Shown here piece after piece: positions 1 through 64,000 of a DNA stretch of 64,000 nucleotides (its first letter is position 1; every line of letters starts with the position of its first letter). Below the pieces are notes generated by a model. That model saw only the letters and a program-made list of their open reading frames with translations. It had not been told where the DNA came from and searched no databases. This DNA is from a bacterium (GTDB lineage: Bacteria > UBA8248). The position numbers and the translations under genes were made by a program. The stretch spans positions 3,392,001 to 3,456,000 of the forward strand of contig OZ241875.1 in the NCBI GenBank assembly GCA_965203325.1, given 5' to 3'.

Positions 1-1510
1 GCCATACCTCGATGTCGAGTTCATACACCTCGCCCGGCGTCAGGGGCTGCTCTTCATCGTGCGTGTGGTAGGGCCTGTAGGGCAGGGTTTTTTCGGGGTC
101 GAGTTTTCGGTGCGAGGCTCTCAACCAGCCCTGCGCGATGGGGGTGTGCGGGTCGAGCGCGCCCTGGAATACGACTTCTTCCATGTCCGGCGTGAAGACG
201 CGCACGACGAGGAACATATCCGCATCCTTCGTTTCCGACGACACGAAGAGCTTGGCCGCGATGGGGCCGGTGACTTCGGTTTCTTCCGGTATGGGCGGCG
301 TGACGAAGGTGACGCCCTCGCTGAAACCCGCGTAGGTGGCGGTCGCCGCCTCGGCGACGGGCGCGTCTTCGAGCGTATGGGTTTTCGCGTTCAGGTAGTA
401 TTTCGTCCACTGCGTGCGCGCCAGCGGCCATTCGTTCTCGTGCCGCTCGACGAAGCGTTCGCCGGGATGGCGCACCTGAAGCAGCACCCGGGGCTGATCC
501 GGCCAGCCGGTGTCCTCGCCTTTTAAGTAATGGCCGAAAAATTTCTTCTGCATGTTGACGCCGTAGTCGGTGTAAAACTCCGTCCAGTGTTCGATGCCGT
601 GGACTTCGAGCCATTTCTCCTCGCATCCTGCTTCCAGGAAACCCTCGAAGTTCCCGCGCGGGTGGAGACCCTGCCCGCCCCAGTTGGCGGTAGAAAGAAG
701 CGGCGCCTGGATTTTGCTGAAGTCCGGCATCCGCGACTGCCAGTATTCGTCGGTGTCGAGCTTGTGGGAAAAACAATCCTCGCCGAAGTCCCGGCGGTTG
801 GCGCCGAGTTCTTCCTCGGTCAAGGTGATGGGGCCGGATACCCAGTCGCCCGTGAAGCGGCTCTTGAAGCCGCGCGTGCCGAGGCCGTGCTGGACGGTGT
901 AGACCTGCATCTCGGACCAGTTGCGCGCGAAACCGTTGCAGAAGATGCCGCCGTGGTGGGCCATTTCCCGGTAGAAATCGGCCGCGCCTTCCCAGACGCA
1001 CATGGCGGCGAGGTGAGGCGGCTGCATTCCGCCCACCTGCCACTGGTTCATGCCGTAGTAGGAGATGCCGTTCAGCCCGATCTTGCCGGAACTCCAGGAC
1101 TGCACGGCCGCCCACTCGATGCACTCGTACAAGTCCTGCGCCTCGCGCGCCGACCAGATGTCGATGACGCCCGGCGAGCGGCCCGCTCCGCGCGAGTCCA
1201 CGCGAATGCAGACGTAGCCGTCCGGTACCCATTTTTCGGGGTCCACGACCTCCCAGTTCTGGTACTTGTTGGTGGAGCCTGCTGGCACGTCGGGGTGTTG
1301 CTCGACCATGCGCGTCCAGCAGGTCTCGTACAGGTCCTCGAAGTGCAGGTATTTTCCATACGGCCCATACGTCAGGATGACGGGGTATTTCCCCGCATCG
1401 TCCTGGGGGCGGTAGACGTCGCAGCGCAGAACGACCCCGTCTTCCATGGGGATGGGCATGTCCCAGTCGATGCGCATTCCGTCTCTGTCTTCGGTCTTGT
1501 AATCGCTCAT
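1..1510 (-). CDS. CocE/NonD family hydrolase (peptidase S15-like), 3' end outside the window
   Basis: Absent from the ORF track because it has no stop in the window. Manual translation from ATG 1510 gives MSDYKTEDRDGMRIDWDMPIPMEDGVVLRCDVYRP...YGPYGK...VDSRGAGRSPG...GKIGLNGISYYG, with the GxSY nucleophile elbow typical of CocE/NonD. Confidence 0.9.
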   Translation of the reverse strand, partial: MSDYKTEDRDGMRIDWDMPIPMEDGVVLRCDVYRPQDDAGKYPVILTYGPYGKYLHFEDLYETCWTRMVEQHPDVPAGSTNKYQNWEVVDPEKWVPDGYVCIRVDSRGAGRSPGVIDIWSAREAQDLYECIEWAAVQSWSSGKIGLNGISYYGMNQWQVGGMQPPHLAAMCVWEGAADFYREMAHHGGIFCNGFARNWSEMQVYTVQHGLGTRGFKSRFTGDWVSGPITLTEEELGANRRDFGEDCFSHKLDTDEYWQSRMPDFSKIQAPLLSTANWGGQGLHPRGNFEGFLEAGCEEKWLEVHGIEHWTEFYTDYGVNMQKKFFGHYLKGEDTGWPDQPRVLLQVRHPGERFVERHENEWPLARTQWTKYYLNAKTHTLEDAPVAEAATATYAGFSEGVTFVTPPIPEETEVTGPIAAKLFVSSETKDADMFLVVRVFTPDMEEVVFQGALDPHTPIAQGWLRASHRKLDPEKTLPYRPYHTHDEEQPLTPGEVYELDIEVW

Positions 1511-1662
1511 TCGGCCTTTCTCCTCGGTTCATCGAAGATGTTTGAGTGCCGGCGGCGCAGGGAGCCGCCATGGAAATTTTGGTTGTCGTATCGGTGAACG
1601 CGGCGATTATAGCGGCCTTGCGCCTCGTGATCCAGATGCGGGAGCACCACCGCTTCGTTCCG

Positions 1663-2985
1663 TTATCCGGCGAAGTGATCCATCGCGGCGAAACCGATAC
1701 CCATCAGCGCCGCGACGCCCAGGGTCCTCATGAGAGACTGGTGCCGCCACAGGAGCATGACCGCGCTCACGATGCCGATGAGCAGAACCCGCCAGTCCAG
1801 GGTGTGCCACACCGGCGCAAGGAGTTTGACCGGGCCGATTTGCCTAGAGGGCAGTTCGGTGAACAGGACGTGCAGGCCGAACCAGATGGAGAGGTTCAAG
1901 ATGACGCCCACCACCGCCGCCGTGATCGCCTCGAGGGCGCCCTTCAGCCTCGGCTGGGCCGTGAGCTGTTCGATATAGGGCGCGCCGGCGAATATCCACA
2001 GGAAACAGGGCGCGAACGTGACCCAGAGCGTGACCAGCGCGCCGGCGATTCCCATGCTCACCCCGCCCGCACGGTATCCGGCGACGTAGCCTACGAACTC
2101 GGTGACCAGGATGAGCGGTCCCGGAGTGGTTTCCGCCAGTCCCAGGCCGTCCATCATCTCACCGGCGCTCAACCAGCCTTTATGGGTCACCACGTCCTGC
2201 GCCAGGTAGGCGAGCACCGCATAGGCGCCGCCGAACGTGACCACCGCGAGGCGGGAGAAGAAATTGCCGATCTGCACCAGAATATCGTAGCCGCCCAGGG
2301 CCATCATCATCAGCACCGGCGTCCACCAGACAGCCATCCATACCGCCACCGTCCTCACCGTGCCGGAGACCGACCCGCCTCCCCGCCCTGTCCCGGTCTT
2401 TTCGGTGCTCTGGCCGCCCAACAGGAAAAATCCGGCCAGGGCGGTTACCAGGATAATGAGGGGGAACGGAGCCGAGAGAAAGAAGATGGCCACGAAGGCC
2501 AGGCCGGCAATGACCCAGTGCACGGCGGAATGCAGCGCTCTTTTCGCCACCCGCAGCAACGCTTCCATCACGATGATGAGAACCGCGCCCTTGATCCCCA
2601 GAAACAGCGCGGCCATGACCGGCAGGTGGCCCACGGCCATGTAGAGCATCGCCAGCCCGAGCACCACCAAAGCGCCCGGGACCACGAACAAGAGCCCCGC
2701 CAGCAGCCCGCCGCGCACGCCGCGAAGCTGCCACCCCGCGTAGGTGGCGAGCTGCATGGCCTCGGGGCCGGGCAGCAGCATGCAGAAGCTGAGCGCGCCC
2801 AGGAACCTCGGCTCGTCGAGCCATCCTTCCTCCTCCACCAGGATTCGGTGCATGACCGCTATCTGCGCCGCCGGGCCGCCGAATGAGAGTATCCCGATGC
2901 GCCAGAATACGGAGAGCATCCGCCGCCACGAGATGTCGGATTCCCGATGTGCGTCACCGCCGCCGGAGTCTGCGACTCCCATCAT
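1663..2985 (-). CDS. chrA: Chromate efflux transporter (long-chain CHR family)
   Basis: Two homologous halves with SFGGPAAQIAVMH, LLPGPEAMQLATY, VTFGGAYAVL and AETTPGPLI motifs; many TM segments. Confidence 0.92.
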   Translation of the reverse strand: MMGVADSGGGDAHRESDISWRRMLSVFWRIGILSFGGPAAQIAVMHRILVEEEGWLDEPRFLGALSFCMLLPGPEAMQLATYAGWQLRGVRGGLLAGLLFVVPGALVVLGLAMLYMAVGHLPVMAALFLGIKGAVLIIVMEALLRVAKRALHSAVHWVIAGLAFVAIFFLSAPFPLIILVTALAGFFLLGGQSTEKTGTGRGGGSVSGTVRTVAVWMAVWWTPVLMMMALGGYDILVQIGNFFSRLAVVTFGGAYAVLAYLAQDVVTHKGWLSAGEMMDGLGLAETTPGPLILVTEFVGYVAGYRAGGVSMGIAGALVTLWVTFAPCFLWIFAGAPYIEQLTAQPRLKGALEAITAAVVGVILNLSIWFGLHVLFTELPSRQIGPVKLLAPVWHTLDWRVLLIGIVSAVMLLWRHQSLMRTLGVAALMGIGFAAMDHFAG

Positions 2986-3061
2986 GGTCCTCCGTTACCC
3001 GTCGGAATCGAGGCCGGGATGATGGTGTTGTTCGTTTCTGAACACAACGGAAGTGGCTGTA

Positions 3062-4093
3062 TCAATCCGTGCGGTAGGCTTGCGTGATGGCCTGGCTCGA
3101 GGTGTTCCAGCCGGGTATGACGAGGCAGGACGGGCCGGGGATGCCGCCCGCGACGATGAGCAGGATGTCTTCGGGTTCGTGCACCATCGGGGCGAGAGAA
3201 GCGTCGTCGTCGTGGTCCACCCAGTCCGGCCAGCGCGAGAGTTCGCGCCCCCGGTAGCGCCCGCCTTTTTTGAGGACGCCCACGGGCATTCTCGCCCGCT
3301 CGAAGAGTTCTCGTTTCACGTCCGCGCGGCTCAGGCCCCCCCTCGCCAGGATGTCGGCGTGATCGGGGGCGACGACGATCACCCAGTTCGTCTGCGTGTA
3401 GGCCGTCGTGGCGCCCATGGCGCACATGGTGTGCGAGAGCGTGGTGAGGACGCCCTCGGGCGCGGCGCTCACGTCGTCCATCGCCATGCGCGGCGCCTCG
3501 GCGTTGCAGACAGTGAGGACGTTCTCATCCTTCCCGAAACCGAAATCGCCCGGCATCGGCGCCCAGGGGCTTTGCTCCTCGTTCTCGCGGACGCAGTAGG
3601 TGAATTTGGAGGGGCTGCCGAAGGTGCTCATGTCCGAGACGCCCGGAATGCCGCCGCCCAGGTTCATCATGATGAGTCTTATCGCCCGGCCGATGGCGGC
3701 GTTCGCCCGGAATCCGGGGCCGAAGCACCCCGAACCGCCGTGGACGCCGATCTCCCTGGCGTAGGGGCCGTTCAGTATCAGCAGGGGCCCGCCGGTGAAC
3801 ATGGTGGCCTGAATGCCCACGAGGTTGAAGCGTTCGACCAGCATGGCCTCGATAGCTCCCAGCACCACGGGCAGGTATTCGGGTTTGCACCCCGCCATCA
3901 GGGCGTGAAGGGCGACGCTCTCCACCGTCGCCGTGTTGAGCGAGGGGGGTATGTCGCCCAGAACTTCGCCTGCGTCTCTGCCCGTGCCGCCCAGCATCCG
4001 GGCGAGGCGCTCGGGCGTCGGCGTCACCACGGGCAGCCCGTCCGACCAGGGCATCTCGAAGAAATACTCGAAAGGGTCTTGCGTTTCGTTCAT
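3062..4093 (-). CDS. Conserved hypothetical protein (WSDGLPVVxPT family)
   Basis: 343 aa ORF with GC-rich codon usage; motifs WSDGLPVVTPTPERL, AxMAGCKPEYLPVV, RANAAIGRAIRL, ENEEQSPW. Confidence 0.8.
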   Translation of the reverse strand: MNETQDPFEYFFEMPWSDGLPVVTPTPERLARMLGGTGRDAGEVLGDIPPSLNTATVESVALHALMAGCKPEYLPVVLGAIEAMLVERFNLVGIQATMFTGGPLLILNGPYAREIGVHGGSGCFGPGFRANAAIGRAIRLIMMNLGGGIPGVSDMSTFGSPSKFTYCVRENEEQSPWAPMPGDFGFGKDENVLTVCNAEAPRMAMDDVSAAPEGVLTTLSHTMCAMGATTAYTQTNWVIVVAPDHADILARGGLSRADVKRELFERARMPVGVLKKGGRYRGRELSRWPDWVDHDDDASLAPMVHEPEDILLIVAGGIPGPSCLVIPGWNTSSQAITQAYRTD

Positions 4094-4102
4094 TGCGTGT
4101 CC

Positions 4103-4996
4103 TTACAGGGAGAGATCGTAGAACTTCCTCGCATTCTCGAACGACACCTTGCGGATCGCCTCATCCGGCAGGCCTGCGTTTCGCATGGCGCGCAGCGTCT
4201 TGGGGACCGAGAGGATGTCGATGGGCCGGTAGCCGAGGTGGTCGGAGTTGAGCATGATCCGGTCGGGCCCGAACGTCTCCACCCACTCGATGACCTGCGC
4301 GGGTTCGAGGGGCCTGAGCGCGCTGCCGATGCTGATGGCGCACATGGCGCGCGTATCGCGGTGGATATGTTCGACCGTCGTGGCGTCGGTGTGATCGACG
4401 GCGACCCGGGCTTCGTCGAAACCGGTCTTGCGGATGATTTCCAGGTCCTTCTGCATGTAGTGGAGCCGGAGTTGCTCGGGCGGCACGTCGGCCTGCACGG
4501 CGACGTTGCCGAGAAAATCCTTGCTCTTCTTGGGTGTGGGCGTATGCAGGATGATGGGCTTGTCGTACTTTTTCGCAAGCTCCGCCTGGGCTTCGAGACA
4601 CGCGGTCTGCTCTTCCATCGGCCAGGTGAGGGAGAAATACTGCGTGGGGTCGAGGCCGATCTCGCCCAGGGCGACGACGTTTTCGTCTTCGAGAAAACCG
4701 GGAATCTCCTCCAGCAGGTTTTCCCAGTCGTTCACCCGCGTCATCGAGCTGATGCCGACCGCGCAGCGGATTTTGATGAAGTGCTGCGCCTCGAGCGCAT
4801 GGGCCATCGCGACCGGCCCCTCCCAGAAGCGCATGATGTCGTCGTAGCCCGGCGCCTCGTCCCACACCTCGCGGTAGAGGTGGGGGTTGCCGCAGGAGAG
4901 CACCGCCGCGCGCATGCCCGTCGCGCCGAGCAGTTCCCACTCGTCCCAGTTCAGGGCGTGCATATGGTTGTGGCTGTCGATGTATTCACCGAACAT
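4103..4996 (-). CDS. TatD-related metal-dependent hydrolase (COG1099-like)
   Basis: Motifs IDSHNH, GEIGLD, IILHTP, VDHT, MLNSD; ATG 4996 has a GGAGAGG RBS. Confidence 0.85.
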   Translation of the reverse strand: MFGEYIDSHNHMHALNWDEWELLGATGMRAAVLSCGNPHLYREVWDEAPGYDDIMRFWEGPVAMAHALEAQHFIKIRCAVGISSMTRVNDWENLLEEIPGFLEDENVVALGEIGLDPTQYFSLTWPMEEQTACLEAQAELAKKYDKPIILHTPTPKKSKDFLGNVAVQADVPPEQLRLHYMQKDLEIIRKTGFDEARVAVDHTDATTVEHIHRDTRAMCAISIGSALRPLEPAQVIEWVETFGPDRIMLNSDHLGYRPIDILSVPKTLRAMRNAGLPDEAIRKVSFENARKFYDLSL

Positions 4997-5078
4997 CGGA
5001 ACCTCTCCGCTGGTTGGATGCTTGAAAGTCAACCTATCCGCATGGACACCGGGGGTCAAGGGGGAGAGTTGAAAACAG
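4908..5078. repeat. Direct repeat copy A (~170 bp: promoter plus 5' end of the TatD-like gene)
   Basis: Near-identical to 5751-5921 with scattered substitutions. Confidence 0.95.
5031..5059 (-). promoter_or_regulatory. Sigma70-type promoter of the TatD-like gene
   Basis: TTGACC-N17-TAGGTT on the minus strand; also preserved in copy B (5874-5902). Confidence 0.6.
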
Positions 5079-5161
5079 GGATAGGGAAGGGGTGTGGGGT
5101 GAGGTCCAAGAAATGCTGGAATGTTGCCTGACTACCTGCCTTGTAATGTCTTGGTTTTGGA

Positions 5162-5356
5162 TTAGAACTTCTTGTTTATACCTGCAACTTTAAGAATTGC
5201 GTTTGCGGTATGTCTGGATTTAATTTTTGAGTCCACGGATATATTTTTTCTCGTGATGGGGCTATACCAAATTTCATGATCCCCTTTGCCTTGACGCTTG
5301 AATGAACATCCTTCATCGACGAGGAGTTTCTTTACTTCCTTGGAAAAGTTGTTCAT
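5162..5356 (-). CDS. hicA: HicA family toxin (mRNA interferase)
   Basis: 64 aa basic protein with RQGKGDHEIWYSP and SRHTANAILK motifs; ATGA-type overlap with the upstream gene; low GC. Confidence 0.88.
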   Translation of the reverse strand: MNNFSKEVKKLLVDEGCSFKRQGKGDHEIWYSPITRKNISVDSKIKSRHTANAILKVAGINKKF

Positions 5357-5589
5357 GTAACAGAATATTCAGTAGAACTCTCAAATGGAATCTTGAAGAC
5401 GACCTCAATCTCTTTCGGGTTTTTATCTTTTACCAGGTCTGCATTCAATTCAAGAAGGTCGGGGACGATTTCCAGGAGCTTTTCACAAAGTTCGTTCGGC
5501 GTGCCGGCCTCCGTAACGAGACCCGGTATATCTTCGCTGGTCGCTACCCATACCTCTGCGTCGATATCCCTTTGGACGAAGATATTCAT
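5353..5589 (-). CDS. DUF1902 / short HicB-like antitoxin
   Basis: 78 aa acidic protein with DxxAEVWVATSEDIPGLVTEA..LCEKLLEIVPDLLELN signature; translationally coupled to hicA. Confidence 0.82.
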   Translation of the reverse strand: MNIFVQRDIDAEVWVATSEDIPGLVTEAGTPNELCEKLLEIVPDLLELNADLVKDKNPKEIEVVFKIPFESSTEYSVT

Positions 5590-5750
5590 TTGTCATCTCC
5601 TTCATCTGGAAGTGATGCCGCAACATACCTCCAATCGGCGCGCCCTACCCAAGTATCTTAAATTGATTTTCGCCACGGAAATCAGGAAAAGTCAAACCAG
5701 AGCATTTTCCGGGGAACACCGCCGGAAAAGATTTGTTCGTATCCCGGCCA

Positions 5751-5921
5751 GCGCGCATGCCCGTCGCGCCGAGCAGTTCCCACTCGTCCCAGCTCAGGGC
5801 GTGCATATGGTTGTGGCTGTCGATGTATTCGCCGAACACCGGAACCTCTCCACTGGTTGGATGCCTGGAAGTCAACCTATCCGCATGGACACCGGGGGTC
5901 AAGGGGGGAGAGTGGGAACAG
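5751..5921. repeat. Direct repeat copy B (promoter plus truncated 5' fragment of the TatD-like gene)
   Basis: Copy of 4908-5078; start codon ATG changed to GTG; similarity stops after about 30 codons (...LLGATGMRA). Confidence 0.95.
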
Positions 5922-5926
5922 CCCCT

Positions 5927-5958
5927 TAAAACAAACGCCGGAGACATCCGTCCCCGGC
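5927..5958 (-). terminator. Intrinsic terminator after tRNA-Arg
   Basis: Minus strand GCCGGGGAC-GGAT-GTCTCCGGC followed by GTTTGTTTT. Confidence 0.7.
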
Positions 5959-5977
5959 ATTTGCATGATTCCGTTTC

Positions 5978-6053
5978 TGGTGCGCGTGGCAGGAGTCGAA
6001 CCTGCGACTTCCTGCTCCGGAGGCAGGCGCTCTATCCTCTGAGCTACACGCGC
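5978..6053 (-). tRNA. tRNA-Arg(CCG)
   Basis: Reverse complement GCGCGTGTAGCTCAGAGGATAGAGCGCCTGCCTCCGGAGCAGGAAGTCGCAGGTTCGACTCCTGCCACGCGCACCA folds as a cloverleaf with anticodon CCG, TTCGA T-loop and encoded CCA. Confidence 0.97.
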
Positions 6054-6083
6054 ATTTTCATCAACCGCCTTGGAGCCTCACCC

Positions 6084-6323
6084 CTATAGCATGGAGTGCG
6101 TGCCGTCGCACATGGGCGCGTTGCCCGTCTGCTTGCAGCCGCAAAAGGCGCACGTCTTGCCCGCCTGCACGTCGAGGACGATGGGACGGAATTCCGAACC
6201 CTTGTGGGAGCCGTCGCAAAATGGCTGCGATTGGCTCAAGCCGCATGCGCACCAGGCGACTTTCTCGTCCTTTTCCGGTTTGTAGATATAGGGCGCTTTC
6301 TGGGCCACTTTGGGGTCGGCCAT
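6084..6323 (-). CDS. CDGSH iron-sulfur domain protein (two CDGSH motifs)
   Basis: WCACGLSQSQPFCDGSH and FCGCKQTGNAPMCDGTH. Confidence 0.93.
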   Translation of the reverse strand: MADPKVAQKAPYIYKPEKDEKVAWCACGLSQSQPFCDGSHKGSEFRPIVLDVQAGKTCAFCGCKQTGNAPMCDGTHSML

Positions 6324-6414
6324 CGGTTCGTTCTCCTTTGTCTTGTCGCTGTTAGGCGATATGAGTTCGATTCGCTATTCTAGTCCGAATCATCGCCCTT
6401 GAAAAGGAAGCCCG

Positions 6415-7056
6415 ATGCCCGCATCCTCGCCCGCGCGCCTTCTACGCATACTGGAGCAGACCTACCCCGACGCGCGTTGCGCGCTCGACTACCGGAACCC
6501 GCTCGAACTGCTGGTGGCGACGATGCTCTCCGCCCAGTGCACCGACGAGCGGGTGAACATGGTCACTCCCGCCCTTTTCGCCCGCTTCCCCGACGCCGCC
6601 TCGTTTGCGGAGGCCGAGTCTGCCGAACTCGAAGAGTTGATTCATTCGTGCGGCTTCTACCGCCAGAAGGCGAAGTCCATCCGCGCGTGCTGCCGCCTTC
6701 TTGTGGATGAATTCGGCGGCGAGGTGCCGGGCGAAATGGAGCATCTGGTGACGCTGCCCGGCGTGGGGCGCAAGACGGCCAACGTCGTCCTGAACGAGGC
6801 GTACGGCGAGCCGGCCATCGCCGTCGATACGCACGTTCTGCGCACGGCCAACCGGCTGGGCTGGATATCGACGCGCGACCCGGTGAAGGCCGAGTTTCAG
6901 CTTTTGGACGCCGTGCCGAAGAAATGGTGGGGCCGCGTCACCTTGCTCCTGATCCATCACGGGCGGAACTGCTGCTCGGCGAGAAAGCCCCTGTGCGCGG
7001 ATTGTCCGATTCTCAAAGGTTGTCCGCATGGTCAGGAGGCGCTTTCCGGCGGATGA
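6415..7056 (+). CDS. nth: Endonuclease III
   Basis: LSAQCTD, HhH motif LPGVGRKTANVVL, AVDTHV, and C-x6-C-x2-C-x5-C Fe-S cluster motif. Confidence 0.95.
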   Translation: MPASSPARLLRILEQTYPDARCALDYRNPLELLVATMLSAQCTDERVNMVTPALFARFPDAASFAEAESAELEELIHSCGFYRQKAKSIRACCRLLVDEFGGEVPGEMEHLVTLPGVGRKTANVVLNEAYGEPAIAVDTHVLRTANRLGWISTRDPVKAEFQLLDAVPKKWWGRVTLLLIHHGRNCCSARKPLCADCPILKGCPHGQEALSGG

Positions 7057-7080
7057 TTTGCGGGAATCTGCGCATTCGAC

Positions 7081-7110
7081 TGGACAACCCGAATCCGGAG
7101 TCCTTATAAT
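7081..7110 (+). promoter_or_regulatory. Sigma70-type promoter
   Basis: TGGACA-N18-TATAAT upstream of a GGAGG RBS and ATG 7164. Confidence 0.6.
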
Positions 7111-7163
7111 CGCCTATCTTTTTACCTGCTTTTGAGGCTTAGCCCGCAATCCGGAGGTTATCC

Positions 7164-8162
7164 ATGGCCAATGGCGCAGCCGTCGGCACCGACACGATCC
7201 TGGAACTGAGAGACCTGCACACATACTTCCATACGCCCGAGGGCACGGTGCGCGCCGTGGACGGCGTGACCTACAGCCTGAAAGCGGGCGAGACGCTCGG
7301 CGTCGTGGGGGAATCCGGGTGCGGCAAGACGGTGACGGCGCTTTCGGTGCTTCGCCTCGTCCCCGAACCGCCGGGTGAGATATTCGGAGATGGCATCTTC
7401 TTCGAGGGCCGGGATTTGACGAAGCTCGACACGAAGGAGTTGCGCGAGATTCGCGGCAACCACATCTCGATGATCTTCCAGGAGCCGATGACGAGCCTGA
7501 ACCCCGTGTTCACCGTCGGTTTTCAGATCGCCGAAGCCGTCATGCTTCACCAGGGCATGTCGAAAAAAGACGCGATGGACAAGGCCGCCGAGATGCTCGA
7601 CTTGGTCGGCATTCCCCTGCCGCGCCAGCGGGTGCGCGAATACCCCCACCAGCTATCGGGCGGCATGCGGCAGCGCGCGATGATCGCCATGGCGCTCTCG
7701 TGCAACCCGAAGATACTTCTGGCCGATGAGCCGACCACGGCGCTCGACGTGACCATTCAGGCGCAGATCCTCGATCTCATGGTGAAGCTCCAGGAAGAGC
7801 TCGGCACGGCGGTCATCCTCATCACGCACGACCTGGGCCTCGTGGCCGAAACGTGCAAGCGCGTCGTCGTCATGTACGCCGGCAAGGTGGTCGAAGAGGC
7901 GCCGACGGAGGAGATATTCGGCAACCCGCTCCACCCCTATACCCGGGGGCTGCTCAACTCGATTCCCAAGCTCAACACCACCAATCCCGGCGAGAAGATT
8001 CGGCTGGAGGAGATCAAGGGCATCGTGCCGAGCCTGAACCGCCTGCCGACGGGTTGCAGCTTCAACCCGAGGTGCCCGGAAGTGAAGGCGATGTGCCTGG
8101 AACACGAACCCGAACTCAAAGAGGTATCCCCCGGACACTTCGTCCGCTGTCTGCTGTATTAG
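7164..8162 (+). CDS. Oligopeptide/dipeptide ABC transporter ATP-binding protein (DppD/OppD-like), standalone
   Basis: Walker A GESGCGKT, signature LSGGMRQR, Walker [13 protein letters not shown]-terminal HPYT and Cys motif. Confidence 0.93.
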
Positions 8163-8393
8163 CCGCGTCTCCCGCCCCGAGGCCGCCCGGAATCATTTTC
8201 TCTCCTCCTCTTGGAGAAAATGTGGATTTTGGGATATAGTCGCCTTTCTGTGGACGAAAACGTTCGCACCGGTTGACCTGATTTTGAATCCGTATGCGCG
8301 TGGCCGACGGCGAGAATCCTGACCACCGGGTTCAGCTTCGGATTTGCCCGTTGAGGCCGCAGCCACTGCGAAGGCAGGAAAGGAAACGCATAA

Positions 8394-9539
8394 ATGTCGC
8401 CGATTCGCATCGCCATCGCCGGCGTGGGGAACTGCGCGAGTTCCCTGCTCCAGGGCATCGAGTATTACCGCCATCATCCCGAGGAAGAGTTGGGTCTCAT
8501 GCACCGGGATCTGGGCGGCTACGGGCCGGAGGACATCGAGGTCGTCGCGGCTCTCGACATCGACGTCCGCAAGGTGGGCCAGCCGCTGCATGCCGCGGCC
8601 TTCGCCAGGCCCAACTGCACGAAGACCATCTGGGAGAACCTGCCCGATTACGGCGTGAACGTGCGGATGGGGCCCATACTCGACGGCGTGGCGTCCCACA
8701 TGGCGGAATACGCTTCGGATCGCTCCTTTCTGCCCGCCGAGGCGGAACCCTGTGACGTGGCGGCGGAGCTTCGCGAGAGCGGGGCGGAAATTCTGTTGAA
8801 CTTCATGCCCGTGGGCTCCGAGCAGGCGGCGCGCCACTACGCCGAAGCGGCGCTCGCGGCGGGCGTTTCCCTCATCAACTGCATGCCGGTCTTCATCGTC
8901 TCGGACCCGGAATGGGCGGGCCGCTTCACCGATGCGGGGATTCCCGTGGTGGGAGACGACGTGAAGGCCCAGCTCGGCGCCACCATCCTGCACCGCACGC
9001 TCGCAAAGCTTTGCGCTGACAGGGGCGTGAAGCTCAAGCGCACCTACCAGCTGAACACGGGCGGAAACACGGATTTTCTGAACATGCTGGAGCGTTCGCG
9101 CCTGAAGTCCAAGAAGATATCGAAAACGGACGCCGTACAGAGCCAGTTGCCTGAACCCCTGGACTCGGACGACATCCACATCGGCCCGTCCGACTACGTG
9201 CCCTGGCAGGACGACAACAAGGTATGCTTTTTGAGAATCGAGGCGGAGGGCTTCGGCGGCGTGCCGCTCGAAATCGAGGCGCGCCTCTCGGTGGAGGATT
9301 CTCCCAACTCGGGCGGCGTCGTCATCGACGCGATTCGCCTCGCGCGCATCGCGCGCGACAGGGGCGAGGCGGGGCCGCTCTACCCCGTGAGCGCCTACCT
9401 AATGAAGCACCCCCCCGTTCAGGTGCCCGACGCCGTCTCGCGCATGATGATTGATGAGTTCATTGCGGGCGATCTGCGCGCGAGCGATCAGGTCGAGTTC
9501 AACGGAAACGGCCTGCCCGCCCGCTACGACCATAAATAG
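8394..9539 (+). CDS. ino1: Inositol-3-phosphate synthase
   Basis: AIAGVGNCASSL, VGDDVKAQLGAT, TYQLNTGGNTDFLNM, SKKISKT, IGPSDYVPW, DSPNSGG. Confidence 0.95.
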   Translation: MSPIRIAIAGVGNCASSLLQGIEYYRHHPEEELGLMHRDLGGYGPEDIEVVAALDIDVRKVGQPLHAAAFARPNCTKTIWENLPDYGVNVRMGPILDGVASHMAEYASDRSFLPAEAEPCDVAAELRESGAEILLNFMPVGSEQAARHYAEAALAAGVSLINCMPVFIVSDPEWAGRFTDAGIPVVGDDVKAQLGATILHRTLAKLCADRGVKLKRTYQLNTGGNTDFLNMLERSRLKSKKISKTDAVQSQLPEPLDSDDIHIGPSDYVPWQDDNKVCFLRIEAEGFGGVPLEIEARLSVEDSPNSGGVVIDAIRLARIARDRGEAGPLYPVSAYLMKHPPVQVPDAVSRMMIDEFIAGDLRASDQVEFNGNGLPARYDHK

Positions 9540-9559
9540 CTCCTACGCTTCGGAACATG

Positions 9560-9590
9560 AAACCCCCGGCTTTGACGCCCGGGGGTTTTT
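9560..9590. terminator. Intrinsic terminator, probably bidirectional
   Basis: AAACCCCCGG...CCGGGGGTTTTT between convergent genes. Confidence 0.8.
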
Positions 9591-9614
9591 CGTTGGTGAG
9601 TCCAGTCGCTCGCA

Positions 9615-10025
9615 TCAACCGCCGCCGTAGGTCTCTCCCGCGCGCTCCGAGAGCTCGATCCGCACGTCCTCGGGACCTCTTATATAGGCCGTCGTCCTGC
9701 CGCCCATGCCCGAAGGGGAGGGGTCGCGGATGAAGTCCGCGCCCCCTTCTTTCATCTGGGCTGCCAAGCCGTGGATGTCGTCCACGGCGAAGGAGAAATG
9801 GTCGAGGCCCATCACGGCGTCCGCGTGGTTCTCCCCGATGCGCTCGCCGGGCCGCACGCCTCTTAAGAAAAGTCTGGCATCACCGACGCGCACGACGGCA
9901 TTGGGCGCGCCGTGGAAATTCTCTTCGCGGTAGATCACCTCGCCGCCGAATATCTTTTCGAAAAAGGCGACCATCCCTTCCAGATCCTTACAGATAATGT
10001 GCACGTGATCGAATGATAAGCGCAT
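9615..10025 (-). CDS. VOC (glyoxalase/bleomycin-resistance) family protein
   Basis: C-terminal part of the 483 aa track ORF: MRLSFDHVHI...GLDHFSFAVDDI...AYIRGPEDVRIELSE; ATG 10025 has a GGGGGGAG RBS. Confidence 0.88.
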   Translation of the reverse strand: MRLSFDHVHIICKDLEGMVAFFEKIFGGEVIYREENFHGAPNAVVRVGDARLFLRGVRPGERIGENHADAVMGLDHFSFAVDDIHGLAAQMKEGGADFIRDPSPSGMGGRTTAYIRGPEDVRIELSERAGETYGGG

Positions 10026-10151
10026 TTGCTCCCCCCTTTTGCGTGAACTGCTGAAACTTGAGCTTTGCATTCGGGGCCAATGTCGCCCGTAAGGCGGCGT
10101 GCGGTCAATCGCCGCCATGTGTAGAATGACCCGCCTGAAAAGGGGGTGCGC

Positions 10152-11054
10152 ATGGCCGGAACCCGGAAAGTGCCCACAAGCTGGAAGACGGGGCTTCAGC
10201 GCGTGGCGCGCGGCGTCTACGCCTATATCCAGGCGGGCGGGCTGAACGTCTCGAACGCAGGTCTCATCGTGGGGGACGATGAAGCGCTCGTGGTCGACGC
10301 GCTCTATGTGCGGCCCATGACGCAGGCGTTTCAGGAGGCGATCCGCAAGGCGACCAGAAAGCCCGTGCGCAAGATCGTCTGCACCCACCACCATGCGGAT
10401 CACACGCTGGGGCTCACCTGGTTCGAGCGGGACATCCCCGTCATCGCGCACCGCCATATGCGCGAGCGGATGATCGAGACGGGCCTCGACCTCGCGCACT
10501 ACAGGGGCGTGAACCCCGAATACGCCTCGGAACTCAAAAGGCTCAGGCAGCGCTTTCCCGACGTTACCTACGAGGGCGGCATGACGCTGCGTCTGGGCAA
10601 GCGCGTCGTGGAACTCCACCACCTGGGCCACGCGCATTCCAAGGGCGACACGGTCGTCTATCTGCCCGAAGAACGCGTCTTGTTCACGGGCGACATCTGC
10701 TTTCATTACGTGACGCCCGCCACCTTCGACGCCCACGTCGGCGGGTGGATACGGATTGCGGAGAAGATACTGAAAACCTTCGCCGTCGAAACGGTCGTTC
10801 CGGGGCACGGGCCGCCGGGGGACAAGAGCGCGCTCGAGAAAACCCTGGGCTACCTCCGGCTCGTGCGCCGGGAGGCGCGAAAGCGTTTCAAGGAGGGCAC
10901 CCCTGCCAAGCGCGCCGCGCGCGAGATTCCGCTGGGCGAATATGCGGACTGGATGAAGCCCGACCGCGTCGAGCAGGCCGTGATGAAGCTCTACAACGAG
11001 TTCAAAGGCCGTGGCGAGCAGGGGATATCGCTCCACGACGCGCGGGGTGGATGA
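10152..11054 (+). CDS. MBL-fold metallo-hydrolase (cyclase-like)
   Basis: SNAGLIV, THHHADH, AHSKGD, FTGD, VPGHG. Confidence 0.9.
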   Translation: MAGTRKVPTSWKTGLQRVARGVYAYIQAGGLNVSNAGLIVGDDEALVVDALYVRPMTQAFQEAIRKATRKPVRKIVCTHHHADHTLGLTWFERDIPVIAHRHMRERMIETGLDLAHYRGVNPEYASELKRLRQRFPDVTYEGGMTLRLGKRVVELHHLGHAHSKGDTVVYLPEERVLFTGDICFHYVTPATFDAHVGGWIRIAEKILKTFAVETVVPGHGPPGDKSALEKTLGYLRLVRREARKRFKEGTPAKRAAREIPLGEYADWMKPDRVEQAVMKLYNEFKGRGEQGISLHDARGG

Positions 11055-11064
11055 GGAAGACGAC

Positions 11065-11421
11065 ATGTCCGAGAACTACGACCGAAGACGAAGCCGCTGC
11101 ATGCTCGATCAGTCCTCGAACACGCAAAACCCCGTCCACTTGATCTTACGAAGCCCCTATGCGCTCAAGGCGGAATATGCAGGGGAGCATCAAGACGTGC
11201 GCGTCTTGATCGACGAATATAACGCCCTGGCCGCACAGGATGAACCCGCCGCAGATGCCCGCGAAGCCCTGGCGAAACAAGCCGATGCGCTCTCGGCCCG
11301 CTACGCCGCCGCGCACATGTCCGCCCTCGCCGAACACCTCGCCTTTCTCGCTGAACTATTTAGGGGCCGCTATCCGATTCGTCCCGTGATGGATGCGGTC
11401 AGGCTGGAGGAAATCTCATAG
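11065..11421 (+). CDS. Hypothetical helical protein
   Basis: 118 aa ORF 10 nt after the MBL stop, with a GAGGA RBS and a following terminator. Confidence 0.6.
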   Translation: MSENYDRRRSRCMLDQSSNTQNPVHLILRSPYALKAEYAGEHQDVRVLIDEYNALAAQDEPAADAREALAKQADALSARYAAAHMSALAEHLAFLAELFRGRYPIRPVMDAVRLEEIS

Positions 11422-11458
11422 AAAAACCCCCGAGGCTTTCGCCCCGGGGGTGTCTTTT
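11422..11458. terminator. Bidirectional intrinsic terminator
   Basis: AAAAACCCCCGAGGC-TTTC-GCCCCGGGGGTGTCTTTT between convergent genes. Confidence 0.75.
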
Positions 11459-11511
11459 GGCTGGACTTTCGTTTCTTCCCTACATCAAATGGACTGCTTG
11501 CGTCGCTCCCA

Positions 11512-12711
11512 TCAATGCCCGTTGGCGTCGCCCCCGGCGGGGGCTTCGGTGAGGCCGCAGAAGAACTCGTAGTCGATGAGCTCGGTGATGGAGGGGCTGT
11601 CCCCGCACACCGGGCAGCCCGGGTCGCGCCTGATCTTGAGCGTCCTGAACTGCGATTTGAGCGCGTCGTACATCAGCAGTTTGCCGATCAGCGGTTCCCC
11701 GAAGCCCACGATGAGCTTGGCCGTCTCCGTCGCCTGGATGGAGCCCATGGTGCCGCACAGCGCGCCCAAAACCCCTGCGTCCTGGCAGGAGGGCACCATG
11801 CCGGGCGGCGGCGGTTCGGGGTAGAGGCAGCGGTAGCAGGGGCCGCCCTTGGCGGGATGGTAGACGGTGGCCTGGCCCTCGAACTTGAAGATGGAGGCGT
11901 CGACAATGGGCTTTCCGAGAAAGACAGCCGCGTCGTTCACGAGGTAGCGGGTGGGGAAATTGTCCGCCCCGTTCACGATGACGTCGTAGTCTTTCAGGAT
12001 GTCGAGCGCGTTGTCGCGGTTGAGTCTCTCCTCATGAGCGATGACGTTCACGTCGGGGTTCAGCGCGGTGAGGGTGGCCGCCGCGCTCTCGACCTTGGAG
12101 GTGCCCACGCGGTCGTTCGTGTGGACGATCTGGCGCTGAAGATTGCTCATGTCCACGACGTCCATATCCACGATGCCGATGTTGCCCACGCCCATGGCGG
12201 TCAGGTAAAGCCCGGTGGGAGAGCCCAGCCCACCCGCGCCTATCAGGACGACCTTGGCGTCCAGGAGTTTGGCCTGGCCCTTTTCGCCGATCTGGGAGAG
12301 CAGGAAGTGGCGGCTGTAGCGGTTCAACTGCTCCGCGCTCATCTGCTTGTCCACTTGGACAGGAAAGCCCAAATCTTTCCACTTGCCGTAACCGCCCGCC
12401 ATGGATTTCACGTTCTGATAGCCCATGGACTGGAGCACCTGGCCGGCGAGCAGCGAGCGCACGCCGCCCGCGCAATAGGCGACGATGGGCGTCTTCCTGT
12501 CGGGTACGACCTGCTCGATCTTGAGCTCCAGGAATCCGCGGCTCACGTGCTCCGCGCCCGGCAGGTAGCCGCCCCGGAACTCGTCCGGTTCGCGCACGTC
12601 GATGAGCGCCACCCCGGTACCGGTATCGACCGCGTTTTTCACTTCTTCCGCCGTGATCTCAGGAACATCGCCCCGCGCGTCCTCGAGCAGGTCCCGTCCT
12701 GTTTTCGACAT
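11512..12711 (-). CDS. moeB: Molybdopterin-synthase adenylyltransferase with N-terminal rhodanese domain (MoeB/MoeZ)
   Basis: Rhodanese IDVREPDEF and YCAGGVRS; ThiF domain RYSRH, GAGGLGS, SNLQRQ, CYRC, CPVC. Confidence 0.92.
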   Translation of the reverse strand: MSKTGRDLLEDARGDVPEITAEEVKNAVDTGTGVALIDVREPDEFRGGYLPGAEHVSRGFLELKIEQVVPDRKTPIVAYCAGGVRSLLAGQVLQSMGYQNVKSMAGGYGKWKDLGFPVQVDKQMSAEQLNRYSRHFLLSQIGEKGQAKLLDAKVVLIGAGGLGSPTGLYLTAMGVGNIGIVDMDVVDMSNLQRQIVHTNDRVGTSKVESAAATLTALNPDVNVIAHEERLNRDNALDILKDYDVIVNGADNFPTRYLVNDAAVFLGKPIVDASIFKFEGQATVYHPAKGGPCYRCLYPEPPPPGMVPSCQDAGVLGALCGTMGSIQATETAKLIVGFGEPLIGKLLMYDALKSQFRTLKIRRDPGCPVCGDSPSITELIDYEFFCGLTEAPAGGDANGH

Positions 12712-12974
12712 TTCTTGATCTCCTTTGCTCCCAGCGTTCGCTGAAAAGGGATATGGGATAGATAATCGTAAGTTATCGGCACTTCAGAGCGCGCAGCGCC
12801 CGCCCCACAATTCTTTCGAATACTAAACCAATTTACTCAAGAATAGCAAGCCAGTCTCTTGAAACATGAAAATCGAATCATTATCCAGAAAAAAGCGTCA
12901 AAGCGCCATGCCGCTCGCGGCGCTCTCTCTATAGCCTGTGGAATCAACTGCACGACGAACGCTCACTCTTCGCG

Positions 12975-13853
12975 CTAGTTCATCCCCGCGCCTTTTTCAA
13001 AAAACTCCAGAATGGCGTTCTGGTCCGCGTCGCCGTGGCCCAGGGCCGCCGCGCCCATATAGACCTGCCGCGCCATCGTCCCCAGGGGAATCGGCGTTCC
13101 GACGCCGTCGGCCATCGCCGCGATGATGCGCAGATCCTTGAGCATGAGGTTCACCGTGAAGGTGGGCGAATAGTCCTTGGCGATCATGGGCGAGGCCTTG
13201 TATTCGAGGATTTTGGGAATCACGCTCGCCTTCAGGAACTCGACCATATGCTCGGGGTCGAGGCCCCCCTTCGTCCCCATGGTGAGCGCCTCGGCGATGG
13301 CGGAGATGTGGATCGCGAAGATGTGGTTCGTCACCAGCTTCATCTGGAGGCCCGCCCCGTTTGCGCCGAAATAGTGGATCGAGGCGCTGAAGGCCTCCAA
13401 AACGTCACGGTGGGCTTCGAGCGAGGCCTCATCGCCCCCCACCATGATGGCGAGGGTGCCCGCCTTCGCGTGGGGTACACTCCCGCTCACGGGAGTATCC
13501 AGAAACCGGACGCCTCGGCTTTCCGCTTCCGCCGCCAGGTCCTGGCTGCCCTCGACCGTCAGGGTGGACAGGTCGAAGCATACCGCGCCCTCCCTGGCCG
13601 TTGTGAGCGCGCCGGTCTCGCCGAGATAGGCTTCTCTCGCGTGCTCGACCTCGGGCACCGAACTGCAAATCACTTCCGCTCCCGTGGCGGCTTCCGCCGC
13701 CGTCTCGAAGACGGTAAGCCCCGCCGCAGCCGCCCGCTCGCGCATAGCGGGGACGGGGTCGAAGCCACGAACGTCGAAACCCGCCTTCACCAGATTTTCC
13801 GACATGCCCGAGCCCATGTTGCCGAGGCCCAGGAAAGCAACCACTTTCGCCAT
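12975..13853 (-). CDS. Beta-hydroxyacid dehydrogenase family oxidoreductase (paralogue 3)
   Basis: FLGLGNMG, FLDTPVSGS, IMVGG, catalytic Lys in MKLVTNH, LKDL. Confidence 0.9.
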   Translation of the reverse strand: MAKVVAFLGLGNMGSGMSENLVKAGFDVRGFDPVPAMRERAAAAGLTVFETAAEAATGAEVICSSVPEVEHAREAYLGETGALTTAREGAVCFDLSTLTVEGSQDLAAEAESRGVRFLDTPVSGSVPHAKAGTLAIMVGGDEASLEAHRDVLEAFSASIHYFGANGAGLQMKLVTNHIFAIHISAIAEALTMGTKGGLDPEHMVEFLKASVIPKILEYKASPMIAKDYSPTFTVNLMLKDLRIIAAMADGVGTPIPLGTMARQVYMGAAALGHGDADQNAILEFFEKGAGMN

Positions 13854-13986
13854 TTCGCATCACTCCTGTTGAATATGGCGTCACGCGACGCCCGTGCTTG
13901 CGAATCGGTGGACAGGCCAATCTCGCAAAAAAATCAGGAGGGGCTTCTCCCGTCTCGTGTGGGGTATGTGCCTGCTCCTATGAAAA

Positions 13987-14892
13987 TTATTTTCTTTTCG
14001 GCTTCATTCCCATGGCGTTCAGGAAAGCCTCGAATACGGCGTTCAAGTCTGCGTGTTCGAACCCGAGCGCCATGGCGGAGGTATGCTGCTGCCGCGCGGC
14101 GGCGCCAATGGGGACGGGAACGCCCAGATCGTTGGCTTCGTTCATGCTGATTCCCATGTCCTTGTAGCTGAGTCCCAGATTCCCGATGACGCCCGAATAA
14201 TCGCGCGCCGCCATCTCCGGGCCTTTGTAGTGGATCAGGTCCGGAATCACGCTCCCTTGTAGGAATTTCATCATTTTCTGGGCCGTGAGTCCCGCCTTCA
14301 CCCCGAAAGCCAGACCCTCGGCCATGCCGGCGTGCTGGATGAAGATGATGTGGTTCGACACCAGTTTCATGAGCAGGCCGTTTCCGGTTTTTCCCATGTA
14401 GGTGATCGACTTGCTGAAGGCGTCGAGCACGTCGCGGTGTTCCTTGAAGGCGGACTCGTCTCCGCCCACGATGGCTGAGACTCCCCTTTGCTCCAGATGC
14501 GGAACGCTTCCGAGCACGGGAGCGTCCAGAAAGGCGATTCTCTTCTTCCTGGCTTCTGCGGCGATCTCTTTCGCAAGGGCGACGCTGCTCGTCGAAAGCT
14601 CGAAGCATACCGCGCCGCGCCGCATCGCCTTGAGCGCGCCGCCTTTGCCCAGGTAGACGTCTCTCACGATTTCGGTCTTGGGGAGCGAACTGCACGCCAC
14701 GTCTGCGCCCTTCACCGCCGCTGCTACGGTTCTCGCGATTTTGGCGCCGTTTTTCTTCGCAGCGGCGGTTGCCTTTGGCACGGGGTCGTAGCCGGTGACG
14801 TCGAAGCCCGCGTCGACTAGGTGCTTCGCCATCAACCCGCCCATGCGGCCCATACCGAGGAACGCGATCTTTTTCGTTGCCTTGCGCGCCAT
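13987..14892 (-). CDS. Beta-hydroxyacid dehydrogenase family oxidoreductase (paralogue 2)
   Basis: FLGMGRMG, FLDAPVLGS, MKLVSNH; start placed by alignment with paralogue 1 (MARKATKK). Confidence 0.9.
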   Translation of the reverse strand: MARKATKKIAFLGMGRMGGLMAKHLVDAGFDVTGYDPVPKATAAAKKNGAKIARTVAAAVKGADVACSSLPKTEIVRDVYLGKGGALKAMRRGAVCFELSTSSVALAKEIAAEARKKRIAFLDAPVLGSVPHLEQRGVSAIVGGDESAFKEHRDVLDAFSKSITYMGKTGNGLLMKLVSNHIIFIQHAGMAEGLAFGVKAGLTAQKMMKFLQGSVIPDLIHYKGPEMAARDYSGVIGNLGLSYKDMGISMNEANDLGVPVPIGAAARQQHTSAMALGFEHADLNAVFEAFLNAMGMKPKRK

Positions 14893-14965
14893 ATCTTCAG
14901 GCTCCTGCGGTCGGATGCGCCATGGCACACCGTCTATCCGGGCGTTTCTGATGCCTCGGTAACAT

Positions 14966-15871
14966 TCACTTTCTCTTCGGCCTTGTTCCCATGGCGTTCA
15001 GGAACGACTCGAAAACAGCGTTGAAGTCCGCATCTTCGAGGCCGAGCGCCATGGCGGAGGTGTATTGCTGCCGCGCGGCGGCGCCCAGGGGTACGGGTGC
15101 GCCCAAGTCGTTCGCCTCGTTGATGCTGAGCCCCAGATCCTTGAAGCTTATCCCCAGGTTCGCGATGACGTCGGAATAATCGCGCGCCGCCATCGTCGTG
15201 CCCTTGTAGTGGATGAGGAGGGGAATCACGCTGCCTTGCAGGAATTTCATCATTTTGGGCGCCGTCAGCCCCGCCTTCATCCCGAACGCCAGTCCCTCGG
15301 CCATGCCGGAGTGGTGGATGTTCAGAATGTGGTTCGTCACCAGTTTCATGATCAGGCCGTTGCCGGATTTCCCCATGTAGGTGATGGATTTGCTGAAGGC
15401 GTCGAGCACGTCGCGGTGTTCTTTGAGCGCGGCCTGTTCTCCGCCCACGATGGCGGCGACTTCCTTGCGCTCCAGGTGCGGAATGCTCCCGCTGACGGGC
15501 GCGTCCAGAAAGGCGATGCCCTTTTTCTTGGCCGCCTCCGCGATCTCTTTCGCCAGACTGACGGTGCTCGTCGAAAGCTCGAAACAGACCGTGCCGCGCC
15601 GCGCCGTCTCGAGCACGCCCTTGGGCCCGAAGTAGACGTCCCTTACGACGGCGGGCGAGGGGAGCGAACTGCACACCACGTCGGCGCCCTTCACCGCCGC
15701 TGCGACGGTTCTCGCGGTTTTGGCGCCGTTTTTCTTGGCCGCTGCGACGGCTTTCGCTGAGGGATCGTAGCCCGTGACCGGGAAGCCGGCGTCGACGAGG
15801 TGTTTCGCCATCAATCCGCCCATGCGGCCCAAGCCCAGGAATGCGATTTTTTTCGTTGCCTTGCGCGCCAT
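14966..15871 (-). CDS. Beta-hydroxyacid dehydrogenase family oxidoreductase (paralogue 1)
   Basis: FLGLGRMG, FLDAPVSGS, MKLVTNH; 301 aa, collinear with paralogue 2. Confidence 0.9.
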   Translation of the reverse strand: MARKATKKIAFLGLGRMGGLMAKHLVDAGFPVTGYDPSAKAVAAAKKNGAKTARTVAAAVKGADVVCSSLPSPAVVRDVYFGPKGVLETARRGTVCFELSTSTVSLAKEIAEAAKKKGIAFLDAPVSGSIPHLERKEVAAIVGGEQAALKEHRDVLDAFSKSITYMGKSGNGLIMKLVTNHILNIHHSGMAEGLAFGMKAGLTAPKMMKFLQGSVIPLLIHYKGTTMAARDYSDVIANLGISFKDLGLSINEANDLGAPVPLGAAARQQYTSAMALGLEDADFNAVFESFLNAMGTRPKRK

Positions 15872-15880
15872 TTTTCTCTC

Positions 15881-16759
15881 CTATCTTTCGATCCCGAGCA
15901 GATTCAGGGGGTTGTCCACGAGTATTCTTTCACGAACGCTCTCATCCGGTGCCCAGTCGAGCAGTTGATCCAGCAAGTCGCCGTCGTTCGGCATCGGTAT
16001 CTTGCAAGCGGGGTGCGGCCAGTCCGTGCCCCAGATGATGCGCTCGGGCGCCGCTTCGATGAGCGCGCGGGCGATGGGGTCGACGTCTGTATAAGGTGTA
16101 TGCTCAAGGCTTGTGATGCGGTAACCGCCCGTGAGCTTCACCCAGGTTCGGCCCTCTTTGAGCAAGTCCATGAATTCCTGGAGTGGCCCCAGACCCTCGT
16201 CCGCCGGGACGTAACCCATGTGCCCGAAAACGCTGTGGACGGGCAGGGAGGAGAAGGTCTTTCTTAAATCGGGAAACTCATGCACGTGGATCAGGAACTC
16301 CATGTGCCAGCCCATGTCCACGATGCGCTCGCCCATCGCCTGAACGTCTGTGAACGAGTCGAAGGGATTCCCGCCCTTGTCCGCCAGATTGATCCGTAAG
16401 CCGCGAACGCCCGCCTCGTGAAGGCGCGTCAACTCCGCCTCGCTCACCTCCTTGTCCACGGAGGCCACGCCCATGAGCCGCCCGCCCGAGCGTGCCATGG
16501 CGTCGAGCATGGCGGTGTTGTCGACCCCGTAGACGCTCGGCTGGGTGAGGACGCCGCGCGCCACGCCGAGCGTACGGTGGAGGGTTTCATACGCATCAAG
16601 TGAGGCGTCGGGAGGCGTGTAGCCCCTTCTGGGGGAATAAGCGTATTTGCTCTCTGGACCGAAGATGTGGCCATGGGTATCCCAAGCGCCGGGGGGGAGC
16701 TCGAAGCGGGGCGCTCTGGGCCGGGGCTCGGGCGGCGGGCAGGGGAGCATATCCGGCAT
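15881..16759 (-). CDS. Amidohydrolase family protein (LigI/2-pyrone-4,6-dicarboxylate lactonase-like)
   Basis: WDTHGHIFG, QPSVYGVDN, GVRGLRIN, WVKLTGGYR, WGTDWPHP, ILVDNP. Confidence 0.88.
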   Translation of the reverse strand: MPDMLPCPPPEPRPRAPRFELPPGAWDTHGHIFGPESKYAYSPRRGYTPPDASLDAYETLHRTLGVARGVLTQPSVYGVDNTAMLDAMARSGGRLMGVASVDKEVSEAELTRLHEAGVRGLRINLADKGGNPFDSFTDVQAMGERIVDMGWHMEFLIHVHEFPDLRKTFSSLPVHSVFGHMGYVPADEGLGPLQEFMDLLKEGRTWVKLTGGYRITSLEHTPYTDVDPIARALIEAAPERIIWGTDWPHPACKIPMPNDGDLLDQLLDWAPDESVRERILVDNPLNLLGIER

Positions 16760-16770
16760 TCAGTTTCCCT

Positions 16771-17070
16771 CTAGTGGAGGTCGCCCTCGCGGCCGTAGAG
16801 CTTGTGGCGCGGCCGGCCCGCCAGAATTTCCGCTTTTCCCCAGTCCGTGACGGCGCGAAAAGCATCGCTCCTGATGAAGGCCATGAAGTCTTCCTGCGCA
16901 TCCCACTCCGAGAGGATGGTGTAGGAATTGGGATTTTTCACCTGTTGATACAGAAGGCTCTGCACGTGGCCGGCCTGTCCTTCGAGGGCGCCGGCCACGG
17001 CCTCGAATTTCTCCTCGAACTCTTTCTCCTTGCCCGGCAGCACTTCGTAATACATCCCTACGGTGATCAT
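16771..17070 (-). CDS. Antibiotic biosynthesis monooxygenase (ABM) domain protein
   Basis: MITVGMYYEVLPGKEKEFE...YTILSEW...FIRSDAF; AGGAG RBS. Confidence 0.85.
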   Translation of the reverse strand: MITVGMYYEVLPGKEKEFEEKFEAVAGALEGQAGHVQSLLYQQVKNPNSYTILSEWDAQEDFMAFIRSDAFRAVTDWGKAEILAGRPRHKLYGREGDLH

Positions 17071-17101
17071 GTTCCGCTCCTTGCGCGACGCCGCTTCGGC
17101 G

Positions 17102-17968
17102 TCATAGATATTCACGTTCCCACGTCTGGATTTCCGAGATGCCAAGGGCGTCGTTGTATTCCTGGAAAGTGGCCATCATTTCGCGCGCCGAGCGCGTGGA
17201 GCCTTCTTCTTTTAGAATCCGCAGCACATCGTTCACTGCTTTCAAATACGTGCAGCGCACGATGCCCGGATAGATGATGACGCCGAAGCCGAGTTCGCCG
17301 AGTTCATCCACGCTGAGAGCCGCCTCGCGCCTCGATTCATCCAGGGTGGTGACGTGGGGCGGGGGAACCCCGGCTCCGATTTTTCGGAGTTCCTCCTCGG
17401 TGCCTTCCACCTCGATGAAGGTGAGGTCGGCTCCCGCCTCTTTATAGGCGACGGCCCGGCGGATCGCCTCGTCCAGTCCGTGGTCGGCGGCGGCGTCCGT
17501 GCGGGCGAGGATGAGGAAATCCTCGCTTTGGCGTGCATCGAGAGCCGCCTTCAGCTTGCCGAGTTGTTCTTCGAGCGAGATGACGGGAATCGAGCCGGGC
17601 AGAAAGCCGCACTTTTTGGGGGTCACCTGATCCTCGATCTGGATGCAGGCGACGCCCGCCGATTCGAGTTCGCGGACGGTGCGGATCATGTTCACGGCGT
17701 TGCCGTAGCCTGTGTCGGCGTCCGCGATGAGGGGAATGGAGGTGGCCTGGACGATGTTCCGGCAGACGTCGGCCACCTCGCGCAGCGTCATGAAGCCCAC
17801 ATCGGGCTTGCCGAGAAGCGCCGCCGAGGCGCCGTTGCCCGTCAGATAGTTCACCTCGAAACCCGCCTGCTCCACCATGCGCGCGCTGAAGGCGTCGATG
17901 CAGGCGGGAGCGAGCACGGGGCGATTCTCTTCCAGAAGCGCCCGGAGGCGCGTGCCACGATCATTCAT
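17102..17968 (-). CDS. Isocitrate lyase/PEP mutase family protein
   Basis: DAFSARMVEQAGF, ADADTGYG, QIEDQVTPKKCGF, ARTDA. Confidence 0.92.
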   Translation of the reverse strand: MNDRGTRLRALLEENRPVLAPACIDAFSARMVEQAGFEVNYLTGNGASAALLGKPDVGFMTLREVADVCRNIVQATSIPLIADADTGYGNAVNMIRTVRELESAGVACIQIEDQVTPKKCGFLPGSIPVISLEEQLGKLKAALDARQSEDFLILARTDAAADHGLDEAIRRAVAYKEAGADLTFIEVEGTEEELRKIGAGVPPPHVTTLDESRREAALSVDELGELGFGVIIYPGIVRCTYLKAVNDVLRILKEEGSTRSAREMMATFQEYNDALGISEIQTWEREYL

Positions 17969-18111
17969 GGCGTTATCCCTCGAATAAGTGGAGATCAAGT
18001 TATTCGGAAGTTCTCCCACCACCGGCTCCATGTCAAGCGAGCCTTGTATTCCGCTCAGTCCCAAGGTTAGAGTAGTCCTTGCCTCCACGAGAAACACAAG
18101 GTTCATATTCC

Positions 18112-18888
18112 ATGCCGATAAAATGCTCTCCTCGAACCGAGTCCGAAGAGATGGTGGCCCTCGCCCGCGCCGTCGAGCGTTCGCTGGCGGAAGGCGGAAG
18201 AGGTCTCCACCACCTCAGTACGCCGCTGGGTCGCGCTAGTTACCTGCGCAAAGCGGATATCGTGAAAAACCTGAAACCGGACGGCGGCAGGTTGCTGGAT
18301 TGGGGATGCGGCTACGGGCAAATGTCTTATCTTTTGAGAAACCGGGGTTTCGAAGTCGTTTCCTATACCATCGAGGCGGAAGAACCCTCTTCTTGGAACT
18401 CCTTTCTCCGTGAACAGGACCTCGATGTCGTTTACGGTGAGGACCCCGTTCGGCTTCCGTTCGGGGATGAATCGTTCGACCTCGTTTTGTCCTGCGGCGT
18501 TCTGGAGCATGTGGAGGACGAGAGCGGTTCGCTCACAGAAATTCGGCGCATCTTGCGCCCCGGGGGGTTGCTCATCGTGATGATGCTTCCCAACGTGTGG
18601 AGTTATGCGGAGTTCATGGCGAGAAACGTCTTCCGGGCGAGCGATCACGACCGGCGCTATACCATGGAAACGATGTGTCGGCTCCTTTCCGGTTTCAGTT
18701 TCCGGGCGGTCGAGACGTGGTACTCGAATATCCTGCCGAAGAATTTCACTCCTTTGCCGGAAAGACTCAGGCAATCGCTGGGAGCTCATCCGCATATATG
18801 GCTCAGGGTCGAGGCCTGGCTCTCCAAAATTCCTCCCGTTTCCTGGTTCAGCGGGGTTGTTGAAGGCGTTTTTGTGCGCCTGCCATGA
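18112..18888 (+). CDS. Class I SAM-dependent methyltransferase
   Basis: LLDWGCGYG, LPFGDESFDLV, VLEHV, RILRPGG; start codon uncertain. Confidence 0.88.
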   Translation: MPIKCSPRTESEEMVALARAVERSLAEGGRGLHHLSTPLGRASYLRKADIVKNLKPDGGRLLDWGCGYGQMSYLLRNRGFEVVSYTIEAEEPSSWNSFLREQDLDVVYGEDPVRLPFGDESFDLVLSCGVLEHVEDESGSLTEIRRILRPGGLLIVMMLPNVWSYAEFMARNVFRASDHDRRYTMETMCRLLSGFSFRAVETWYSNILPKNFTPLPERLRQSLGAHPHIWLRVEAWLSKIPPVSWFSGVVEGVFVRLP

Positions 18889-19137
18889 GGAGAGATGGAA
18901 AGGCGGGCTCGGCCCGTGGAACGCTTGAGCCATCGTGGGTGGAAGTCTTGATAGCCTGAAAGATTCCGCATGCGCCTTGCGCTTTTCCCGAGAGGCCGCT
19001 TTACTGGAATACCTGCGCTCATGGGACCCACCAATTTTCTGGGATGAGAGCAAGCGGAAATTCCAGGGTTTCCGAAATATGGCAGCCAGAAAACGGGCAT
19101 GACGCGAGGCATGCGCTATCGACATGGGCGGGTCATC

Positions 19138-20253
19138 ATGCGCGTTTTAATCATTTCCCGTTTCTGCGCGTCGCCGGTTTATCGGGCGAAGATCTCCGCA
19201 CTCGCCCGGCGGCCCGGATTGGAAGTTTCTCTGCTCGCGCCTGCGGCGTGGAAAGAAGGCGCGCGGTTGCTCACCTGCCGGGAGGGTGAGGAAGAGGACT
19301 ACCGGATTTTCACCGGTTCTCTGGTTTTGAGCGGCAGGGTGGGCGGTCACGTCTACCGTCGGGGACTCTGGAAAGCGCTAAAGGAAGCGAGGCCCGATAT
19401 CGTCCACATGGAGGAGGAGTCCTACAGTTTCGCCGCAGCCCAGGTGTTGCTTTGCCTGTCTATGCTCAGGACGCGTCCGAAGTTCATGGTGAATAACTCG
19501 GAGAATTTCGATATCGCTCTCCCCTGGCGCTCCCGAAAGATTGAAAAGGTCGTTTTTCGCCGCGCGGACGCGCTTTTGGTCTTTGCCCGTACCGCCCGGG
19601 AGAGGCTGTTGCGCTTCGGCGCACCCCCGGAAAAAGTGCGAACGCTGCCCCAGTTCGGGCTGGACCCGGAGCTTTTCCGTCCTCCCGAACCGGGTGAGCG
19701 CGTGGATGTGTTCAGCGTCGGGTACCTCGGGAGGCTCGTTCATGCGAAAGGAGTCGACGTTCTCCTGAGAGCGCTTGCCGGTCTTTCGGGGGAGTGGAGA
19801 GCGCAGATCGTAGGGGATGGGGAGGAGCGTGAGACGCTCGAGCGGCTGACGCGCGCGCTCGGGCTCGGGGAGCGAGTGGAATTCGTCGGCTGGGTCGATC
19901 CCTCCGACGTTCCCGGATATTTGCGGGGGTGGCATGCGCTGGCGCTTCCATCGAGAACGACGGCGCACTGGAGAGAGCAGTTCGGCCGGGTGCTGATCGA
20001 GGCGATGGGTTGCGGCGTGGTTCCCGTGGGAGCGGCCACGGGCGAAATCCCGCACGTCATCGGTTCGGAGGGGTTCGTATTTCCAGAAGATGACGTGGAG
20101 GCTCTCCAGGAAATTCTTCAGAAACTGCAAAACGAACCCCGCGCGCGCGAACGACTGGCGGATGCGGGCCGCAAAAGAGTGTTAGAAGAATTCACTTGGG
20201 ATGTGCTGGCCGGGAAGGCCCATCGCCTCTATAAAAACATTCTGGCGGGGTGA
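19138..20253 (+). CDS. Glycosyltransferase family 4
   Basis: GYLGRLVHAKG and EQFGRVLIEAMGCG motifs. Confidence 0.9.
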   Translation: MRVLIISRFCASPVYRAKISALARRPGLEVSLLAPAAWKEGARLLTCREGEEEDYRIFTGSLVLSGRVGGHVYRRGLWKALKEARPDIVHMEEESYSFAAAQVLLCLSMLRTRPKFMVNNSENFDIALPWRSRKIEKVVFRRADALLVFARTARERLLRFGAPPEKVRTLPQFGLDPELFRPPEPGERVDVFSVGYLGRLVHAKGVDVLLRALAGLSGEWRAQIVGDGEERETLERLTRALGLGERVEFVGWVDPSDVPGYLRGWHALALPSRTTAHWREQFGRVLIEAMGCGVVPVGAATGEIPHVIGSEGFVFPEDDVEALQEILQKLQNEPRARERLADAGRKRVLEEFTWDVLAGKAHRLYKNILAG

Positions 20254-20370
20254 TGCGAGCGGGGTGCATATGTCGCGGGAGTAGCGTGTAGGAGAGGAAT
20301 TTCCGCCGAGGGGCGAAGCGCGCTATATTCTGTGATATCTGTTGGGTTGAAATTTTTTTGAGAGCGCAAG

Positions 20371-21678
20371 ATGAACAGGTCGGAAAATGCAGAAATGCGC
20401 GAATCGCCCCATGATGTGGCGCATTTTATCGATGAGGCTCGCTTGCGCGTGCCTCCCAGAACCGCCGCGCCCTCGATGAGAGAGGCGCTCAGGCCGGAGC
20501 GGGGCCGCAAACTTTCCGTTTTCGAGCGCAGCTATCACTATAAGAGATTTCCGGCGAGATGGGCGTTTCGTGCGGTCGACCTGCTGGGGGAGACTTTTTT
20601 TCGCCAGCCGAGAGAACGGCCTCCGGCAATTCGCCGCGTTCTTTTGGTGCGCCCCGACCATATCGGCGACGTCATCTGCACGCTGCCCGCAATCCGTGCG
20701 ATCCGCGACAGCCTGCCGGACGCGCAAGTCGACCTCCTGATTCGCTCATCGGCCCGTTCTTTGTTCCGGGATGTTGACGAAGAGTTGGCGGGGGTGGATT
20801 TCCTCGTTTTCAATGCGTCCTGGCGCGACAGGCCGAAGAGGAAGAAATTCGGCTTTCGCTCGTTGCGCCGTCTGCGGCGGCTGCTGAGGCTCAGAGCTGA
20901 GGAAATCGACGGGCCTTACGATCTGGCGGTAGATTTTGCGGGCGATTTTCAGTCGATCATTGCGGCCAGGCTCGCCGGTGTGCGCTATCTGGTCGGGCGG
21001 GGCATCAGGGGGTTCGGCTTCGGTCTGGACGCGGAGGCCGAGGAGTTCCCCAAACGTCACCAGGTAGAGTTCAATTTAGACATGCTCGAATATGCGGGGC
21101 TGGGTCCGTTCGAGACGAAAAACCCTGCGCTGACGCTTTCTGAAGAAGAACTGGCCGAGGGACGCGCGTGCATCGCCTCCCTGACGGAGGATCCTTCGGG
21201 ATCTTTCATCGGGATTCATCCGGGAGCCGGGGGAGTGGAAAGAATCTGGAGTCCGCAACTATATGGGGAGTTGATTAGCCGGGTCGTCTCCACGCTTCCC
21301 GTCCGGGTCCTGTTGCTGGGCGGGCCGGATGATCGGCAGGTCGTCGATGAGACACTCAAATCCATGAAGGGTGTTCGCGTGCGGGGCACCATCATTGACA
21401 TGTGCGAGAAGGTTCAGCATCTCCGTTCACTCATGGGGGTGATGAAGGCCTGCCGCTTGTTCATCGGCAACGACTCGGGTCCCACCCATATCGCCGCGGC
21501 GCTCGGCCTCCCTGTGATTTGCATCTTCCAGGGCCCGGCCGAACCGAGCGTATGGGGGCCGCGCGGCCCGAATGTGTTGGTGTTGCGAAAAAGTCCCTCT
21601 TCTACAGGCGATACTCACAAGGACAAAGAGAATCAGGAACTCGAGCGCGTCTACGAGGCGGTGAAGAGATGCGTATAG
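20371..21678 (+). CDS. Glycosyltransferase family 9 (heptosyltransferase-like)
   Basis: RPDHIGDVI, IHPGAG, FIGNDSGPTHIAAALG. Confidence 0.9.
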   Translation: MNRSENAEMRESPHDVAHFIDEARLRVPPRTAAPSMREALRPERGRKLSVFERSYHYKRFPARWAFRAVDLLGETFFRQPRERPPAIRRVLLVRPDHIGDVICTLPAIRAIRDSLPDAQVDLLIRSSARSLFRDVDEELAGVDFLVFNASWRDRPKRKKFGFRSLRRLRRLLRLRAEEIDGPYDLAVDFAGDFQSIIAARLAGVRYLVGRGIRGFGFGLDAEAEEFPKRHQVEFNLDMLEYAGLGPFETKNPALTLSEEELAEGRACIASLTEDPSGSFIGIHPGAGGVERIWSPQLYGELISRVVSTLPVRVLLLGGPDDRQVVDETLKSMKGVRVRGTIIDMCEKVQHLRSLMGVMKACRLFIGNDSGPTHIAAALGLPVICIFQGPAEPSVWGPRGPNVLVLRKSPSSTGDTHKDKENQELERVYEAVKRCV

Positions 21679-22799
21679 GCGTTGACGCCCGGATGATATC
21701 GATGGGCGGCATCGGCACCTATTTGAGAACCTTACTCGCCGGGCTGGACAGGCGCGATGACGATGTGGAATACGTCGTGTTCCTGCAGGAAAGGGACATG
21801 GATAGCTGCGCGGGTCTGGGTAGTAATTTTAGGCGAGTGGTTTGCGCGGCGGCGCCCTATTCGTTTGCCGAGCAGGTGAAACTGCCCCGGCTATTGGGGC
21901 GTGAGCGTCTGGATTTGATACATCATCCGCATTATTTCACTCCTTTTTTCGGCAAGACGCCCATGGTGGCGACGATTCATGACTTGATCCATCAATTGTT
22001 CCCGGCGCTTTGCCCCTCACCGCTGCATTGGCGCGCTTCCAAATGGATGATTGCGAGAACGGCGCGGCGGGCGCGTCTGATCCTCGCCGTTTCCGAACAC
22101 ACGAAAAGAGACATCATGGAGCACGTGGGCGTTGCGGATGAAAAGATACGCGTGACGCACAACGCCCTGCCGCCCGGCTGGGAGGACGGGCGCGCGCCCA
22201 GGCCCGAAGCCCTGGAAAAGATCGGTGATGCGCCTTATTTCCTGTATGCGGGAAATCACAAACGGCACAAGAACCTGCAATTGCTGCTCGATGCTTTTGC
22301 GGATTTGCTGAAAGAAGCGAGTAGTGTTCGTTTGGTCATGACAGGTGAGCGGAAGAGTCTCGAAAGTGTTTTACGCTTTTTGGGACTCGGCGAGGAAGTG
22401 GTGTTTCTGGGACGAATGCCCCAGGAGACGCTGCCGAGTGTCTACCGCTCCGCGCTGGCGCTGGTGTTTCCTTCCCATTACGAGGGTTTTGGCTATCCTC
22501 CCCTGGAGTCCATGGCCTGCGGCGCGCCGCCGATCGTGTCGGATGCAGGAGCCTTGCCCGAAGTGGTCGGCGACGCCGGCCTGATCGTTCCGCGGGGGGA
22601 TAAGGACGTCCTGCGAAACGCGATGTTGCGCGTCTTGAGGGAGCCGGACCTGCGGGACAGCCTCGCCGAAAAGTCGAAGGAGCGGGCGCGCTTTTTTCAC
22701 TGGGAAAAACTCGCCGCCGAAACGCAGCGCGCCTACCGAGACGCCCTTTTGCACTCGCCCGGGAGGATTCCCGCCTCGCCGTCCGTATTCAGATCGTGA
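21669..22799 (+). CDS. Glycosyltransferase family 4
   Basis: MRIGVDAR..GGIGTY, TIHDL, HKNL, FPSHYEGFGYPPLESMACG; overlaps the upstream stop. Confidence 0.9.
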   Translation: MRIGVDARMISMGGIGTYLRTLLAGLDRRDDDVEYVVFLQERDMDSCAGLGSNFRRVVCAAAPYSFAEQVKLPRLLGRERLDLIHHPHYFTPFFGKTPMVATIHDLIHQLFPALCPSPLHWRASKWMIARTARRARLILAVSEHTKRDIMEHVGVADEKIRVTHNALPPGWEDGRAPRPEALEKIGDAPYFLYAGNHKRHKNLQLLLDAFADLLKEASSVRLVMTGERKSLESVLRFLGLGEEVVFLGRMPQETLPSVYRSALALVFPSHYEGFGYPPLESMACGAPPIVSDAGALPEVVGDAGLIVPRGDKDVLRNAMLRVLREPDLRDSLAEKSKERARFFHWEKLAAETQRAYRDALLHSPGRIPASPSVFRS

Positions 22800-22815
22800 G
22801 ATTTCAGGGGCAGAC

Positions 22816-24012
22816 ATGCGGGTAGCGATCGTGCACGACTGGCTCACGGGCATGAGAGGCGGGGAGAAATGCCTCGAGGTATTTTGCGAGATATACCCGG
22901 AGGCGGATATCTTCACGCTGTTTCACCGGCCGGGTTCGGTTTCTGAGGCCATCGAGCGGCACCGCATCCATACCAGCCCCTTGCAGCGGATTCCCGGCGC
23001 CAGGCGGCGCTATCGTTATATGCTTCCCCTCATGCCGACGGCGGTACGGATGTTCTCCCTCAATGAGTACGATTTCATTCTGTCGAGTTCTCATTGCGTT
23101 GCGAAAGGAGCAAGGGGAGATTATGGAACCTACCACCTCAGCTATTGTCATACGCCCATGCGCTATGCCTGGAGCGGTTATGAGGCGTATTTCTCGCGCT
23201 TAGGCGGCGCGGCCAGATGGTTTTTCCCTCTCCTCGTCGAGTACCTGAGAAGATGGGACAACGAAGCCAACAGGGGAGTGCATGATTTCATTGCCAACAG
23301 CCATACGGTGGCGGAGCGTATCCGCCGCTATTACGGCAGGCAGGCGGAGGTGCTCTACCCGCCGGTGGATACGGAGTTCTACCGCTCCCGAAACGAGCGC
23401 GTATCGGATTACTACCTGATGGTAACGGCGTTCGCACCCTATAAGCGTGTCGATGTGGCAGTCGAGGCCTTTGGGCGGCTGGGCCGCCCGCTCAAGGTGG
23501 TGGGAGAGGGGCAGGATTTCGACCGCATTCGTGCATCGGGGAAACCGAACGTGGAGTTCTTGGGCCATCAGGATGATGAAACCATCCGTCAGCTTTACGC
23601 CGGATGCCGCGCCTTCATCCTGCCGGGCGAGGAAGACTTCGGCATCACTCCGATCGAGGCGCAGGCTTGCGGCCGTCCGGTTATCGCCCTCGGCGCGGGC
23701 GGCGCGCTCGAGACCGTCGTGGGTGTGAATGCGCAGGAATATGAAGCGCCGCCGGGCTTCATCCCATGGAATGAGACGGGGGATGAGGAAGCTGTGCCTA
23801 CGGGAATGTTTTTCTCCGGTTCGGAGCCGACAGATATCGAAGAAGCCGTCGTGGCGTTCGAGAAAATGGAAGATCAGTTCTCGCCCGAGGCCGCGCGCAG
23901 GCAAGCGGAGCGATTCGCTCGCGGGAATTTCAAGAAAGCGGCAGCAGAGCGCTTTCGGAGGGGTTGGCTGAATCACCGCGAACGCTTGGAAAAATCGGGT
24001 GAAACATACTGA
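22816..24012 (+). CDS. Glycosyltransferase family 4
   Basis: MRVAIVHDWLTGMRGGEK, YCHTPMRYAW, EEDFGITPIEAQACG. Confidence 0.92.
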   Translation: MRVAIVHDWLTGMRGGEKCLEVFCEIYPEADIFTLFHRPGSVSEAIERHRIHTSPLQRIPGARRRYRYMLPLMPTAVRMFSLNEYDFILSSSHCVAKGARGDYGTYHLSYCHTPMRYAWSGYEAYFSRLGGAARWFFPLLVEYLRRWDNEANRGVHDFIANSHTVAERIRRYYGRQAEVLYPPVDTEFYRSRNERVSDYYLMVTAFAPYKRVDVAVEAFGRLGRPLKVVGEGQDFDRIRASGKPNVEFLGHQDDETIRQLYAGCRAFILPGEEDFGITPIEAQACGRPVIALGAGGALETVVGVNAQEYEAPPGFIPWNETGDEEAVPTGMFFSGSEPTDIEEAVVAFEKMEDQFSPEAARRQAERFARGNFKKAAAERFRRGWLNHRERLEKSGETY

Positions 24013-24100
24013 GCAATAGAGTAGTAGTGATAAGATAAGGTTGCTTGACGGCGCTTTGCACGAGGAACTTTTGGCCAGACCCGACAAGGAACATCACGTC

Positions 24101-25489
24101 GTGTTGCGCAGATACGGCCAATTGAACGTGCTTTTTCTATTGGGGGGAGACGTCATCGCCCTGATTGCGGCCTGGTTCATGGCGTATTGGCTTCGTTTCG
24201 TCGCGGAGATAGTTCCCGTTCCCTTCGGGTATCCCGATTTCATTGTTTATCTCGCTTCGCTTTTCTTGATATTGCTCATCTGGCTCATCGCTTCGGGCAT
24301 TACGCGTTTGTACCGGTACCGGGCCGGTCTTCATCATACCCAAGAGATCATCCGGCTCACCGGCACGTTTGTCTGGACGGTACTGTTGTTCGCCTTCTTC
24401 ACGTTTTTCTATCGCAAACAAAGCTACAGCCGATTGTTGGTTGTTCTTTTCATTATGCTGGGGCCTGTTTTTCTTTTTTCGGTCCGGCGTCTGGTCTGGT
24501 CCTTCATTCGACGCTTGAGGCGTCGGGGCGTGGACATGCGGCGCATCCTCATCGCAGGAACAACGCCTATCGCCCGGAGGGTTGCCGCTCATCTGGAGAC
24601 GTATCGATATCTTGGCTTTCAGGTCGTGGGACACCTCTGTGAGGGAGATACCGCAGAAGACGCGCTCCTGCTGGGGAAGTTGGAGGAGGTGCGCGAAATC
24701 GTGGCGCGAGAGAGAATCCATGAAGTATACGTGGCGCTTCCCCCGAGTTCGCGCACCGCGCAGGAGGCGTTGCTGAACACTCTGGCGGACTCGAGCGTCG
24801 ACGTCCGCCTGGTGCCCGATATTGTCGAACACATGCGGCTGAACGCCGGGATCGAGGAACTCGACGGCTTGCCGGTGATCCTGTTGTCACAGACGCCCCT
24901 TTCGGGCTGGAATCGATGGATGAAAGTAATGGTGGATTATTCTCTGGGGGCTTTGGTCTTGCTCGTTTTGAGTCCGATCATGGTGGTCATTGCGCTCGTC
25001 GTGAGGTGGACGAGCCGGGGTCCCGTTCTGTATCACCAGGAGAGAATGGGTCTGGACGGCGTGCGGTTTCGCATGTACAAGTTTCGCTCCATGAGGATAG
25101 ATGCGGAAAAGGAATCAGGCGCAGTCTGGACGATGGCTGAGGATGAGCGGCGCACCCGGTTCGGCGCTTTCTTGAGAAAGACGAGTCTCGATGAGTTGCC
25201 GCAATTGTTCAATGTGTTGCGCGGCGAAATGAGCCTCGTGGGCCCGAGGCCCGAGCGTCCGGTTTTCGTGGAGAAATTCAGATCGTCCGTTCCCCATTAC
25301 ATGCTGCGTCACAAGATGAAATCCGGAATAACAGGCTGGGCGCAGGTGAACGGATGGCGCGGAAACACGTCGATAGAAAAAAGGATCGAATTCGATTTAC
25401 ACTATATCGAGAACTGGTCCTTGGGTCTTGATGCCAAGATTTTATGGCTCACCCTCTGGAAGGGGCTGATAAACAAAAATGCGTATTAG
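24101..25489 (+). CDS. Undecaprenyl-phosphate glucose phosphotransferase (WcaJ-like)
   Basis: N-terminal TM helices; KFRSM, SLDELPQLFNVLRGEMSLVGPRPER, GITGWAQVNGWRG. Confidence 0.93.
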   Translation: MLRRYGQLNVLFLLGGDVIALIAAWFMAYWLRFVAEIVPVPFGYPDFIVYLASLFLILLIWLIASGITRLYRYRAGLHHTQEIIRLTGTFVWTVLLFAFFTFFYRKQSYSRLLVVLFIMLGPVFLFSVRRLVWSFIRRLRRRGVDMRRILIAGTTPIARRVAAHLETYRYLGFQVVGHLCEGDTAEDALLLGKLEEVREIVARERIHEVYVALPPSSRTAQEALLNTLADSSVDVRLVPDIVEHMRLNAGIEELDGLPVILLSQTPLSGWNRWMKVMVDYSLGALVLLVLSPIMVVIALVVRWTSRGPVLYHQERMGLDGVRFRMYKFRSMRIDAEKESGAVWTMAEDERRTRFGAFLRKTSLDELPQLFNVLRGEMSLVGPRPERPVFVEKFRSSVPHYMLRHKMKSGITGWAQVNGWRGNTSIEKRIEFDLHYIENWSLGLDAKILWLTLWKGLINKNAY

Positions 25490-25510
25490 ACGGCATGATG
25501 GATGGAGAGA

Positions 25511-27933
<2,423 letters not shown>

Positions 27934-27983
27934 TGCGTCCTTTCGTGCCGTTCATGCGGCATCAGGTCTGGAAAAGATAAAGA

Positions 27984-28817
27984 ATGTCGGAAAAGAAGAT
28001 AGTAAAAATCGGGGATGTGGCCTTCGGCGAGCCGGGAGCGATATGCGTCATCGCAGGGCCTTGTGTGATCGAAAGTGAGGAATTAACCAGGCAATGCGCT
28101 GAAAAAGTCAAAGAAGCGACAGGAAAATGCGGTATCGGTGGAGTTTTCAAGGCTTCTTATGACAAAGCGAATCGCAGTTCAGGAAAATCACCGCGCGGAC
28201 CCGGCATCGAGAAGGGTTTGAAAATACTCGATATGGTAAGACGCGAGACTGGGCTTCCGGTGATGTCGGACGTTCATAGTCCCGAAGAAGCCGAAAGCGC
28301 AGCACATGTGCTGGACGCGCTTCAAATTCCCGCTTTCTTATGCCGCCAGACGGACCTCCTGCATGCCGCGGGAAGAACCGGGAAGCCCGTGAATGTCAAA
28401 AAAGGGCAGTTCATAGCGCCCGAGGACATGAAAAACGTCGTGGGAAAGCTCGAGGAAGTGGGTTGCCGGCAAATACTTCTTACCGAAAGGGGAACCAGCT
28501 TCGGCTACCACAACCTGGTTTCGGACATGCGTTCGCTCGTGAAGATGCGCGAATCGGGATATCCCGTCGTTTTCGATGCGACGCACAGCGTTCAATCGCC
28601 GGGTGGACTCGGAGAAAGTTCGGGAGGGGACAGGAGCATGGTTCCTCATCTCTCTCGTGCCGCCGCCGCCGTGGGCGTCGACGCCTTTTTCATCGAATGT
28701 CACCCAAGGCCGGATGAGGCCTTATCCGATGGCCCAAACATGATGGATATCGAGGCTCTCCATCCTCTTCTCATCTCTTTGCGCGCAATAGATTCTGCGC
28801 GTCTCGGCGCGCAATAA
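27984..28817 (+). CDS. kdsA: 3-deoxy-8-phosphooctulonate synthase
   Basis: IAGPCVIES, KASYDKANRSS, QIPAFLCRQTDL, FDATHSVQ. Confidence 0.97.
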   Translation: MSEKKIVKIGDVAFGEPGAICVIAGPCVIESEELTRQCAEKVKEATGKCGIGGVFKASYDKANRSSGKSPRGPGIEKGLKILDMVRRETGLPVMSDVHSPEEAESAAHVLDALQIPAFLCRQTDLLHAAGRTGKPVNVKKGQFIAPEDMKNVVGKLEEVGCRQILLTERGTSFGYHNLVSDMRSLVKMRESGYPVVFDATHSVQSPGGLGESSGGDRSMVPHLSRAAAAVGVDAFFIECHPRPDEALSDGPNMMDIEALHPLLISLRAIDSARLGAQ

Positions 28818-29082
28818 TATTTCAAGAAGTTTGTTCACCATTGCATTATCGGTTTCACTCCTCTTCTTTTCGTTCTGAGCTCTGGATCATTCTTGCCGTG
28901 GCGCACTCGGGTCACTGAATCATCGATGGTGGCTGAGGTCGGGAAATTTCAAGTTTTCTTGTGATGGCGGGCCCGGAATTTGGCGTAAAATATGGATTGG
29001 TGCAACTTTTGAACATTTTGGTAAAATATGAGTTATATGGGTTGATGGAAACTTTTCGATCGCGATTTCATGAGAAGAACCC

Positions 29083-30825
29083 GTGCAGCATCAACGACTC
29101 TATGCCAGGCCCCGATCGAATCTCTCTTTCATAGGCACGAATGTGCGCTTGGAAGGCTCACTGCTCTTTGCAGGTAAAGTTTTCATGGAAGGCGAGTTCA
29201 AGGGAAAACTCCATGGCGACGGGCATCTCGAGATTGCGGCGGCGGGAAAAGCCGAGGGCGAGATCCATACGGATGAGCTGGTGAATCACGGCCGTACCAA
29301 AGGTTCTATATTTGTGGCGGATCGTGTTGAACTCAAGGCAGGATGTTCTCACGAAGGGAATGTGACGGCCCCCAAAATACATATAGATCCGGAGGCTAAG
29401 TTCGATGGCAGAATGATCATGCCTGATGTTGTCCCGACGCCGGCGCCCAAGCCGATAGTTTCGAAAAGGCGCCTGCAAATTGCGGCGGGTTTGGTGCTGT
29501 TTCTGGCCGCTGGTGTTGCCACCACGGCGATTTCCCGTGAGTCTCCGGATTACTTGCGCAATATCTGGAAACGCCTCGACGCGATATGGGAAGTGAGAGT
29601 AGGTGAATGGCTGGAGTCCGGCGAGTCGAAAAACCCGAAACTTAAGCTCGAAGAACAACAGAGAAGATACATTGCGGAAGCGGCTCGGCACGAAAGTAAA
29701 GGAGAATTCGATAAGGCTGTAGCCAGTCTGAGAAAAGCTTTGAAGTTCAAGGGAAGCCGCCAGGATGTCACCAGGTACCGCTTGGCGAAAATTCTGGCGC
29801 AGCAAAATCATACTGCGGAGGCCATACGTGAAATTCAATCTTTGCTCCAGCGCACTCCGAGGCATATCGAGGGAATGATCCTGCTTGGCGATTTGTATGT
29901 TCGCAGTGGGCAACTCTCAAAGGCGCTGGAAATATACAGAGAAGCTTATCTGCGTGAACCCGAGGACATTGTTCTGAAAAGAAGGCTTCAGATTGTTGAG
30001 TCGCGTGTCAGATTGGTACGGCCCGAACCGGCCGAGCCTGCGCAAGAGGTTTTGGACCCGACCCAGGTTTTAATCAATGCAGAGCGCTTCATATCCGGAA
30101 AAGAGCCGGCGAGGGCTGTAGACCTGCTCAGAGGCGCCATCGAAAAAACACCGAATAATGCGAGGTTCCATTTCTTGCTGGGCGCCGCCCTGGTTCAAAT
30201 GAACCGCAGGGACGAAGCAATACGCGTTTATGAGAAAGTTGTTTCTTTATCGCCCGATTGGCTGGATGGATACATACGTCTGGGCGCTCTTTTGGCATCC
30301 AAGGGTCGAGACAAGGATGCGATTGCACTTTATGAAAAAGCGGGCCGACTGGACTTGAACAACATCGAGATGAAAATTCGCATCGCCAATCTTCACAAAT
30401 CGAGGAAGCGGAAAAAAATCGCCCATAAAATACTTCTGGATTTGTTGGAGAAAAATCCCCGTTCGTCTCGCGTTTTGGTGGAACTTGGTATTTTCCTTTG
30501 GGAAACCGGGAAGCCTGAAGAATCGAAGAAGGTGTTCATGCAAGTGCTTGAAATAGATAAGAATTCAGCGCCGGCGTTGAATCGGTTGGCGTGGTTTCAC
30601 AGGAAGGATAAGGAAAGTTTGGTTCACGCCATCAAGCTTTCGAAACGCTCGCTGGAACTCCAGCCCGATACGCCGGCGTATCTCGATACACTGGCGGAGT
30701 TGTTTTATCGCAACGGAGAATCGGTGAAAGCGCTTCCGCTCATTCAAAGAGCGATTGAATTAGACCCCGGAAGTCGCTATTTTCGTCTGCAATTGGAAAA
30801 ATTCAAAAGAGCGAGCCGCAAATGA
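29083..30825 (+). CDS. Bactofilin (polymer-forming cytoskeletal) domain + TM helix + TPR-repeat protein
   Basis: N-terminal SFIGTNVRLEGSL...GEFKGKL...VEG-type beta-helix repeats ending AKFDGRMIM; hydrophobic stretch LQIAAGLVLFLAAGV; then many TPR-like repeats, ending ALNRLAW...YLDTLAE. Confidence 0.8.
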   Translation: MQHQRLYARPRSNLSFIGTNVRLEGSLLFAGKVFMEGEFKGKLHGDGHLEIAAAGKAEGEIHTDELVNHGRTKGSIFVADRVELKAGCSHEGNVTAPKIHIDPEAKFDGRMIMPDVVPTPAPKPIVSKRRLQIAAGLVLFLAAGVATTAISRESPDYLRNIWKRLDAIWEVRVGEWLESGESKNPKLKLEEQQRRYIAEAARHESKGEFDKAVASLRKALKFKGSRQDVTRYRLAKILAQQNHTAEAIREIQSLLQRTPRHIEGMILLGDLYVRSGQLSKALEIYREAYLREPEDIVLKRRLQIVESRVRLVRPEPAEPAQEVLDPTQVLINAERFISGKEPARAVDLLRGAIEKTPNNARFHFLLGAALVQMNRRDEAIRVYEKVVSLSPDWLDGYIRLGALLASKGRDKDAIALYEKAGRLDLNNIEMKIRIANLHKSRKRKKIAHKILLDLLEKNPRSSRVLVELGIFLWETGKPEESKKVFMQVLEIDKNSAPALNRLAWFHRKDKESLVHAIKLSKRSLELQPDTPAYLDTLAELFYRNGESVKALPLIQRAIELDPGSRYFRLQLEKFKRASRK

Positions 30826-31018
30826 TGCCCGGAAACGATCAGATGAATGTACGTACTCGCCGCACCTTCATGGGGTTGAGCAACCGAGCACTTGTTTGAC
30901 CATGAGTAAACTTGTTGTATGAGATGGTTGGAAATAAATGATATGAAAGGGTTGTAAAGGGTGATTCGCCCCATCTGGTTGGTCAGTAGTCGCCACTCTT
31001 AGTTTGGAGGGCTGGGAA

Positions 31019-31852
31019 ATGGGTATCCTGACAATTTCGAGAGAGCTTGGAAGCGGTGGTGACGCTATTGGGAAGAAAGTGGCTCAAGAGTTGGGATGGG
31101 CCCTTTTGGACAACGACGGATTTGCGGATGCGGCGCAATCGTATGGTTATGTTCGAGCCGAACTCGAACAAGTGGATGAGAGGAAGCCCGGTCTGATAGA
31201 CCGCTTTTTCCGGGACAGGCAACTGGTGTATCTCGATATCATGCGGGCCATCGTTTACGAGTCAGCCTTGAAAAATAATTTCGTCATACTGGGCCGCGGC
31301 TCCCATATCCTCCTTGAGGGAATCGAGGGTGTTTTCCGGGCACGCATCGTGGCGCCCAGAGATTATCGCCAACGGACACTGGTGAAGAACGAGGGGATTA
31401 CCCCATCCATGGCGGAGCAGTTCATACGCCACAACGATGATGAAAGAATGGCCTATACGCGACATTTTTTCGATGTCAGGTGGGGAGAGCCGAGTCACTT
31501 CGATATGATATTGAACACCGGGTTGTTCAATGAAGATATGTCAATGCGTTTGCTGGTGAACATCTTGAAAAGTGAAAAATTTTCCCAATTCGAACCATCG
31601 GAATCTCAAAAGCTCCAGAATCTGGCTTTTGCGCAAAAGATCAAGGCAACAATCATGACGGATGAGCGAATCGATGCGAGCGGCATTGTCGTTGAATGTC
31701 TCGGACCCGGAGAACTATTCTTGCACGGGCGCGTCAACAGCGATGAAGAAAAAGAATTGGCCGAATCAATTGCCAAAGAATACAGTGGAGTCGTCGAGTT
31801 GAGCAGCGAGTTGGTCGTGATGCCGCCTATCGAAGGATGGTATCCGGTATGA
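31019..31852 (+). CDS. Cytidylate kinase-like family protein with C-terminal BON domain
   Basis: LTISRELGSGG, VILGRG, DDERMAY; C-terminal IDASGIVV...LHGRVNS..EKELAESIA..SGV pattern. Confidence 0.85.
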   Translation: MGILTISRELGSGGDAIGKKVAQELGWALLDNDGFADAAQSYGYVRAELEQVDERKPGLIDRFFRDRQLVYLDIMRAIVYESALKNNFVILGRGSHILLEGIEGVFRARIVAPRDYRQRTLVKNEGITPSMAEQFIRHNDDERMAYTRHFFDVRWGEPSHFDMILNTGLFNEDMSMRLLVNILKSEKFSQFEPSESQKLQNLAFAQKIKATIMTDERIDASGIVVECLGPGELFLHGRVNSDEEKELAESIAKEYSGVVELSSELVVMPPIEGWYPV

Positions 31853-32481
31853 ACTGGATGCGTGAGCGGAAAATCAAATCACCGGGTGCAAGGCGCCTTG
31901 CGTTACGCATGGTGTTTATCGGCGGTTTGATGACGGTGCTTTCCGGTTGCAGCCTGGTGGTGTTGCAAGCCGATTACCAGGAGGATAAAGCGCAAAACAA
32001 AAAGGAAGTCGAGTCGATCCGCGGCCAACTTCTCGCTCACACGCAAATTTTGGCGAATCATGGGAAGTCATTGAACGAGTTCAAATTGCAGCTTCGAGAT
32101 ACGGTATCGAATGTTGAGAAAGCTGTGAAGGAATTGAAGGCGAAGCCCAAGATGTCGGTGGTTTCTCCAAAGCCGGAGCGCAAAAAAGAATCTGCTGTGA
32201 AACCTGCCAGTCAGAGCGGAACGTATATGGGCACCAGATACATCCGCCGTACATATCGGGGGTTCTCGCTGAGTTATGCCGGAGGCTATGATGAGCCGCG
32301 CGGCTCCCGTTATCGCTACAGACTCAAACCGGGAACACGCGTAGCTGTTATTTCCGGTGACCGGCGTGGTTTCACGCGAGTGGAGGTCAGTTCGGGCCGC
32401 TGGTCTGGAAAAAAAATGTGGGTACGCACCCGCTGGCTCACGAAGCAGGCCCCGAAACGCGCAAAGGGCGGTAAAAGTTAA
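31849..32481 (+). CDS. Hypothetical lipoprotein (coiled coil plus SH3-like C-terminus)
   Basis: Lipobox LSGC, a coiled-coil stretch, and LKPGTRVAVI...FTRVEV...MWVRTRWL; ATGA overlap with the upstream gene. Confidence 0.7.
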   Translation: MNWMRERKIKSPGARRLALRMVFIGGLMTVLSGCSLVVLQADYQEDKAQNKKEVESIRGQLLAHTQILANHGKSLNEFKLQLRDTVSNVEKAVKELKAKPKMSVVSPKPERKKESAVKPASQSGTYMGTRYIRRTYRGFSLSYAGGYDEPRGSRYRYRLKPGTRVAVISGDRRGFTRVEVSSGRWSGKKMWVRTRWLTKQAPKRAKGGKS

Positions 32482-32483
32482 CG

Positions 32484-33659
32484 CTATAGTTTTTTGAGTC
32501 CCTCGCCGAGGTCGTCTCTCAACACCTCGAAATCTTCGAGTCCCACCGAATATCGAACCAGTCCGGCTGGAACGCCCCGATTCTCCGCGCCTTGTATCCC
32601 GATGTCCGCATACGCCATCTTCACGTGATGCTCCACCTGGCTCTCCGTTCCACCGAAGCCGGGCGCGAGCACGGGAATTTGAAGAGCGTTCACCAACTCG
32701 TCGGCTTTTTCGTGATCGCCATCAGGTTCAAAGCTGATTATCCCACCGAACGCCGACATATATTTTTGGGCTCTGCGATGATCCGGGTGGGACTCCAGAC
32801 CGGGGTAATGAACACGGGAAACCCCGGGGTGGCCCACGAGGAATTCGGCCAGCTTGAGAGCCGTGTCGCTGATGCGCCGAACGCGCAATTCGAGCGTTTT
32901 GAGTCCCCGCTCCACAAGGAACGCCTCCTGCGGCCCGAGAATGGAACCCAGTAATGCTTGTTGTTCACGCAGCGCGTCGATGATGTCCAGACTCCCCGAA
33001 ACTGCACCTGCTACGACATCGTTGTGGCCGCCGATATACTTCGTCGCGCTTTGAACCGCCAAATCGGCTCCGTGCTCCAACGGGCGAAACAAGGCGGGAG
33101 ATGCGATGGTCGAGTCCACGATGAACCTGGCTCCTCTGTTTTGAGCCCATTCAGCCATTTTCTCGATATCCGGTATGCGGAGCATGGGGTTGGAGGGGAT
33201 TTCCGCGAACAACACGCGCACCGGCCCCTCCGGGAGGGTTTCGAGGGATTCCGCTGTATTCTCCACCGGAATTTCGACGCGTACCCCGTAGCGGGTGAGG
33301 AGGCCCTCTGCGATGTCCCTCGTATGTCTGTAGCTCTCCTGGGGGATGACGATTCGCGCATTCGGCGCCAGGAGCGAGAGAAATACCGAAGAGACGGCCG
33401 CCATGCCGCTGGCGTAGAGTAGGGAGGCTTCCGCGCCTTCTTGGAGCGCGAGCCTGCGTTCGGCGGCCTCGTTGGTCGGATTTCCGTATCGCGTATAGAA
33501 AAACGCGTCCGTCTCGCTGCTGTGGAAAGCTTCCAGATCGTCAGAGCTGTCGAAGGTGAACGTCGCAGTCTGGAAGATAGGCGGCGCAAGCGACTTCTTC
33601 ACCTGTTTTCGCTCGTCTCTTCTCATGTTTTTCGACAATGAACTCAACTCCTGTTTCAT
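32484..33659 (-). CDS. Cys/Met metabolism PLP-dependent enzyme (cystathionine gamma-synthase-like)
   Basis: PIFQTATF, YTRYGNPT, ASGMAA, QSATKYIGGHND, RGLKTL, RYSVGLED. Confidence 0.92.
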   Translation of the reverse strand: MKQELSSLSKNMRRDERKQVKKSLAPPIFQTATFTFDSSDDLEAFHSSETDAFFYTRYGNPTNEAAERRLALQEGAEASLLYASGMAAVSSVFLSLLAPNARIVIPQESYRHTRDIAEGLLTRYGVRVEIPVENTAESLETLPEGPVRVLFAEIPSNPMLRIPDIEKMAEWAQNRGARFIVDSTIASPALFRPLEHGADLAVQSATKYIGGHNDVVAGAVSGSLDIIDALREQQALLGSILGPQEAFLVERGLKTLELRVRRISDTALKLAEFLVGHPGVSRVHYPGLESHPDHRRAQKYMSAFGGIISFEPDGDHEKADELVNALQIPVLAPGFGGTESQVEHHVKMAYADIGIQGAENRGVPAGLVRYSVGLEDFEVLRDDLGEGLKKL

Positions 33660-33692
33660 CGGCAGAGCGAAACAATGAAAACCGAGCGGACG

Positions 33693-35036
33693 CTAGCTTA
33701 CGGACAATGCGCCGAGTCTCTTTTCGATGGCGCCTCGAACCATGTCGATGTCTTCAGGGAGCTCGATGGGAGTATTGGCGAAACGGCTATCAACGCCCGG
33801 AATCGCTTTTTGATGATAATTGACCTTGAATTCGGTGAATTTCAATCCATGAGCCGTAGAGATGACGACCACCCGGTCTTGAGGGTTGATTTCTCCGCGC
33901 GCGATTATTTTTTCAAGAGCGGCCAGGGCCACACCGGTCTGGGGACAGTTGTACATTCCGGTCCTGTCCGCGCGCGCGGCGGCGTTCGCCAATTCCTCCT
34001 CGCTCGCCTGCTCCACGGAACCTTCGAATGCTTTCAGGGTTCTTATGGCTCTCTCGATGCTCACCGGATTCCCGATTTGGATGGCCGTCGCCAACGTCGG
34101 TTCGGCCTCGATGGGGTGGAATTCCCGGAAACCCGTCATGAAACTCCGGTACAGAGGATTTGCCTTTTCCGTCTGGGCGCAAACGATACGGGGCAGTTTG
34201 TCGATGAGTCCCAAATCGCGCATCTGCATGAAACCCTTGCCCAGTGCGCTCACGTTTCCCAGGTTGCCGCCGGGAATGATGATTAAGTCGGGAACCTCCC
34301 AATCGAACTGCTGAACGAGTTCTATGCTGATGGTTTTTTGTCCCTCTATCCGAAGCGAATTCATGCTGTTGGCGAGGTATATCCCCTGTTCTTCGCACAC
34401 CTGTCTTACAATCCGCATGCAGCCGTCGAAATCCGTGTCGATGGCGAGCACCATGGCGCCGTTCGTGATGGGTTGAATGAGTTGCGCAACGGATACTTTC
34501 TCGCGCGGCAGAAAGACGATGGCGGGAATATCGGCCGCAGCGGCGTACGCAGCCAACGCGGCGGAAGTATCGCCCGTCGATGCGCAGGCGACGGCGCGGA
34601 GTTTTTTCCCGTCGGCTATCATCTGCTGGGCGGCGGACACGAGGACCGTCATGCCGAGGTCCTTGAAGGAACCGGTGTGACTGTTTCCGCATTGCTTGAT
34701 CCACAATTCACCGATTCCGAGTTCGCGCCCCAGGCGATTCGCCCAGAAAAGGTTCGTACCCCCTTCGTAGAACGAGATGATGTTCTCATCGTCTATCAGC
34801 GGGCAGACCCACTCTTTTTTGCCCCAAACGCCGCTGCCGTACGGCCATATGTTGCGCTGGTAGCGGTCGTCGAATAAATGACGCCACTCCGACGCGCTTC
34901 TCATGCGCAGGGTTTCCAGGTCGTGCGTGACGTCGAGGAGGCTGTCACATTCGCGGCACTGATAAACGGAGTCGAAAATGGAGTATGTTGCCCCGCATTC
35001 GGGATTTATACATTGGAACCAGCAGTTGCAGTCCAT
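33693..35036 (-). CDS. thrC: Threonine synthase
   Basis: [47 protein letters not shown]. Confidence 0.95.
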
Positions 35037-35045
35037 CTCTTCACC

Positions 35046-35075
35046 AAAAGCAAAAGGCGAAGCCCGGCCTCGCCC
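35046..35075 (-). terminator. Terminator-like hairpin just upstream of thrC
   Basis: Minus strand GGGCGAGG-CCGGG-CTTCGCCT followed by TTTGCTTTT. Confidence 0.5.
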
Positions 35076-35167
35076 GAAAGAAAAGAATTATTGCAGAGGC
35101 TTCTCCTGGTGGCAAATTCGCACGTTTATGTCCCGGTGTGCGGTATTCGAATTCCATTCATTCCGTA

Positions 35168-36421
35168 CTACGTCGTGGCCACTTGCGGGACGCGGACCTC
35201 TTTTTCGTTGATGAAAGAGACGAGCACGGCCGCCTGGAGACAAAGATAGGCCGCCAGTGCGAATGCAAGGTTGTAGCTGCCGGTGACGTCATAGATGTAT
35301 CCGCTCAGCCAAGCGCTGAGACCCGACCCGAGTTGGTGGCTGAAAGTGATGAGACCGAAGAGAATCGCCACGTTTCTGGAGCCGAAGAAATCCCCCGTCA
35401 ACGCCGAAGTGAGCGGGACGGTCGCAATCCAGGAGAGGCCGATCATCATGGGCGTGGCCCAGACGGTGAAATCGTTCTTGAAGAAAATGAACAGGACGAA
35501 TCCGAGCCCCCGGAAGGCGTAGATCAGGCTCAAGGGGATTTTTCTGCCGATTTTGTCCGAAAGCGGGCCGACCGCCAGAACGCCCACGGTGTTGAGTCCG
35601 CCGCCCAGGGCGAAGGACGTGGCCGCGACGGCTGCGGAGAATCCGACGTCCGTCGCAAACGGCACCCAGTGGACGGAGACGACCGTTACGGTGAAACCGC
35701 AGGTGAAAAAGCTTGTGAGCAGGAGGACGAACGGCATCTTGGGAAGGCACTGCACCCAGTGCACATCGTAGGGGACGACCATCTTGACGCCGTTGCCGGA
35801 CGTGGATGCGCTCGGGGGGACGTCTTTTGACGAGGGAGCGTTTTTGACGAGGAAGATCGATATGGGCATCAGGGTGAACACGAAAATGACGCCGATGACG
35901 AACGAGGTCATCCTCCAGTCCAGATAGCCGATCATATACGCGAAGACGGGAAGCAATATGAGTTGGCCCATGCTCGAGCCTGCGCTGATGATGGACATGC
36001 CCAGCCCCCGCCGGTCCGGGAACCAGTTCGACACCAGGGGAGTGAAGGCGGTTACGCTGTTGCCGATACCTCCCATCCCCAGCAGGATGCCGAAGAACAG
36101 ATAGACGCCCCACAGAGAGTCGACATAGTAGATTCCCAGCATGGCCATAGTCGTTAATGCCGAGCCCCAGATGATGACCGTCTTGGGGTCCCAGCGGCGC
36201 ATCATGAGCCCGCCCAACGGTTGGGACGCGCCGTAGAGAATCAGGCAAAGAGAAAAGGGGAGCGACAACGAGGCGCGGCTGATGTTGAAATCCGCGATCA
36301 TCGGCTTCAGGAAGAGACCGAATGAATTTCTGGTTGCCAGACCCAGGAACATCATGAAGAAACAGCCGGCCAGAATGTACCAGCCGTAATATATTTTCTT
36401 TTGGGAAGCGTTTGCGCTCAC
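35168..36421 (-). CDS. MFS transporter
   Basis: YYGWYIL, NWFPDRRGLGMSI, LSDKIGRK; about 12 TM segments; GTG start with a GAGG RBS. Confidence 0.9.
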   Translation of the reverse strand: MSANASQKKIYYGWYILAGCFFMMFLGLATRNSFGLFLKPMIADFNISRASLSLPFSLCLILYGASQPLGGLMMRRWDPKTVIIWGSALTTMAMLGIYYVDSLWGVYLFFGILLGMGGIGNSVTAFTPLVSNWFPDRRGLGMSIISAGSSMGQLILLPVFAYMIGYLDWRMTSFVIGVIFVFTLMPISIFLVKNAPSSKDVPPSASTSGNGVKMVVPYDVHWVQCLPKMPFVLLLTSFFTCGFTVTVVSVHWVPFATDVGFSAAVAATSFALGGGLNTVGVLAVGPLSDKIGRKIPLSLIYAFRGLGFVLFIFFKNDFTVWATPMMIGLSWIATVPLTSALTGDFFGSRNVAILFGLITFSHQLGSGLSAWLSGYIYDVTGSYNLAFALAAYLCLQAAVLVSFINEKEVRVPQVATT

Positions 36422-36590
36422 AGGTACCTCGATATCCGTAAGGTGTGGGTGGTTTGCATTTGCGCTAGAGTTTATAACATTCATGGATGAAAGACACGCT
36501 CCGGTGCGCATATACACGAAATGCGCCGCGGGGTCTTCATGCTTTTCGCTGCATGGCGAAGATATGGCTGAATAACGAGGAGGGTTTCCC

Positions 36591-37928
36591 TTGGACGCGC
36601 CGAAATTCGTGGTTCCCCACCCCGGCCCCAAAACTCAGGCTGAGCTTGAACGCCTCAGGAGGGCGGAGAGCCGCGCCGCCCTCAGTTTCGGGATGAGTCC
36701 GGAGACCGTCGTGGTCGAGCGCGCGCAAGGGGCGGTGATCGAGGACGTCGACGGCAATTTCTTCCTGGATTTCGTCGCCGGCTTCGGTTCCCTGAACGCG
36801 GGTCATTGCCACCCCAGGGTCGTCTCGGCGTTGCGGCAACAGGCCGGAGAGGTCCACCAGGCCATGTCGCTGGGCTCAAAAGTGCGGAACGAACTTTTCG
36901 ACAAAGTTCTCTCTTTGCATTCCGGCGCGGCGCCCAAGAGCATGATTCTCGGCTCCTCGGGCAGCGAAGCCGCCGAGATCGCTCTCAAGATGGCCCGCCG
37001 GGCGACGGGTCGCGATGAGATTGTCGCCTTTACGGGCGCGTTCCACGGGAGGACTTTGGGAGCCGTGGCCCTGATGGGCAGAAAAAACCAGAGAGAGGGG
37101 CTGGGGACGCTCGTCCCGGGGGTTCATCACGTTCCCTATCCATACCCCTATCGAAACCCCTTCGGCGATGGCCCGGAGAAATGCGCCGAGGGGACGCTTC
37201 GCTACATCAACGAGTTTCTCGATAATCCCGTGAGCGGCTGGGGTGAGGTGGCGGCCGTCATCATCGAGCCGGTTCAGGGAAACGGCGGCATGATTCCGGC
37301 CCCCATCGGGTTTTTGAGCGGGCTTCGCGAGGCTTGCGACCGCCACGGGGTATTGCTCATCATCGACGAGGTGATGAGCGGGTTTTGCCGTACGGGAAAA
37401 ATGTTCGCCTACGAATATGAAGATATCGAACCGGATCTGATCGTGATGGGAAAATCGATTTCGGGCGGGTTGCCCCTCGCCGCCTGCGTTGCGAAAAAAG
37501 AGATAGCCGACGCCTCGAATCCCGGGACCGAGAGCAGCACCTATGCCGGAAACGTCATGGCGTGCGCCGCCGGCCTGGCTTCCATCGAGGTGTATGAGGA
37601 GGAAAACCTCGCCGAGCGCTCCCTGGAGACGGGCGCGTATTTCATGAGGAGGCTGGAAGAACTCTCCGAGCGCCATTCCATCGTCGGCGAGGTTCGCGGT
37701 CGCGGGCTGATGGTAGCGGCCGAACTGGTTTCCGACCGGACGACGCGCGAGCCTTTGAGCGTCGCCAGGAAGGCGAGTGCCATGGCCTTGAAAAAGGGCC
37801 TTCTCATCTATCCGGGAGGACACCACGGGAACGTCCTGGCGTTTTTGCCTCCTCTGATTATCGATAAAGAACAGGTCGATACGGCTGTCGGCATCGTGGA
37901 TGAGGTGTTGCTCGAGCTGGATGAATAA
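36591..37928 (+). CDS. Class III aminotransferase (4-aminobutyrate aminotransferase-like)
   Basis: DVDGNFFLDF, SGSEAAE, FHGRT, IEPVQGNGG, DEVMSGFCRTG, MGKSISGGLPL. Confidence 0.92.
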   Translation: MDAPKFVVPHPGPKTQAELERLRRAESRAALSFGMSPETVVVERAQGAVIEDVDGNFFLDFVAGFGSLNAGHCHPRVVSALRQQAGEVHQAMSLGSKVRNELFDKVLSLHSGAAPKSMILGSSGSEAAEIALKMARRATGRDEIVAFTGAFHGRTLGAVALMGRKNQREGLGTLVPGVHHVPYPYPYRNPFGDGPEKCAEGTLRYINEFLDNPVSGWGEVAAVIIEPVQGNGGMIPAPIGFLSGLREACDRHGVLLIIDEVMSGFCRTGKMFAYEYEDIEPDLIVMGKSISGGLPLAACVAKKEIADASNPGTESSTYAGNVMACAAGLASIEVYEEENLAERSLETGAYFMRRLEELSERHSIVGEVRGRGLMVAAELVSDRTTREPLSVARKASAMALKKGLLIYPGGHHGNVLAFLPPLIIDKEQVDTAVGIVDEVLLELDE

Positions 37929-38009
37929 CGGCTTGGCGCAGGGGGCGATACCAACGTACGAGTTTGTGTTAAGATGCGCCCAGTGTTCCCGCCGCTTTTG
38001 AGGTATGGG

Positions 38010-39338
38010 ATGCGGAGGAAGCTTTACAAACGAATCCATTTGGCGGTTCTGCTCACTCTGGTGACGGTCGGGGCGATGCTGACCCTCTACCACGCCACCG
38101 CTGCGCAAAAGACGCCTCCCGTCTTGGTGCTGGACGTGGCCGACGCCATATCGCCGGGCACTTCCGAGTACATCGCATTCGGCATCGAGGAGGCCGCCAG
38201 GAGGGGGGCGCAACTCCTCGTCATCCGCCTCGATACCCCCGGCGGTCTGGTCACCAGCACGCGCGATATCGTGAAGGCGATATTCGGTGCGAGCGTTCCC
38301 GTGGCGGTATACGTCGCTCCGGGAGGCGCGCGGGCCGCCTCCGCCGGCACGTTCATCACCATGTCGGCCCACATCGCCGCCATGGCGCCGGGCACGAACA
38401 TCGGCGCCGCTTCGCCCGTTTCGGGCGGGGGGAAGCAGATTCAGGGCGATATGCGCAAGAAGGCGATGAACGACGTGGCCGCTTTCGCGCGGGCGGTGGC
38501 CTCGCGCACCGGGCGCAATACCGAGTGGGCGGAGAGTGCGGTCCGCGAGGCGATATCCGTGGATGAGGCCGAAGCCCTGAAGCAAAAAGTCATCGATCTG
38601 GTGGCCGCGGACGTGCGGTCGCTTCTGCTGGCGGTGCATGGCAAAGAAATAAAGCTCGCCGGCGGCGACACCGTCACCCTCTCGACCAGGGGGGCGGAGC
38701 AAATCGTGCTCGAGCGAAGCTGGCGCCAGAAAGTGCTCACCCTTTTGAGCGACCCCAACATCGCCTACATCCTGATGCTCCTGGGGATGTACGGGTTGTT
38801 CTTCGAACTCTCGAATCCCGGCTCCATACTGCCCGGCGTGGTGGGCGCCATCAGCCTGCTGCTGGCGCTCTACGCCCTCAAGGTCTTGCCGGTGAACTAT
38901 GTGGGGCTTCTCTTGATGGGACTTGCCGTCATCATGTTTCTCCTGGAGATCCAGGTGGTCAGCTACGGGGGTCTGACCATCGGCGGAATCATCGCCATGA
39001 CGCTCGGTTCGGTCATGCTCATCGACTCGCCGGACCCCTATCTGCAAATCAGCCTGAAGGTGATTCTGCCTGCTGTCGCCGGAACGGCCTTTTTCTTCGT
39101 CTGGCTCGTGGGGATGGGCTTTCGCGCCCAGCGGACGCGGCCGGTCTCGGGCTCGGAGGGGATGCTCGACCAGTCCGGCGTCGTGAGCGCATTATCCGGA
39201 GAAGGGTCGCCGGCCCAGGTTCGGGTGCACGGCGAGATATGGCTGGCGGACTCTCGGGAGCCACTGGAAATCGGGGACAGAGTCCGCGTGGTCTCGGTGG
39301 AGGGCCTCAGGCTCCGCGTCGAGAAGGAGGGTGCATAA
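38010..39338 (+). CDS. NfeD family membrane-bound serine protease
   Basis: LDTPGG, ARAASAG, MAPGTNIGAA, TM bundle, C-terminal OB fold VHGEIW; start uncertain. Confidence 0.93.
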   Translation: MRRKLYKRIHLAVLLTLVTVGAMLTLYHATAAQKTPPVLVLDVADAISPGTSEYIAFGIEEAARRGAQLLVIRLDTPGGLVTSTRDIVKAIFGASVPVAVYVAPGGARAASAGTFITMSAHIAAMAPGTNIGAASPVSGGGKQIQGDMRKKAMNDVAAFARAVASRTGRNTEWAESAVREAISVDEAEALKQKVIDLVAADVRSLLLAVHGKEIKLAGGDTVTLSTRGAEQIVLERSWRQKVLTLLSDPNIAYILMLLGMYGLFFELSNPGSILPGVVGAISLLLALYALKVLPVNYVGLLLMGLAVIMFLLEIQVVSYGGLTIGGIIAMTLGSVMLIDSPDPYLQISLKVILPAVAGTAFFFVWLVGMGFRAQRTRPVSGSEGMLDQSGVVSALSGEGSPAQVRVHGEIWLADSREPLEIGDRVRVVSVEGLRLRVEKEGA

Positions 39339-40130
39339 ATGAATTGGAGTTTGATCATCGCTGCTATCATCATCTTGTTGTTCTTCGCGAGCGCCATCCG
39401 CGTCCTGAACGAATACGAGCGCGGCGTCATCTTCCGGCTGGGGCGCTTCCATTCCACCAAGGGGCCCGGCCTCATCATCGTGCTTCCGGTGATCGACCGC
39501 ATGACCCGCGTGGGCCTGCGGCTGGTGACGATGGACGTGCCGCCGCAGGATATCGTCACGAAGGACAACGTGTCGGTGAAGGTGAACGCCGTGGTCTACT
39601 TCCGCGTGCTGACGCCCGAGCGCGCCGTCATCGAGGTGGAGGATTTCCTCTACGCCACGGGCCAGTTGAGCCAGACGACGCTTAGGAGCGTGCTGGGCCA
39701 GATGGAGCTTGACGATCTGCTCTCGGAGCGCGAGAAGATCAACACCCAGCTCCAGGAGCTCCTCGATCACGCCACCGACCCCTGGGGCATCAAGGTCACC
39801 AACGTGGAGCTCAAGCACGTCGACCTTCCCGGCGAGATGCAGCGCGCCATCGCCCGCCAGGCCGAGGCCGAGCGCGAGCGCCGCGCCAAGGTCATCCACG
39901 CCGAGGGCGAATACCAGGCGAGCGAGCGGCTTTCCGAGGCCGCCGCCACCATCGCCACGGCCCCGGGCGCGCTCCAGCTCCGCTTCCTGCAGACGCTTTC
40001 GGAAGTCGCCACCGAGAACAACTCCACCATCGTCTTCCCCTTGCCGCTCGACCTGCTCAAGCCCTTCGTGGACAGGCAGACGGGCGGGGACGACGCGCCC
40101 AAAGGAGAGATAGAGGCCGGCGGTGCATAG
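39339..40130 (+). CDS. Stomatin/slipin (SPFH) family protein
   Basis: [42 protein letters not shown]; directly abuts nfeD. Confidence 0.95.
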
Positions 40131-40468
40131 CGCGCAAACCCGGGCAGTTGCGGGCAAATGCGCGGGTTCCCAAAAACTTTTTTTGCCGCTATATCTGAGT
40201 GTGATACGCTCAGATTTATGTGATAATCCGTTTTATTACAATCGTTTATCTGTACATCATTTTTCAGAAATTTATCGAAAAACCCCGTGAATTTATCGGA
40301 TTTTACGGGAAATATGATTATTTGCATTTTCAACGTCCCCCTTGCATCCACGAACATGATTTCTCTCCTCAAAACGATTCGCGCCCCTTCCTGATGAGCG
40401 CGCGTGGGCGGCGATTACCCCTTTTCTTCGCCGCGCGCACGATACCGGAATCCGCCATGTCAGAGAGT

Positions 40469-40491
40469 ACGGCAATTGCGGGGAAATGCGG
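40469..40491. repeat. 23-bp repeat X, copy 1
   Basis: ACGGCAATTGCGGGGAAATGCGG, one mismatch to 44314-44336; degenerate copy at 40142-40162. Confidence 0.8.
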
Positions 40492-40662
40492 GGTGAGGGC
40501 TTGGTTGGAGAAAAGTCCATAACCCGACTTTTAGAATGCTTTTGAGAGAAATTGACGTTGTTGAGTTGGAAAGAGTGAAAGGTAAATCAAAAAACGGAGA
40601 AAATGATTTCCCGCCCGCCTCCGGTGGTTCACTTTTCGTGGTGAACGCATAGGGGTGTTGCG

Positions 40663-41334
40663 TCATCCACCCGCGAGCTTCGCGGCTTCACGAATCGCGT
40701 GGGTCAGGCGGCCTACGGTAGTCGAAGGGTTTCCGTATGGATTACCCCCCTGTTCTCGGTTTTCAAGCTGTCTTTTACTGCGCTCTTCGGCATCTTCGAC
40801 TCGGGCGAGCATCTCGTCGCAGTCGGGCGTTTTTGCACCACTCATGTCATATTCCGGTCGCAGGGATTCAAGGATTTTTTGCATCTCATGGCGATCTTCG
40901 GCCCGGTCGTGATCAGTCTCGTGCAGAACCAGCCAAAGCTCGAAACATGGGTTGGAACGGCCGACGTGGACGCCGCCTCGTTCGCAGAGCGTCACCGCTT
41001 CGTCGAAACGAGGATGCTCGTCTCTGTCGAATACCGCCCAGACCTGATCGTTTTCCTCGAACGAATCCTTTTTCCTGCGACTGCGTGGGTCGAGTCCCAG
41101 AGATCGTGCGAGTTTGACGGCATTTTCTGCGATGGTGTAGGGAACGCCTATAGCAGGGTTAGTTTCTACTTCTACTAGGGTGTCTCTATAGGCGCGTTTG
41201 AGCGCACCGAAATAGGCTGGTTCCGTCTTCTTTCCCTCACAAAACAGGATGAAGCGGCGTTTCGGTTCCTGTATATAGCGGCGACGCCTAGGGTTCGGGA
41301 CGTCGCGCCAAGCGGCCCTAGTTCGCCGCGCCAA
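40663..41334 (-). CDS. RloB / AbiLii-like TOPRIM-fold protein
   Basis: LFCEGKKTEPAYF, VWAVFDRD, SNPCFELWLVLH, NPSTTV; likely TTG start overlapping the ATPase end. Confidence 0.88.
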   Translation of the reverse strand: MARRTRAAWRDVPNPRRRRYIQEPKRRFILFCEGKKTEPAYFGALKRAYRDTLVEVETNPAIGVPYTIAENAVKLARSLGLDPRSRRKKDSFEENDQVWAVFDRDEHPRFDEAVTLCERGGVHVGRSNPCFELWLVLHETDHDRAEDRHEMQKILESLRPEYDMSGAKTPDCDEMLARVEDAEERSKRQLENREQGGNPYGNPSTTVGRLTHAIREAAKLAGG

Positions 41335-42598
41335 GAGTTGAACCAGTAGCCGTGATGGAATCGATGAAGGGAACTCCACCGTAGCGGCCCTGCAGATATC
41401 CTTTTTCGATATTATCGCCCTTGCGGGTTCGGATGTCGGTCAAGGGATAGAGTCGGGTAGCGCCTTCGTTGTCTTTTTCAATGAACCAGACCTCATCACG
41501 CCGGAGTAAGGATGATTTCAGCAAGTTGGTGTCGTGGGTCGTCGCAATGAGTTGCGCGCCTTTGGGATTGCTCTCCCGCGAGCAGAATAGTTTCAGCACG
41601 GCTTCAGCAGCTTGGGTGTGCAGGCTGGCGTCCAGTTCATCAATGAACAAGGGCGTGCCCTCGTCGAGCGCGTGAAATGCGAGAGCAAGCACGATCAATA
41701 ACCGCCGCGTTCCAGCGCTCTCACTGTCCAACTCGAGATAGAACGGCTCACTACCCTGCCCACGATGGGCGAGTTCGATGGTAACATGCTTATCTTTAAC
41801 CTCCGGTGGTTCGGAGCCGCCTATCTTCTTGAACAACGTGAATAGTTCCCTTTGAATTCCTTGCATTTCTTCTGAAAGTTCGGATTCTCTTTGTCTGTAG
41901 CCGATGACCCCGGTATCAATCTTTCCAAGGAAGTCGATTACCCGGTCATCCTGTTTTTCCTCGGCCAATCGTGATGAAATCGCCTCCTTGGGGACGCCGA
42001 TGCTCCAGTCGGCGCGGAGGGATCTAAAGTACCCGAATACTTCTGAAAGCTGTTCGTGGCCGTTTTGGGCCGTCGCGGAAACGAACAGGCTATTGGGTCT
42101 CGTCAAGCCCGCGATGACTTTGTTTTGTCCCTTCAATCCGCGTCCGAAACGAAATTCATCCCCGGTGCGCTCGAACAACGTCTGGCGATGGGACTTGGGA
42201 AAGGCGTACAGCCATTCGGACTCGAACGCCGTATCTGAGACCTCGAAGCCGTAGTGGTGCCGCACGCCGTCGATGAGAAAATCGATATCGAAACGAGTCG
42301 GTAGCCGGGGGCCGTCGTCATCGAGCCTGAAAGGATGGCGCGGAACATCGCCATCTGCTTCCCAGTGGGTTTGTGAGTGCAACACCATGCCTCGCATGGT
42401 GCTTATCGCGTCAATGAGGTTGCTCTTGCCCGACGCATTTGCGCCGTAGATGACGACCGCCGGTAAAACCGAGCCACTCGGAGCCGCCGCGCAGTCGATG
42501 AGTTCTTCTTGCCGCTCTTTCAGCGAAGACGCTGCAAGCGACAATTCCTGGTAATCGCGTATGGAGAGATGGTTGGAGACGCCGAAGTGAAGCAACAT
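41318..42598 (-). CDS. AAA_21 / RloA / AbiLi-like ABC-type ATPase
   Basis: IYGANASGKSN, ESAGTRRL, FIDELDASLH, QLIATTHD, YLQGRYGGVP. Confidence 0.9.
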   Translation of the reverse strand: MLLHFGVSNHLSIRDYQELSLAASSLKERQEELIDCAAAPSGSVLPAVVIYGANASGKSNLIDAISTMRGMVLHSQTHWEADGDVPRHPFRLDDDGPRLPTRFDIDFLIDGVRHHYGFEVSDTAFESEWLYAFPKSHRQTLFERTGDEFRFGRGLKGQNKVIAGLTRPNSLFVSATAQNGHEQLSEVFGYFRSLRADWSIGVPKEAISSRLAEEKQDDRVIDFLGKIDTGVIGYRQRESELSEEMQGIQRELFTLFKKIGGSEPPEVKDKHVTIELAHRGQGSEPFYLELDSESAGTRRLLIVLALAFHALDEGTPLFIDELDASLHTQAAEAVLKLFCSRESNPKGAQLIATTHDTNLLKSSLLRRDEVWFIEKDNEGATRLYPLTDIRTRKGDNIEKGYLQGRYGGVPFIDSITATGSTLGAAN

Positions 42599-42787
42599 GA
42601 CAATTATCTCCTTTTTTTGACATTTAATATGCCAAGAAAAAGGTTAATTTGAGAAAATATAACATTTTATCAAGTAAAATTGCAATATCTTTGCATCGAA
42701 CCTGCCCCTGCGCGCCTTCCTCGCGTTTTGGGTTCGACCCTCAAAGGGGAGTATTTTCGCCGACGACCGGAGAGGGATTTTGCTCTT

Positions 42788-42815
42788 GCAGGGACAGCTC
42801 GCGAGCCGCCCCTAC
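42788..42815. repeat. GTAG-family REP-like palindrome R, degenerate copy 1
   Basis: GCAGGGACAGCTCGCGAGCCGCCCCTAC; compare 44360-44388; both are followed by GGGTT. Confidence 0.7.
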
Positions 42816-42841
42816 GGGTTCAGAAATATCCGTGAGCCGAC

Positions 42842-42902
42842 CGGGCGGACACTTTCGAGCTTCTCTTCCTCAGGAAGCTCGACACCCCTGCAAAACCCTA
42901 CA
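42842..42902. repeat. 61-bp repeat Y, copy 1
   Basis: One mismatch to 45773-45833; contains the hairpin TCGAGCTTC-N10-GAAGCTCGA. Confidence 0.93.
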
Positions 42903-43192
42903 CCCCGTCACCCCTCAATACCCCGAATCCACCGGGACCCGGCGCTGTCGCCATGCCTCCACCCGTTCGGAGCCGATCGAACATCTCAAGATCCGGGATC
43001 AGTGAGGAATGGCGGTTGTAGGGACAACCCCTCCTCGGGGTTGTCCGGCCCTCCGTGGTTGTCCTTTACAGGATAGTTGTCATCAGGACAGGCACGGCTA
43101 CGGGATCATCACGCCGCCGCCCGGACGCATAGTTTGCTTCTTCAACAGCCCCGTCCGGGGGAGAGTGGAATGAAAACTCCTGAATCGGGAGG

Positions 43193-43987
43193 CTAGATCG
43201 AGAGCCAGCCGCCGTCGATCGCCAGCGTGTGGCCGGTCACCATCGAGGAGGCGGGGCTCGCGAGGTAGAGGATGCCGCCGGCGATTTCCTCGGGCTCGCC
43301 GAGCCGGCCGAGCGGCGTGCGCGCCTCGATCTCGTCCACGAGCTCGGGCCGCCGCCGGCGCAGGTCGGCGCCGAGTTCGGTGTAGAAGAAGGTCGGCGCG
43401 ATGGCGTTCACCCGGACCCCCCGGCCCGCCCATTCGGCGGCGAGCGAGCGGGTCATGTTGACGATCGCCCCCTTGGTCGCCTGGTAGGGGACGTGGGGAA
43501 TCATCGGGTTCGCCCGAAACCCCATGATCGAGGCGATCGAGACGATCCGCCCCTCCCCCTGGGCCAGCATGTGCTTCGCCGCCCGGCGCGCGCAGACGAA
43601 CGGGGCGGTCATGTTGACCTCGACCACCTCGTCCCAGTCCTCGTCGGGAAACGACTCGGCCGGTCCGGGCCGTATGATGCCGGCATTGTTGATCAGGATG
43701 TGAAGCCCGCCGAACCGCTCGGCCGCTTGGTCGATCACGGTGTCGATGCGCTTGCGGTCGGCGACGTCGAGCCGCCAGGACTCGGCGACCCCGCCGGCGC
43801 CGCGGATCTCCGCCGTGACCCGCTCGGCCGCCGCCGTATCGATATCGGTGACCGCCACATGCGCCCCCGCGCCGGCGAGCGCGAGCGCAGCGATTCGTCC
43901 CAGCCCGCCGCCCGCCCCGGTGACCAGTGCGCTGTCGCCGTCGATGCGGAACAGATCCTCGATCGAAACCTCCTCGAAGCCCGCCAT
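43193..43987 (-). CDS. Short-chain dehydrogenase/reductase
   Basis: TGAGGGLG, INNAG, IASIMG, YQATKG, VNAIAPT; very GC-rich. Confidence 0.93.
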   Translation of the reverse strand: MAGFEEVSIEDLFRIDGDSALVTGAGGGLGRIAALALAGAGAHVAVTDIDTAAAERVTAEIRGAGGVAESWRLDVADRKRIDTVIDQAAERFGGLHILINNAGIIRPGPAESFPDEDWDEVVEVNMTAPFVCARRAAKHMLAQGEGRIVSIASIMGFRANPMIPHVPYQATKGAIVNMTRSLAAEWAGRGVRVNAIAPTFFYTELGADLRRRRPELVDEIEARTPLGRLGEPEEIAGGILYLASPASSMVTGHTLAIDGGWLSI

Positions 43988-44313
43988 GGCCGCCTCCCTG
44001 AAGACCCCTCCGGTCCCGCATCCCCCCGCCGCTACTCATTCGCGCGGTCAGGTGAGATTTGCGCCCAGATACGCCCCCGCAGAAACCGGTGTTGTTCGGA
44101 GGTTCCTTGCCGGTCTCGCCCAGCGCGGAACTCCGGGGCCGTATCGCCTCTCACCCTGACATTTCGGGATCGATTGAGCAAGGAGCAGCCTGGTGAGAGA
44201 GGAACGCGGCCTTCGATTCGACAAGGAGATCGGCGCCTGGTTCAGGAAGTCGAAGCAGGTTGCCCAGGCGGAGAGGAAACCCTGAGTCCGGCGCATCACG
44301 GGAAAACGCGGTA

Positions 44314-44336
44314 ACGGTAATTGCGGGGAAATGCGG
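44314..44336. repeat. 23-bp repeat X, copy 2
   Basis: ACGGTAATTGCGGGGAAATGCGG. Confidence 0.8.
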
Positions 44337-44359
44337 TCTTTTGCGGTTTTATGGAAGCT

Positions 44360-44388
44360 GTAGGGGCGGCTCGCGAGCCGCCCGCTAC
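44360..44388. repeat. GTAG-family REP-like palindrome R, copy 2
   Basis: GTAGGGGCGGCTCGCGAGCCGCCCGCTAC. Confidence 0.8.
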
Positions 44389-44497
44389 GGGTTGCGTTCT
44401 CACCGATGCGACGCGGCGGATTGGAGCCGTGCCGGGAAAATGATAGGATTATCTGCTCCACGAGGCTCCACCCCAGACCCCACAAGGCAAACGGACG

Positions 44498-44946
44498 ATG
44501 CAAAGCATCGAGAGACTCGCACCGGGATTCCTCCTTTGCGTATCAACGGGAGTCCTGCTTCTCTTCGGGTATGTTGCGATCCAATGTTCGCTGACCGGCA
44601 TGGAAGCATATGGTTTCCAGACTATTGCGCCCTTGGTGGGCTTGGGGGTTCATACATTTTAGGTCGTCAGGCGGCCGTCACCGGGCCTCATGCGCGCTCC
44701 GCCTTCAGGCGTCTTGTTTCCCTGTATCGTAGTATAGGCCGCGTGGCGAACATCATCGCCGAGGAAGAGCGCGAAGACGACGCGACGAAAATGAAGATCA
44801 TCGAAGCAATCGTCAGAGAACAGATAACCACGGCGAATGACGCGCTGGCGGATTGGCAGGACATCGTTCCTGAATCGGTGGAGGAACTGGGGCAAGAACT
44901 AACAAGAGAGACAACTCAGGAGTCGGGAGGACGGGCAAATGGATGA
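44498..44946 (+). pseudogene. Frameshifted two-TM membrane protein (149 aa if repaired)
   Basis: The frame from ATG 44498 encodes a hydrophobic 54 aa peptide ending at 44662. One extra G in the G5 tract at 44644-44648 joins it to ...LGGSYILGRQ...PHARSAFRRLVSLY...DALADW, ending at 44946. Confidence 0.6.
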
Positions 44947-45394
44947 TCCGATTCGAGGGAAAGTCGCCAAGATTCTCAACGCGCGCGAAGTCGCCATCAA
45001 CCTGGGCAGCGAGCAAGGGGTGCGCCCCGGCATGTATTTCGACGTCGTCGCCCGGTATGAGGACATCGTGGATCCCGACACGAACGAATCGCTGGGCGCC
45101 GTCGAACGCCCGAAAATCAGGGTGAAAATCACCTGGGTGCAGGAAAAGCTGTCCCTGGCTTCCACCTATAGAAGCCGGGAAGTCAACGTCGGGGGAGATA
45201 TTCATGTACGGGATTTCTCCAAAGCTCTACCGGATTTTTCCAGAGCTCTGATGCCGGCCAAATGGGTGAAAAAATACGAGACGTTCAAGACAAAAGAAGA
45301 ACCTGCCGAGCCTCTCGATGAGCAGAAAAGTCTCGTGAAGGTGGGCGACCCCGTCGTCCAGGTGTTGCCGGTCGCCGAACAAGAGCGCGTATAA
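44939..45394 (+). CDS. Hypothetical beta-rich protein (FlgT C-terminal-like)
   Basis: IRGKVAKILNAREVAINLGSEQGVRPGMYFDV...IVDPDTNESLG...VKVGDPV; overlaps the upstream stop by 8 nt. Confidence 0.75.
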   Translation: MDDPIRGKVAKILNAREVAINLGSEQGVRPGMYFDVVARYEDIVDPDTNESLGAVERPKIRVKITWVQEKLSLASTYRSREVNVGGDIHVRDFSKALPDFSRALMPAKWVKKYETFKTKEEPAEPLDEQKSLVKVGDPVVQVLPVAEQERV

Positions 45395-45453
45395 CCGAGG
45401 CGAACGAGGAGTTTGTAAGTGCTTCGCCTGATGAAGAAACGGAGGAGTAAACA

Positions 45454-45588
45454 ATGGCCAAAGAGCCGATACCACCGCCCTCGAAACGCTTGGTTCGGGT
45501 TGGGGATGGCGTATCGTCCAAGCCCAGGAATTTCGCCAAACCCAAACCGCCTCCGGCTCCCCCACCCAAGAAGCGGGCGAATGGATGA
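45454..45588 (+). CDS. Small proline-rich basic peptide (44 aa)
   Basis: Below the track cut-off. MAKEPIPPPSKRLVRVGDGVSSKPRNFAKPKPPPAPPPKKRANG; strong GGAGGAG RBS; coupled to the next ORF. Confidence 0.55.
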   Translation: MAKEPIPPPSKRLVRVGDGVSSKPRNFAKPKPPPAPPPKKRANG

Positions 45589-45763
45589 CCCGATAATCGC
45601 CGAGGTACGCGCCGCGCGGGATGCGCACGCGGCGCGCTTCGGTTACGACGTGGCGGAAATTTTCCGGGACATTCGGGCCATGCAGGACGCGTCCGGTTCC
45701 GAATACGTCCGCCATCCCGCACGCCGCGTTACCACAATGCCCGACGATTCCCCATCGCCGTAA
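45581..45763 (+). CDS. Small helical protein resembling partners of PIN-domain toxins (60 aa)
   Basis: MDDPIIAEVRAARDAHAARFGYDVAEIFRDIRAMQ; family recalled from memory, not searched. Confidence 0.65.
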   Translation: MDDPIIAEVRAARDAHAARFGYDVAEIFRDIRAMQDASGSEYVRHPARRVTTMPDDSPSP

Positions 45764-45772
45764 TGCCCGGCG

Positions 45773-45833
45773 CGGGCGGACACTTTCGAGCTTCTCTTCC
45801 TCAGGAAGCTCGACACCCCTACAAAACCCTACA
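45773..45833. repeat. 61-bp repeat Y, copy 2
   Basis: Matches 42842-42902 with one mismatch. Confidence 0.93.
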
Positions 45834-45907
45834 AACCCCGGCAATCCCTCCCCGGGGCTGTTGAATAACCTCTCAAAGGGGGGGTGATGACTCCGCCCCC
45901 ATGAAAC

Positions 45908-46399
45908 CTAGCGGTCTATCGGGTCGCGCGGGTCGAACTCGGTTCCCCACACGCCCCGGCGGTATCGCCTGGCGAGGTTTTCGGCCTCTATCAGCTCCTT
46001 CCGGTAGCGCACGTTGGGGTGTTTCACGAGGGCGCGGCCCAGACCCCGCAACACCACGAGCGCGTTCACGAGGCCGCCTTCTTCGAGGAAGACGTAATAA
46101 AGCGTCTGTCCTGAGGCGTCCACGGGTTTTTCGTCGATTTCGAGGCTCACCGTCCGGTTCTCGATGAGGCGCTTTAAGTACGCATGGGCCTGGCTCGCGC
46201 CCGGCGCGCCGGGAGCGGGGGCGGACACGCCGATCAGGGCGGAGCGCAGCCCGCCGCCGAGTTGAAAGCTCGCCCCGTCGTAGACCTTGGTGACGCGCGC
46301 CTTGAGGCGTCTTGGGCGTTCGGCTCCCTGGGCCGGCGCGGGCGCGTACGCAAGCGTCATCAGGACGAGCGCGCACAGAAAGAGAGTCGTTTTTTTCAT
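45908..46399 (-). CDS. Secreted thermonuclease (SNase)-fold protein, catalytic residues degenerate
   Basis: Signal peptide MKKTTLFLCALVLMTLAYAPAPA; SNase pattern ARVTKVYDG...LIGV.AP...LVNALVVLRGLG...AENLARRYRRGVW. Confidence 0.82.
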   Translation of the reverse strand: MKKTTLFLCALVLMTLAYAPAPAQGAERPRRLKARVTKVYDGASFQLGGGLRSALIGVSAPAPGAPGASQAHAYLKRLIENRTVSLEIDEKPVDASGQTLYYVFLEEGGLVNALVVLRGLGRALVKHPNVRYRKELIEAENLARRYRRGVWGTEFDPRDPIDR

Positions 46400-46604
46400 C
46401 CTCGCCTCATTCGTGTTTTATCGGGGATAGCCCCGGAATCCTTCGCGTTCTCATGGAAATATCCACGTCATGGGAGCTTGTTTATACCACAGGGCGAGGC
46501 GGTGCGCTTCGAGCCGAACTTGCGTGCAGGGTGGGGCGCGGGGACAATGAGTATCGGAAATTGACGCCGGAGCATGGAGATACTTACAAAGGAGCAGGCC
46601 GGCA

Positions 46605-47135
46605 TTGGCGGATGCGAGCGAGAAGCGGATATTCATCATCGCTGGGCCGAACGGCGCGGGCAAGACGACCTTCGCCACGGAATTTCTGCCGAACGAGGCG
46701 GATTGCCCTTATTTTATCAACACGGATCTAATCGCCGCCGGATTGAATCCGTTCGGTCCCGATCGGGTTGGCGTGCGTGCGGGCAGGCTGGTCCTGAACC
46801 AAATCCGCGAACACGCGCTGCGAGGAGAGAGCTTCGCCTTCGAGACGACGTTGAGCGGGCGGAATTATGCGCGCCATATTCCACGCTGGCGGGAGCAGGG
46901 CTACCGTGTCAAGCTGTTCTTCCTGCGGCTGCCGACGCCCGAGATGGCGGTCGCGCGCGTCGCGCAGCGCGTTCGGGAGGGTGGCCACGATGTGCCCGAG
47001 GGGGTGATCCGAAGACGGTACGACGCCGGCCGGCGCAACTTCGAGCAAATCTATCGGGGTTTGGTCGACGGATGGGCTTTGTATGATAATTCGGGTGATG
47101 AGCCTGAATTGCTGGAGGAGGAGTCGAGGGAATGA
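46605..47135 (+). CDS. Zeta-toxin-like P-loop protein (COG4185 type)
   Basis: IIAGPNGAGKTTF, FINTDLIAAGL, SFAFETTLSG, RVAQRVREGGHDVP, YDNS. Confidence 0.88.
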   Translation: MADASEKRIFIIAGPNGAGKTTFATEFLPNEADCPYFINTDLIAAGLNPFGPDRVGVRAGRLVLNQIREHALRGESFAFETTLSGRNYARHIPRWREQGYRVKLFFLRLPTPEMAVARVAQRVREGGHDVPEGVIRRRYDAGRRNFEQIYRGLVDGWALYDNSGDEPELLEEESRE

Positions 47136-47353
47136 CCTCACCACAGAACGAGCCGACCCGAAAGCCTCGGGACCCCGATTTCATCGGCGCAGAGGCGGCG
47201 ATGCGCAGGGCCGCCGAGCGCGCGCGCAGGCGGGCGGCGGAAGCGGCCAGGGCTGCCGCGTCCGGAGGCGTGGAACACGAGTTGGGCGAGATACACTGGT
47301 TCTACTACACCGGCCGCGACCCGCGCGAGCGAAGCCCCCGAAAGTCAGAGTAA
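47132..47353 (+). CDS. Small partner protein of the zeta-like ATPase
   Basis: ATGA overlap; basic helix RDPDFIGAEAAMRRAAERARRRA. Confidence 0.65.
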   Translation: MTSPQNEPTRKPRDPDFIGAEAAMRRAAERARRRAAEAARAAASGGVEHELGEIHWFYYTGRDPRERSPRKSE

Positions 47354-47519
47354 GGAGTAATGCGAGGGTGTGTCCTGGCGTCAACCCCGTGAAAACCCGG
47401 TCCGAAAGTCACCCCTCCGAGGACTTAAATGTGATAATCTTGCAATGATAGTCGGCGCACGACCCATAACTGCGTCGGCGTTGCCTGCAACAGACGAGCC
47501 GCCGGAATGGAGATGAATC

Positions 47520-48131
47520 ATGAAATGGACCATCCTGACGCTTGCCGCGTCGCTTATACTCTTCGCACACGCCGCAAGCGCGCAGAAGCTCGAAAAGGCG
47601 ATCTTCGCCGGCGGGTGCTTCTGGTGCGTCGAGTCTGATTTCGACAAGGTGCCGGGCGTGGTCTCGACGACTTCGGGCTATACCGGCGGCAGGACCAAGA
47701 ACCCGACCTACAAGGAAGTCACCTACGGCGACACGGGGCACTACGAGGCGGTCGAGATCACCTACGATCCGGCGAAGGTCAGCTACGAGGCGCTGCTCAC
47801 CGCCTTCTGGCACTCGGTCGATCCGACGGATGACGGCGGCCAGTTCTGCGACCGGGGCGATTCCTACAAAACAGCCGTTTTCGCCCTGAACGAGAAGCAG
47901 CGCAAGGCGGCAGAGGCCTCCAAGAAGGCGGCGCAAGAGGCTCTGGGCAAACCGATCGTCACCCCGATACTCACCGCCGCCACGTTCTATCCCGCCGAGT
48001 ATTATCACCAGAACTATTATCAGAATAATTCGTACCGCTACCGCTACTACCGCTTCTCGTGCGGCCGCGACAGAAAGCTCAGGAACCTCTGGGGCGAGCA
48101 CGCCTTCAAGGGCATCCCGAAACTCAACTGA
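47520..48131 (+). CDS. msrA: Peptide-methionine (S)-S-oxide reductase, with signal peptide
   Basis: AGGCFWCVE, SGYTGG, TGHYEAV, GQFCDRG, AEYYHQNYY. Confidence 0.96.
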   Translation: MKWTILTLAASLILFAHAASAQKLEKAIFAGGCFWCVESDFDKVPGVVSTTSGYTGGRTKNPTYKEVTYGDTGHYEAVEITYDPAKVSYEALLTAFWHSVDPTDDGGQFCDRGDSYKTAVFALNEKQRKAAEASKKAAQEALGKPIVTPILTAATFYPAEYYHQNYYQNNSYRYRYYRFSCGRDRKLRNLWGEHAFKGIPKLN

Positions 48132-48170
48132 AGCCGCGCCGTTCTCGGTCGCGGCAAACGCTCACTCACC

Positions 48171-48343
48171 GGGGTTGTTGAAAAAGCCTCGATTTACGAT
48201 GTTTTGACACGACCCGGGAGGGGAAGGTTTTTGTAGGGGCCGCATATATGCGGCCCTTGTAGTGGGTGAAAAAAATTAGGGTCGCATATATGCGACCCCT
48301 ACACACAAGCTAATTTTCCCTTTCCGGCTTTTTCAACAACCCC
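48171..48343. mobile_element. MITE-like element 1 (173 bp) carrying an inverted REP doublet
   Basis: Perfect 18-bp terminal inverted repeats GGGGTTGTTGAAAAAGCC / GGCTTTTTCAACAACCCC; internal GTAGGGGCCGCATATATGCGGCCC and GGGTCGCATATATGCGACCCCTAC. Confidence 0.8.
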
Positions 48344-49029
48344 TACGAGGCTTGGTTGCGCTCCAGCATGTCCAGCACGTCGTCGGTTTTCGTTATCCAG
48401 CCGAATTTCGATTCGAAGTTGTAGAGCGTCGCCTCGCGGGTGAAGTCAGGTCCCGTGTGATCCATCGCGTCCTCGACGAGAATGGGCCAGAACTCGCGGA
48501 AATAGGCCTCGCGCGCCGTGCTCTCCACGCAGACGTTCGTGGCCACGCCGGTGAAGAGGATGTGCCGGATGTCGAGGCCGTTCAACTGGTTTTCCAGCGT
48601 CGTTCCCGCGAAGCCGCTGTAGCGGGCCTTCTTTACGACGAGGTCGTCCGGCTCGGGCTTGAGTTCGTCGATGATCTCCCACCCCCACGTCCCCTCGATG
48701 ATGAGCTTCTCGCGGTCCTCCGGGCGCTCCTCGATCATCTTGAACGCCATGTGCTTGCGCACGTTGGGCGACTGCGGCCCGCCTGCGTCGCTCAAGTCCG
48801 GCTTGTAGCCGAACTGGAGATAGATGACCTTCACGCCCGCCGCGCGCGCCGCATCGAGCAGTCGCTGATGGGCCGCGATGACGGGGTTCGTGCGGGCCTC
48901 ATCGATGCCCGTTCCCAAATCGAGCATTCCGCCCTTCTTGGCATAAGCGTTCTGCATGTCGACCACGATGAAAGCGGTTCGCCCCAGGTTGATCTCCACC
49001 TCCCGGGGCCGCGCCTTGAGGATTGCCAT
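48343..49029 (-). CDS. Isochorismatase-family cysteine hydrolase (RutB-like)
   Basis: VVDMQN, KARYSGF, GVATNVCVESTAR (D-K-C triad). Confidence 0.9.
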   Translation of the reverse strand: MAILKARPREVEINLGRTAFIVVDMQNAYAKKGGMLDLGTGIDEARTNPVIAAHQRLLDAARAAGVKVIYLQFGYKPDLSDAGGPQSPNVRKHMAFKMIEERPEDREKLIIEGTWGWEIIDELKPEPDDLVVKKARYSGFAGTTLENQLNGLDIRHILFTGVATNVCVESTAREAYFREFWPILVEDAMDHTGPDFTREATLYNFESKFGWITKTDDVLDMLERNQAS

Positions 49030-49223
49030 GCGTCTTCTCCATGGATTTCAGGACAAAATTTTCTTCAGTGCTTCTTTATAGCACAGGGGGCGAAGCGATG
49101 CGCCCCACCAGGCTGAGGGGGGAATTCTTTCGACGGGGGAGGGGCTGATGAAACACCTGGCATGTGACCCCTGCGAAGATCGCTTCCAACCGAGGAGAAT
49201 CCCAAATCCACTCCCCCCTTGAG

Positions 49224-49399
49224 GGGGTTGTTGAAAAAGCCTTCATCGGGCGGATCTCTTGTGTAGGGGTCGCATATATGCGACCCGGCCTTTTTGCCTT
49301 CCAACGACGGGCCGCATATATGCGGCCCCTACACTCCCTTCGCCAAGGCGTAATCCCATTGCCGTCATTCCGGCATTGCAAGACTTTTTCAACAGCCCC
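49224..49399. mobile_element. MITE-like element 2 (176 bp) carrying an inverted REP doublet
   Basis: TIRs GGGGTTGTTGAAAAAGCC / GACTTTTTCAACAGCCCC (2 mismatches); the same two REP variants in opposite order to element 1. Confidence 0.78.
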
Positions 49400-49445
49400 A
49401 TATTCGTGTCCCTTTTTTCTGATTTTTGGATTCGCCGGAATGACG
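49363..49445. repeat. CGTC-family REP-like inverted repeat
   Basis: CGTCATTCCGGC ... GCCGGAATGACG (12-bp perfect arms). Confidence 0.65.
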
Positions 49446-49479
49446 ATGTGATGAATTCCAAGGTGGGAGAGAACCCACG

Positions 49480-49507
49480 GTAGGGACAGGTCGCGACCTG
49501 TCCCTAC
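49480..49507. repeat. GTAG-family REP-like perfect palindrome
   Basis: GTAGGGACAGGTCGCGACCTGTCCCTAC. Confidence 0.85.
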
Positions 49508-49756
49508 AGGTCAGAGACCCAGACCACAGTTCGCGAACCGTGGAACGAAAACGCAGGTACACACCCACGCTACCTGATTTGACCCATGAAAAGGCTACGA
49601 GAAACCAGTTGGCTCGACCTTATCCGCCCTTATGAAAGCCCTCTTCATTGCGGCTCACTCTCCTTGCCCCTACAATGTCAAACCCGACTGAGAAAGGAGG
49701 GTTTGCGTGATTCATATTGCCGGACAGGTTCGTAATTCGTTTGGGAGCGCAGGTTC

Positions 49757-50737
49757 GTGACCGACATAGCGACGCTGAAAGAGGGCGAGCGGTTCGACGC
49801 TTTCTTCAAGATCCGCGAATACGAGGCGCGCCAGAGCCGCGCGGGCCGGGACTATCTCGATTTGACCCTCGAAGACGCCACGGGCGATATCCCCGCCAAG
49901 GTCTGGGAGCCCGCGACGCAGGTGCAGGGCGAAATCGGGGCGGGCGATTTCATCAAGGTGCGCGCCATGGCGGAGAACTACCAGGGCCGCCTGCAACTTC
50001 GGGTGGAGCGCGTCCGCCGGGTGAACGAGCAGGATTACGAGAGCGGCTTCAGGCCCGAGGACTGCGTGCAGCGAACGCCCTATGACATCGATGTCATGTG
50101 GGAGGAGGCGAAGCGCATCGCGGGCGGCTGCCACCCGCTCGTGGCGGCCTATCTCACCGCCATCCTCGACGCATATGAAGAAAAATTCCGCGAGTGGCCC
50201 GCCGCACAGCGCATCCACCATCCCTACCTGGGCGGCCTACTGGAGCACACTCTTTCTGTTACGAAAACGTGCCTGTATCTGGCGGATAAATACGACGTCT
50301 CGAAAGACCTCCTCGTCGCGGGCGCGCTCTTGCACGACATCGGAAAGCTGGAGGAACTCTCCACCGAGGGCGCGACGCACTACACTCCTGCAGGCCGCCT
50401 CCTCGGCCACATCGTGCTGGGGCGCGACATCGCCCGTGAGTGGGCGGGCCGCGAGGGCGTGTTCCAGGATGGAGAGACGCTGCCGGAGGATTTTCTGCTC
50501 CATCTGGAGCACCTCATCCTCTCGCACCAGGGGCAGCCCGACTGGGGCACGGTGAAGGTGCCCATGTCGGCGGAGGCGCTCCTGCTCCACTACGCGGACG
50601 ACATGGACGCGAAGTTCAACATCGTCAAGCGCGCGGTGGCCGAAGACAAAGGCGATGAGGAGTTCACGGCCAGAAATCACGTGATGGCGCGCGTCTTCTA
50701 CAAGGGCGGCCCGCCGCTCCCGCCGGAGAATGGATAG
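49757..50737 (+). CDS. yhaM: 3'-5' exoribonuclease YhaM-like (OB fold plus HD domain)
   Basis: YLDLTLEDATGDIPAKVW, PAAQRIHHPYLGGLLEHT, LLHDIGK, HLILSHQG, LHYADDMDAK. Confidence 0.88.
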   Translation: MTDIATLKEGERFDAFFKIREYEARQSRAGRDYLDLTLEDATGDIPAKVWEPATQVQGEIGAGDFIKVRAMAENYQGRLQLRVERVRRVNEQDYESGFRPEDCVQRTPYDIDVMWEEAKRIAGGCHPLVAAYLTAILDAYEEKFREWPAAQRIHHPYLGGLLEHTLSVTKTCLYLADKYDVSKDLLVAGALLHDIGKLEELSTEGATHYTPAGRLLGHIVLGRDIAREWAGREGVFQDGETLPEDFLLHLEHLILSHQGQPDWGTVKVPMSAEALLLHYADDMDAKFNIVKRAVAEDKGDEEFTARNHVMARVFYKGGPPLPPENG

Positions 50738-50820
50738 AATGTTTGCTCGTGCGGCCATTCTCGTCTCCTGCGTGCTCCCCCACGCGCCCCGCCCCGGGCC
50801 ACTGCCGGAGAGACCAGAAA

Positions 50821-51708
50821 ATGTCTAGCCACATGAAAATCATGAACGAGAAGACGGGGCGCATCGTCATGCTCGCGGTGGACCACGGCTATTTCCAGGG
50901 GCCGACCTCGGGTCTGGAGGAACCCGCAAAGACGATGGAGCCTTTACTGTCTTATTGCGACGCGGTGAGTCCCACGAAGGGCGTTTTCCTGCGCTGCATG
51001 CCGCCCGAGAGCAAGACGCCGGTCATTCTCCGTGCCTCGGGCGGGAACGCCATCGTCTATTCGGATCCTGTGGAACTCGAGCGTGAACTCAGCATCCGGG
51101 CAGCGGGGATAGAAGATGAGGCGGCCCGCGAGGCGCTGCGTGAGCGAATCGCCGATGATATCGTGAACCGCGAACTCTCGAACGAGTCCATCACCGTCTC
51201 TGCGGCGGAGGCCGCGCGCCTGGGCGTGGCGGGCGTTTCGGTTTCGATCTACGTGGGTGCGCGCTACCAGAAAGAGTCCATCCTGAACCTGGCGAGGATG
51301 AGCGATGAGGGCCGCCGGGAGGGCCTGATCGTTTTGGGCATCACGGCGGTGGGCAAGGAGATGACCAGGGATGCGCGCTATCTGGGTCTTGCGACGCGCA
51401 TCGCTGCCGAACACGGGGCGGACGTCGTGAAGACCTATTACTGCGAGGGCTTCGAGCGTGTGGTGCGGGGCTGTTTCGCGCCCATCGTCATCGCGGGCGG
51501 CAAGAAGGTGCCCGAGCGCGAGGCGCTCGCGTTCTGCTGGCGCGCGATAGACGAGGGCGCTGCGGGCGTGGACATGGGCCGCAACATCTTCCAGAGCGCG
51601 CATCCGGCCGCCATGGTCCGGGCGGTGCGCGCCGTCGTGCATGAGGATTCAAGCCCGGATGCGGCCTTTGAGATGTTCGAGGATTTGAGCGCGGAAGTCC
51701 CTGTATGA
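50821..51708 (+). CDS. lsrF: LsrF-like thiolase (class I aldolase fold)
   Basis: MLAVDHGYFQGPT, ELSNE, RDARYLGLATRIAAE, KTYY, IAGGKK, GVDMGRNIFQ. Confidence 0.88.
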   Translation: MSSHMKIMNEKTGRIVMLAVDHGYFQGPTSGLEEPAKTMEPLLSYCDAVSPTKGVFLRCMPPESKTPVILRASGGNAIVYSDPVELERELSIRAAGIEDEAAREALRERIADDIVNRELSNESITVSAAEAARLGVAGVSVSIYVGARYQKESILNLARMSDEGRREGLIVLGITAVGKEMTRDARYLGLATRIAAEHGADVVKTYYCEGFERVVRGCFAPIVIAGGKKVPEREALAFCWRAIDEGAAGVDMGRNIFQSAHPAAMVRAVRAVVHEDSSPDAAFEMFEDLSAEVPV

Positions 51709-51736
51709 TGGTGTTTCGGCTCGCGACGCAGGAAGT

Positions 51737-52771
51737 ATGAACATGGCGGAAACCATGCGGGCGGCGGTGTATTACCGAAACGACGACGTGCGGATCGAGA
51801 AGATGGCGAAGCCCCGCGCCGGGGCGGGCGAGCTTTTGGTCGAGACGCGCGCGAGCGGCATCTGCGGAAGCGACGTAATGGAGTGGTACCGGGTAAAGAG
51901 CGCGCCGCGCGTCTTGGGCCATGAGGTGACGGGCGTCGTCGCGCAAGCGGGCGAGGGCGTGGAAGGCTTCCGGGTAGGTGATCGCGTCTGCGTCACCCAT
52001 CACGTTCCCTGTAATGCCTGCGCGCATTGCCTGCGCGGAGACCACACGGCTTGTGAGATGCTGAAAGCTACGAATTTCGACCCGGGCGGTTTCGCCGAGT
52101 TCATCCGCTTACCCGCCGCCAACGTGGATCGGGGGATGTTCCGCCTGCCCGATGAGGTTTCGGACGATGCGGGCGTGTTCGTCGAGCCTTTGGGCTGCGT
52201 CCTGCGCGGCTGGCGGCGCTTTCGTATGACGCCGGGCCTCTCCGTCCTCGTGGTGGGAAGCGGGATGTCGGGCCTGTTACACGTGCAGGCGGCGCGCATC
52301 CTGGGAGCGGGAGCCATATTCGCGGCGGACGTTCATCCCTGGCGCCTCAAGGCCGCCGAGCGGTTCGGCGCGCATGCGCTGCCCCCGTGCGAAGATATGA
52401 CCGAGGCCTTACGGGAGGCGAACGACGGCCGCCTGGCGGATCGCGTCGTCCTGTGCGCGGGGGCGCCCGAGGCTCTTAAGACGTCCCTCGCGTGCGTCGC
52501 GACCTGCGGCGTCTTGCAGCTTTTCGCCCCCACGCCGCCGGGATACCGCCCTGAAATCGACCTCAACCGAATCTGGAGCGAGCAGATCGCCATCACCACC
52601 ACTTACGGCGCAGCGCCGCTCGATCTCGAAGAGGCGCTCGCGCTCATACGCGCCGGCCGCATCGAGGTCGAGGAGATGGTCACCCACAGGCTCCCGCTCG
52701 CGCAGGCGCAGGAGGGCTTCCGCCTCGTCGCCGAGGCGGGCGAATCACTGAAGGTGGTGCTCAAACCCTGA
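51737..52771 (+). CDS. Zinc-dependent (sugar/polyol) alcohol dehydrogenase
   Basis: GICGSD, LGHE, C-x2-C-x2-C-x7-C, VEPLGC, VGSGMSG. Confidence 0.92.
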   Translation: MNMAETMRAAVYYRNDDVRIEKMAKPRAGAGELLVETRASGICGSDVMEWYRVKSAPRVLGHEVTGVVAQAGEGVEGFRVGDRVCVTHHVPCNACAHCLRGDHTACEMLKATNFDPGGFAEFIRLPAANVDRGMFRLPDEVSDDAGVFVEPLGCVLRGWRRFRMTPGLSVLVVGSGMSGLLHVQAARILGAGAIFAADVHPWRLKAAERFGAHALPPCEDMTEALREANDGRLADRVVLCAGAPEALKTSLACVATCGVLQLFAPTPPGYRPEIDLNRIWSEQIAITTTYGAAPLDLEEALALIRAGRIEVEEMVTHRLPLAQAQEGFRLVAEAGESLKVVLKP

Positions 52772-52786
52772 TCGCAAGCCCGAATC

Positions 52787-52815
52787 TTGCGGTCGGGCGC
52801 GAAAGAGATTAGTAT
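52787..52815 (+). promoter_or_regulatory. Array unit 1 promoter
   Basis: TTGCGG-N17-TAGTAT; hexamers and spacing kept although the spacer differs from units 2-4. Confidence 0.65.
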
Positions 52816-52905
52816 TTTTCTGAGAAAGCGAGCAACGCAGGGCAGGACGCTCTGGGTCCACGAGGTTGTTCGGTTTTTGTTGGTGGACTCGCAAGGAGGA
52901 AGGAA

Positions 52906-53166
52906 GTGACGACTTTTCAAATCGCGACGCTGGTGGCATTGGGCATCCAGAGCGCAATAGCTCTTGGTGTAGGAAGCGTTCAGTGTATCCTGATATGGAA
53001 GGGCTTGAGACAGATGGAGCGCGCCTCGGAGTTCAGGGAAAGAGAGAGCGCTAGACGGCACGAGGAAGTCATGATGGAGGGTGCGAGGCGGCACGAAGAG
53101 AACATGAAAAAACATGAGCAGTCCATGACCGCGCTCAAGACGCTCATCGAGCGGACAGGGAAGTAA
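52906..53166 (+). CDS. Array micro-protein 1 (86 aa; single TM plus coiled coil)
   Basis: GTG start with an AAGGAGGAAGG RBS; MTTFQIATLVALGIQSAIALGVGSVQCILIWKGLRQM...ARRHEE...TALKTLIERTGK. Confidence 0.85.
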   Translation: MTTFQIATLVALGIQSAIALGVGSVQCILIWKGLRQMERASEFRERESARRHEEVMMEGARRHEENMKKHEQSMTALKTLIERTGK

Positions 53167-53191
53167 CCTCTACTTCCCGCCGGCTACTCCG

Positions 53192-53222
53192 CCCCCGTCC
53201 TCCGGGACGGGGGTTTTCTGTT
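53192..53222 (+). terminator. Array unit 1 intrinsic terminator
   Basis: CCCCCGTCC-TCCG-GGACGGGGG-TTTTCTGTT (9-bp stem, cUNCGg loop). Confidence 0.88.
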
Positions 53223-53305
53223 GCTCGATTGCTCTCTGCCCATCATCTGTTTTGGGAATCTCTCCAGGTGGCGGTTAGGCCTTGAGTCGCGCGAAGAGCC
53301 GGATA

Positions 53306-53334
53306 TTGCGGGGGAGCGCGAAAGGGGATAGTGT
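53306..53334 (+). promoter_or_regulatory. Array unit 2 promoter
   Basis: TTGCGG-N17-TAGTGT. Confidence 0.6.
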
Positions 53335-53414
53335 TATATCTAGGATTGCGGGCCATGGAACGCGAGGCTGTGGAGTTCGCAGGGTGATAATCAAAGACCC
53401 GAATGGGGTGGGTA

Positions 53415-53621
53415 ATGACGACTTTTCAAATCGCGACGCTGGTGGCATTGGGCATTCAGAGCGCAATAGCTCTTGGTGTAGGAAGCGTTCAGTGTATCCT
53501 GATATGGAAGGGCTTGAGGCAGATGGAGCGCGCCTCGGAGTTCAGGGAAAGAGAGGGCGCAAGACGGCACGAGGAGTCCATGACCGCGCTCAAGACGCTC
53601 ATCGAGCGGACAGGGAAGTAA
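53415..53621 (+). CDS. Array micro-protein 2 (68 aa)
   Basis: Paralogue with a single ARRHEE unit. Confidence 0.85.
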   Translation: MTTFQIATLVALGIQSAIALGVGSVQCILIWKGLRQMERASEFREREGARRHEESMTALKTLIERTGK

Positions 53622-53646
53622 CCTCTACTTCCCGCCGGCTACTCCG

Positions 53647-53677
53647 CCCCCGTCCTCCGGGACGGGGGTTTTCTGTT
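53647..53677 (+). terminator. Array unit 2 intrinsic terminator
   Basis: Identical to the unit 1 terminator. Confidence 0.88.
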
Positions 53678-53760
53678 GCTCGATTGTTCTCTGCCCATCA
53701 TCTGTTTTGGGAATCTCTCCAGGTGGCGGTTAGGCCTTGAGTCGCGCGAAGAGCCGGATA

Positions 53761-53789
53761 TTGCGGGGGAGCGCGAAAGGGGATAGTGT
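53761..53789 (+). promoter_or_regulatory. Array unit 3 promoter
   Basis: TTGCGG-N17-TAGTGT, overlapping an extended -10 TGtTATATT. Confidence 0.6.
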
Positions 53790-53868
53790 TATATTCAGGA
53801 TTGCGGGCCATGGAACGCGAGGCCATGTAGTTCGCAGGGTGAAAATCAAGGACCCGAAAGGGAACAAG

Positions 53869-54150
53869 ATGACGACTTTTCAAATCGCGACGCTGGTGGC
53901 ATTGGGCATTCAGAGCGCAATAGCTCTTGGTGTAGGAAGCGTTCAGTGTATCCTGATATGGAAGGGCTTGAGGCAGATGGAGCGCGCCTCGGAGTTCAGG
54001 GAAAGAGAGAGCGCTAGACGGCACGAGGAAGTCATGAGGGAGAGCGCGAGGCGGCACGAAGAGACCATGAAAAATCATGAGGAAAACATGAAAAAACATG
54101 AGGAATCGATGACCGCGCTCAAGACGCTCATCGAGCGGACAGGGAAGTAA
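53869..54150 (+). CDS. Array micro-protein 3 (93 aa)
   Basis: Paralogue with 11+7+7 aa of extra coiled-coil repeats. Confidence 0.85.
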   Translation: MTTFQIATLVALGIQSAIALGVGSVQCILIWKGLRQMERASEFRERESARRHEEVMRESARRHEETMKNHEENMKKHEESMTALKTLIERTGK

Positions 54151-54175
54151 CCTCTACTTCCCGCCGGCTACTCCG

Positions 54176-54206
54176 CCCCCGTCCTCCGGGACGGGGGTTT
54201 TCTGTT
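54176..54206 (+). terminator. Array unit 3 intrinsic terminator
   Basis: Identical to the unit 1 terminator. Confidence 0.88.
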
Positions 54207-54289
54207 GCTCGATGGTTCTCTGCCCATCATCTGTTTTGGGAATCTCTGAAGATGGCGGTTAGGCCTTGAGTCGCGCGAAGAGCCGGATA

Positions 54290-54318
54290 TTGCGGGGGAG
54301 CGCGAAAGGGGATAGTGT
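54290..54318 (+). promoter_or_regulatory. Array unit 4 promoter
   Basis: TTGCGG-N17-TAGTGT. Confidence 0.6.
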
Positions 54319-54398
54319 TATATTCAGGGTTGCGGGCCATGGGACGCGAGGCCGTGGAGTTCGCCGGGCGAATACAAAAGACCCGAGAGGAGAGAAAA

Positions 54399-54593
54399 GT
54401 GACGACTTTTCAAATCGCAACGCTCGGGTTCTACGCCGTGCAGTCCCTCATCGGCCTCGCACAGTGCGCCCTCATCTTGATGGGCTTGAGGCAGATGAGC
54501 CGCGCCTCGGAGTTCAGGGAAAGAGAGGGCGCAAGACGGCACGAGGAGTCCATGACCGCGCTCAAGACGCTCATCGAGCGGACAGGGAAGTAA
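54399..54593 (+). CDS. Array micro-protein 4 (64 aa; divergent TM segment)
   Basis: GTG start with a GAGGAG RBS; MTTFQIATLGFYAVQSLIGLAQCALILMGLRQMSRASEFREREGARRHEESMTALKTLIERTGK. Confidence 0.85.
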   Translation: MTTFQIATLGFYAVQSLIGLAQCALILMGLRQMSRASEFREREGARRHEESMTALKTLIERTGK

Positions 54594-54618
54594 CCTCTAC
54601 TTCCCGCCGGCTATTCCG

Positions 54619-54649
54619 CCCCCGTCCTCCGGGACGGGGGTTTTCTGTT
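54619..54649 (+). terminator. Array unit 4 intrinsic terminator
   Basis: Identical hairpin; abuts the convergent recD2 stop. Confidence 0.88.
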
Positions 54650-54666
54650 GCATCGCCGATTGTCCG

Positions 54667-57147
54667 CTACTTATCCACGGGGTGGTAGGTCAGTTCGCCC
54701 CCGGGCGGGGAATCGTCCTCGGTCGCTTCGTCCTCATAAAGAGCATCCGGCGGGGCGTCTTCCGTGAACTGCGTGTCATCCGCATCCGCATCCTGCGGGG
54801 CGGGGGAGGGCTCCTTGAGAAGCGGGGCGAGTTTCGCCTCGCGGCGGATTCTTTCCGGCAGGCCGCTCCAGCGCCTCCTCACGCGCGCGTTTCCTATCGC
54901 CATGCCGAGCGCCTTTTTCGACCCGACGAACACCGCCAGACGCTTCGCCCGCGTGAGGGCGGTGTAGACGAGGTTTCTCTGCAGCATCGGGAAGTGCTGG
55001 GTGTGGAGCGGGATGACGACGGCGGGGTATTCGCTCCCCTGGCTCTTGTGGACGGTGATGGCGTAGGCGTGCATCACCTCATCGAGCGCGCCGCGCGTAT
55101 ATTCGACGACGTTCGAATCGAAAGCGGCGCGAATGCTCCCCTCCTCGGGCGCGACGCTCTTGACGACGCCGATGTCGCCGTTGAACACGTCCTTGTCGTA
55201 GTTGTTGCGCACCTGGATGAGCTTGTCCCCGGTGCGGAACGTCCGGCCGCCGCTCTGTAGCGCGGGCGCGCTTCCGGCGGGATTGAGCGCCTCCTGTAAG
55301 CGCGCGTTCAGGCTCTGCACGCCGAGCACGCCGCGCTGCATGGGGGAGATGACCTGGAGGTCGGCGATGGCGTCGATCTTGAACCGATCGGGAATGCGCT
55401 CGCGGCACAGTTCGATGATGAGGTCGGCGCAGCGCTCCGCCTCGCTCTCCTCGATGAAGTAATAGTCGAGCGGCGCGTCTTCTTTTTCCCCCTTGCCGTT
55501 TCGGGGCATCTCGCCGCGGTTCACGCGGTGGGCGTTCTCGACGATCAGGCTCTCCTGCGCCTGGCGGAAGACCTCGGTGAGCCTCACGACGGGCGGGGTC
55601 TCTGAGGTGATGACGTCGCTCAGGACGTTGCCGGGTCCCACGGAGGGGAGCTGGTCTACGTCGCCCACCAGGACGAGCGTCGCCGGGTCGGGCACCGCGC
55701 GCAGCAGGTGGGCCGTCAGGTGTACGTCGAGCATCGAGGCCTCATCGATGATCACGATGTCGCCGGTGAGCGGGTTTTCCGCATCGCGGGTGAAGCCGCC
55801 CGAGTGCCAGCTGTATTCGAGCAGCCTGTGGATGGTGGCCGCCTCGTGGCCTGTGACTTCAGAAAGACGCTTGGCCGCCCGGCCCGTGGGCGCGCCGAGG
55901 ATGACCTGGAGGCCGAGTTTCGTGTAGAGGTTCGTGACGGCGCTCACGATGGTCGTCTTGCCGGTGCCGGGGCCGCCCGTGACGATAAGCACCTTCTGCG
56001 TGAGCGCGCCCTCTATCGCCGCGCCCTGATCCTTCGTCGCCTTGCCGCCTTCGAGCGCGCGCCGGGCGAGATGACCGAGGCGCTCTTTCGTCGTACTCCC
56101 GGGCGCTCCCTGTCCCCGCATGGCGGCTTCGAGACGCGCCTCGTCGCGCGTCGTGCGGATGAGCGCGGCGAGACGGCGGGCGACCTCGCATTCCGCGGCG
56201 TAGAGCGGGCGCGCGTAGACGCGCTTGCCCTCGGCCGAAGCGAGGTTCTCGACCATGTTCGCCGATTCGATCACCACCGAGCCGCCCCGGCCCAGGTTCT
56301 CGAGAACGGGAGCGAGGGCGTCGACTTCGGTCTCGAGCATCTCGACGGCCGTCTCCATCAGGTCGCCGTAGGGCAGAAAGCAGTGGCCCTCGCGCTCGGC
56401 GAGCTGGTTCAGGACGTAGACGGCTCCCGCCGCGAGGCGTTTGGGAGAGTCAACGGGAATGCCCAGTTGCTGCGCGATTCGGTCCGCGCTCTTGAAGCCC
56501 ACGCCGTGAATCTCTGACGCCAGGCGATAGGGGTCTTCGCGCAGAATCCGTATGGACGCCTCGCCGTAGGTTCTCAGGATTTTCTCGGACAGATGGAGCG
56601 GGACGTCGTATTGACGGAGAAAAAGCATGATCTCCTTGACTTCGCTCTGGCTCTTCCAGCTCTCGACGATGGCTTCGAGCTTCTTCGCGCCCAGCCCGGC
56701 GATTTCCGTTAAGCGCTCGGGTTGGTTGTCGAGGATTTCGAGGGATTTCTCGCCGAAGCGCGTAACGATTCTCCTGGCGAGAGCGGGGCCGATGTTCTTC
56801 ACGATGCCGGACGCCAGGTACTTTTCGATTCCCTCGATTGTCGTGGGCGCCAGCGGGCGGGCTAGTTCTGCATGAAACTGGCGGCCGAACCTGGGATGAT
56901 CCTTCCAGCCGCCCTCGAAGCGGACGCGTTCGCCCTCGCGGATGGAGGAGAGATAGCCCACAACGGCCACGCGGGGGAAATCCTCGTTGTCCGGCTGGAC
57001 GAGCAGGACGCTGTAGCCGGTGTCCTCCGCGCGGAAGCGGATCCGCTCCACCGCGCCGGTCAGTTCGGTGCCGTCTTGCGGGAAGAGGCCCGCCTGGGGA
57101 GGAGGGGTACTTCTTCCGGGGCGTGGTGTTCTCGGTTTGCGCGTCAT
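54667..57147 (-). CDS. recD2: ATP-dependent RecD-like DNA helicase (RecD2)
   Basis: N-terminal OB/HhH region (YLASGIVKNIGP, GVGFKSAD); TGGPGTGKTT, APTGRAAKRL, IDEASM, GDVDQLPSVGPG, YAITVHKSQGSEY, YTALTRAK. Confidence 0.95.
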   Translation of the reverse strand: MTRKPRTPRPGRSTPPPQAGLFPQDGTELTGAVERIRFRAEDTGYSVLLVQPDNEDFPRVAVVGYLSSIREGERVRFEGGWKDHPRFGRQFHAELARPLAPTTIEGIEKYLASGIVKNIGPALARRIVTRFGEKSLEILDNQPERLTEIAGLGAKKLEAIVESWKSQSEVKEIMLFLRQYDVPLHLSEKILRTYGEASIRILREDPYRLASEIHGVGFKSADRIAQQLGIPVDSPKRLAAGAVYVLNQLAEREGHCFLPYGDLMETAVEMLETEVDALAPVLENLGRGGSVVIESANMVENLASAEGKRVYARPLYAAECEVARRLAALIRTTRDEARLEAAMRGQGAPGSTTKERLGHLARRALEGGKATKDQGAAIEGALTQKVLIVTGGPGTGKTTIVSAVTNLYTKLGLQVILGAPTGRAAKRLSEVTGHEAATIHRLLEYSWHSGGFTRDAENPLTGDIVIIDEASMLDVHLTAHLLRAVPDPATLVLVGDVDQLPSVGPGNVLSDVITSETPPVVRLTEVFRQAQESLIVENAHRVNRGEMPRNGKGEKEDAPLDYYFIEESEAERCADLIIELCRERIPDRFKIDAIADLQVISPMQRGVLGVQSLNARLQEALNPAGSAPALQSGGRTFRTGDKLIQVRNNYDKDVFNGDIGVVKSVAPEEGSIRAAFDSNVVEYTRGALDEVMHAYAITVHKSQGSEYPAVVIPLHTQHFPMLQRNLVYTALTRAKRLAVFVGSKKALGMAIGNARVRRRWSGLPERIRREAKLAPLLKEPSPAPQDADADDTQFTEDAPPDALYEDEATEDDSPPGGELTYHPVDK

Positions 57148-57227
57148 GGGTCGTTCCTGATCGCATCCGGGCGGGCGGGGCGGTGTGTCACCGGGTGCGC
57201 GTGGCCGGGGTCAGAGCGAGAGTCAGC

Positions 57228-58031
57228 TCAGCCCCCGCTCCTTCCGGTTTTTTTCGCTTCATTCCAGAGCGTTTCCAGCTCATCGAGCGTCACGTCCTCG
57301 GGCGAGAGTCCCCGGGCGCGCAGCGCTTGTTCCATATGGTGAAAACGCGCGGTAAAGCGCTGGATGCAGGCGCGGGCCGCCCCCTCGGCGCTCACCCCGA
57401 GCTTCCGGGAGAGGTTCACGGCGGCGAAGAGAAGATCGCCCATCTCTTGCTCGATCGCTTCGCGGTCTTCTTTCCGCATCGCCGCCTTGAGTTCCGCCCA
57501 CTCTTCTTCCACCTTGCCCGCCGCACCGGCCGGGTCCGGCCAGTCGAAGCCCACGCGCGAAGCCTTTCCCTGAAGTCTCTGGGCGCGCTGGAGCGCGGGC
57601 ATGGCGGCGGGCACGCCGTCGAGAATGGAGGCCGCGCCGTTCTCATCCCCCGCGCGGGACTTTCGCTTGCTGATCTCCCAGTTTCGGAGCACCTCGCCGC
57701 TGGTCTCGGCCATAGCGTCCTCGAACACGTGGGGGTGGCGGTCGATCATCTTCTGCGCGAGGGCGCGGGCGGTCTCCTCGGCGTCGAAGAGGCCCTTCTC
57801 CTCGGCGAGTCGGCAGTGGAAGAGCACCTGAAGCAGGAGGTCGCCCAACTCTTCCTTGAGCATGGCGGGGTCGCCCGCCTCGATGGCCTCCATCACCTCG
57901 TAGGCTTCCTCAATGAGGTAGGGCTTGAGGCTCTGGTGGTCCTGTTCCTTGTCCCAGGGGCAGCCGTCCGGCGCTCTGAGGCGGGCCATGACCTCCACCG
58001 CGCGCTCGAAACCGCTTTTGTTCTCGCTCAA
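57228..58031 (-). CDS. mazG: Nucleoside triphosphate pyrophosphohydrolase
   Basis: LRAPDGCPWDKEQ, EEAYEV, EELGDLLLQV, RHPHVF, GFDW, EMGDLLF. Confidence 0.96.
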   Translation of the reverse strand: MSENKSGFERAVEVMARLRAPDGCPWDKEQDHQSLKPYLIEEAYEVMEAIEAGDPAMLKEELGDLLLQVLFHCRLAEEKGLFDAEETARALAQKMIDRHPHVFEDAMAETSGEVLRNWEISKRKSRAGDENGAASILDGVPAAMPALQRAQRLQGKASRVGFDWPDPAGAAGKVEEEWAELKAAMRKEDREAIEQEMGDLLFAAVNLSRKLGVSAEGAARACIQRFTARFHHMEQALRARGLSPEDVTLDELETLWNEAKKTGRSGG

Positions 58032-58219
58032 TGCCTGGCCTCACGATTGGGAATCCCGACGCCCGCAGTATACGCGCAACGCGCGCGGGCGGGCAACGAT
58101 CCTCCGGGGGGCCGCCGCATGATATAGGCGGATCGGATACGGGCGAGCGCGGTATGTCTTGACGGGAGACGACGCCTAGGAGGGAGATCGTCGTCTACAC
58201 CAGTTTCGTCGAGCGTTTC

Positions 58220-59278
58220 TCAGGAAACAGTCGTTTGCGTCCCGGTATTTTCCCGTTTTTCCAATGGAAAATGGCAGGCGGCCTTGGTTCCGCCGGGATA
58301 AGGCGTCAGCATCGGCATTTCGACTCGGCACCTCTCTTCTCTTTGGGGACAACGGCTGTAAAAACGGCAAAGGTGCGGGGAAGGATCGATGGGACTCATC
58401 GGCTCACCGGTCAATCGCACCCGTTCGGTGCGCTCGTTCGTGTTGATGGCGGGTATGGCGGAGAGGAGCGCCCGGGTGTAGGGATGGCGGGGGTGACGCA
58501 GGATTTCCCGGGTGGGACCGGCCTCCACGATTTTGCCGAGATACATCACCAGAACCCGTTGGCAGAGCAGCCGGACGACGTTCAGATCATGGGAGACGAA
58601 CAGGTAGCTCATCCCGAGGCGGTTCTTCAGATCTTCGAGAAGATGCAGGATGACCGCCTGAACCGAAACGTCCAGGGCGGAGGTGGGCTCGTCCAGAATG
58701 AGGAGCGAGGGTTCGAGCGCTATCGCGCGGGCGATTCCGACCCGCGCCTTCTGACCGCCGGAGAGCTGGTGTGGATAACGGGTCAGGAACTCGGGGGCGA
58801 GACCCACCAGAGTGCAGAGTTCCTCCACGCGCTTCGCCAGTTCGGGGCCGCTCCGCATCCCGCCCAGACGCAAGAGCGGATCGGCGACCGCCCGAAAAGT
58901 GGTGAACCCGGGATTCAGGCTTTCCGTGGGGTCCTGGAAAACCATCTGGATTTTCCGGCGCTTCTCGCCCTGGATGAAGCGGCTCGCCGGAACCCCCCCG
59001 ATGTTCCTGCCCTCGAAGGCGATAGCGCCCGATGTCGGGTCCTGCAGGCGGGCGATCAAGCGGGCGAGGGTGGATTTCCCGCAGCCGGACTCGCCGACGA
59101 GGCCGACGCTCTCCCCCGCTTCGATCGTGAAAGTCACGCCGTCCACGGCGTGGAGATGGCCCGCTTCGCCTCGTTCTTCGGCCCCCATGCCCCGCAGCGA
59201 ATTCCAGATCCTTCCCATCGCTCCACTCCGGCGGATCGGGAACTTCTTCAGGAGGTCGACGGTTTGGAGCAAGGCCAT
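58220..59278 (-). CDS. Peptide ABC transporter ATP-binding protein (DppF/OppF-like)
   Basis: [36 protein letters not shown]. Confidence 0.92.
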
Positions 59279-60249
59279 CAGAGAGGGTACCGGCAGGCGA
59301 CGAGATGGCCCGCTTCGGTCTCCATGCGGGGAAGCGGCGGCTCGAGGCAATCCTCTTTGAGGTGTTCGCACCGCTCGCTATAGCGGCAAGCCGGGAGTTC
59401 CGCGCGCAGATCCGGCAGGTTGCCGGGAATCGAAGAAAGCTCGGCGAGGTCTCTGCTCGCATTCGGCGTGGCTCCGATGAGTTTCGCCGTGTAGGGATGC
59501 CGCGGACGCATGAACAGGTGTTCGGTATCGGCCACTTCGACCACGTGTCCCGAGTGCATGACGATTATCCTGTCGCAGTATTCCGCGGCGAGGCCGAGGT
59601 CGTGGGTGATGAGGATCGTTCCCATGTTTCTCTCACGCGCCGCGTCCTTGACGAGGTCCATGATCGCCGCCTGCGTCGTGACATCCAGACCCGTTACGGG
59701 TTCGTCCGCTATCAGGAGCCAGGGGTTGGAGGAGATGGCGATCGCGATCATCACGCGCTGGCACATGCCGCCGGAGAGTTCGAACGGATAGGCGCGGTAG
59801 CGTTTTTCCGGGTCGGGGATGTGGACCTGGTTGAGCAGATCGAGTGCGCGTTCGCGAATCTGCCGGCCGCGGAAACTGCTGTGGCGATAGATGACGTCCT
59901 CCAGCTGGCTGCCGATGGTCCGAATGGGGTTCAGCGCCGTTCTCGGGCTTTGGAAGATCATGGATATCTCGCGCCCGCGCATTTCCTGTAGTTCTTGCCC
60001 GGATTTTTCGAACAAAGAGATGCCCCCAAAGACAATCCGGCCTGAGGTGATTCTCGCCGCCGGATCGGAAATCCCCATGATGGCGTATGACATCACGGAT
60101 TTTCCCGAACCGCTCTCGCCGACGACGCCGACCGTCTCCCCCTTTTCAATCTCGAAGCTGACGTTCTCGAGCGCCTTGACGACGCCTGTGCGCGTGCGGA
60201 ATTCGAGCGAGAGATTATCGACGGCGAGAAGAGGGTTCCGGGATTCCAT
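59278..60249 (-). CDS. Peptide ABC transporter ATP-binding protein (DppD/OppD-like)
   Basis: [29 protein letters not shown]. Confidence 0.92.
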
Positions 60250-61094
60250 CACGTCCTCATTCTCGGGTCGATCAGATCGCGGAGGCCGTCGCCCAGAAGG
60301 TTGAAGCACAGCACGGCGAGCATCAGGGCGGCTCCGGGAAAGATGGCCAGCCACCACTCGCCCGAGACGATGAACTTGGCGCCCTCGGCCACCATGATGC
60401 CCCACTCGGGAGTCGGGGGCCGGACGCCCAAGCCGATGAAGGAGAGTCCCGCCGCGTTCAGTATGGCGTAACCCATGTTCAGCGATATCTGAACCATCAT
60501 GGGCGGCATGATGTTGGGTCCCATGTGAAATAACAGGATCCGGCCGTGTCCATTCCCCGAAAGGCGCGCCGCCTCCACGAACCCCGCTTCACGGCGCGAA
60601 TTCGCCTCGGCCCGCGCCACGCGCGCATAGAAGGGGAAGTTGATGACCGCCGTCGTGTAGACGATGTTCTCGATCGTGTTCCCCAGAGCCGAAACGATGC
60701 CCATGGCCAGCACGAAGAGGGGAAACGCCATGATGGTGTCGGTGAGACGACTGATGAGCTTGTCCGTCATCCCTCCGAAGTAGCCTGCGCATACGCCGGC
60801 GACGCTTCCCGCGACGAAGGAGAGCGAAACGGCCGCCACGGATATCGCGAGGTCGAGCCGCGTGGCCGTGATGACGCGGCTGAAAACGTCTCGCCCCAGA
60901 TTGTCGGTGCCGAACGGGTGCGCCCAAGAAGGCGGCTTGAGAGCGTTGGCCGTGTCGCTGGCGAGGGGATCGTAGGGCGCGAGCCAGGGGCCGAACAAAC
61001 CGAGGGCCAACAGCAAAAAGAAAAGGACGAACGAGAAAAGCGTGACGGGATTCTCCCCCATCACGTAGCGCAGGTGACGGAAATGGGCGCTCAC
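60249..61094 (-). CDS. Peptide ABC transporter permease (DppC-like)
   Basis: HPFGTDNLGRD, FVEAARLSG, LSFIGLG..PPTPEWG, NLLGDGLRD. Confidence 0.93.
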   Translation of the reverse strand: MSAHFRHLRYVMGENPVTLFSFVLFFLLLALGLFGPWLAPYDPLASDTANALKPPSWAHPFGTDNLGRDVFSRVITATRLDLAISVAAVSLSFVAGSVAGVCAGYFGGMTDKLISRLTDTIMAFPLFVLAMGIVSALGNTIENIVYTTAVINFPFYARVARAEANSRREAGFVEAARLSGNGHGRILLFHMGPNIMPPMMVQISLNMGYAILNAAGLSFIGLGVRPPTPEWGIMVAEGAKFIVSGEWWLAIFPGAALMLAVLCFNLLGDGLRDLIDPRMRT

Positions 61095-61096
61095 GC

Positions 61097-62125
61097 TCAG
61101 CCTTCCAGCCCGATACGCGGATCGACCACCGTATAGAGGATGTCGATCGCCAGGTTCAGGAGCACGTACATCAACGCCATGGCCAGAACGAAACCCTGCA
61201 CGGCGGCATAGTCCGAGGCGATGAGGGCCTCGATGGCGAACGAGCCGATGCCCGGCCAGGCGAAGACTTTCTCGACCAGAACGTTCGCCCCCAGCAGGAA
61301 CGAGAACACCATCCCGAGCGTGGTGAGAACGGGGAGAATGGCGTTTTGAAAAGCATAGACCCACAGCACCGTCCGGCGCGACAAACCGCTCGCCCGCGCC
61401 GTTCGGACGAAGTCGCTCGACAGGACCCCCAGCATCGCGGCTCTCGTCATCCGCGCGAGCGGGGCCAGGGCGAAAATCCCCAGTGTCGAGGCGGGGAGAA
61501 TCATCTGGGAAAATGATGCGCGAAAGACCTCCAAATCACCCGCGATGAGGCTGTCGATCAGGTAGAAGCCCGTAACGTGGTCGGGAGCGATGTGGATGAT
61601 GCTCAGGCGTCCGAGGGGAGCGGGCGAGAGCCCCAGCAGAAAATAGAAGATATAGACGAGGAACAACCCGGTGAAGAAGGTAGGCAGCGAAACTCCGATG
61701 GTCACGACCAGCCGGCAGAGGTGATCGACGAACGAGTTGGGCCGCGTGGCCGCCAGTATGCCCAGAGGGATGGCGATGGCGACGGCGAGAAACAGGCCCA
61801 TGAGCGTGAGTTCGAGCGAAGCCGGCAGCCGCGTGGCGAGTTCTTCCATGACGGGCTGGCCCGTGCTGATGGATTTGCCTAGGTCTCCGCGCGAGAGATT
61901 CTGGAGGTAGACCCAGAATTGCTCGGGCCAGCTCTTGTCGAGGCCCAGCGAGGCGCGTATCTCGGCGATGGATCTCTCATCCGCCGCAGGCCCGGCGAAG
62001 AACACCGCCGGGTCGCCCGGCAAGGCCCGCGTCAGAATGAACGTCACCACGATGATGCCCATCACGACCGGCGCCGCCTGCAGGAGGCGCCGGCCGATCA
62101 GGACAAGGGAATCGCCTTTCATCAC
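61097..62125 (-). CDS. Peptide ABC transporter permease (DppB-like)
   Basis: LPGDPA, GDLGKS, RTARASGL, VEKVFAWPGIG, DPRI. Confidence 0.93.
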   Translation of the reverse strand: MMKGDSLVLIGRRLLQAAPVVMGIIVVTFILTRALPGDPAVFFAGPAADERSIAEIRASLGLDKSWPEQFWVYLQNLSRGDLGKSISTGQPVMEELATRLPASLELTLMGLFLAVAIAIPLGILAATRPNSFVDHLCRLVVTIGVSLPTFFTGLFLVYIFYFLLGLSPAPLGRLSIIHIAPDHVTGFYLIDSLIAGDLEVFRASFSQMILPASTLGIFALAPLARMTRAAMLGVLSSDFVRTARASGLSRRTVLWVYAFQNAILPVLTTLGMVFSFLLGANVLVEKVFAWPGIGSFAIEALIASDYAAVQGFVLAMALMYVLLNLAIDILYTVVDPRIGLEG

Positions 62126-62170
62126 ATCGTCCCCCCCTTCAAAGGACGCGCTATTTCTTGCGAACCGGCT

Positions 62171-63832
62171 TCAGGCCTGTTTCGGCAGTTTCTTGAACGG
62201 CCTCACGTCGAGCTGACGGTGGAACCAGTACTCGTAACCTTCGATGTGCTTTTGCATGGCGACATCGAGATAGGGCTGCCAGAGCGGGATGAGGGGAACG
62301 TCCTCAAAGGCGATTTTGATGAACGCCTTGACGCGCTCCGCGTAGCCGGGGCTGCCCACCGGCATGTGCAGGGTCTCGTCGACCAGCTTGTTCAGCTTCG
62401 GGTTGTCGTAGTTCATGGAGTTGAACAGGCGTTTGGGCTGGTAGGCCCAGAAGAAATAATACTCAGGGTAATTCAGCCAGCCCCCGAAGTTCTTGAGGTG
62501 CATCGGGAGCTTCTTCTCGACGAGCGCCTTCGTCCGCCAGCCCGAGCCGGGGATCTTGTCGAGCTTCGCTTCAATCCCCACCTTGCCGAGCCCCTCCTGG
62601 ATGAGGAGCGCCGTCGGCTCCGTCCAGTAGGCGAGACCCAGGTTGAACGACAGCGTGACCTTGAAGCCCTCCGCGTAGCCGGCCTCTTTCAGCAGCGCCT
62701 TCGCCTTGTCCGGGTCGGTGTCGTAGGGGAAGGGCTGGGGCCACAGCGTGCCGGCGGGATCGGCGGATTTCGCTCCCCAGAGCGGCAGGCCGCGCTCATA
62801 GGCCGCCGCCTTGAATATCTTCTCATAAGGCATGGCGTAGGCCATCGCCTGGCGGACCCGCGCGTCGGCGAAGGGCTTGAAGTTCAGGTTGAGACCTACG
62901 GCGTGGATGCAGTTCTCGATGGGGACTCCTGCGATCTTGAGCTTCTTGTTGCTCGTGAGTTCCTTGGTGTCTTTCGGCGGGAGATCGAGAGAGACGTCGG
63001 CGTCGCCCCGAAGCAGGAGGGCGCGGCGCGTGGAGGCGGAGGCCACCTCGCGGACGATCACGCGCTTCACGCCGGGCAGGGGACCCGACTTCCACTCATC
63101 GTTGCGAATGTAAACGGTCTGCTGGCCGGGCTTCCAACGCCCCAGCTTGAAGGCCCCGCCCCCTTGCGGGTTCTTGTGCAGATATTCGGTCGCCCACGGG
63201 TCGGCCTTCGTGGCTTTGGCCTTGGCGGCGGCCGAATTGATGATGAGGGGCACGGGAACGCCCAGGTCGGGCAGTGTGAGCTTGCTTTTGCGGATGAAAT
63301 TGATCTTGAAGGTGTACTTATCCACGGCGATGAACTGTTCGGGCTTGATGAGCGAGCCCGCCTTCATCTGTACGGCCGGAAAACCGCCGAGCGAGACCGC
63401 GCGGTCGAAAGACCATTTCACGTCATGGGCGGTGACGGGTTTTCCGTCGTGGAACCTGGCGTCTTTGCGAATCTTGAAGGTGACTGACATGCCGTCGGAC
63501 GCGAAGCTCCAGGATTCGGCCAGTTCCGGTTCTATCTTTTGGTAATCGTACATGACATTGCCGTCGGGCAGCTTCTTGCGCCCGTAGGTGACGAGGCGGT
63601 CGTAGATGTTCACGGCGACCTGGTAGCTCGGGCGGTTGGTTCCCTTCCTGTGGATGTCCATGCTGTTGGGGCCGTTTCCGATCACGACCACGAGCGTGTC
63701 GCGGCCGGCGGCGGCCTCGGCGGACAGGTACTTGAGAAGCGGCAACAACCCCGCCCCTGCGGCGGCGCCTGCCCCGATTTTCAGAAAATCACGGCGCTTG
63801 AACTGCTTGTTATCCGGTACGTCCTTGTTCAT
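62171..63832 (-). CDS. ABC transporter substrate-binding protein, family 5, with Tat signal
   Basis: Twin-arginine motif KRRDFLK; LAESW...FKIRKDARFHDGKPVTAHDVKWSF family-5 signature. Confidence 0.93.
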   Translation of the reverse strand: MNKDVPDNKQFKRRDFLKIGAGAAAGAGLLPLLKYLSAEAAAGRDTLVVVIGNGPNSMDIHRKGTNRPSYQVAVNIYDRLVTYGRKKLPDGNVMYDYQKIEPELAESWSFASDGMSVTFKIRKDARFHDGKPVTAHDVKWSFDRAVSLGGFPAVQMKAGSLIKPEQFIAVDKYTFKINFIRKSKLTLPDLGVPVPLIINSAAAKAKATKADPWATEYLHKNPQGGGAFKLGRWKPGQQTVYIRNDEWKSGPLPGVKRVIVREVASASTRRALLLRGDADVSLDLPPKDTKELTSNKKLKIAGVPIENCIHAVGLNLNFKPFADARVRQAMAYAMPYEKIFKAAAYERGLPLWGAKSADPAGTLWPQPFPYDTDPDKAKALLKEAGYAEGFKVTLSFNLGLAYWTEPTALLIQEGLGKVGIEAKLDKIPGSGWRTKALVEKKLPMHLKNFGGWLNYPEYYFFWAYQPKRLFNSMNYDNPKLNKLVDETLHMPVGSPGYAERVKAFIKIAFEDVPLIPLWQPYLDVAMQKHIEGYEYWFHRQLDVRPFKKLPKQA

Positions 63833-64000
63833 GCTCGTCTCCTTCGTTGCGCCCGGCGGTGCGGGCTCTGGGAAAATAGTGACCCATACGGATGAAGATT
63901 CGAGCCGATTGAACGCTGCCGCCCCATTCCTGCATACATCAGGCTACGGGCAAGACGTGTCTTGCAGGTTTCGTGATGGTTAATTGCGGGTTTCTGATTT

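Follow-up and report, generated by a model that had tools for sequence, protein, structure and literature searches.

A four-unit tandem array of small membrane-protein genes from an unnamed bacterial family whose members possibly form cation-binding or cation-conducting rods

Four head-to-tail units in the window (i.e., the whole stretch of 64,000 nucleotides that was analysed) encode members of a protein family that is previously unnamed, heavily duplicated, and present in a few uncultured bacterial lineages. The products are possibly self-assembling membrane rods of a new type, which may bind or conduct cations. The explanation we favour is that independently transcribed units encode oligomeric membrane rods with a cation-binding or cation-conducting His/Met core, and that the array arose by crossing-over and gene conversion; we hold this to be possible, if somewhat short of probable.

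The array lies between a zinc-type alcohol dehydrogenase gene (adh) and the convergent recD2, in surroundings that comprise adh, a DeoC-type aldolase, an HD-domain protein, recD2 and mazG. Unit starts are spaced by 519, 455 and 529 nt. Each unit is composed of a promoter-like motif, a leader of 79-90 nt, an ORF, a stop-codon hairpin and an intrinsic terminator, and all four ORFs share the C-terminal end TALKTLIERTGK. The coordinates and parts of each unit, presented in Table 1, bear out the four-unit tandem array of the original prediction. The four-copy count is that of an assembly in a single 4.39-Mb contig, no contig of read runs X2-X4 bridging the array; it is supported indirectly by this one contig and by 16 related loci with 1-5 units.

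Table 1. Features of the array and its flanking genes, in positions of the window.
Feature	Position	Strand	Details
adh	51737..52771	+	zinc-type alcohol dehydrogenase gene
Whole array	52784..54651	+	four head-to-tail units
Unit 1 promoter-like motif	52784..52815	+	-35 TTGCGG 52787-52792, -10 TAGTAT 52810-52815; 17-nt spacer contains GAAAG
Unit 1 leader, type B, 90 nt	52816..52905	+	Shine-Dalgarno AAGGAGG; folding z = 0.63
Unit 1 ORF, 86 aa, GTG start	52906..53166	+	predicted long-type transmembrane helix; three HxxxM motifs
Unit 1 3' module	53158..53224	+	stop-codon hairpin 53158-53178, intrinsic terminator 53191-53224; folding z = -4.57 for region 53140-53225
Unit 2 promoter-like motif	53303..53334	+	TTGCGG 53306-53311, TAGTGT 53329-53334
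Unit 2 leader, type A, 80 nt	53335..53414	+	conserved 5'-proximal hairpin ~53346-53383
Unit 2 ORF, 68 aa, ATG start	53415..53621	+	predicted long-type transmembrane helix; one HxxxM motif
Unit 2 3' module	53613..53679	+	stop-codon hairpin; terminator stem 53646-53669
Unit 3 promoter-like motif	53758..53789	+	match to the genome-wide motif pattern
Unit 3 leader, type A, 79 nt	53790..53868	+	hairpin ~53801-53838; z = -2.98
Unit 3 ORF, 93 aa, ATG start	53869..54150	+	predicted long-type transmembrane helix; four HxxxM motifs
Unit 3 3' module	54142..54208	+	stop-codon hairpin; terminator stem 54175-54198
Unit 4 promoter-like motif	54287..54318	+	match to the genome-wide motif pattern
Unit 4 leader, type A, 80 nt	54319..54398	+	hairpin ~54330-54367; upstream ATG in frame with the ORF
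Unit 4 ORF, 64 aa, GTG start	54399..54593	+	predicted short-type transmembrane helix, four residues shorter than the long type and of other sequence
Unit 4 3' module	54585..54651	+	stop-codon hairpin; terminator stem 54618-54641; recD2 3' end directly after
recD2	54667..57147	-	convergent with the array

The motif TTGCGG-N17-TAGT(A/G)T stands in front of each of the four units. The pattern ATMTTGC-N18-20-TAGWRT has exactly four matches in the 4.39-Mb genome, all of which are these units, and the promoter-like motif is kept in 43 of 43 related units. Scanning the region for consensus sigma-70 promoters yielded no match, because the motif is too far from TTGACA/TATAAT. A sigma-54 reading of the TTGC element was ruled out by eye, given no GG element is found at the required distance. 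At the other end of the unit, an intrinsic terminator with a 10-bp stem, the loop TCCG and a T-run was found on the plus strand in every case; the scan counted 11 terminator-like sites in the region, including nested ones, where shuffled sequences gave 2.3 +/- 1.6. An 8-bp hairpin with loop ACCTC covers the stop codon in all four units. The promoter-like motif, terminator and stop-codon hairpin ascribed to each unit by the original prediction were thus all recovered. The hairpin as a family-wide feature was rejected, however: at least six pairs around the stop codon occur in 81% of 37 distinct 3' regions and in 83% of 3'-shuffled controls, so it is specific to this lineage, being no commoner than in the controls beyond the nearest relatives.

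Leaders are of two types, A in units 2-4 and B in unit 1, the latter recurring in 10 units of 9 genomes. Their per-site diversity is ~0-0.05, compared with ~0.3 at synonymous sites. In comparison with shuffled sequences, three of them present folding z values of 0.10, 0.07 and 0.63, and that of unit 3 a value of -2.98. The leader had been called structured in the original prediction; this holds in terms of conservation and fails in terms of folding energy, since three of the four leaders fold no better than shuffles. Given no compensatory pairs were found among 33 type A and 10 type B leaders, and pairing in the consensus hairpins is kept through one-sided changes only, the hairpin structure is plausible at most. 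Pairing of the type B U-run with the ribosome-binding site is doubtful, because the U-run is probably upstream of the transcription start. The upstream ATG of type A was discarded as the start of a conserved leader peptide, as its reading frame varies among units and loci (a stop follows after 6 codons in unit 3 and after 10 codons in unit 2, in unit 4 the frame stays open and runs in frame with the ORF, and one related locus has a frameshift). A CCACGAGG-like motif common to the leaders of dispersed paralogues was dropped because it is absent upstream of Alphaproteobacteria and Binatia members. The Rfam 15 search of positions 52000-55500 gave chance-level hits only, the best with 15-19 bits against gathering scores of 49.5-70.

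The four ORFs are real genes, because diversity at codon position 3 is two to five times that at positions 1 and 2: across 43 related units in 17 loci, nucleotide diversity is 0.28-0.33 at position 3, 0.07-0.15 at position 1 and 0.06-0.07 at position 2. A sign of transcription comes from a single 270-nt contig of one sponge metatranscriptome, which represents a relative's copy (~94% identical) and could be carried-over DNA. Run X1 covers the window at positions 52894-53107 only.

Among 86 homologues of near length, the only one with a source name is a 'hypothetical protein'. At 50% identity, the family comprises 555 clusters with E <= 1e-3, or 194 with E <= 1e-10, and none of ten diverse clusters bears a name. 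No match at the curated cut-off was obtained in Pfam or NCBIfam, with the Pfam scans covering the four window proteins and 17 diverse relatives; PHROGs, PADLOC and PDB yielded no significant match to the family (E >= 6.7 in the PDB sequence search), and the best ESM Atlas scores, 0.85, are under the level that counts as a match. This genome has 16 family ORFs (E < 1e-4). Of 22 further genomes in the genus, 21 have matches (1-30 each), as do 1 of 28 genomes from other genera of the phylum and five Alphaproteobacteria and Binatia MAGs (1-23 each, tandem runs included); in the Alphaproteobacteria class, 2 of 301 sampled genomes have the family. Hence, the peptide belongs to no family named in the libraries searched, and its multi-copy occurrence here and in relatives supports the undescribed, amplifiable small membrane protein family that had been proposed. 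Self-contained units are peculiar to this lineage, since a Binatia array has eight close-packed copies with no terminators between them.

No neighbour gene recurs among 104 ORFs around ten dispersed sites, which are of mixed metabolic and housekeeping type. Neither phage nor plasmid links were found, with no match in 50,697 phage records, 72,556 plasmid records and a viral contig collection. One paralogue adjoins an ankyrin-repeat gene, and one RNA-library holder of the family is labelled 'sponge metagenome'.

Family proteins have 64-93 aa in the array and up to 236 aa elsewhere, and are built of three parts: a transmembrane helix predicted to be N-out, a coiled coil predicted to be cytoplasmic, and a C-terminal LIERT. 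The transmembrane helix presents a conserved Gln(-Cys), as Q-C-x-L-I-W or Q-C-x-L-I-L, and no His. Its two types differ by four residues, with two Gln that are 11 or 7 apart and therefore on the same helical face. The coiled coil, which takes up about two thirds of the protein, is made of (R/K)RH(E/A)ExM repeats; the C-terminal cap ALKxLIERT is conserved, and E-R-T is invariant in an alignment of 24 sequences. A single-pass N-out topology with the remainder in the cytoplasm is what we infer from the positive-inside rule, on which the topology call is based: Lys and Arg are more numerous in the 15 residues after the hydrophobic segment than before it in 223 of 230 family proteins, with means of 3.5 after and 0.41 before.

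The 231 proteins surveyed for HxxxM contain 648 such motifs, which hold 74% of all His; Arg is found at -1 in 62% and Glu at +2 in 90%. The proteins also vary in length in phase-preserving steps. The lengths of all 66 close members differ by increments of 0, 7, 11, 14, 18, 21, 25, 28, 32, 33 or 35 residues, all of them sums of 7s and 11s, and 7 and 11 residues are coiled-coil periods.

The monomer is modelled as one helix over residues 3-85, with a mean pLDDT of 83. The model of unit 1 in four copies scored 0.84, compared with 0.00 for the best of three controls, and shows the chains parallel and in register, in a bundle whose core contains Gln, His and Met (in-register contacts at Q15, Q26, H52, M56, H63, M67, H70, M74, L77, L80/I81 and T84). 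The four-copy runs agreed in at least 93% of contacts, with a partner pLDDT of at least 88. These values suggest that the chains may self-assemble into a parallel bundle in the modelled form, with a stoichiometry of four that we imposed. In calibration, done with two copies, the pass mark was reached by 20 of 30 proteins whose solved structures are same-chain pairs and by 1 of 23 solved as single chains, counts that apply only roughly here because an own alignment was used with four copies instead of two. Such models tend to place amphipathic helices side by side.

The proposed explanation joins these elements as follows. Each unit possesses a promoter of its own, a conserved leader, a strong ribosome-binding site and an intrinsic terminator, and would be transcribed independently. 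The product would be a small single-pass inner-membrane protein with a few N-terminal residues outside, whose transmembrane helix shows a polar Gln(-Cys) face and whose cytoplasmic part may form one continuous helix with a variable count of 7- or 11-residue repeats. Chains would then lie side by side and parallel, with the transmembrane Gln and the His/Met of the repeats turned toward the bundle core, and the number of repeats would set the length of the rod. We infer that cations, soft metals or else protons, bind to or pass through a core lined in this manner. Against the cation-binding rod, units 2 and 4 are short forms in which each chain carries a single HxxxM motif, a weak metal site. 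No metal-homeostasis genes recur beside the array or at the ten dispersed sites examined. The strongly conserved leader plays no role in the rod explanation past 'regulation or stability'. A known likeness is that of SilE/PcoE, which are periplasmic, soluble metal-binding proteins with His/Met motifs of HxxM/MxxH spacing. The repeated His...Met motifs on helices are common to both, yet the present family has HxxxM spacing and is membrane-anchored with a predicted cytoplasmic location, and metal binding is putative.

Related loci (17 in total, with 43 units) hold 1-5 units each, and in four of them the inter-unit spacers contain copies of the recD2 3' end. Units 2 and 4 are identical in their 3' half and differ in their transmembrane helices. 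The array would have been born locally by unequal crossing-over, with gene conversion homogenising and reshuffling its units, processes that may yield co-encoded length variants and two transmembrane-helix types.

An extended form of the rod explanation, to which we give a rather low likelihood, is that these are habitat-linked, phylum-crossing rods of polymorphic length whose variants co-assemble into an ion-storing or ion-conducting Gln/His/Met bundle, with the arrays acting as recombination-driven generators of variants. If true, viroporin-like channels would have a counterpart in bacteria, or the family would act as a membrane-bound 'metal sponge'; protons or soft-metal ions would be stored or conducted at the membrane's inner face, under a dedicated, highly conserved promoter-and-leader control element. 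Small membrane proteins are an under-annotated class. This family numbers no fewer than 555 clusters at 50% identity and reaches tens of copies in single genomes of some lineages, but has neither a name nor a model in the libraries searched; many genes of these uncultured bacteria that are labelled 'hypothetical' or left uncalled therefore belong to it. The proteins also offer a clean natural example of how helix geometry constrains the evolution of repeat number: between fixed ends, the stalk varies solely in steps of 7 or 11 residues, and the modelled core contains His/Met. Being nearly restricted to one genus of its phylum, with scattered lineages in two other phyla, the family is also a candidate marker for a life-style that its bearers share.

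Alternatively, the array may be type I toxin-antitoxin-like, i.e., it may encode membrane-damaging peptides whose translation is restrained by an antisense or trans small RNA and/or by leader structure, with tandem copies arising as for ldr/rdl and ibs/sib. We consider this unlikely. The layout resembling E. coli LDR (ldr/rdl) and SIB (ibs/sib), pointed out in the original prediction, does exist: one intergenic region, the adh-recD2 interval, is occupied by tandem ~0.5-kb units that possess a promoter and a terminator each (such duplication is a frequent, non-obligatory type I trait) and encode a transmembrane peptide with a charged tail. As the sections of PMC2887945 on these loci describe, LDR and SIB likewise consist of tandem transmembrane-peptide units with a charged or polar C-terminus, and their copies are similar past the ORF. 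In units 1-3, a Trp after the transmembrane helix is followed by charged residues, like the Ldr/Fst signature presented there (PMC2887945). The family is also patchy across taxa and multi-copy, and a leader more conserved than synonymous sites could be explained by a second constraint such as an RNA partner. However, control by an RNA antitoxin, the other half of a type I system, is not supported by the computational search for its signals. The minus strand has no conserved terminator (a single weak site, in unit 1) and no convincing promoter in the consensus; no long run of synonymous constraint exists inside the ORF; and no complement of either leader core was found elsewhere in the genome, where a single match with four mismatches lies inside a 456-aa ORF. 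Ribosome-binding sites are strong and not clearly sequestered, and the Binatia copies are close-packed with no terminators between them. Size also argues against this reading. Type I toxins are small and hydrophobic, generally below 60 aa (those described, below 70 aa), and in them a single transmembrane helix is accompanied by a short polar C-terminus, according to the account of their features in PMC2887945. All four ORFs have a predicted transmembrane helix, but only those of 64 and 68 aa are below 70 aa, those of 86 and 93 aa and the longer family members being above the usual range, and most of the protein consists of a conserved coiled coil, long and built from repeats, instead of a short polar tail. 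The likeness to LDR and SIB is one of layout, homology and toxicity being hypothetical.

The proteins may instead be membrane-anchored spacers or tethers, in which the LIERT cap docks a cytoplasmic partner and the number of repeats sets its distance from the membrane. Invariant termini around a variable middle, length changes made solely in phase-preserving steps, and sets of different length co-encoded in arrays of three phyla would all be expected from such a device. Its nearest parallel is YhcB/ZapG (DUF1043), which likewise has an N-terminal transmembrane helix and a cytosolic tetrameric coiled coil and organises partners at the membrane (PMC8163987). Nevertheless, YhcB is a single-copy gene of gamma-proteobacteria without variable repeats, its tetramer mixes parallel and antiparallel packing where the present model is all parallel, and the DUF1043 model in Pfam matched none of the four window proteins or 17 diverse relatives. 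Given there is also no recurrent neighbour gene hinting at a partner, the strict conservation of core His/Met is not needed for a simple spacer, and the conserved cap might just as well serve to trigger or cap the coiled coil, we regard a tether as improbable.

A pore of the holin, viroporin or abortive-infection type, in which a Gln-lined bundle opens the membrane on a phage or stress trigger, has still less to recommend it and appears decidedly improbable. The polar face of the transmembrane helix and the modelled parallel, in-register bundle are compatible with it, and the predicted topology is that of M2-type viroporins (AM2, BM2, CM2), which the relevant passages of PMC6679168 present as type III parallel tetramers with a short N-terminus outside, a long tail inside and polar pore-lining residues. 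BM2 is moreover a coiled-coil tetramer channel, parallel to the bundle model (PMC6403292, in its description of the channel). This likeness appears to be architectural only: unlike M2, the bacterial family has no HxxxW motif, and its transmembrane polar residues are Gln and Cys. Similarities to holins and spanins are all below threshold (Pfam XhlA, E = 0.084, with 13.5 bits against a cut-off of 34.7; PHROG lysis families, comprising hemolysin and Rz-like spanin, E = 0.02-0.18; an Atlas cluster with a score of 0.80-0.84, in which 28% of members have Holin_BhlA). The array is not flanked by a lysis cassette, a prophage or defence genes, no match exists in PADLOC or in the phage, plasmid and viral-contig collections, and 16 copies per genome embedded among housekeeping genes would be unusual for lysis or suicide genes.

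A host-exposed symbiosis or host-interaction factor, habitat-linked and shared by co-resident symbionts of different phyla, is very unlikely. Most of the protein is predicted to be cytoplasmic, and the proteins have neither a signal peptide nor a lipobox. Such a role would agree with the patchy, phylum-crossing spread of the family, its near-confinement to one genus within the phylum, its occurrence in 2 of 301 Alphaproteobacteria genomes and some Binatia MAGs, the sponge label of one RNA-library holder, and the ankyrin-repeat gene beside one paralogue.

The four small-gene units in the window (units 1-4) lie head-to-tail between adh and recD2, with start-to-start distances of 519, 455 and 529 nt. 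Each has a promoter-like motif TTGCGG-N17-TAGT(A/G)T whose spacer holds GAAAG, a leader of 79-90 nt with a purine-rich ribosome-binding site at its 3' end, an ORF (86, 68, 93 and 64 aa for units 1-4), a stop codon in the 5' arm of an 8-bp hairpin, and a terminator with a 10-bp GC-rich stem, a TCCG loop and a T-run. Genome-wide (4.39 Mb), ATMTTGC-N18-20-TAGWRT has four matches, all four of them the array units. Units 2-4 share leader type A and unit 1 carries type B, while the transmembrane segment of unit 4 is distinct and 4 residues shorter. Given that units 2 and 4 have identical 3' halves and differing transmembrane segments, the array is, on this sequence pattern, probably a mosaic produced by recombination among copies. 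Coordinates are listed in the table.

Features of the array and of the family elsewhere in the genome. G000:C1 is the genome contig carrying the window; positions on it are genome positions, all outside the window.
Feature	Position	Strand	Remark
adh, zinc-type alcohol dehydrogenase gene	window 51737-52771	+	flank before the four-unit array
units 1-4	window 52784-54651		four-unit array
unit 4, upstream frame	window 54315-54398		opened by GTG at 54315; in-frame ATG at 54339
recD2, helicase gene	window 54667-57147	-	convergent flank after the four-unit array
four dispersed paralogues	G000:C1 near 522300, 653100, 964200, 3700200		own promoter-like motif and leader
likely genomic island	G000:C1:964183-969940		two paralogues flanking an MmeI-type restriction-modification gene
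288-aa open frame	G000:C1:2707659-2708522	-	family protein of ~250 aa
tandem family pair	G000:C1:3689256-3690309	-	nearly identical upstream regions

The upstream ATG of unit 4 is the start used in several database entries, and would lengthen the N-terminus by a charged stretch; the corresponding frame is closed by a stop codon in units 2 and 3.

Coding status was assessed on 43 units, those of the window together with the units of 16 related loci. Nucleotide diversity is 0.28-0.33 at third codon positions, 0.07-0.15 at first and 0.06-0.07 at second positions, with the same pattern in the N- and C-terminal conserved blocks and in both transmembrane-helix types. No long block of synonymous constraint was found within the ORF, over which synonymous variation is distributed. 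The unit ORFs are genes, and the four-unit tandem array of small membrane-protein units described in the original prediction is real according to both its anatomy and this test.

Across the 17 loci, the number of units varies from 1 to 5. The alignment rows place the arrays in the same position: the first unit is preceded by the 3' end of adh, and the last is followed by that of recD2. Inter-unit spacers of four related loci (L018, L020, L023 and L024) carry copies of the final ~25 nt of convergent recD2, which implies that the duplicated segment formerly included the recD2 3' end. This footprint is best read as that of unequal crossing-over, by which the array would have been duplicated in place.

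Type A leaders (n=33) present a per-site diversity of ~0-0.05 in the promoter hexamers and a ~40-nt core, compared with ~0.3 at synonymous sites and ~0.5 in the upstream spacer. The core is predicted to form an 11-bp hairpin near the likely mRNA 5' end, yet the hairpin is unproven by covariation because its pairing is kept through one-sided changes only (e.g., G-U to A-U). The type B leader was found in 10 units of 9 genomes, and neither core occurs elsewhere in the genome. Of the structured leaders originally proposed, the strong conservation stands and the 5' hairpin is plausible; folding is no better than shuffles in three of the four units (z = 0.10, -2.98, 0.07 and 0.63, unit 3 being the exception at -2.98). 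Our interpretation is that the leader is under selection as a cis element, which could act as a 5' stabilising hairpin or a regulator-binding site. In unit 1, the stop-codon hairpin and the terminator taken together fold much more stably than shuffles (z = -4.57). In some relatives, the alignment rows show the terminator stem preserved by compensatory changes; the stop-codon hairpin is limited to the nearest relatives, and elsewhere is no better than shuffled controls. One sponge metatranscriptome run yielded a single 270-nt contig with 214 nt on unit 1 and 12 differences, which indicate a relative's copy; this is weak evidence of transcription, DNA carry-over being a possible source of the contig.

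Family members begin with MT(T/E)(F/Y)(Q/E)xA(T/S)L, followed in some by extra LALQQ-type heptads. All then have a single hydrophobic segment with G-x-x-Q-(C/I) and a basic juxtamembrane stretch; next come (R/K)RH(E/A)ExM repeats, variable in number, and a C-terminal AL(K/E)xLIERT. Of the 86 proteins returned by a near-length homologue search, one entry alone has a source name, 'hypothetical protein'. When 1.84 billion representatives were searched with a profile, 555 clusters passed E <= 1e-3, of which 194 also passed E <= 1e-10, and none of ten diverse clusters looked up had a name. The four window proteins and 17 diverse relatives gave no Pfam or NCBIfam match above curated cut-offs, in keeping with the original remark that the peptide was not recognised as a named family; matches in PHROGs, PADLOC, PDB sequences and the ESM Atlas were at chance level, and four family peptide motifs did not occur in the literature searched. 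The family is new to these libraries and this literature.

Lys+Arg content is higher after than before the hydrophobic segment in 223 of 230 family proteins, a charge bias that would place the C-terminal part in the cytoplasm. The monomer model is one helix over residues 3-85 (pLDDT 83). Across 231 proteins there are 648 HxxxM motifs, which account for 74% of all His. In all 66 close members, the length excess over the shortest form can be written as a sum of 7s and 11s, which are the periods that preserve coiled-coil phase; two Gln residues lie 11 or 7 apart, depending on transmembrane-helix type, on the same helical face. The four-copy model scored 0.84, and the best of three controls 0.00. 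The pass mark was reached by 20 of 30 proteins whose solved structure is a same-chain pair, versus 1 of 23 solved as single chains; these counts apply only approximately here (own alignment, four copies). Its runs have at least 93% of contacts in common and a partner pLDDT of at least 88, and depict a parallel, in-register bundle with core contacts including Q15, Q26, H52, M56, H63, M67, H70, M74, L77, L80/I81 and T84. The modelling supports self-association as a prediction, leaving chain number unfixed. In the 288-aa frame, the family N-terminus and transmembrane helix are kept and ~10 ESxEALRxLIEE-type units replace the His/Met repeats, which looks like amplification of the C-terminal cap motif itself.

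The best-supported reading is a new family of self-assembling N-out/C-in small membrane proteins with a His/Met core. They would assemble via the polar side of the transmembrane helix and via a cytoplasmic coiled coil whose core contains His and Met, the stalk changing length in phase-preserving steps. With low to moderate confidence, and by inference at every functional step, we propose a cation-binding or cation-conducting role (soft metals or protons); the single HxxxM motif of the short forms counts against this role, as does the finding of no metal-homeostasis genes near the array or the ten dispersed sites. SilE/PcoE may be a comparable known case. A tether is possible, as are a pore or defence function and a host-interaction function. 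By architecture, the nearest known systems are YhcB/ZapG, described in PMC8163987 as a cytosolic coiled-coil tetramer preceded by an N-terminal transmembrane helix, and M2-type viroporins, type III tetramers whose pore is lined by polar residues (PMC6679168 and PMC6403292). The family has no sequence relationship to either and lacks the defining motifs of both. The type I toxin-antitoxin array first suggested is not established: the layout resemblance persists (PMC2887945), the defining RNA partner was absent in every test run, and protein size and domain structure fit poorly.

As widespread, unnamed small membrane proteins with an unusual repeat logic, the family is of moderate interest. Copy number in the genome and its relatives, a check proposed at the outset, gave 16 family ORFs at E < 1e-4 in the window genome: the array four, a tandem pair (3.689 Mb) and ten singles. 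Among 50 other genomes of the phylum, matches were found in 21 of 22 from the same genus (1-30 each, not exact copy numbers) and in 1 of 28 from other genera. MAGs titled Alphaproteobacteria and Candidatus Binatia contain more remote members, with 1-23 matches in each of five such genomes; an even sample of that Alphaproteobacteria class had the family in 2 of 301 genomes, both already known. No phage, plasmid or viral-contig relatives were found. In one Binatia genome, eight copies with unequal repeat numbers stand in tandem, repeating every ~400 bp, which suggests tandem length-variant arrays are a trait of the whole family; no terminators were detected between these copies, suggesting that self-contained transcription units are confined to the window lineage.

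Around the ten dispersed sites in the window genome, the 104 ORFs are a mixture of metabolic and housekeeping genes, and no partner gene recurs among them. At one site, an ankyrin-repeat gene and a phage-type integrase adjoin the paralogues flanking the restriction-modification gene, which makes a genomic island likely. The upstream regions of the tandem pair are alike over at least 100 nt and bear no relation to the leaders of units 1-4. The four dispersed paralogues share the promoter-like motif TTTGAC(T/A)-N16-17-GRNGARACT and a leader with TCCACGAG, a combination that, as a sequence pattern, is a putative second, subfamily-specific 5' region.
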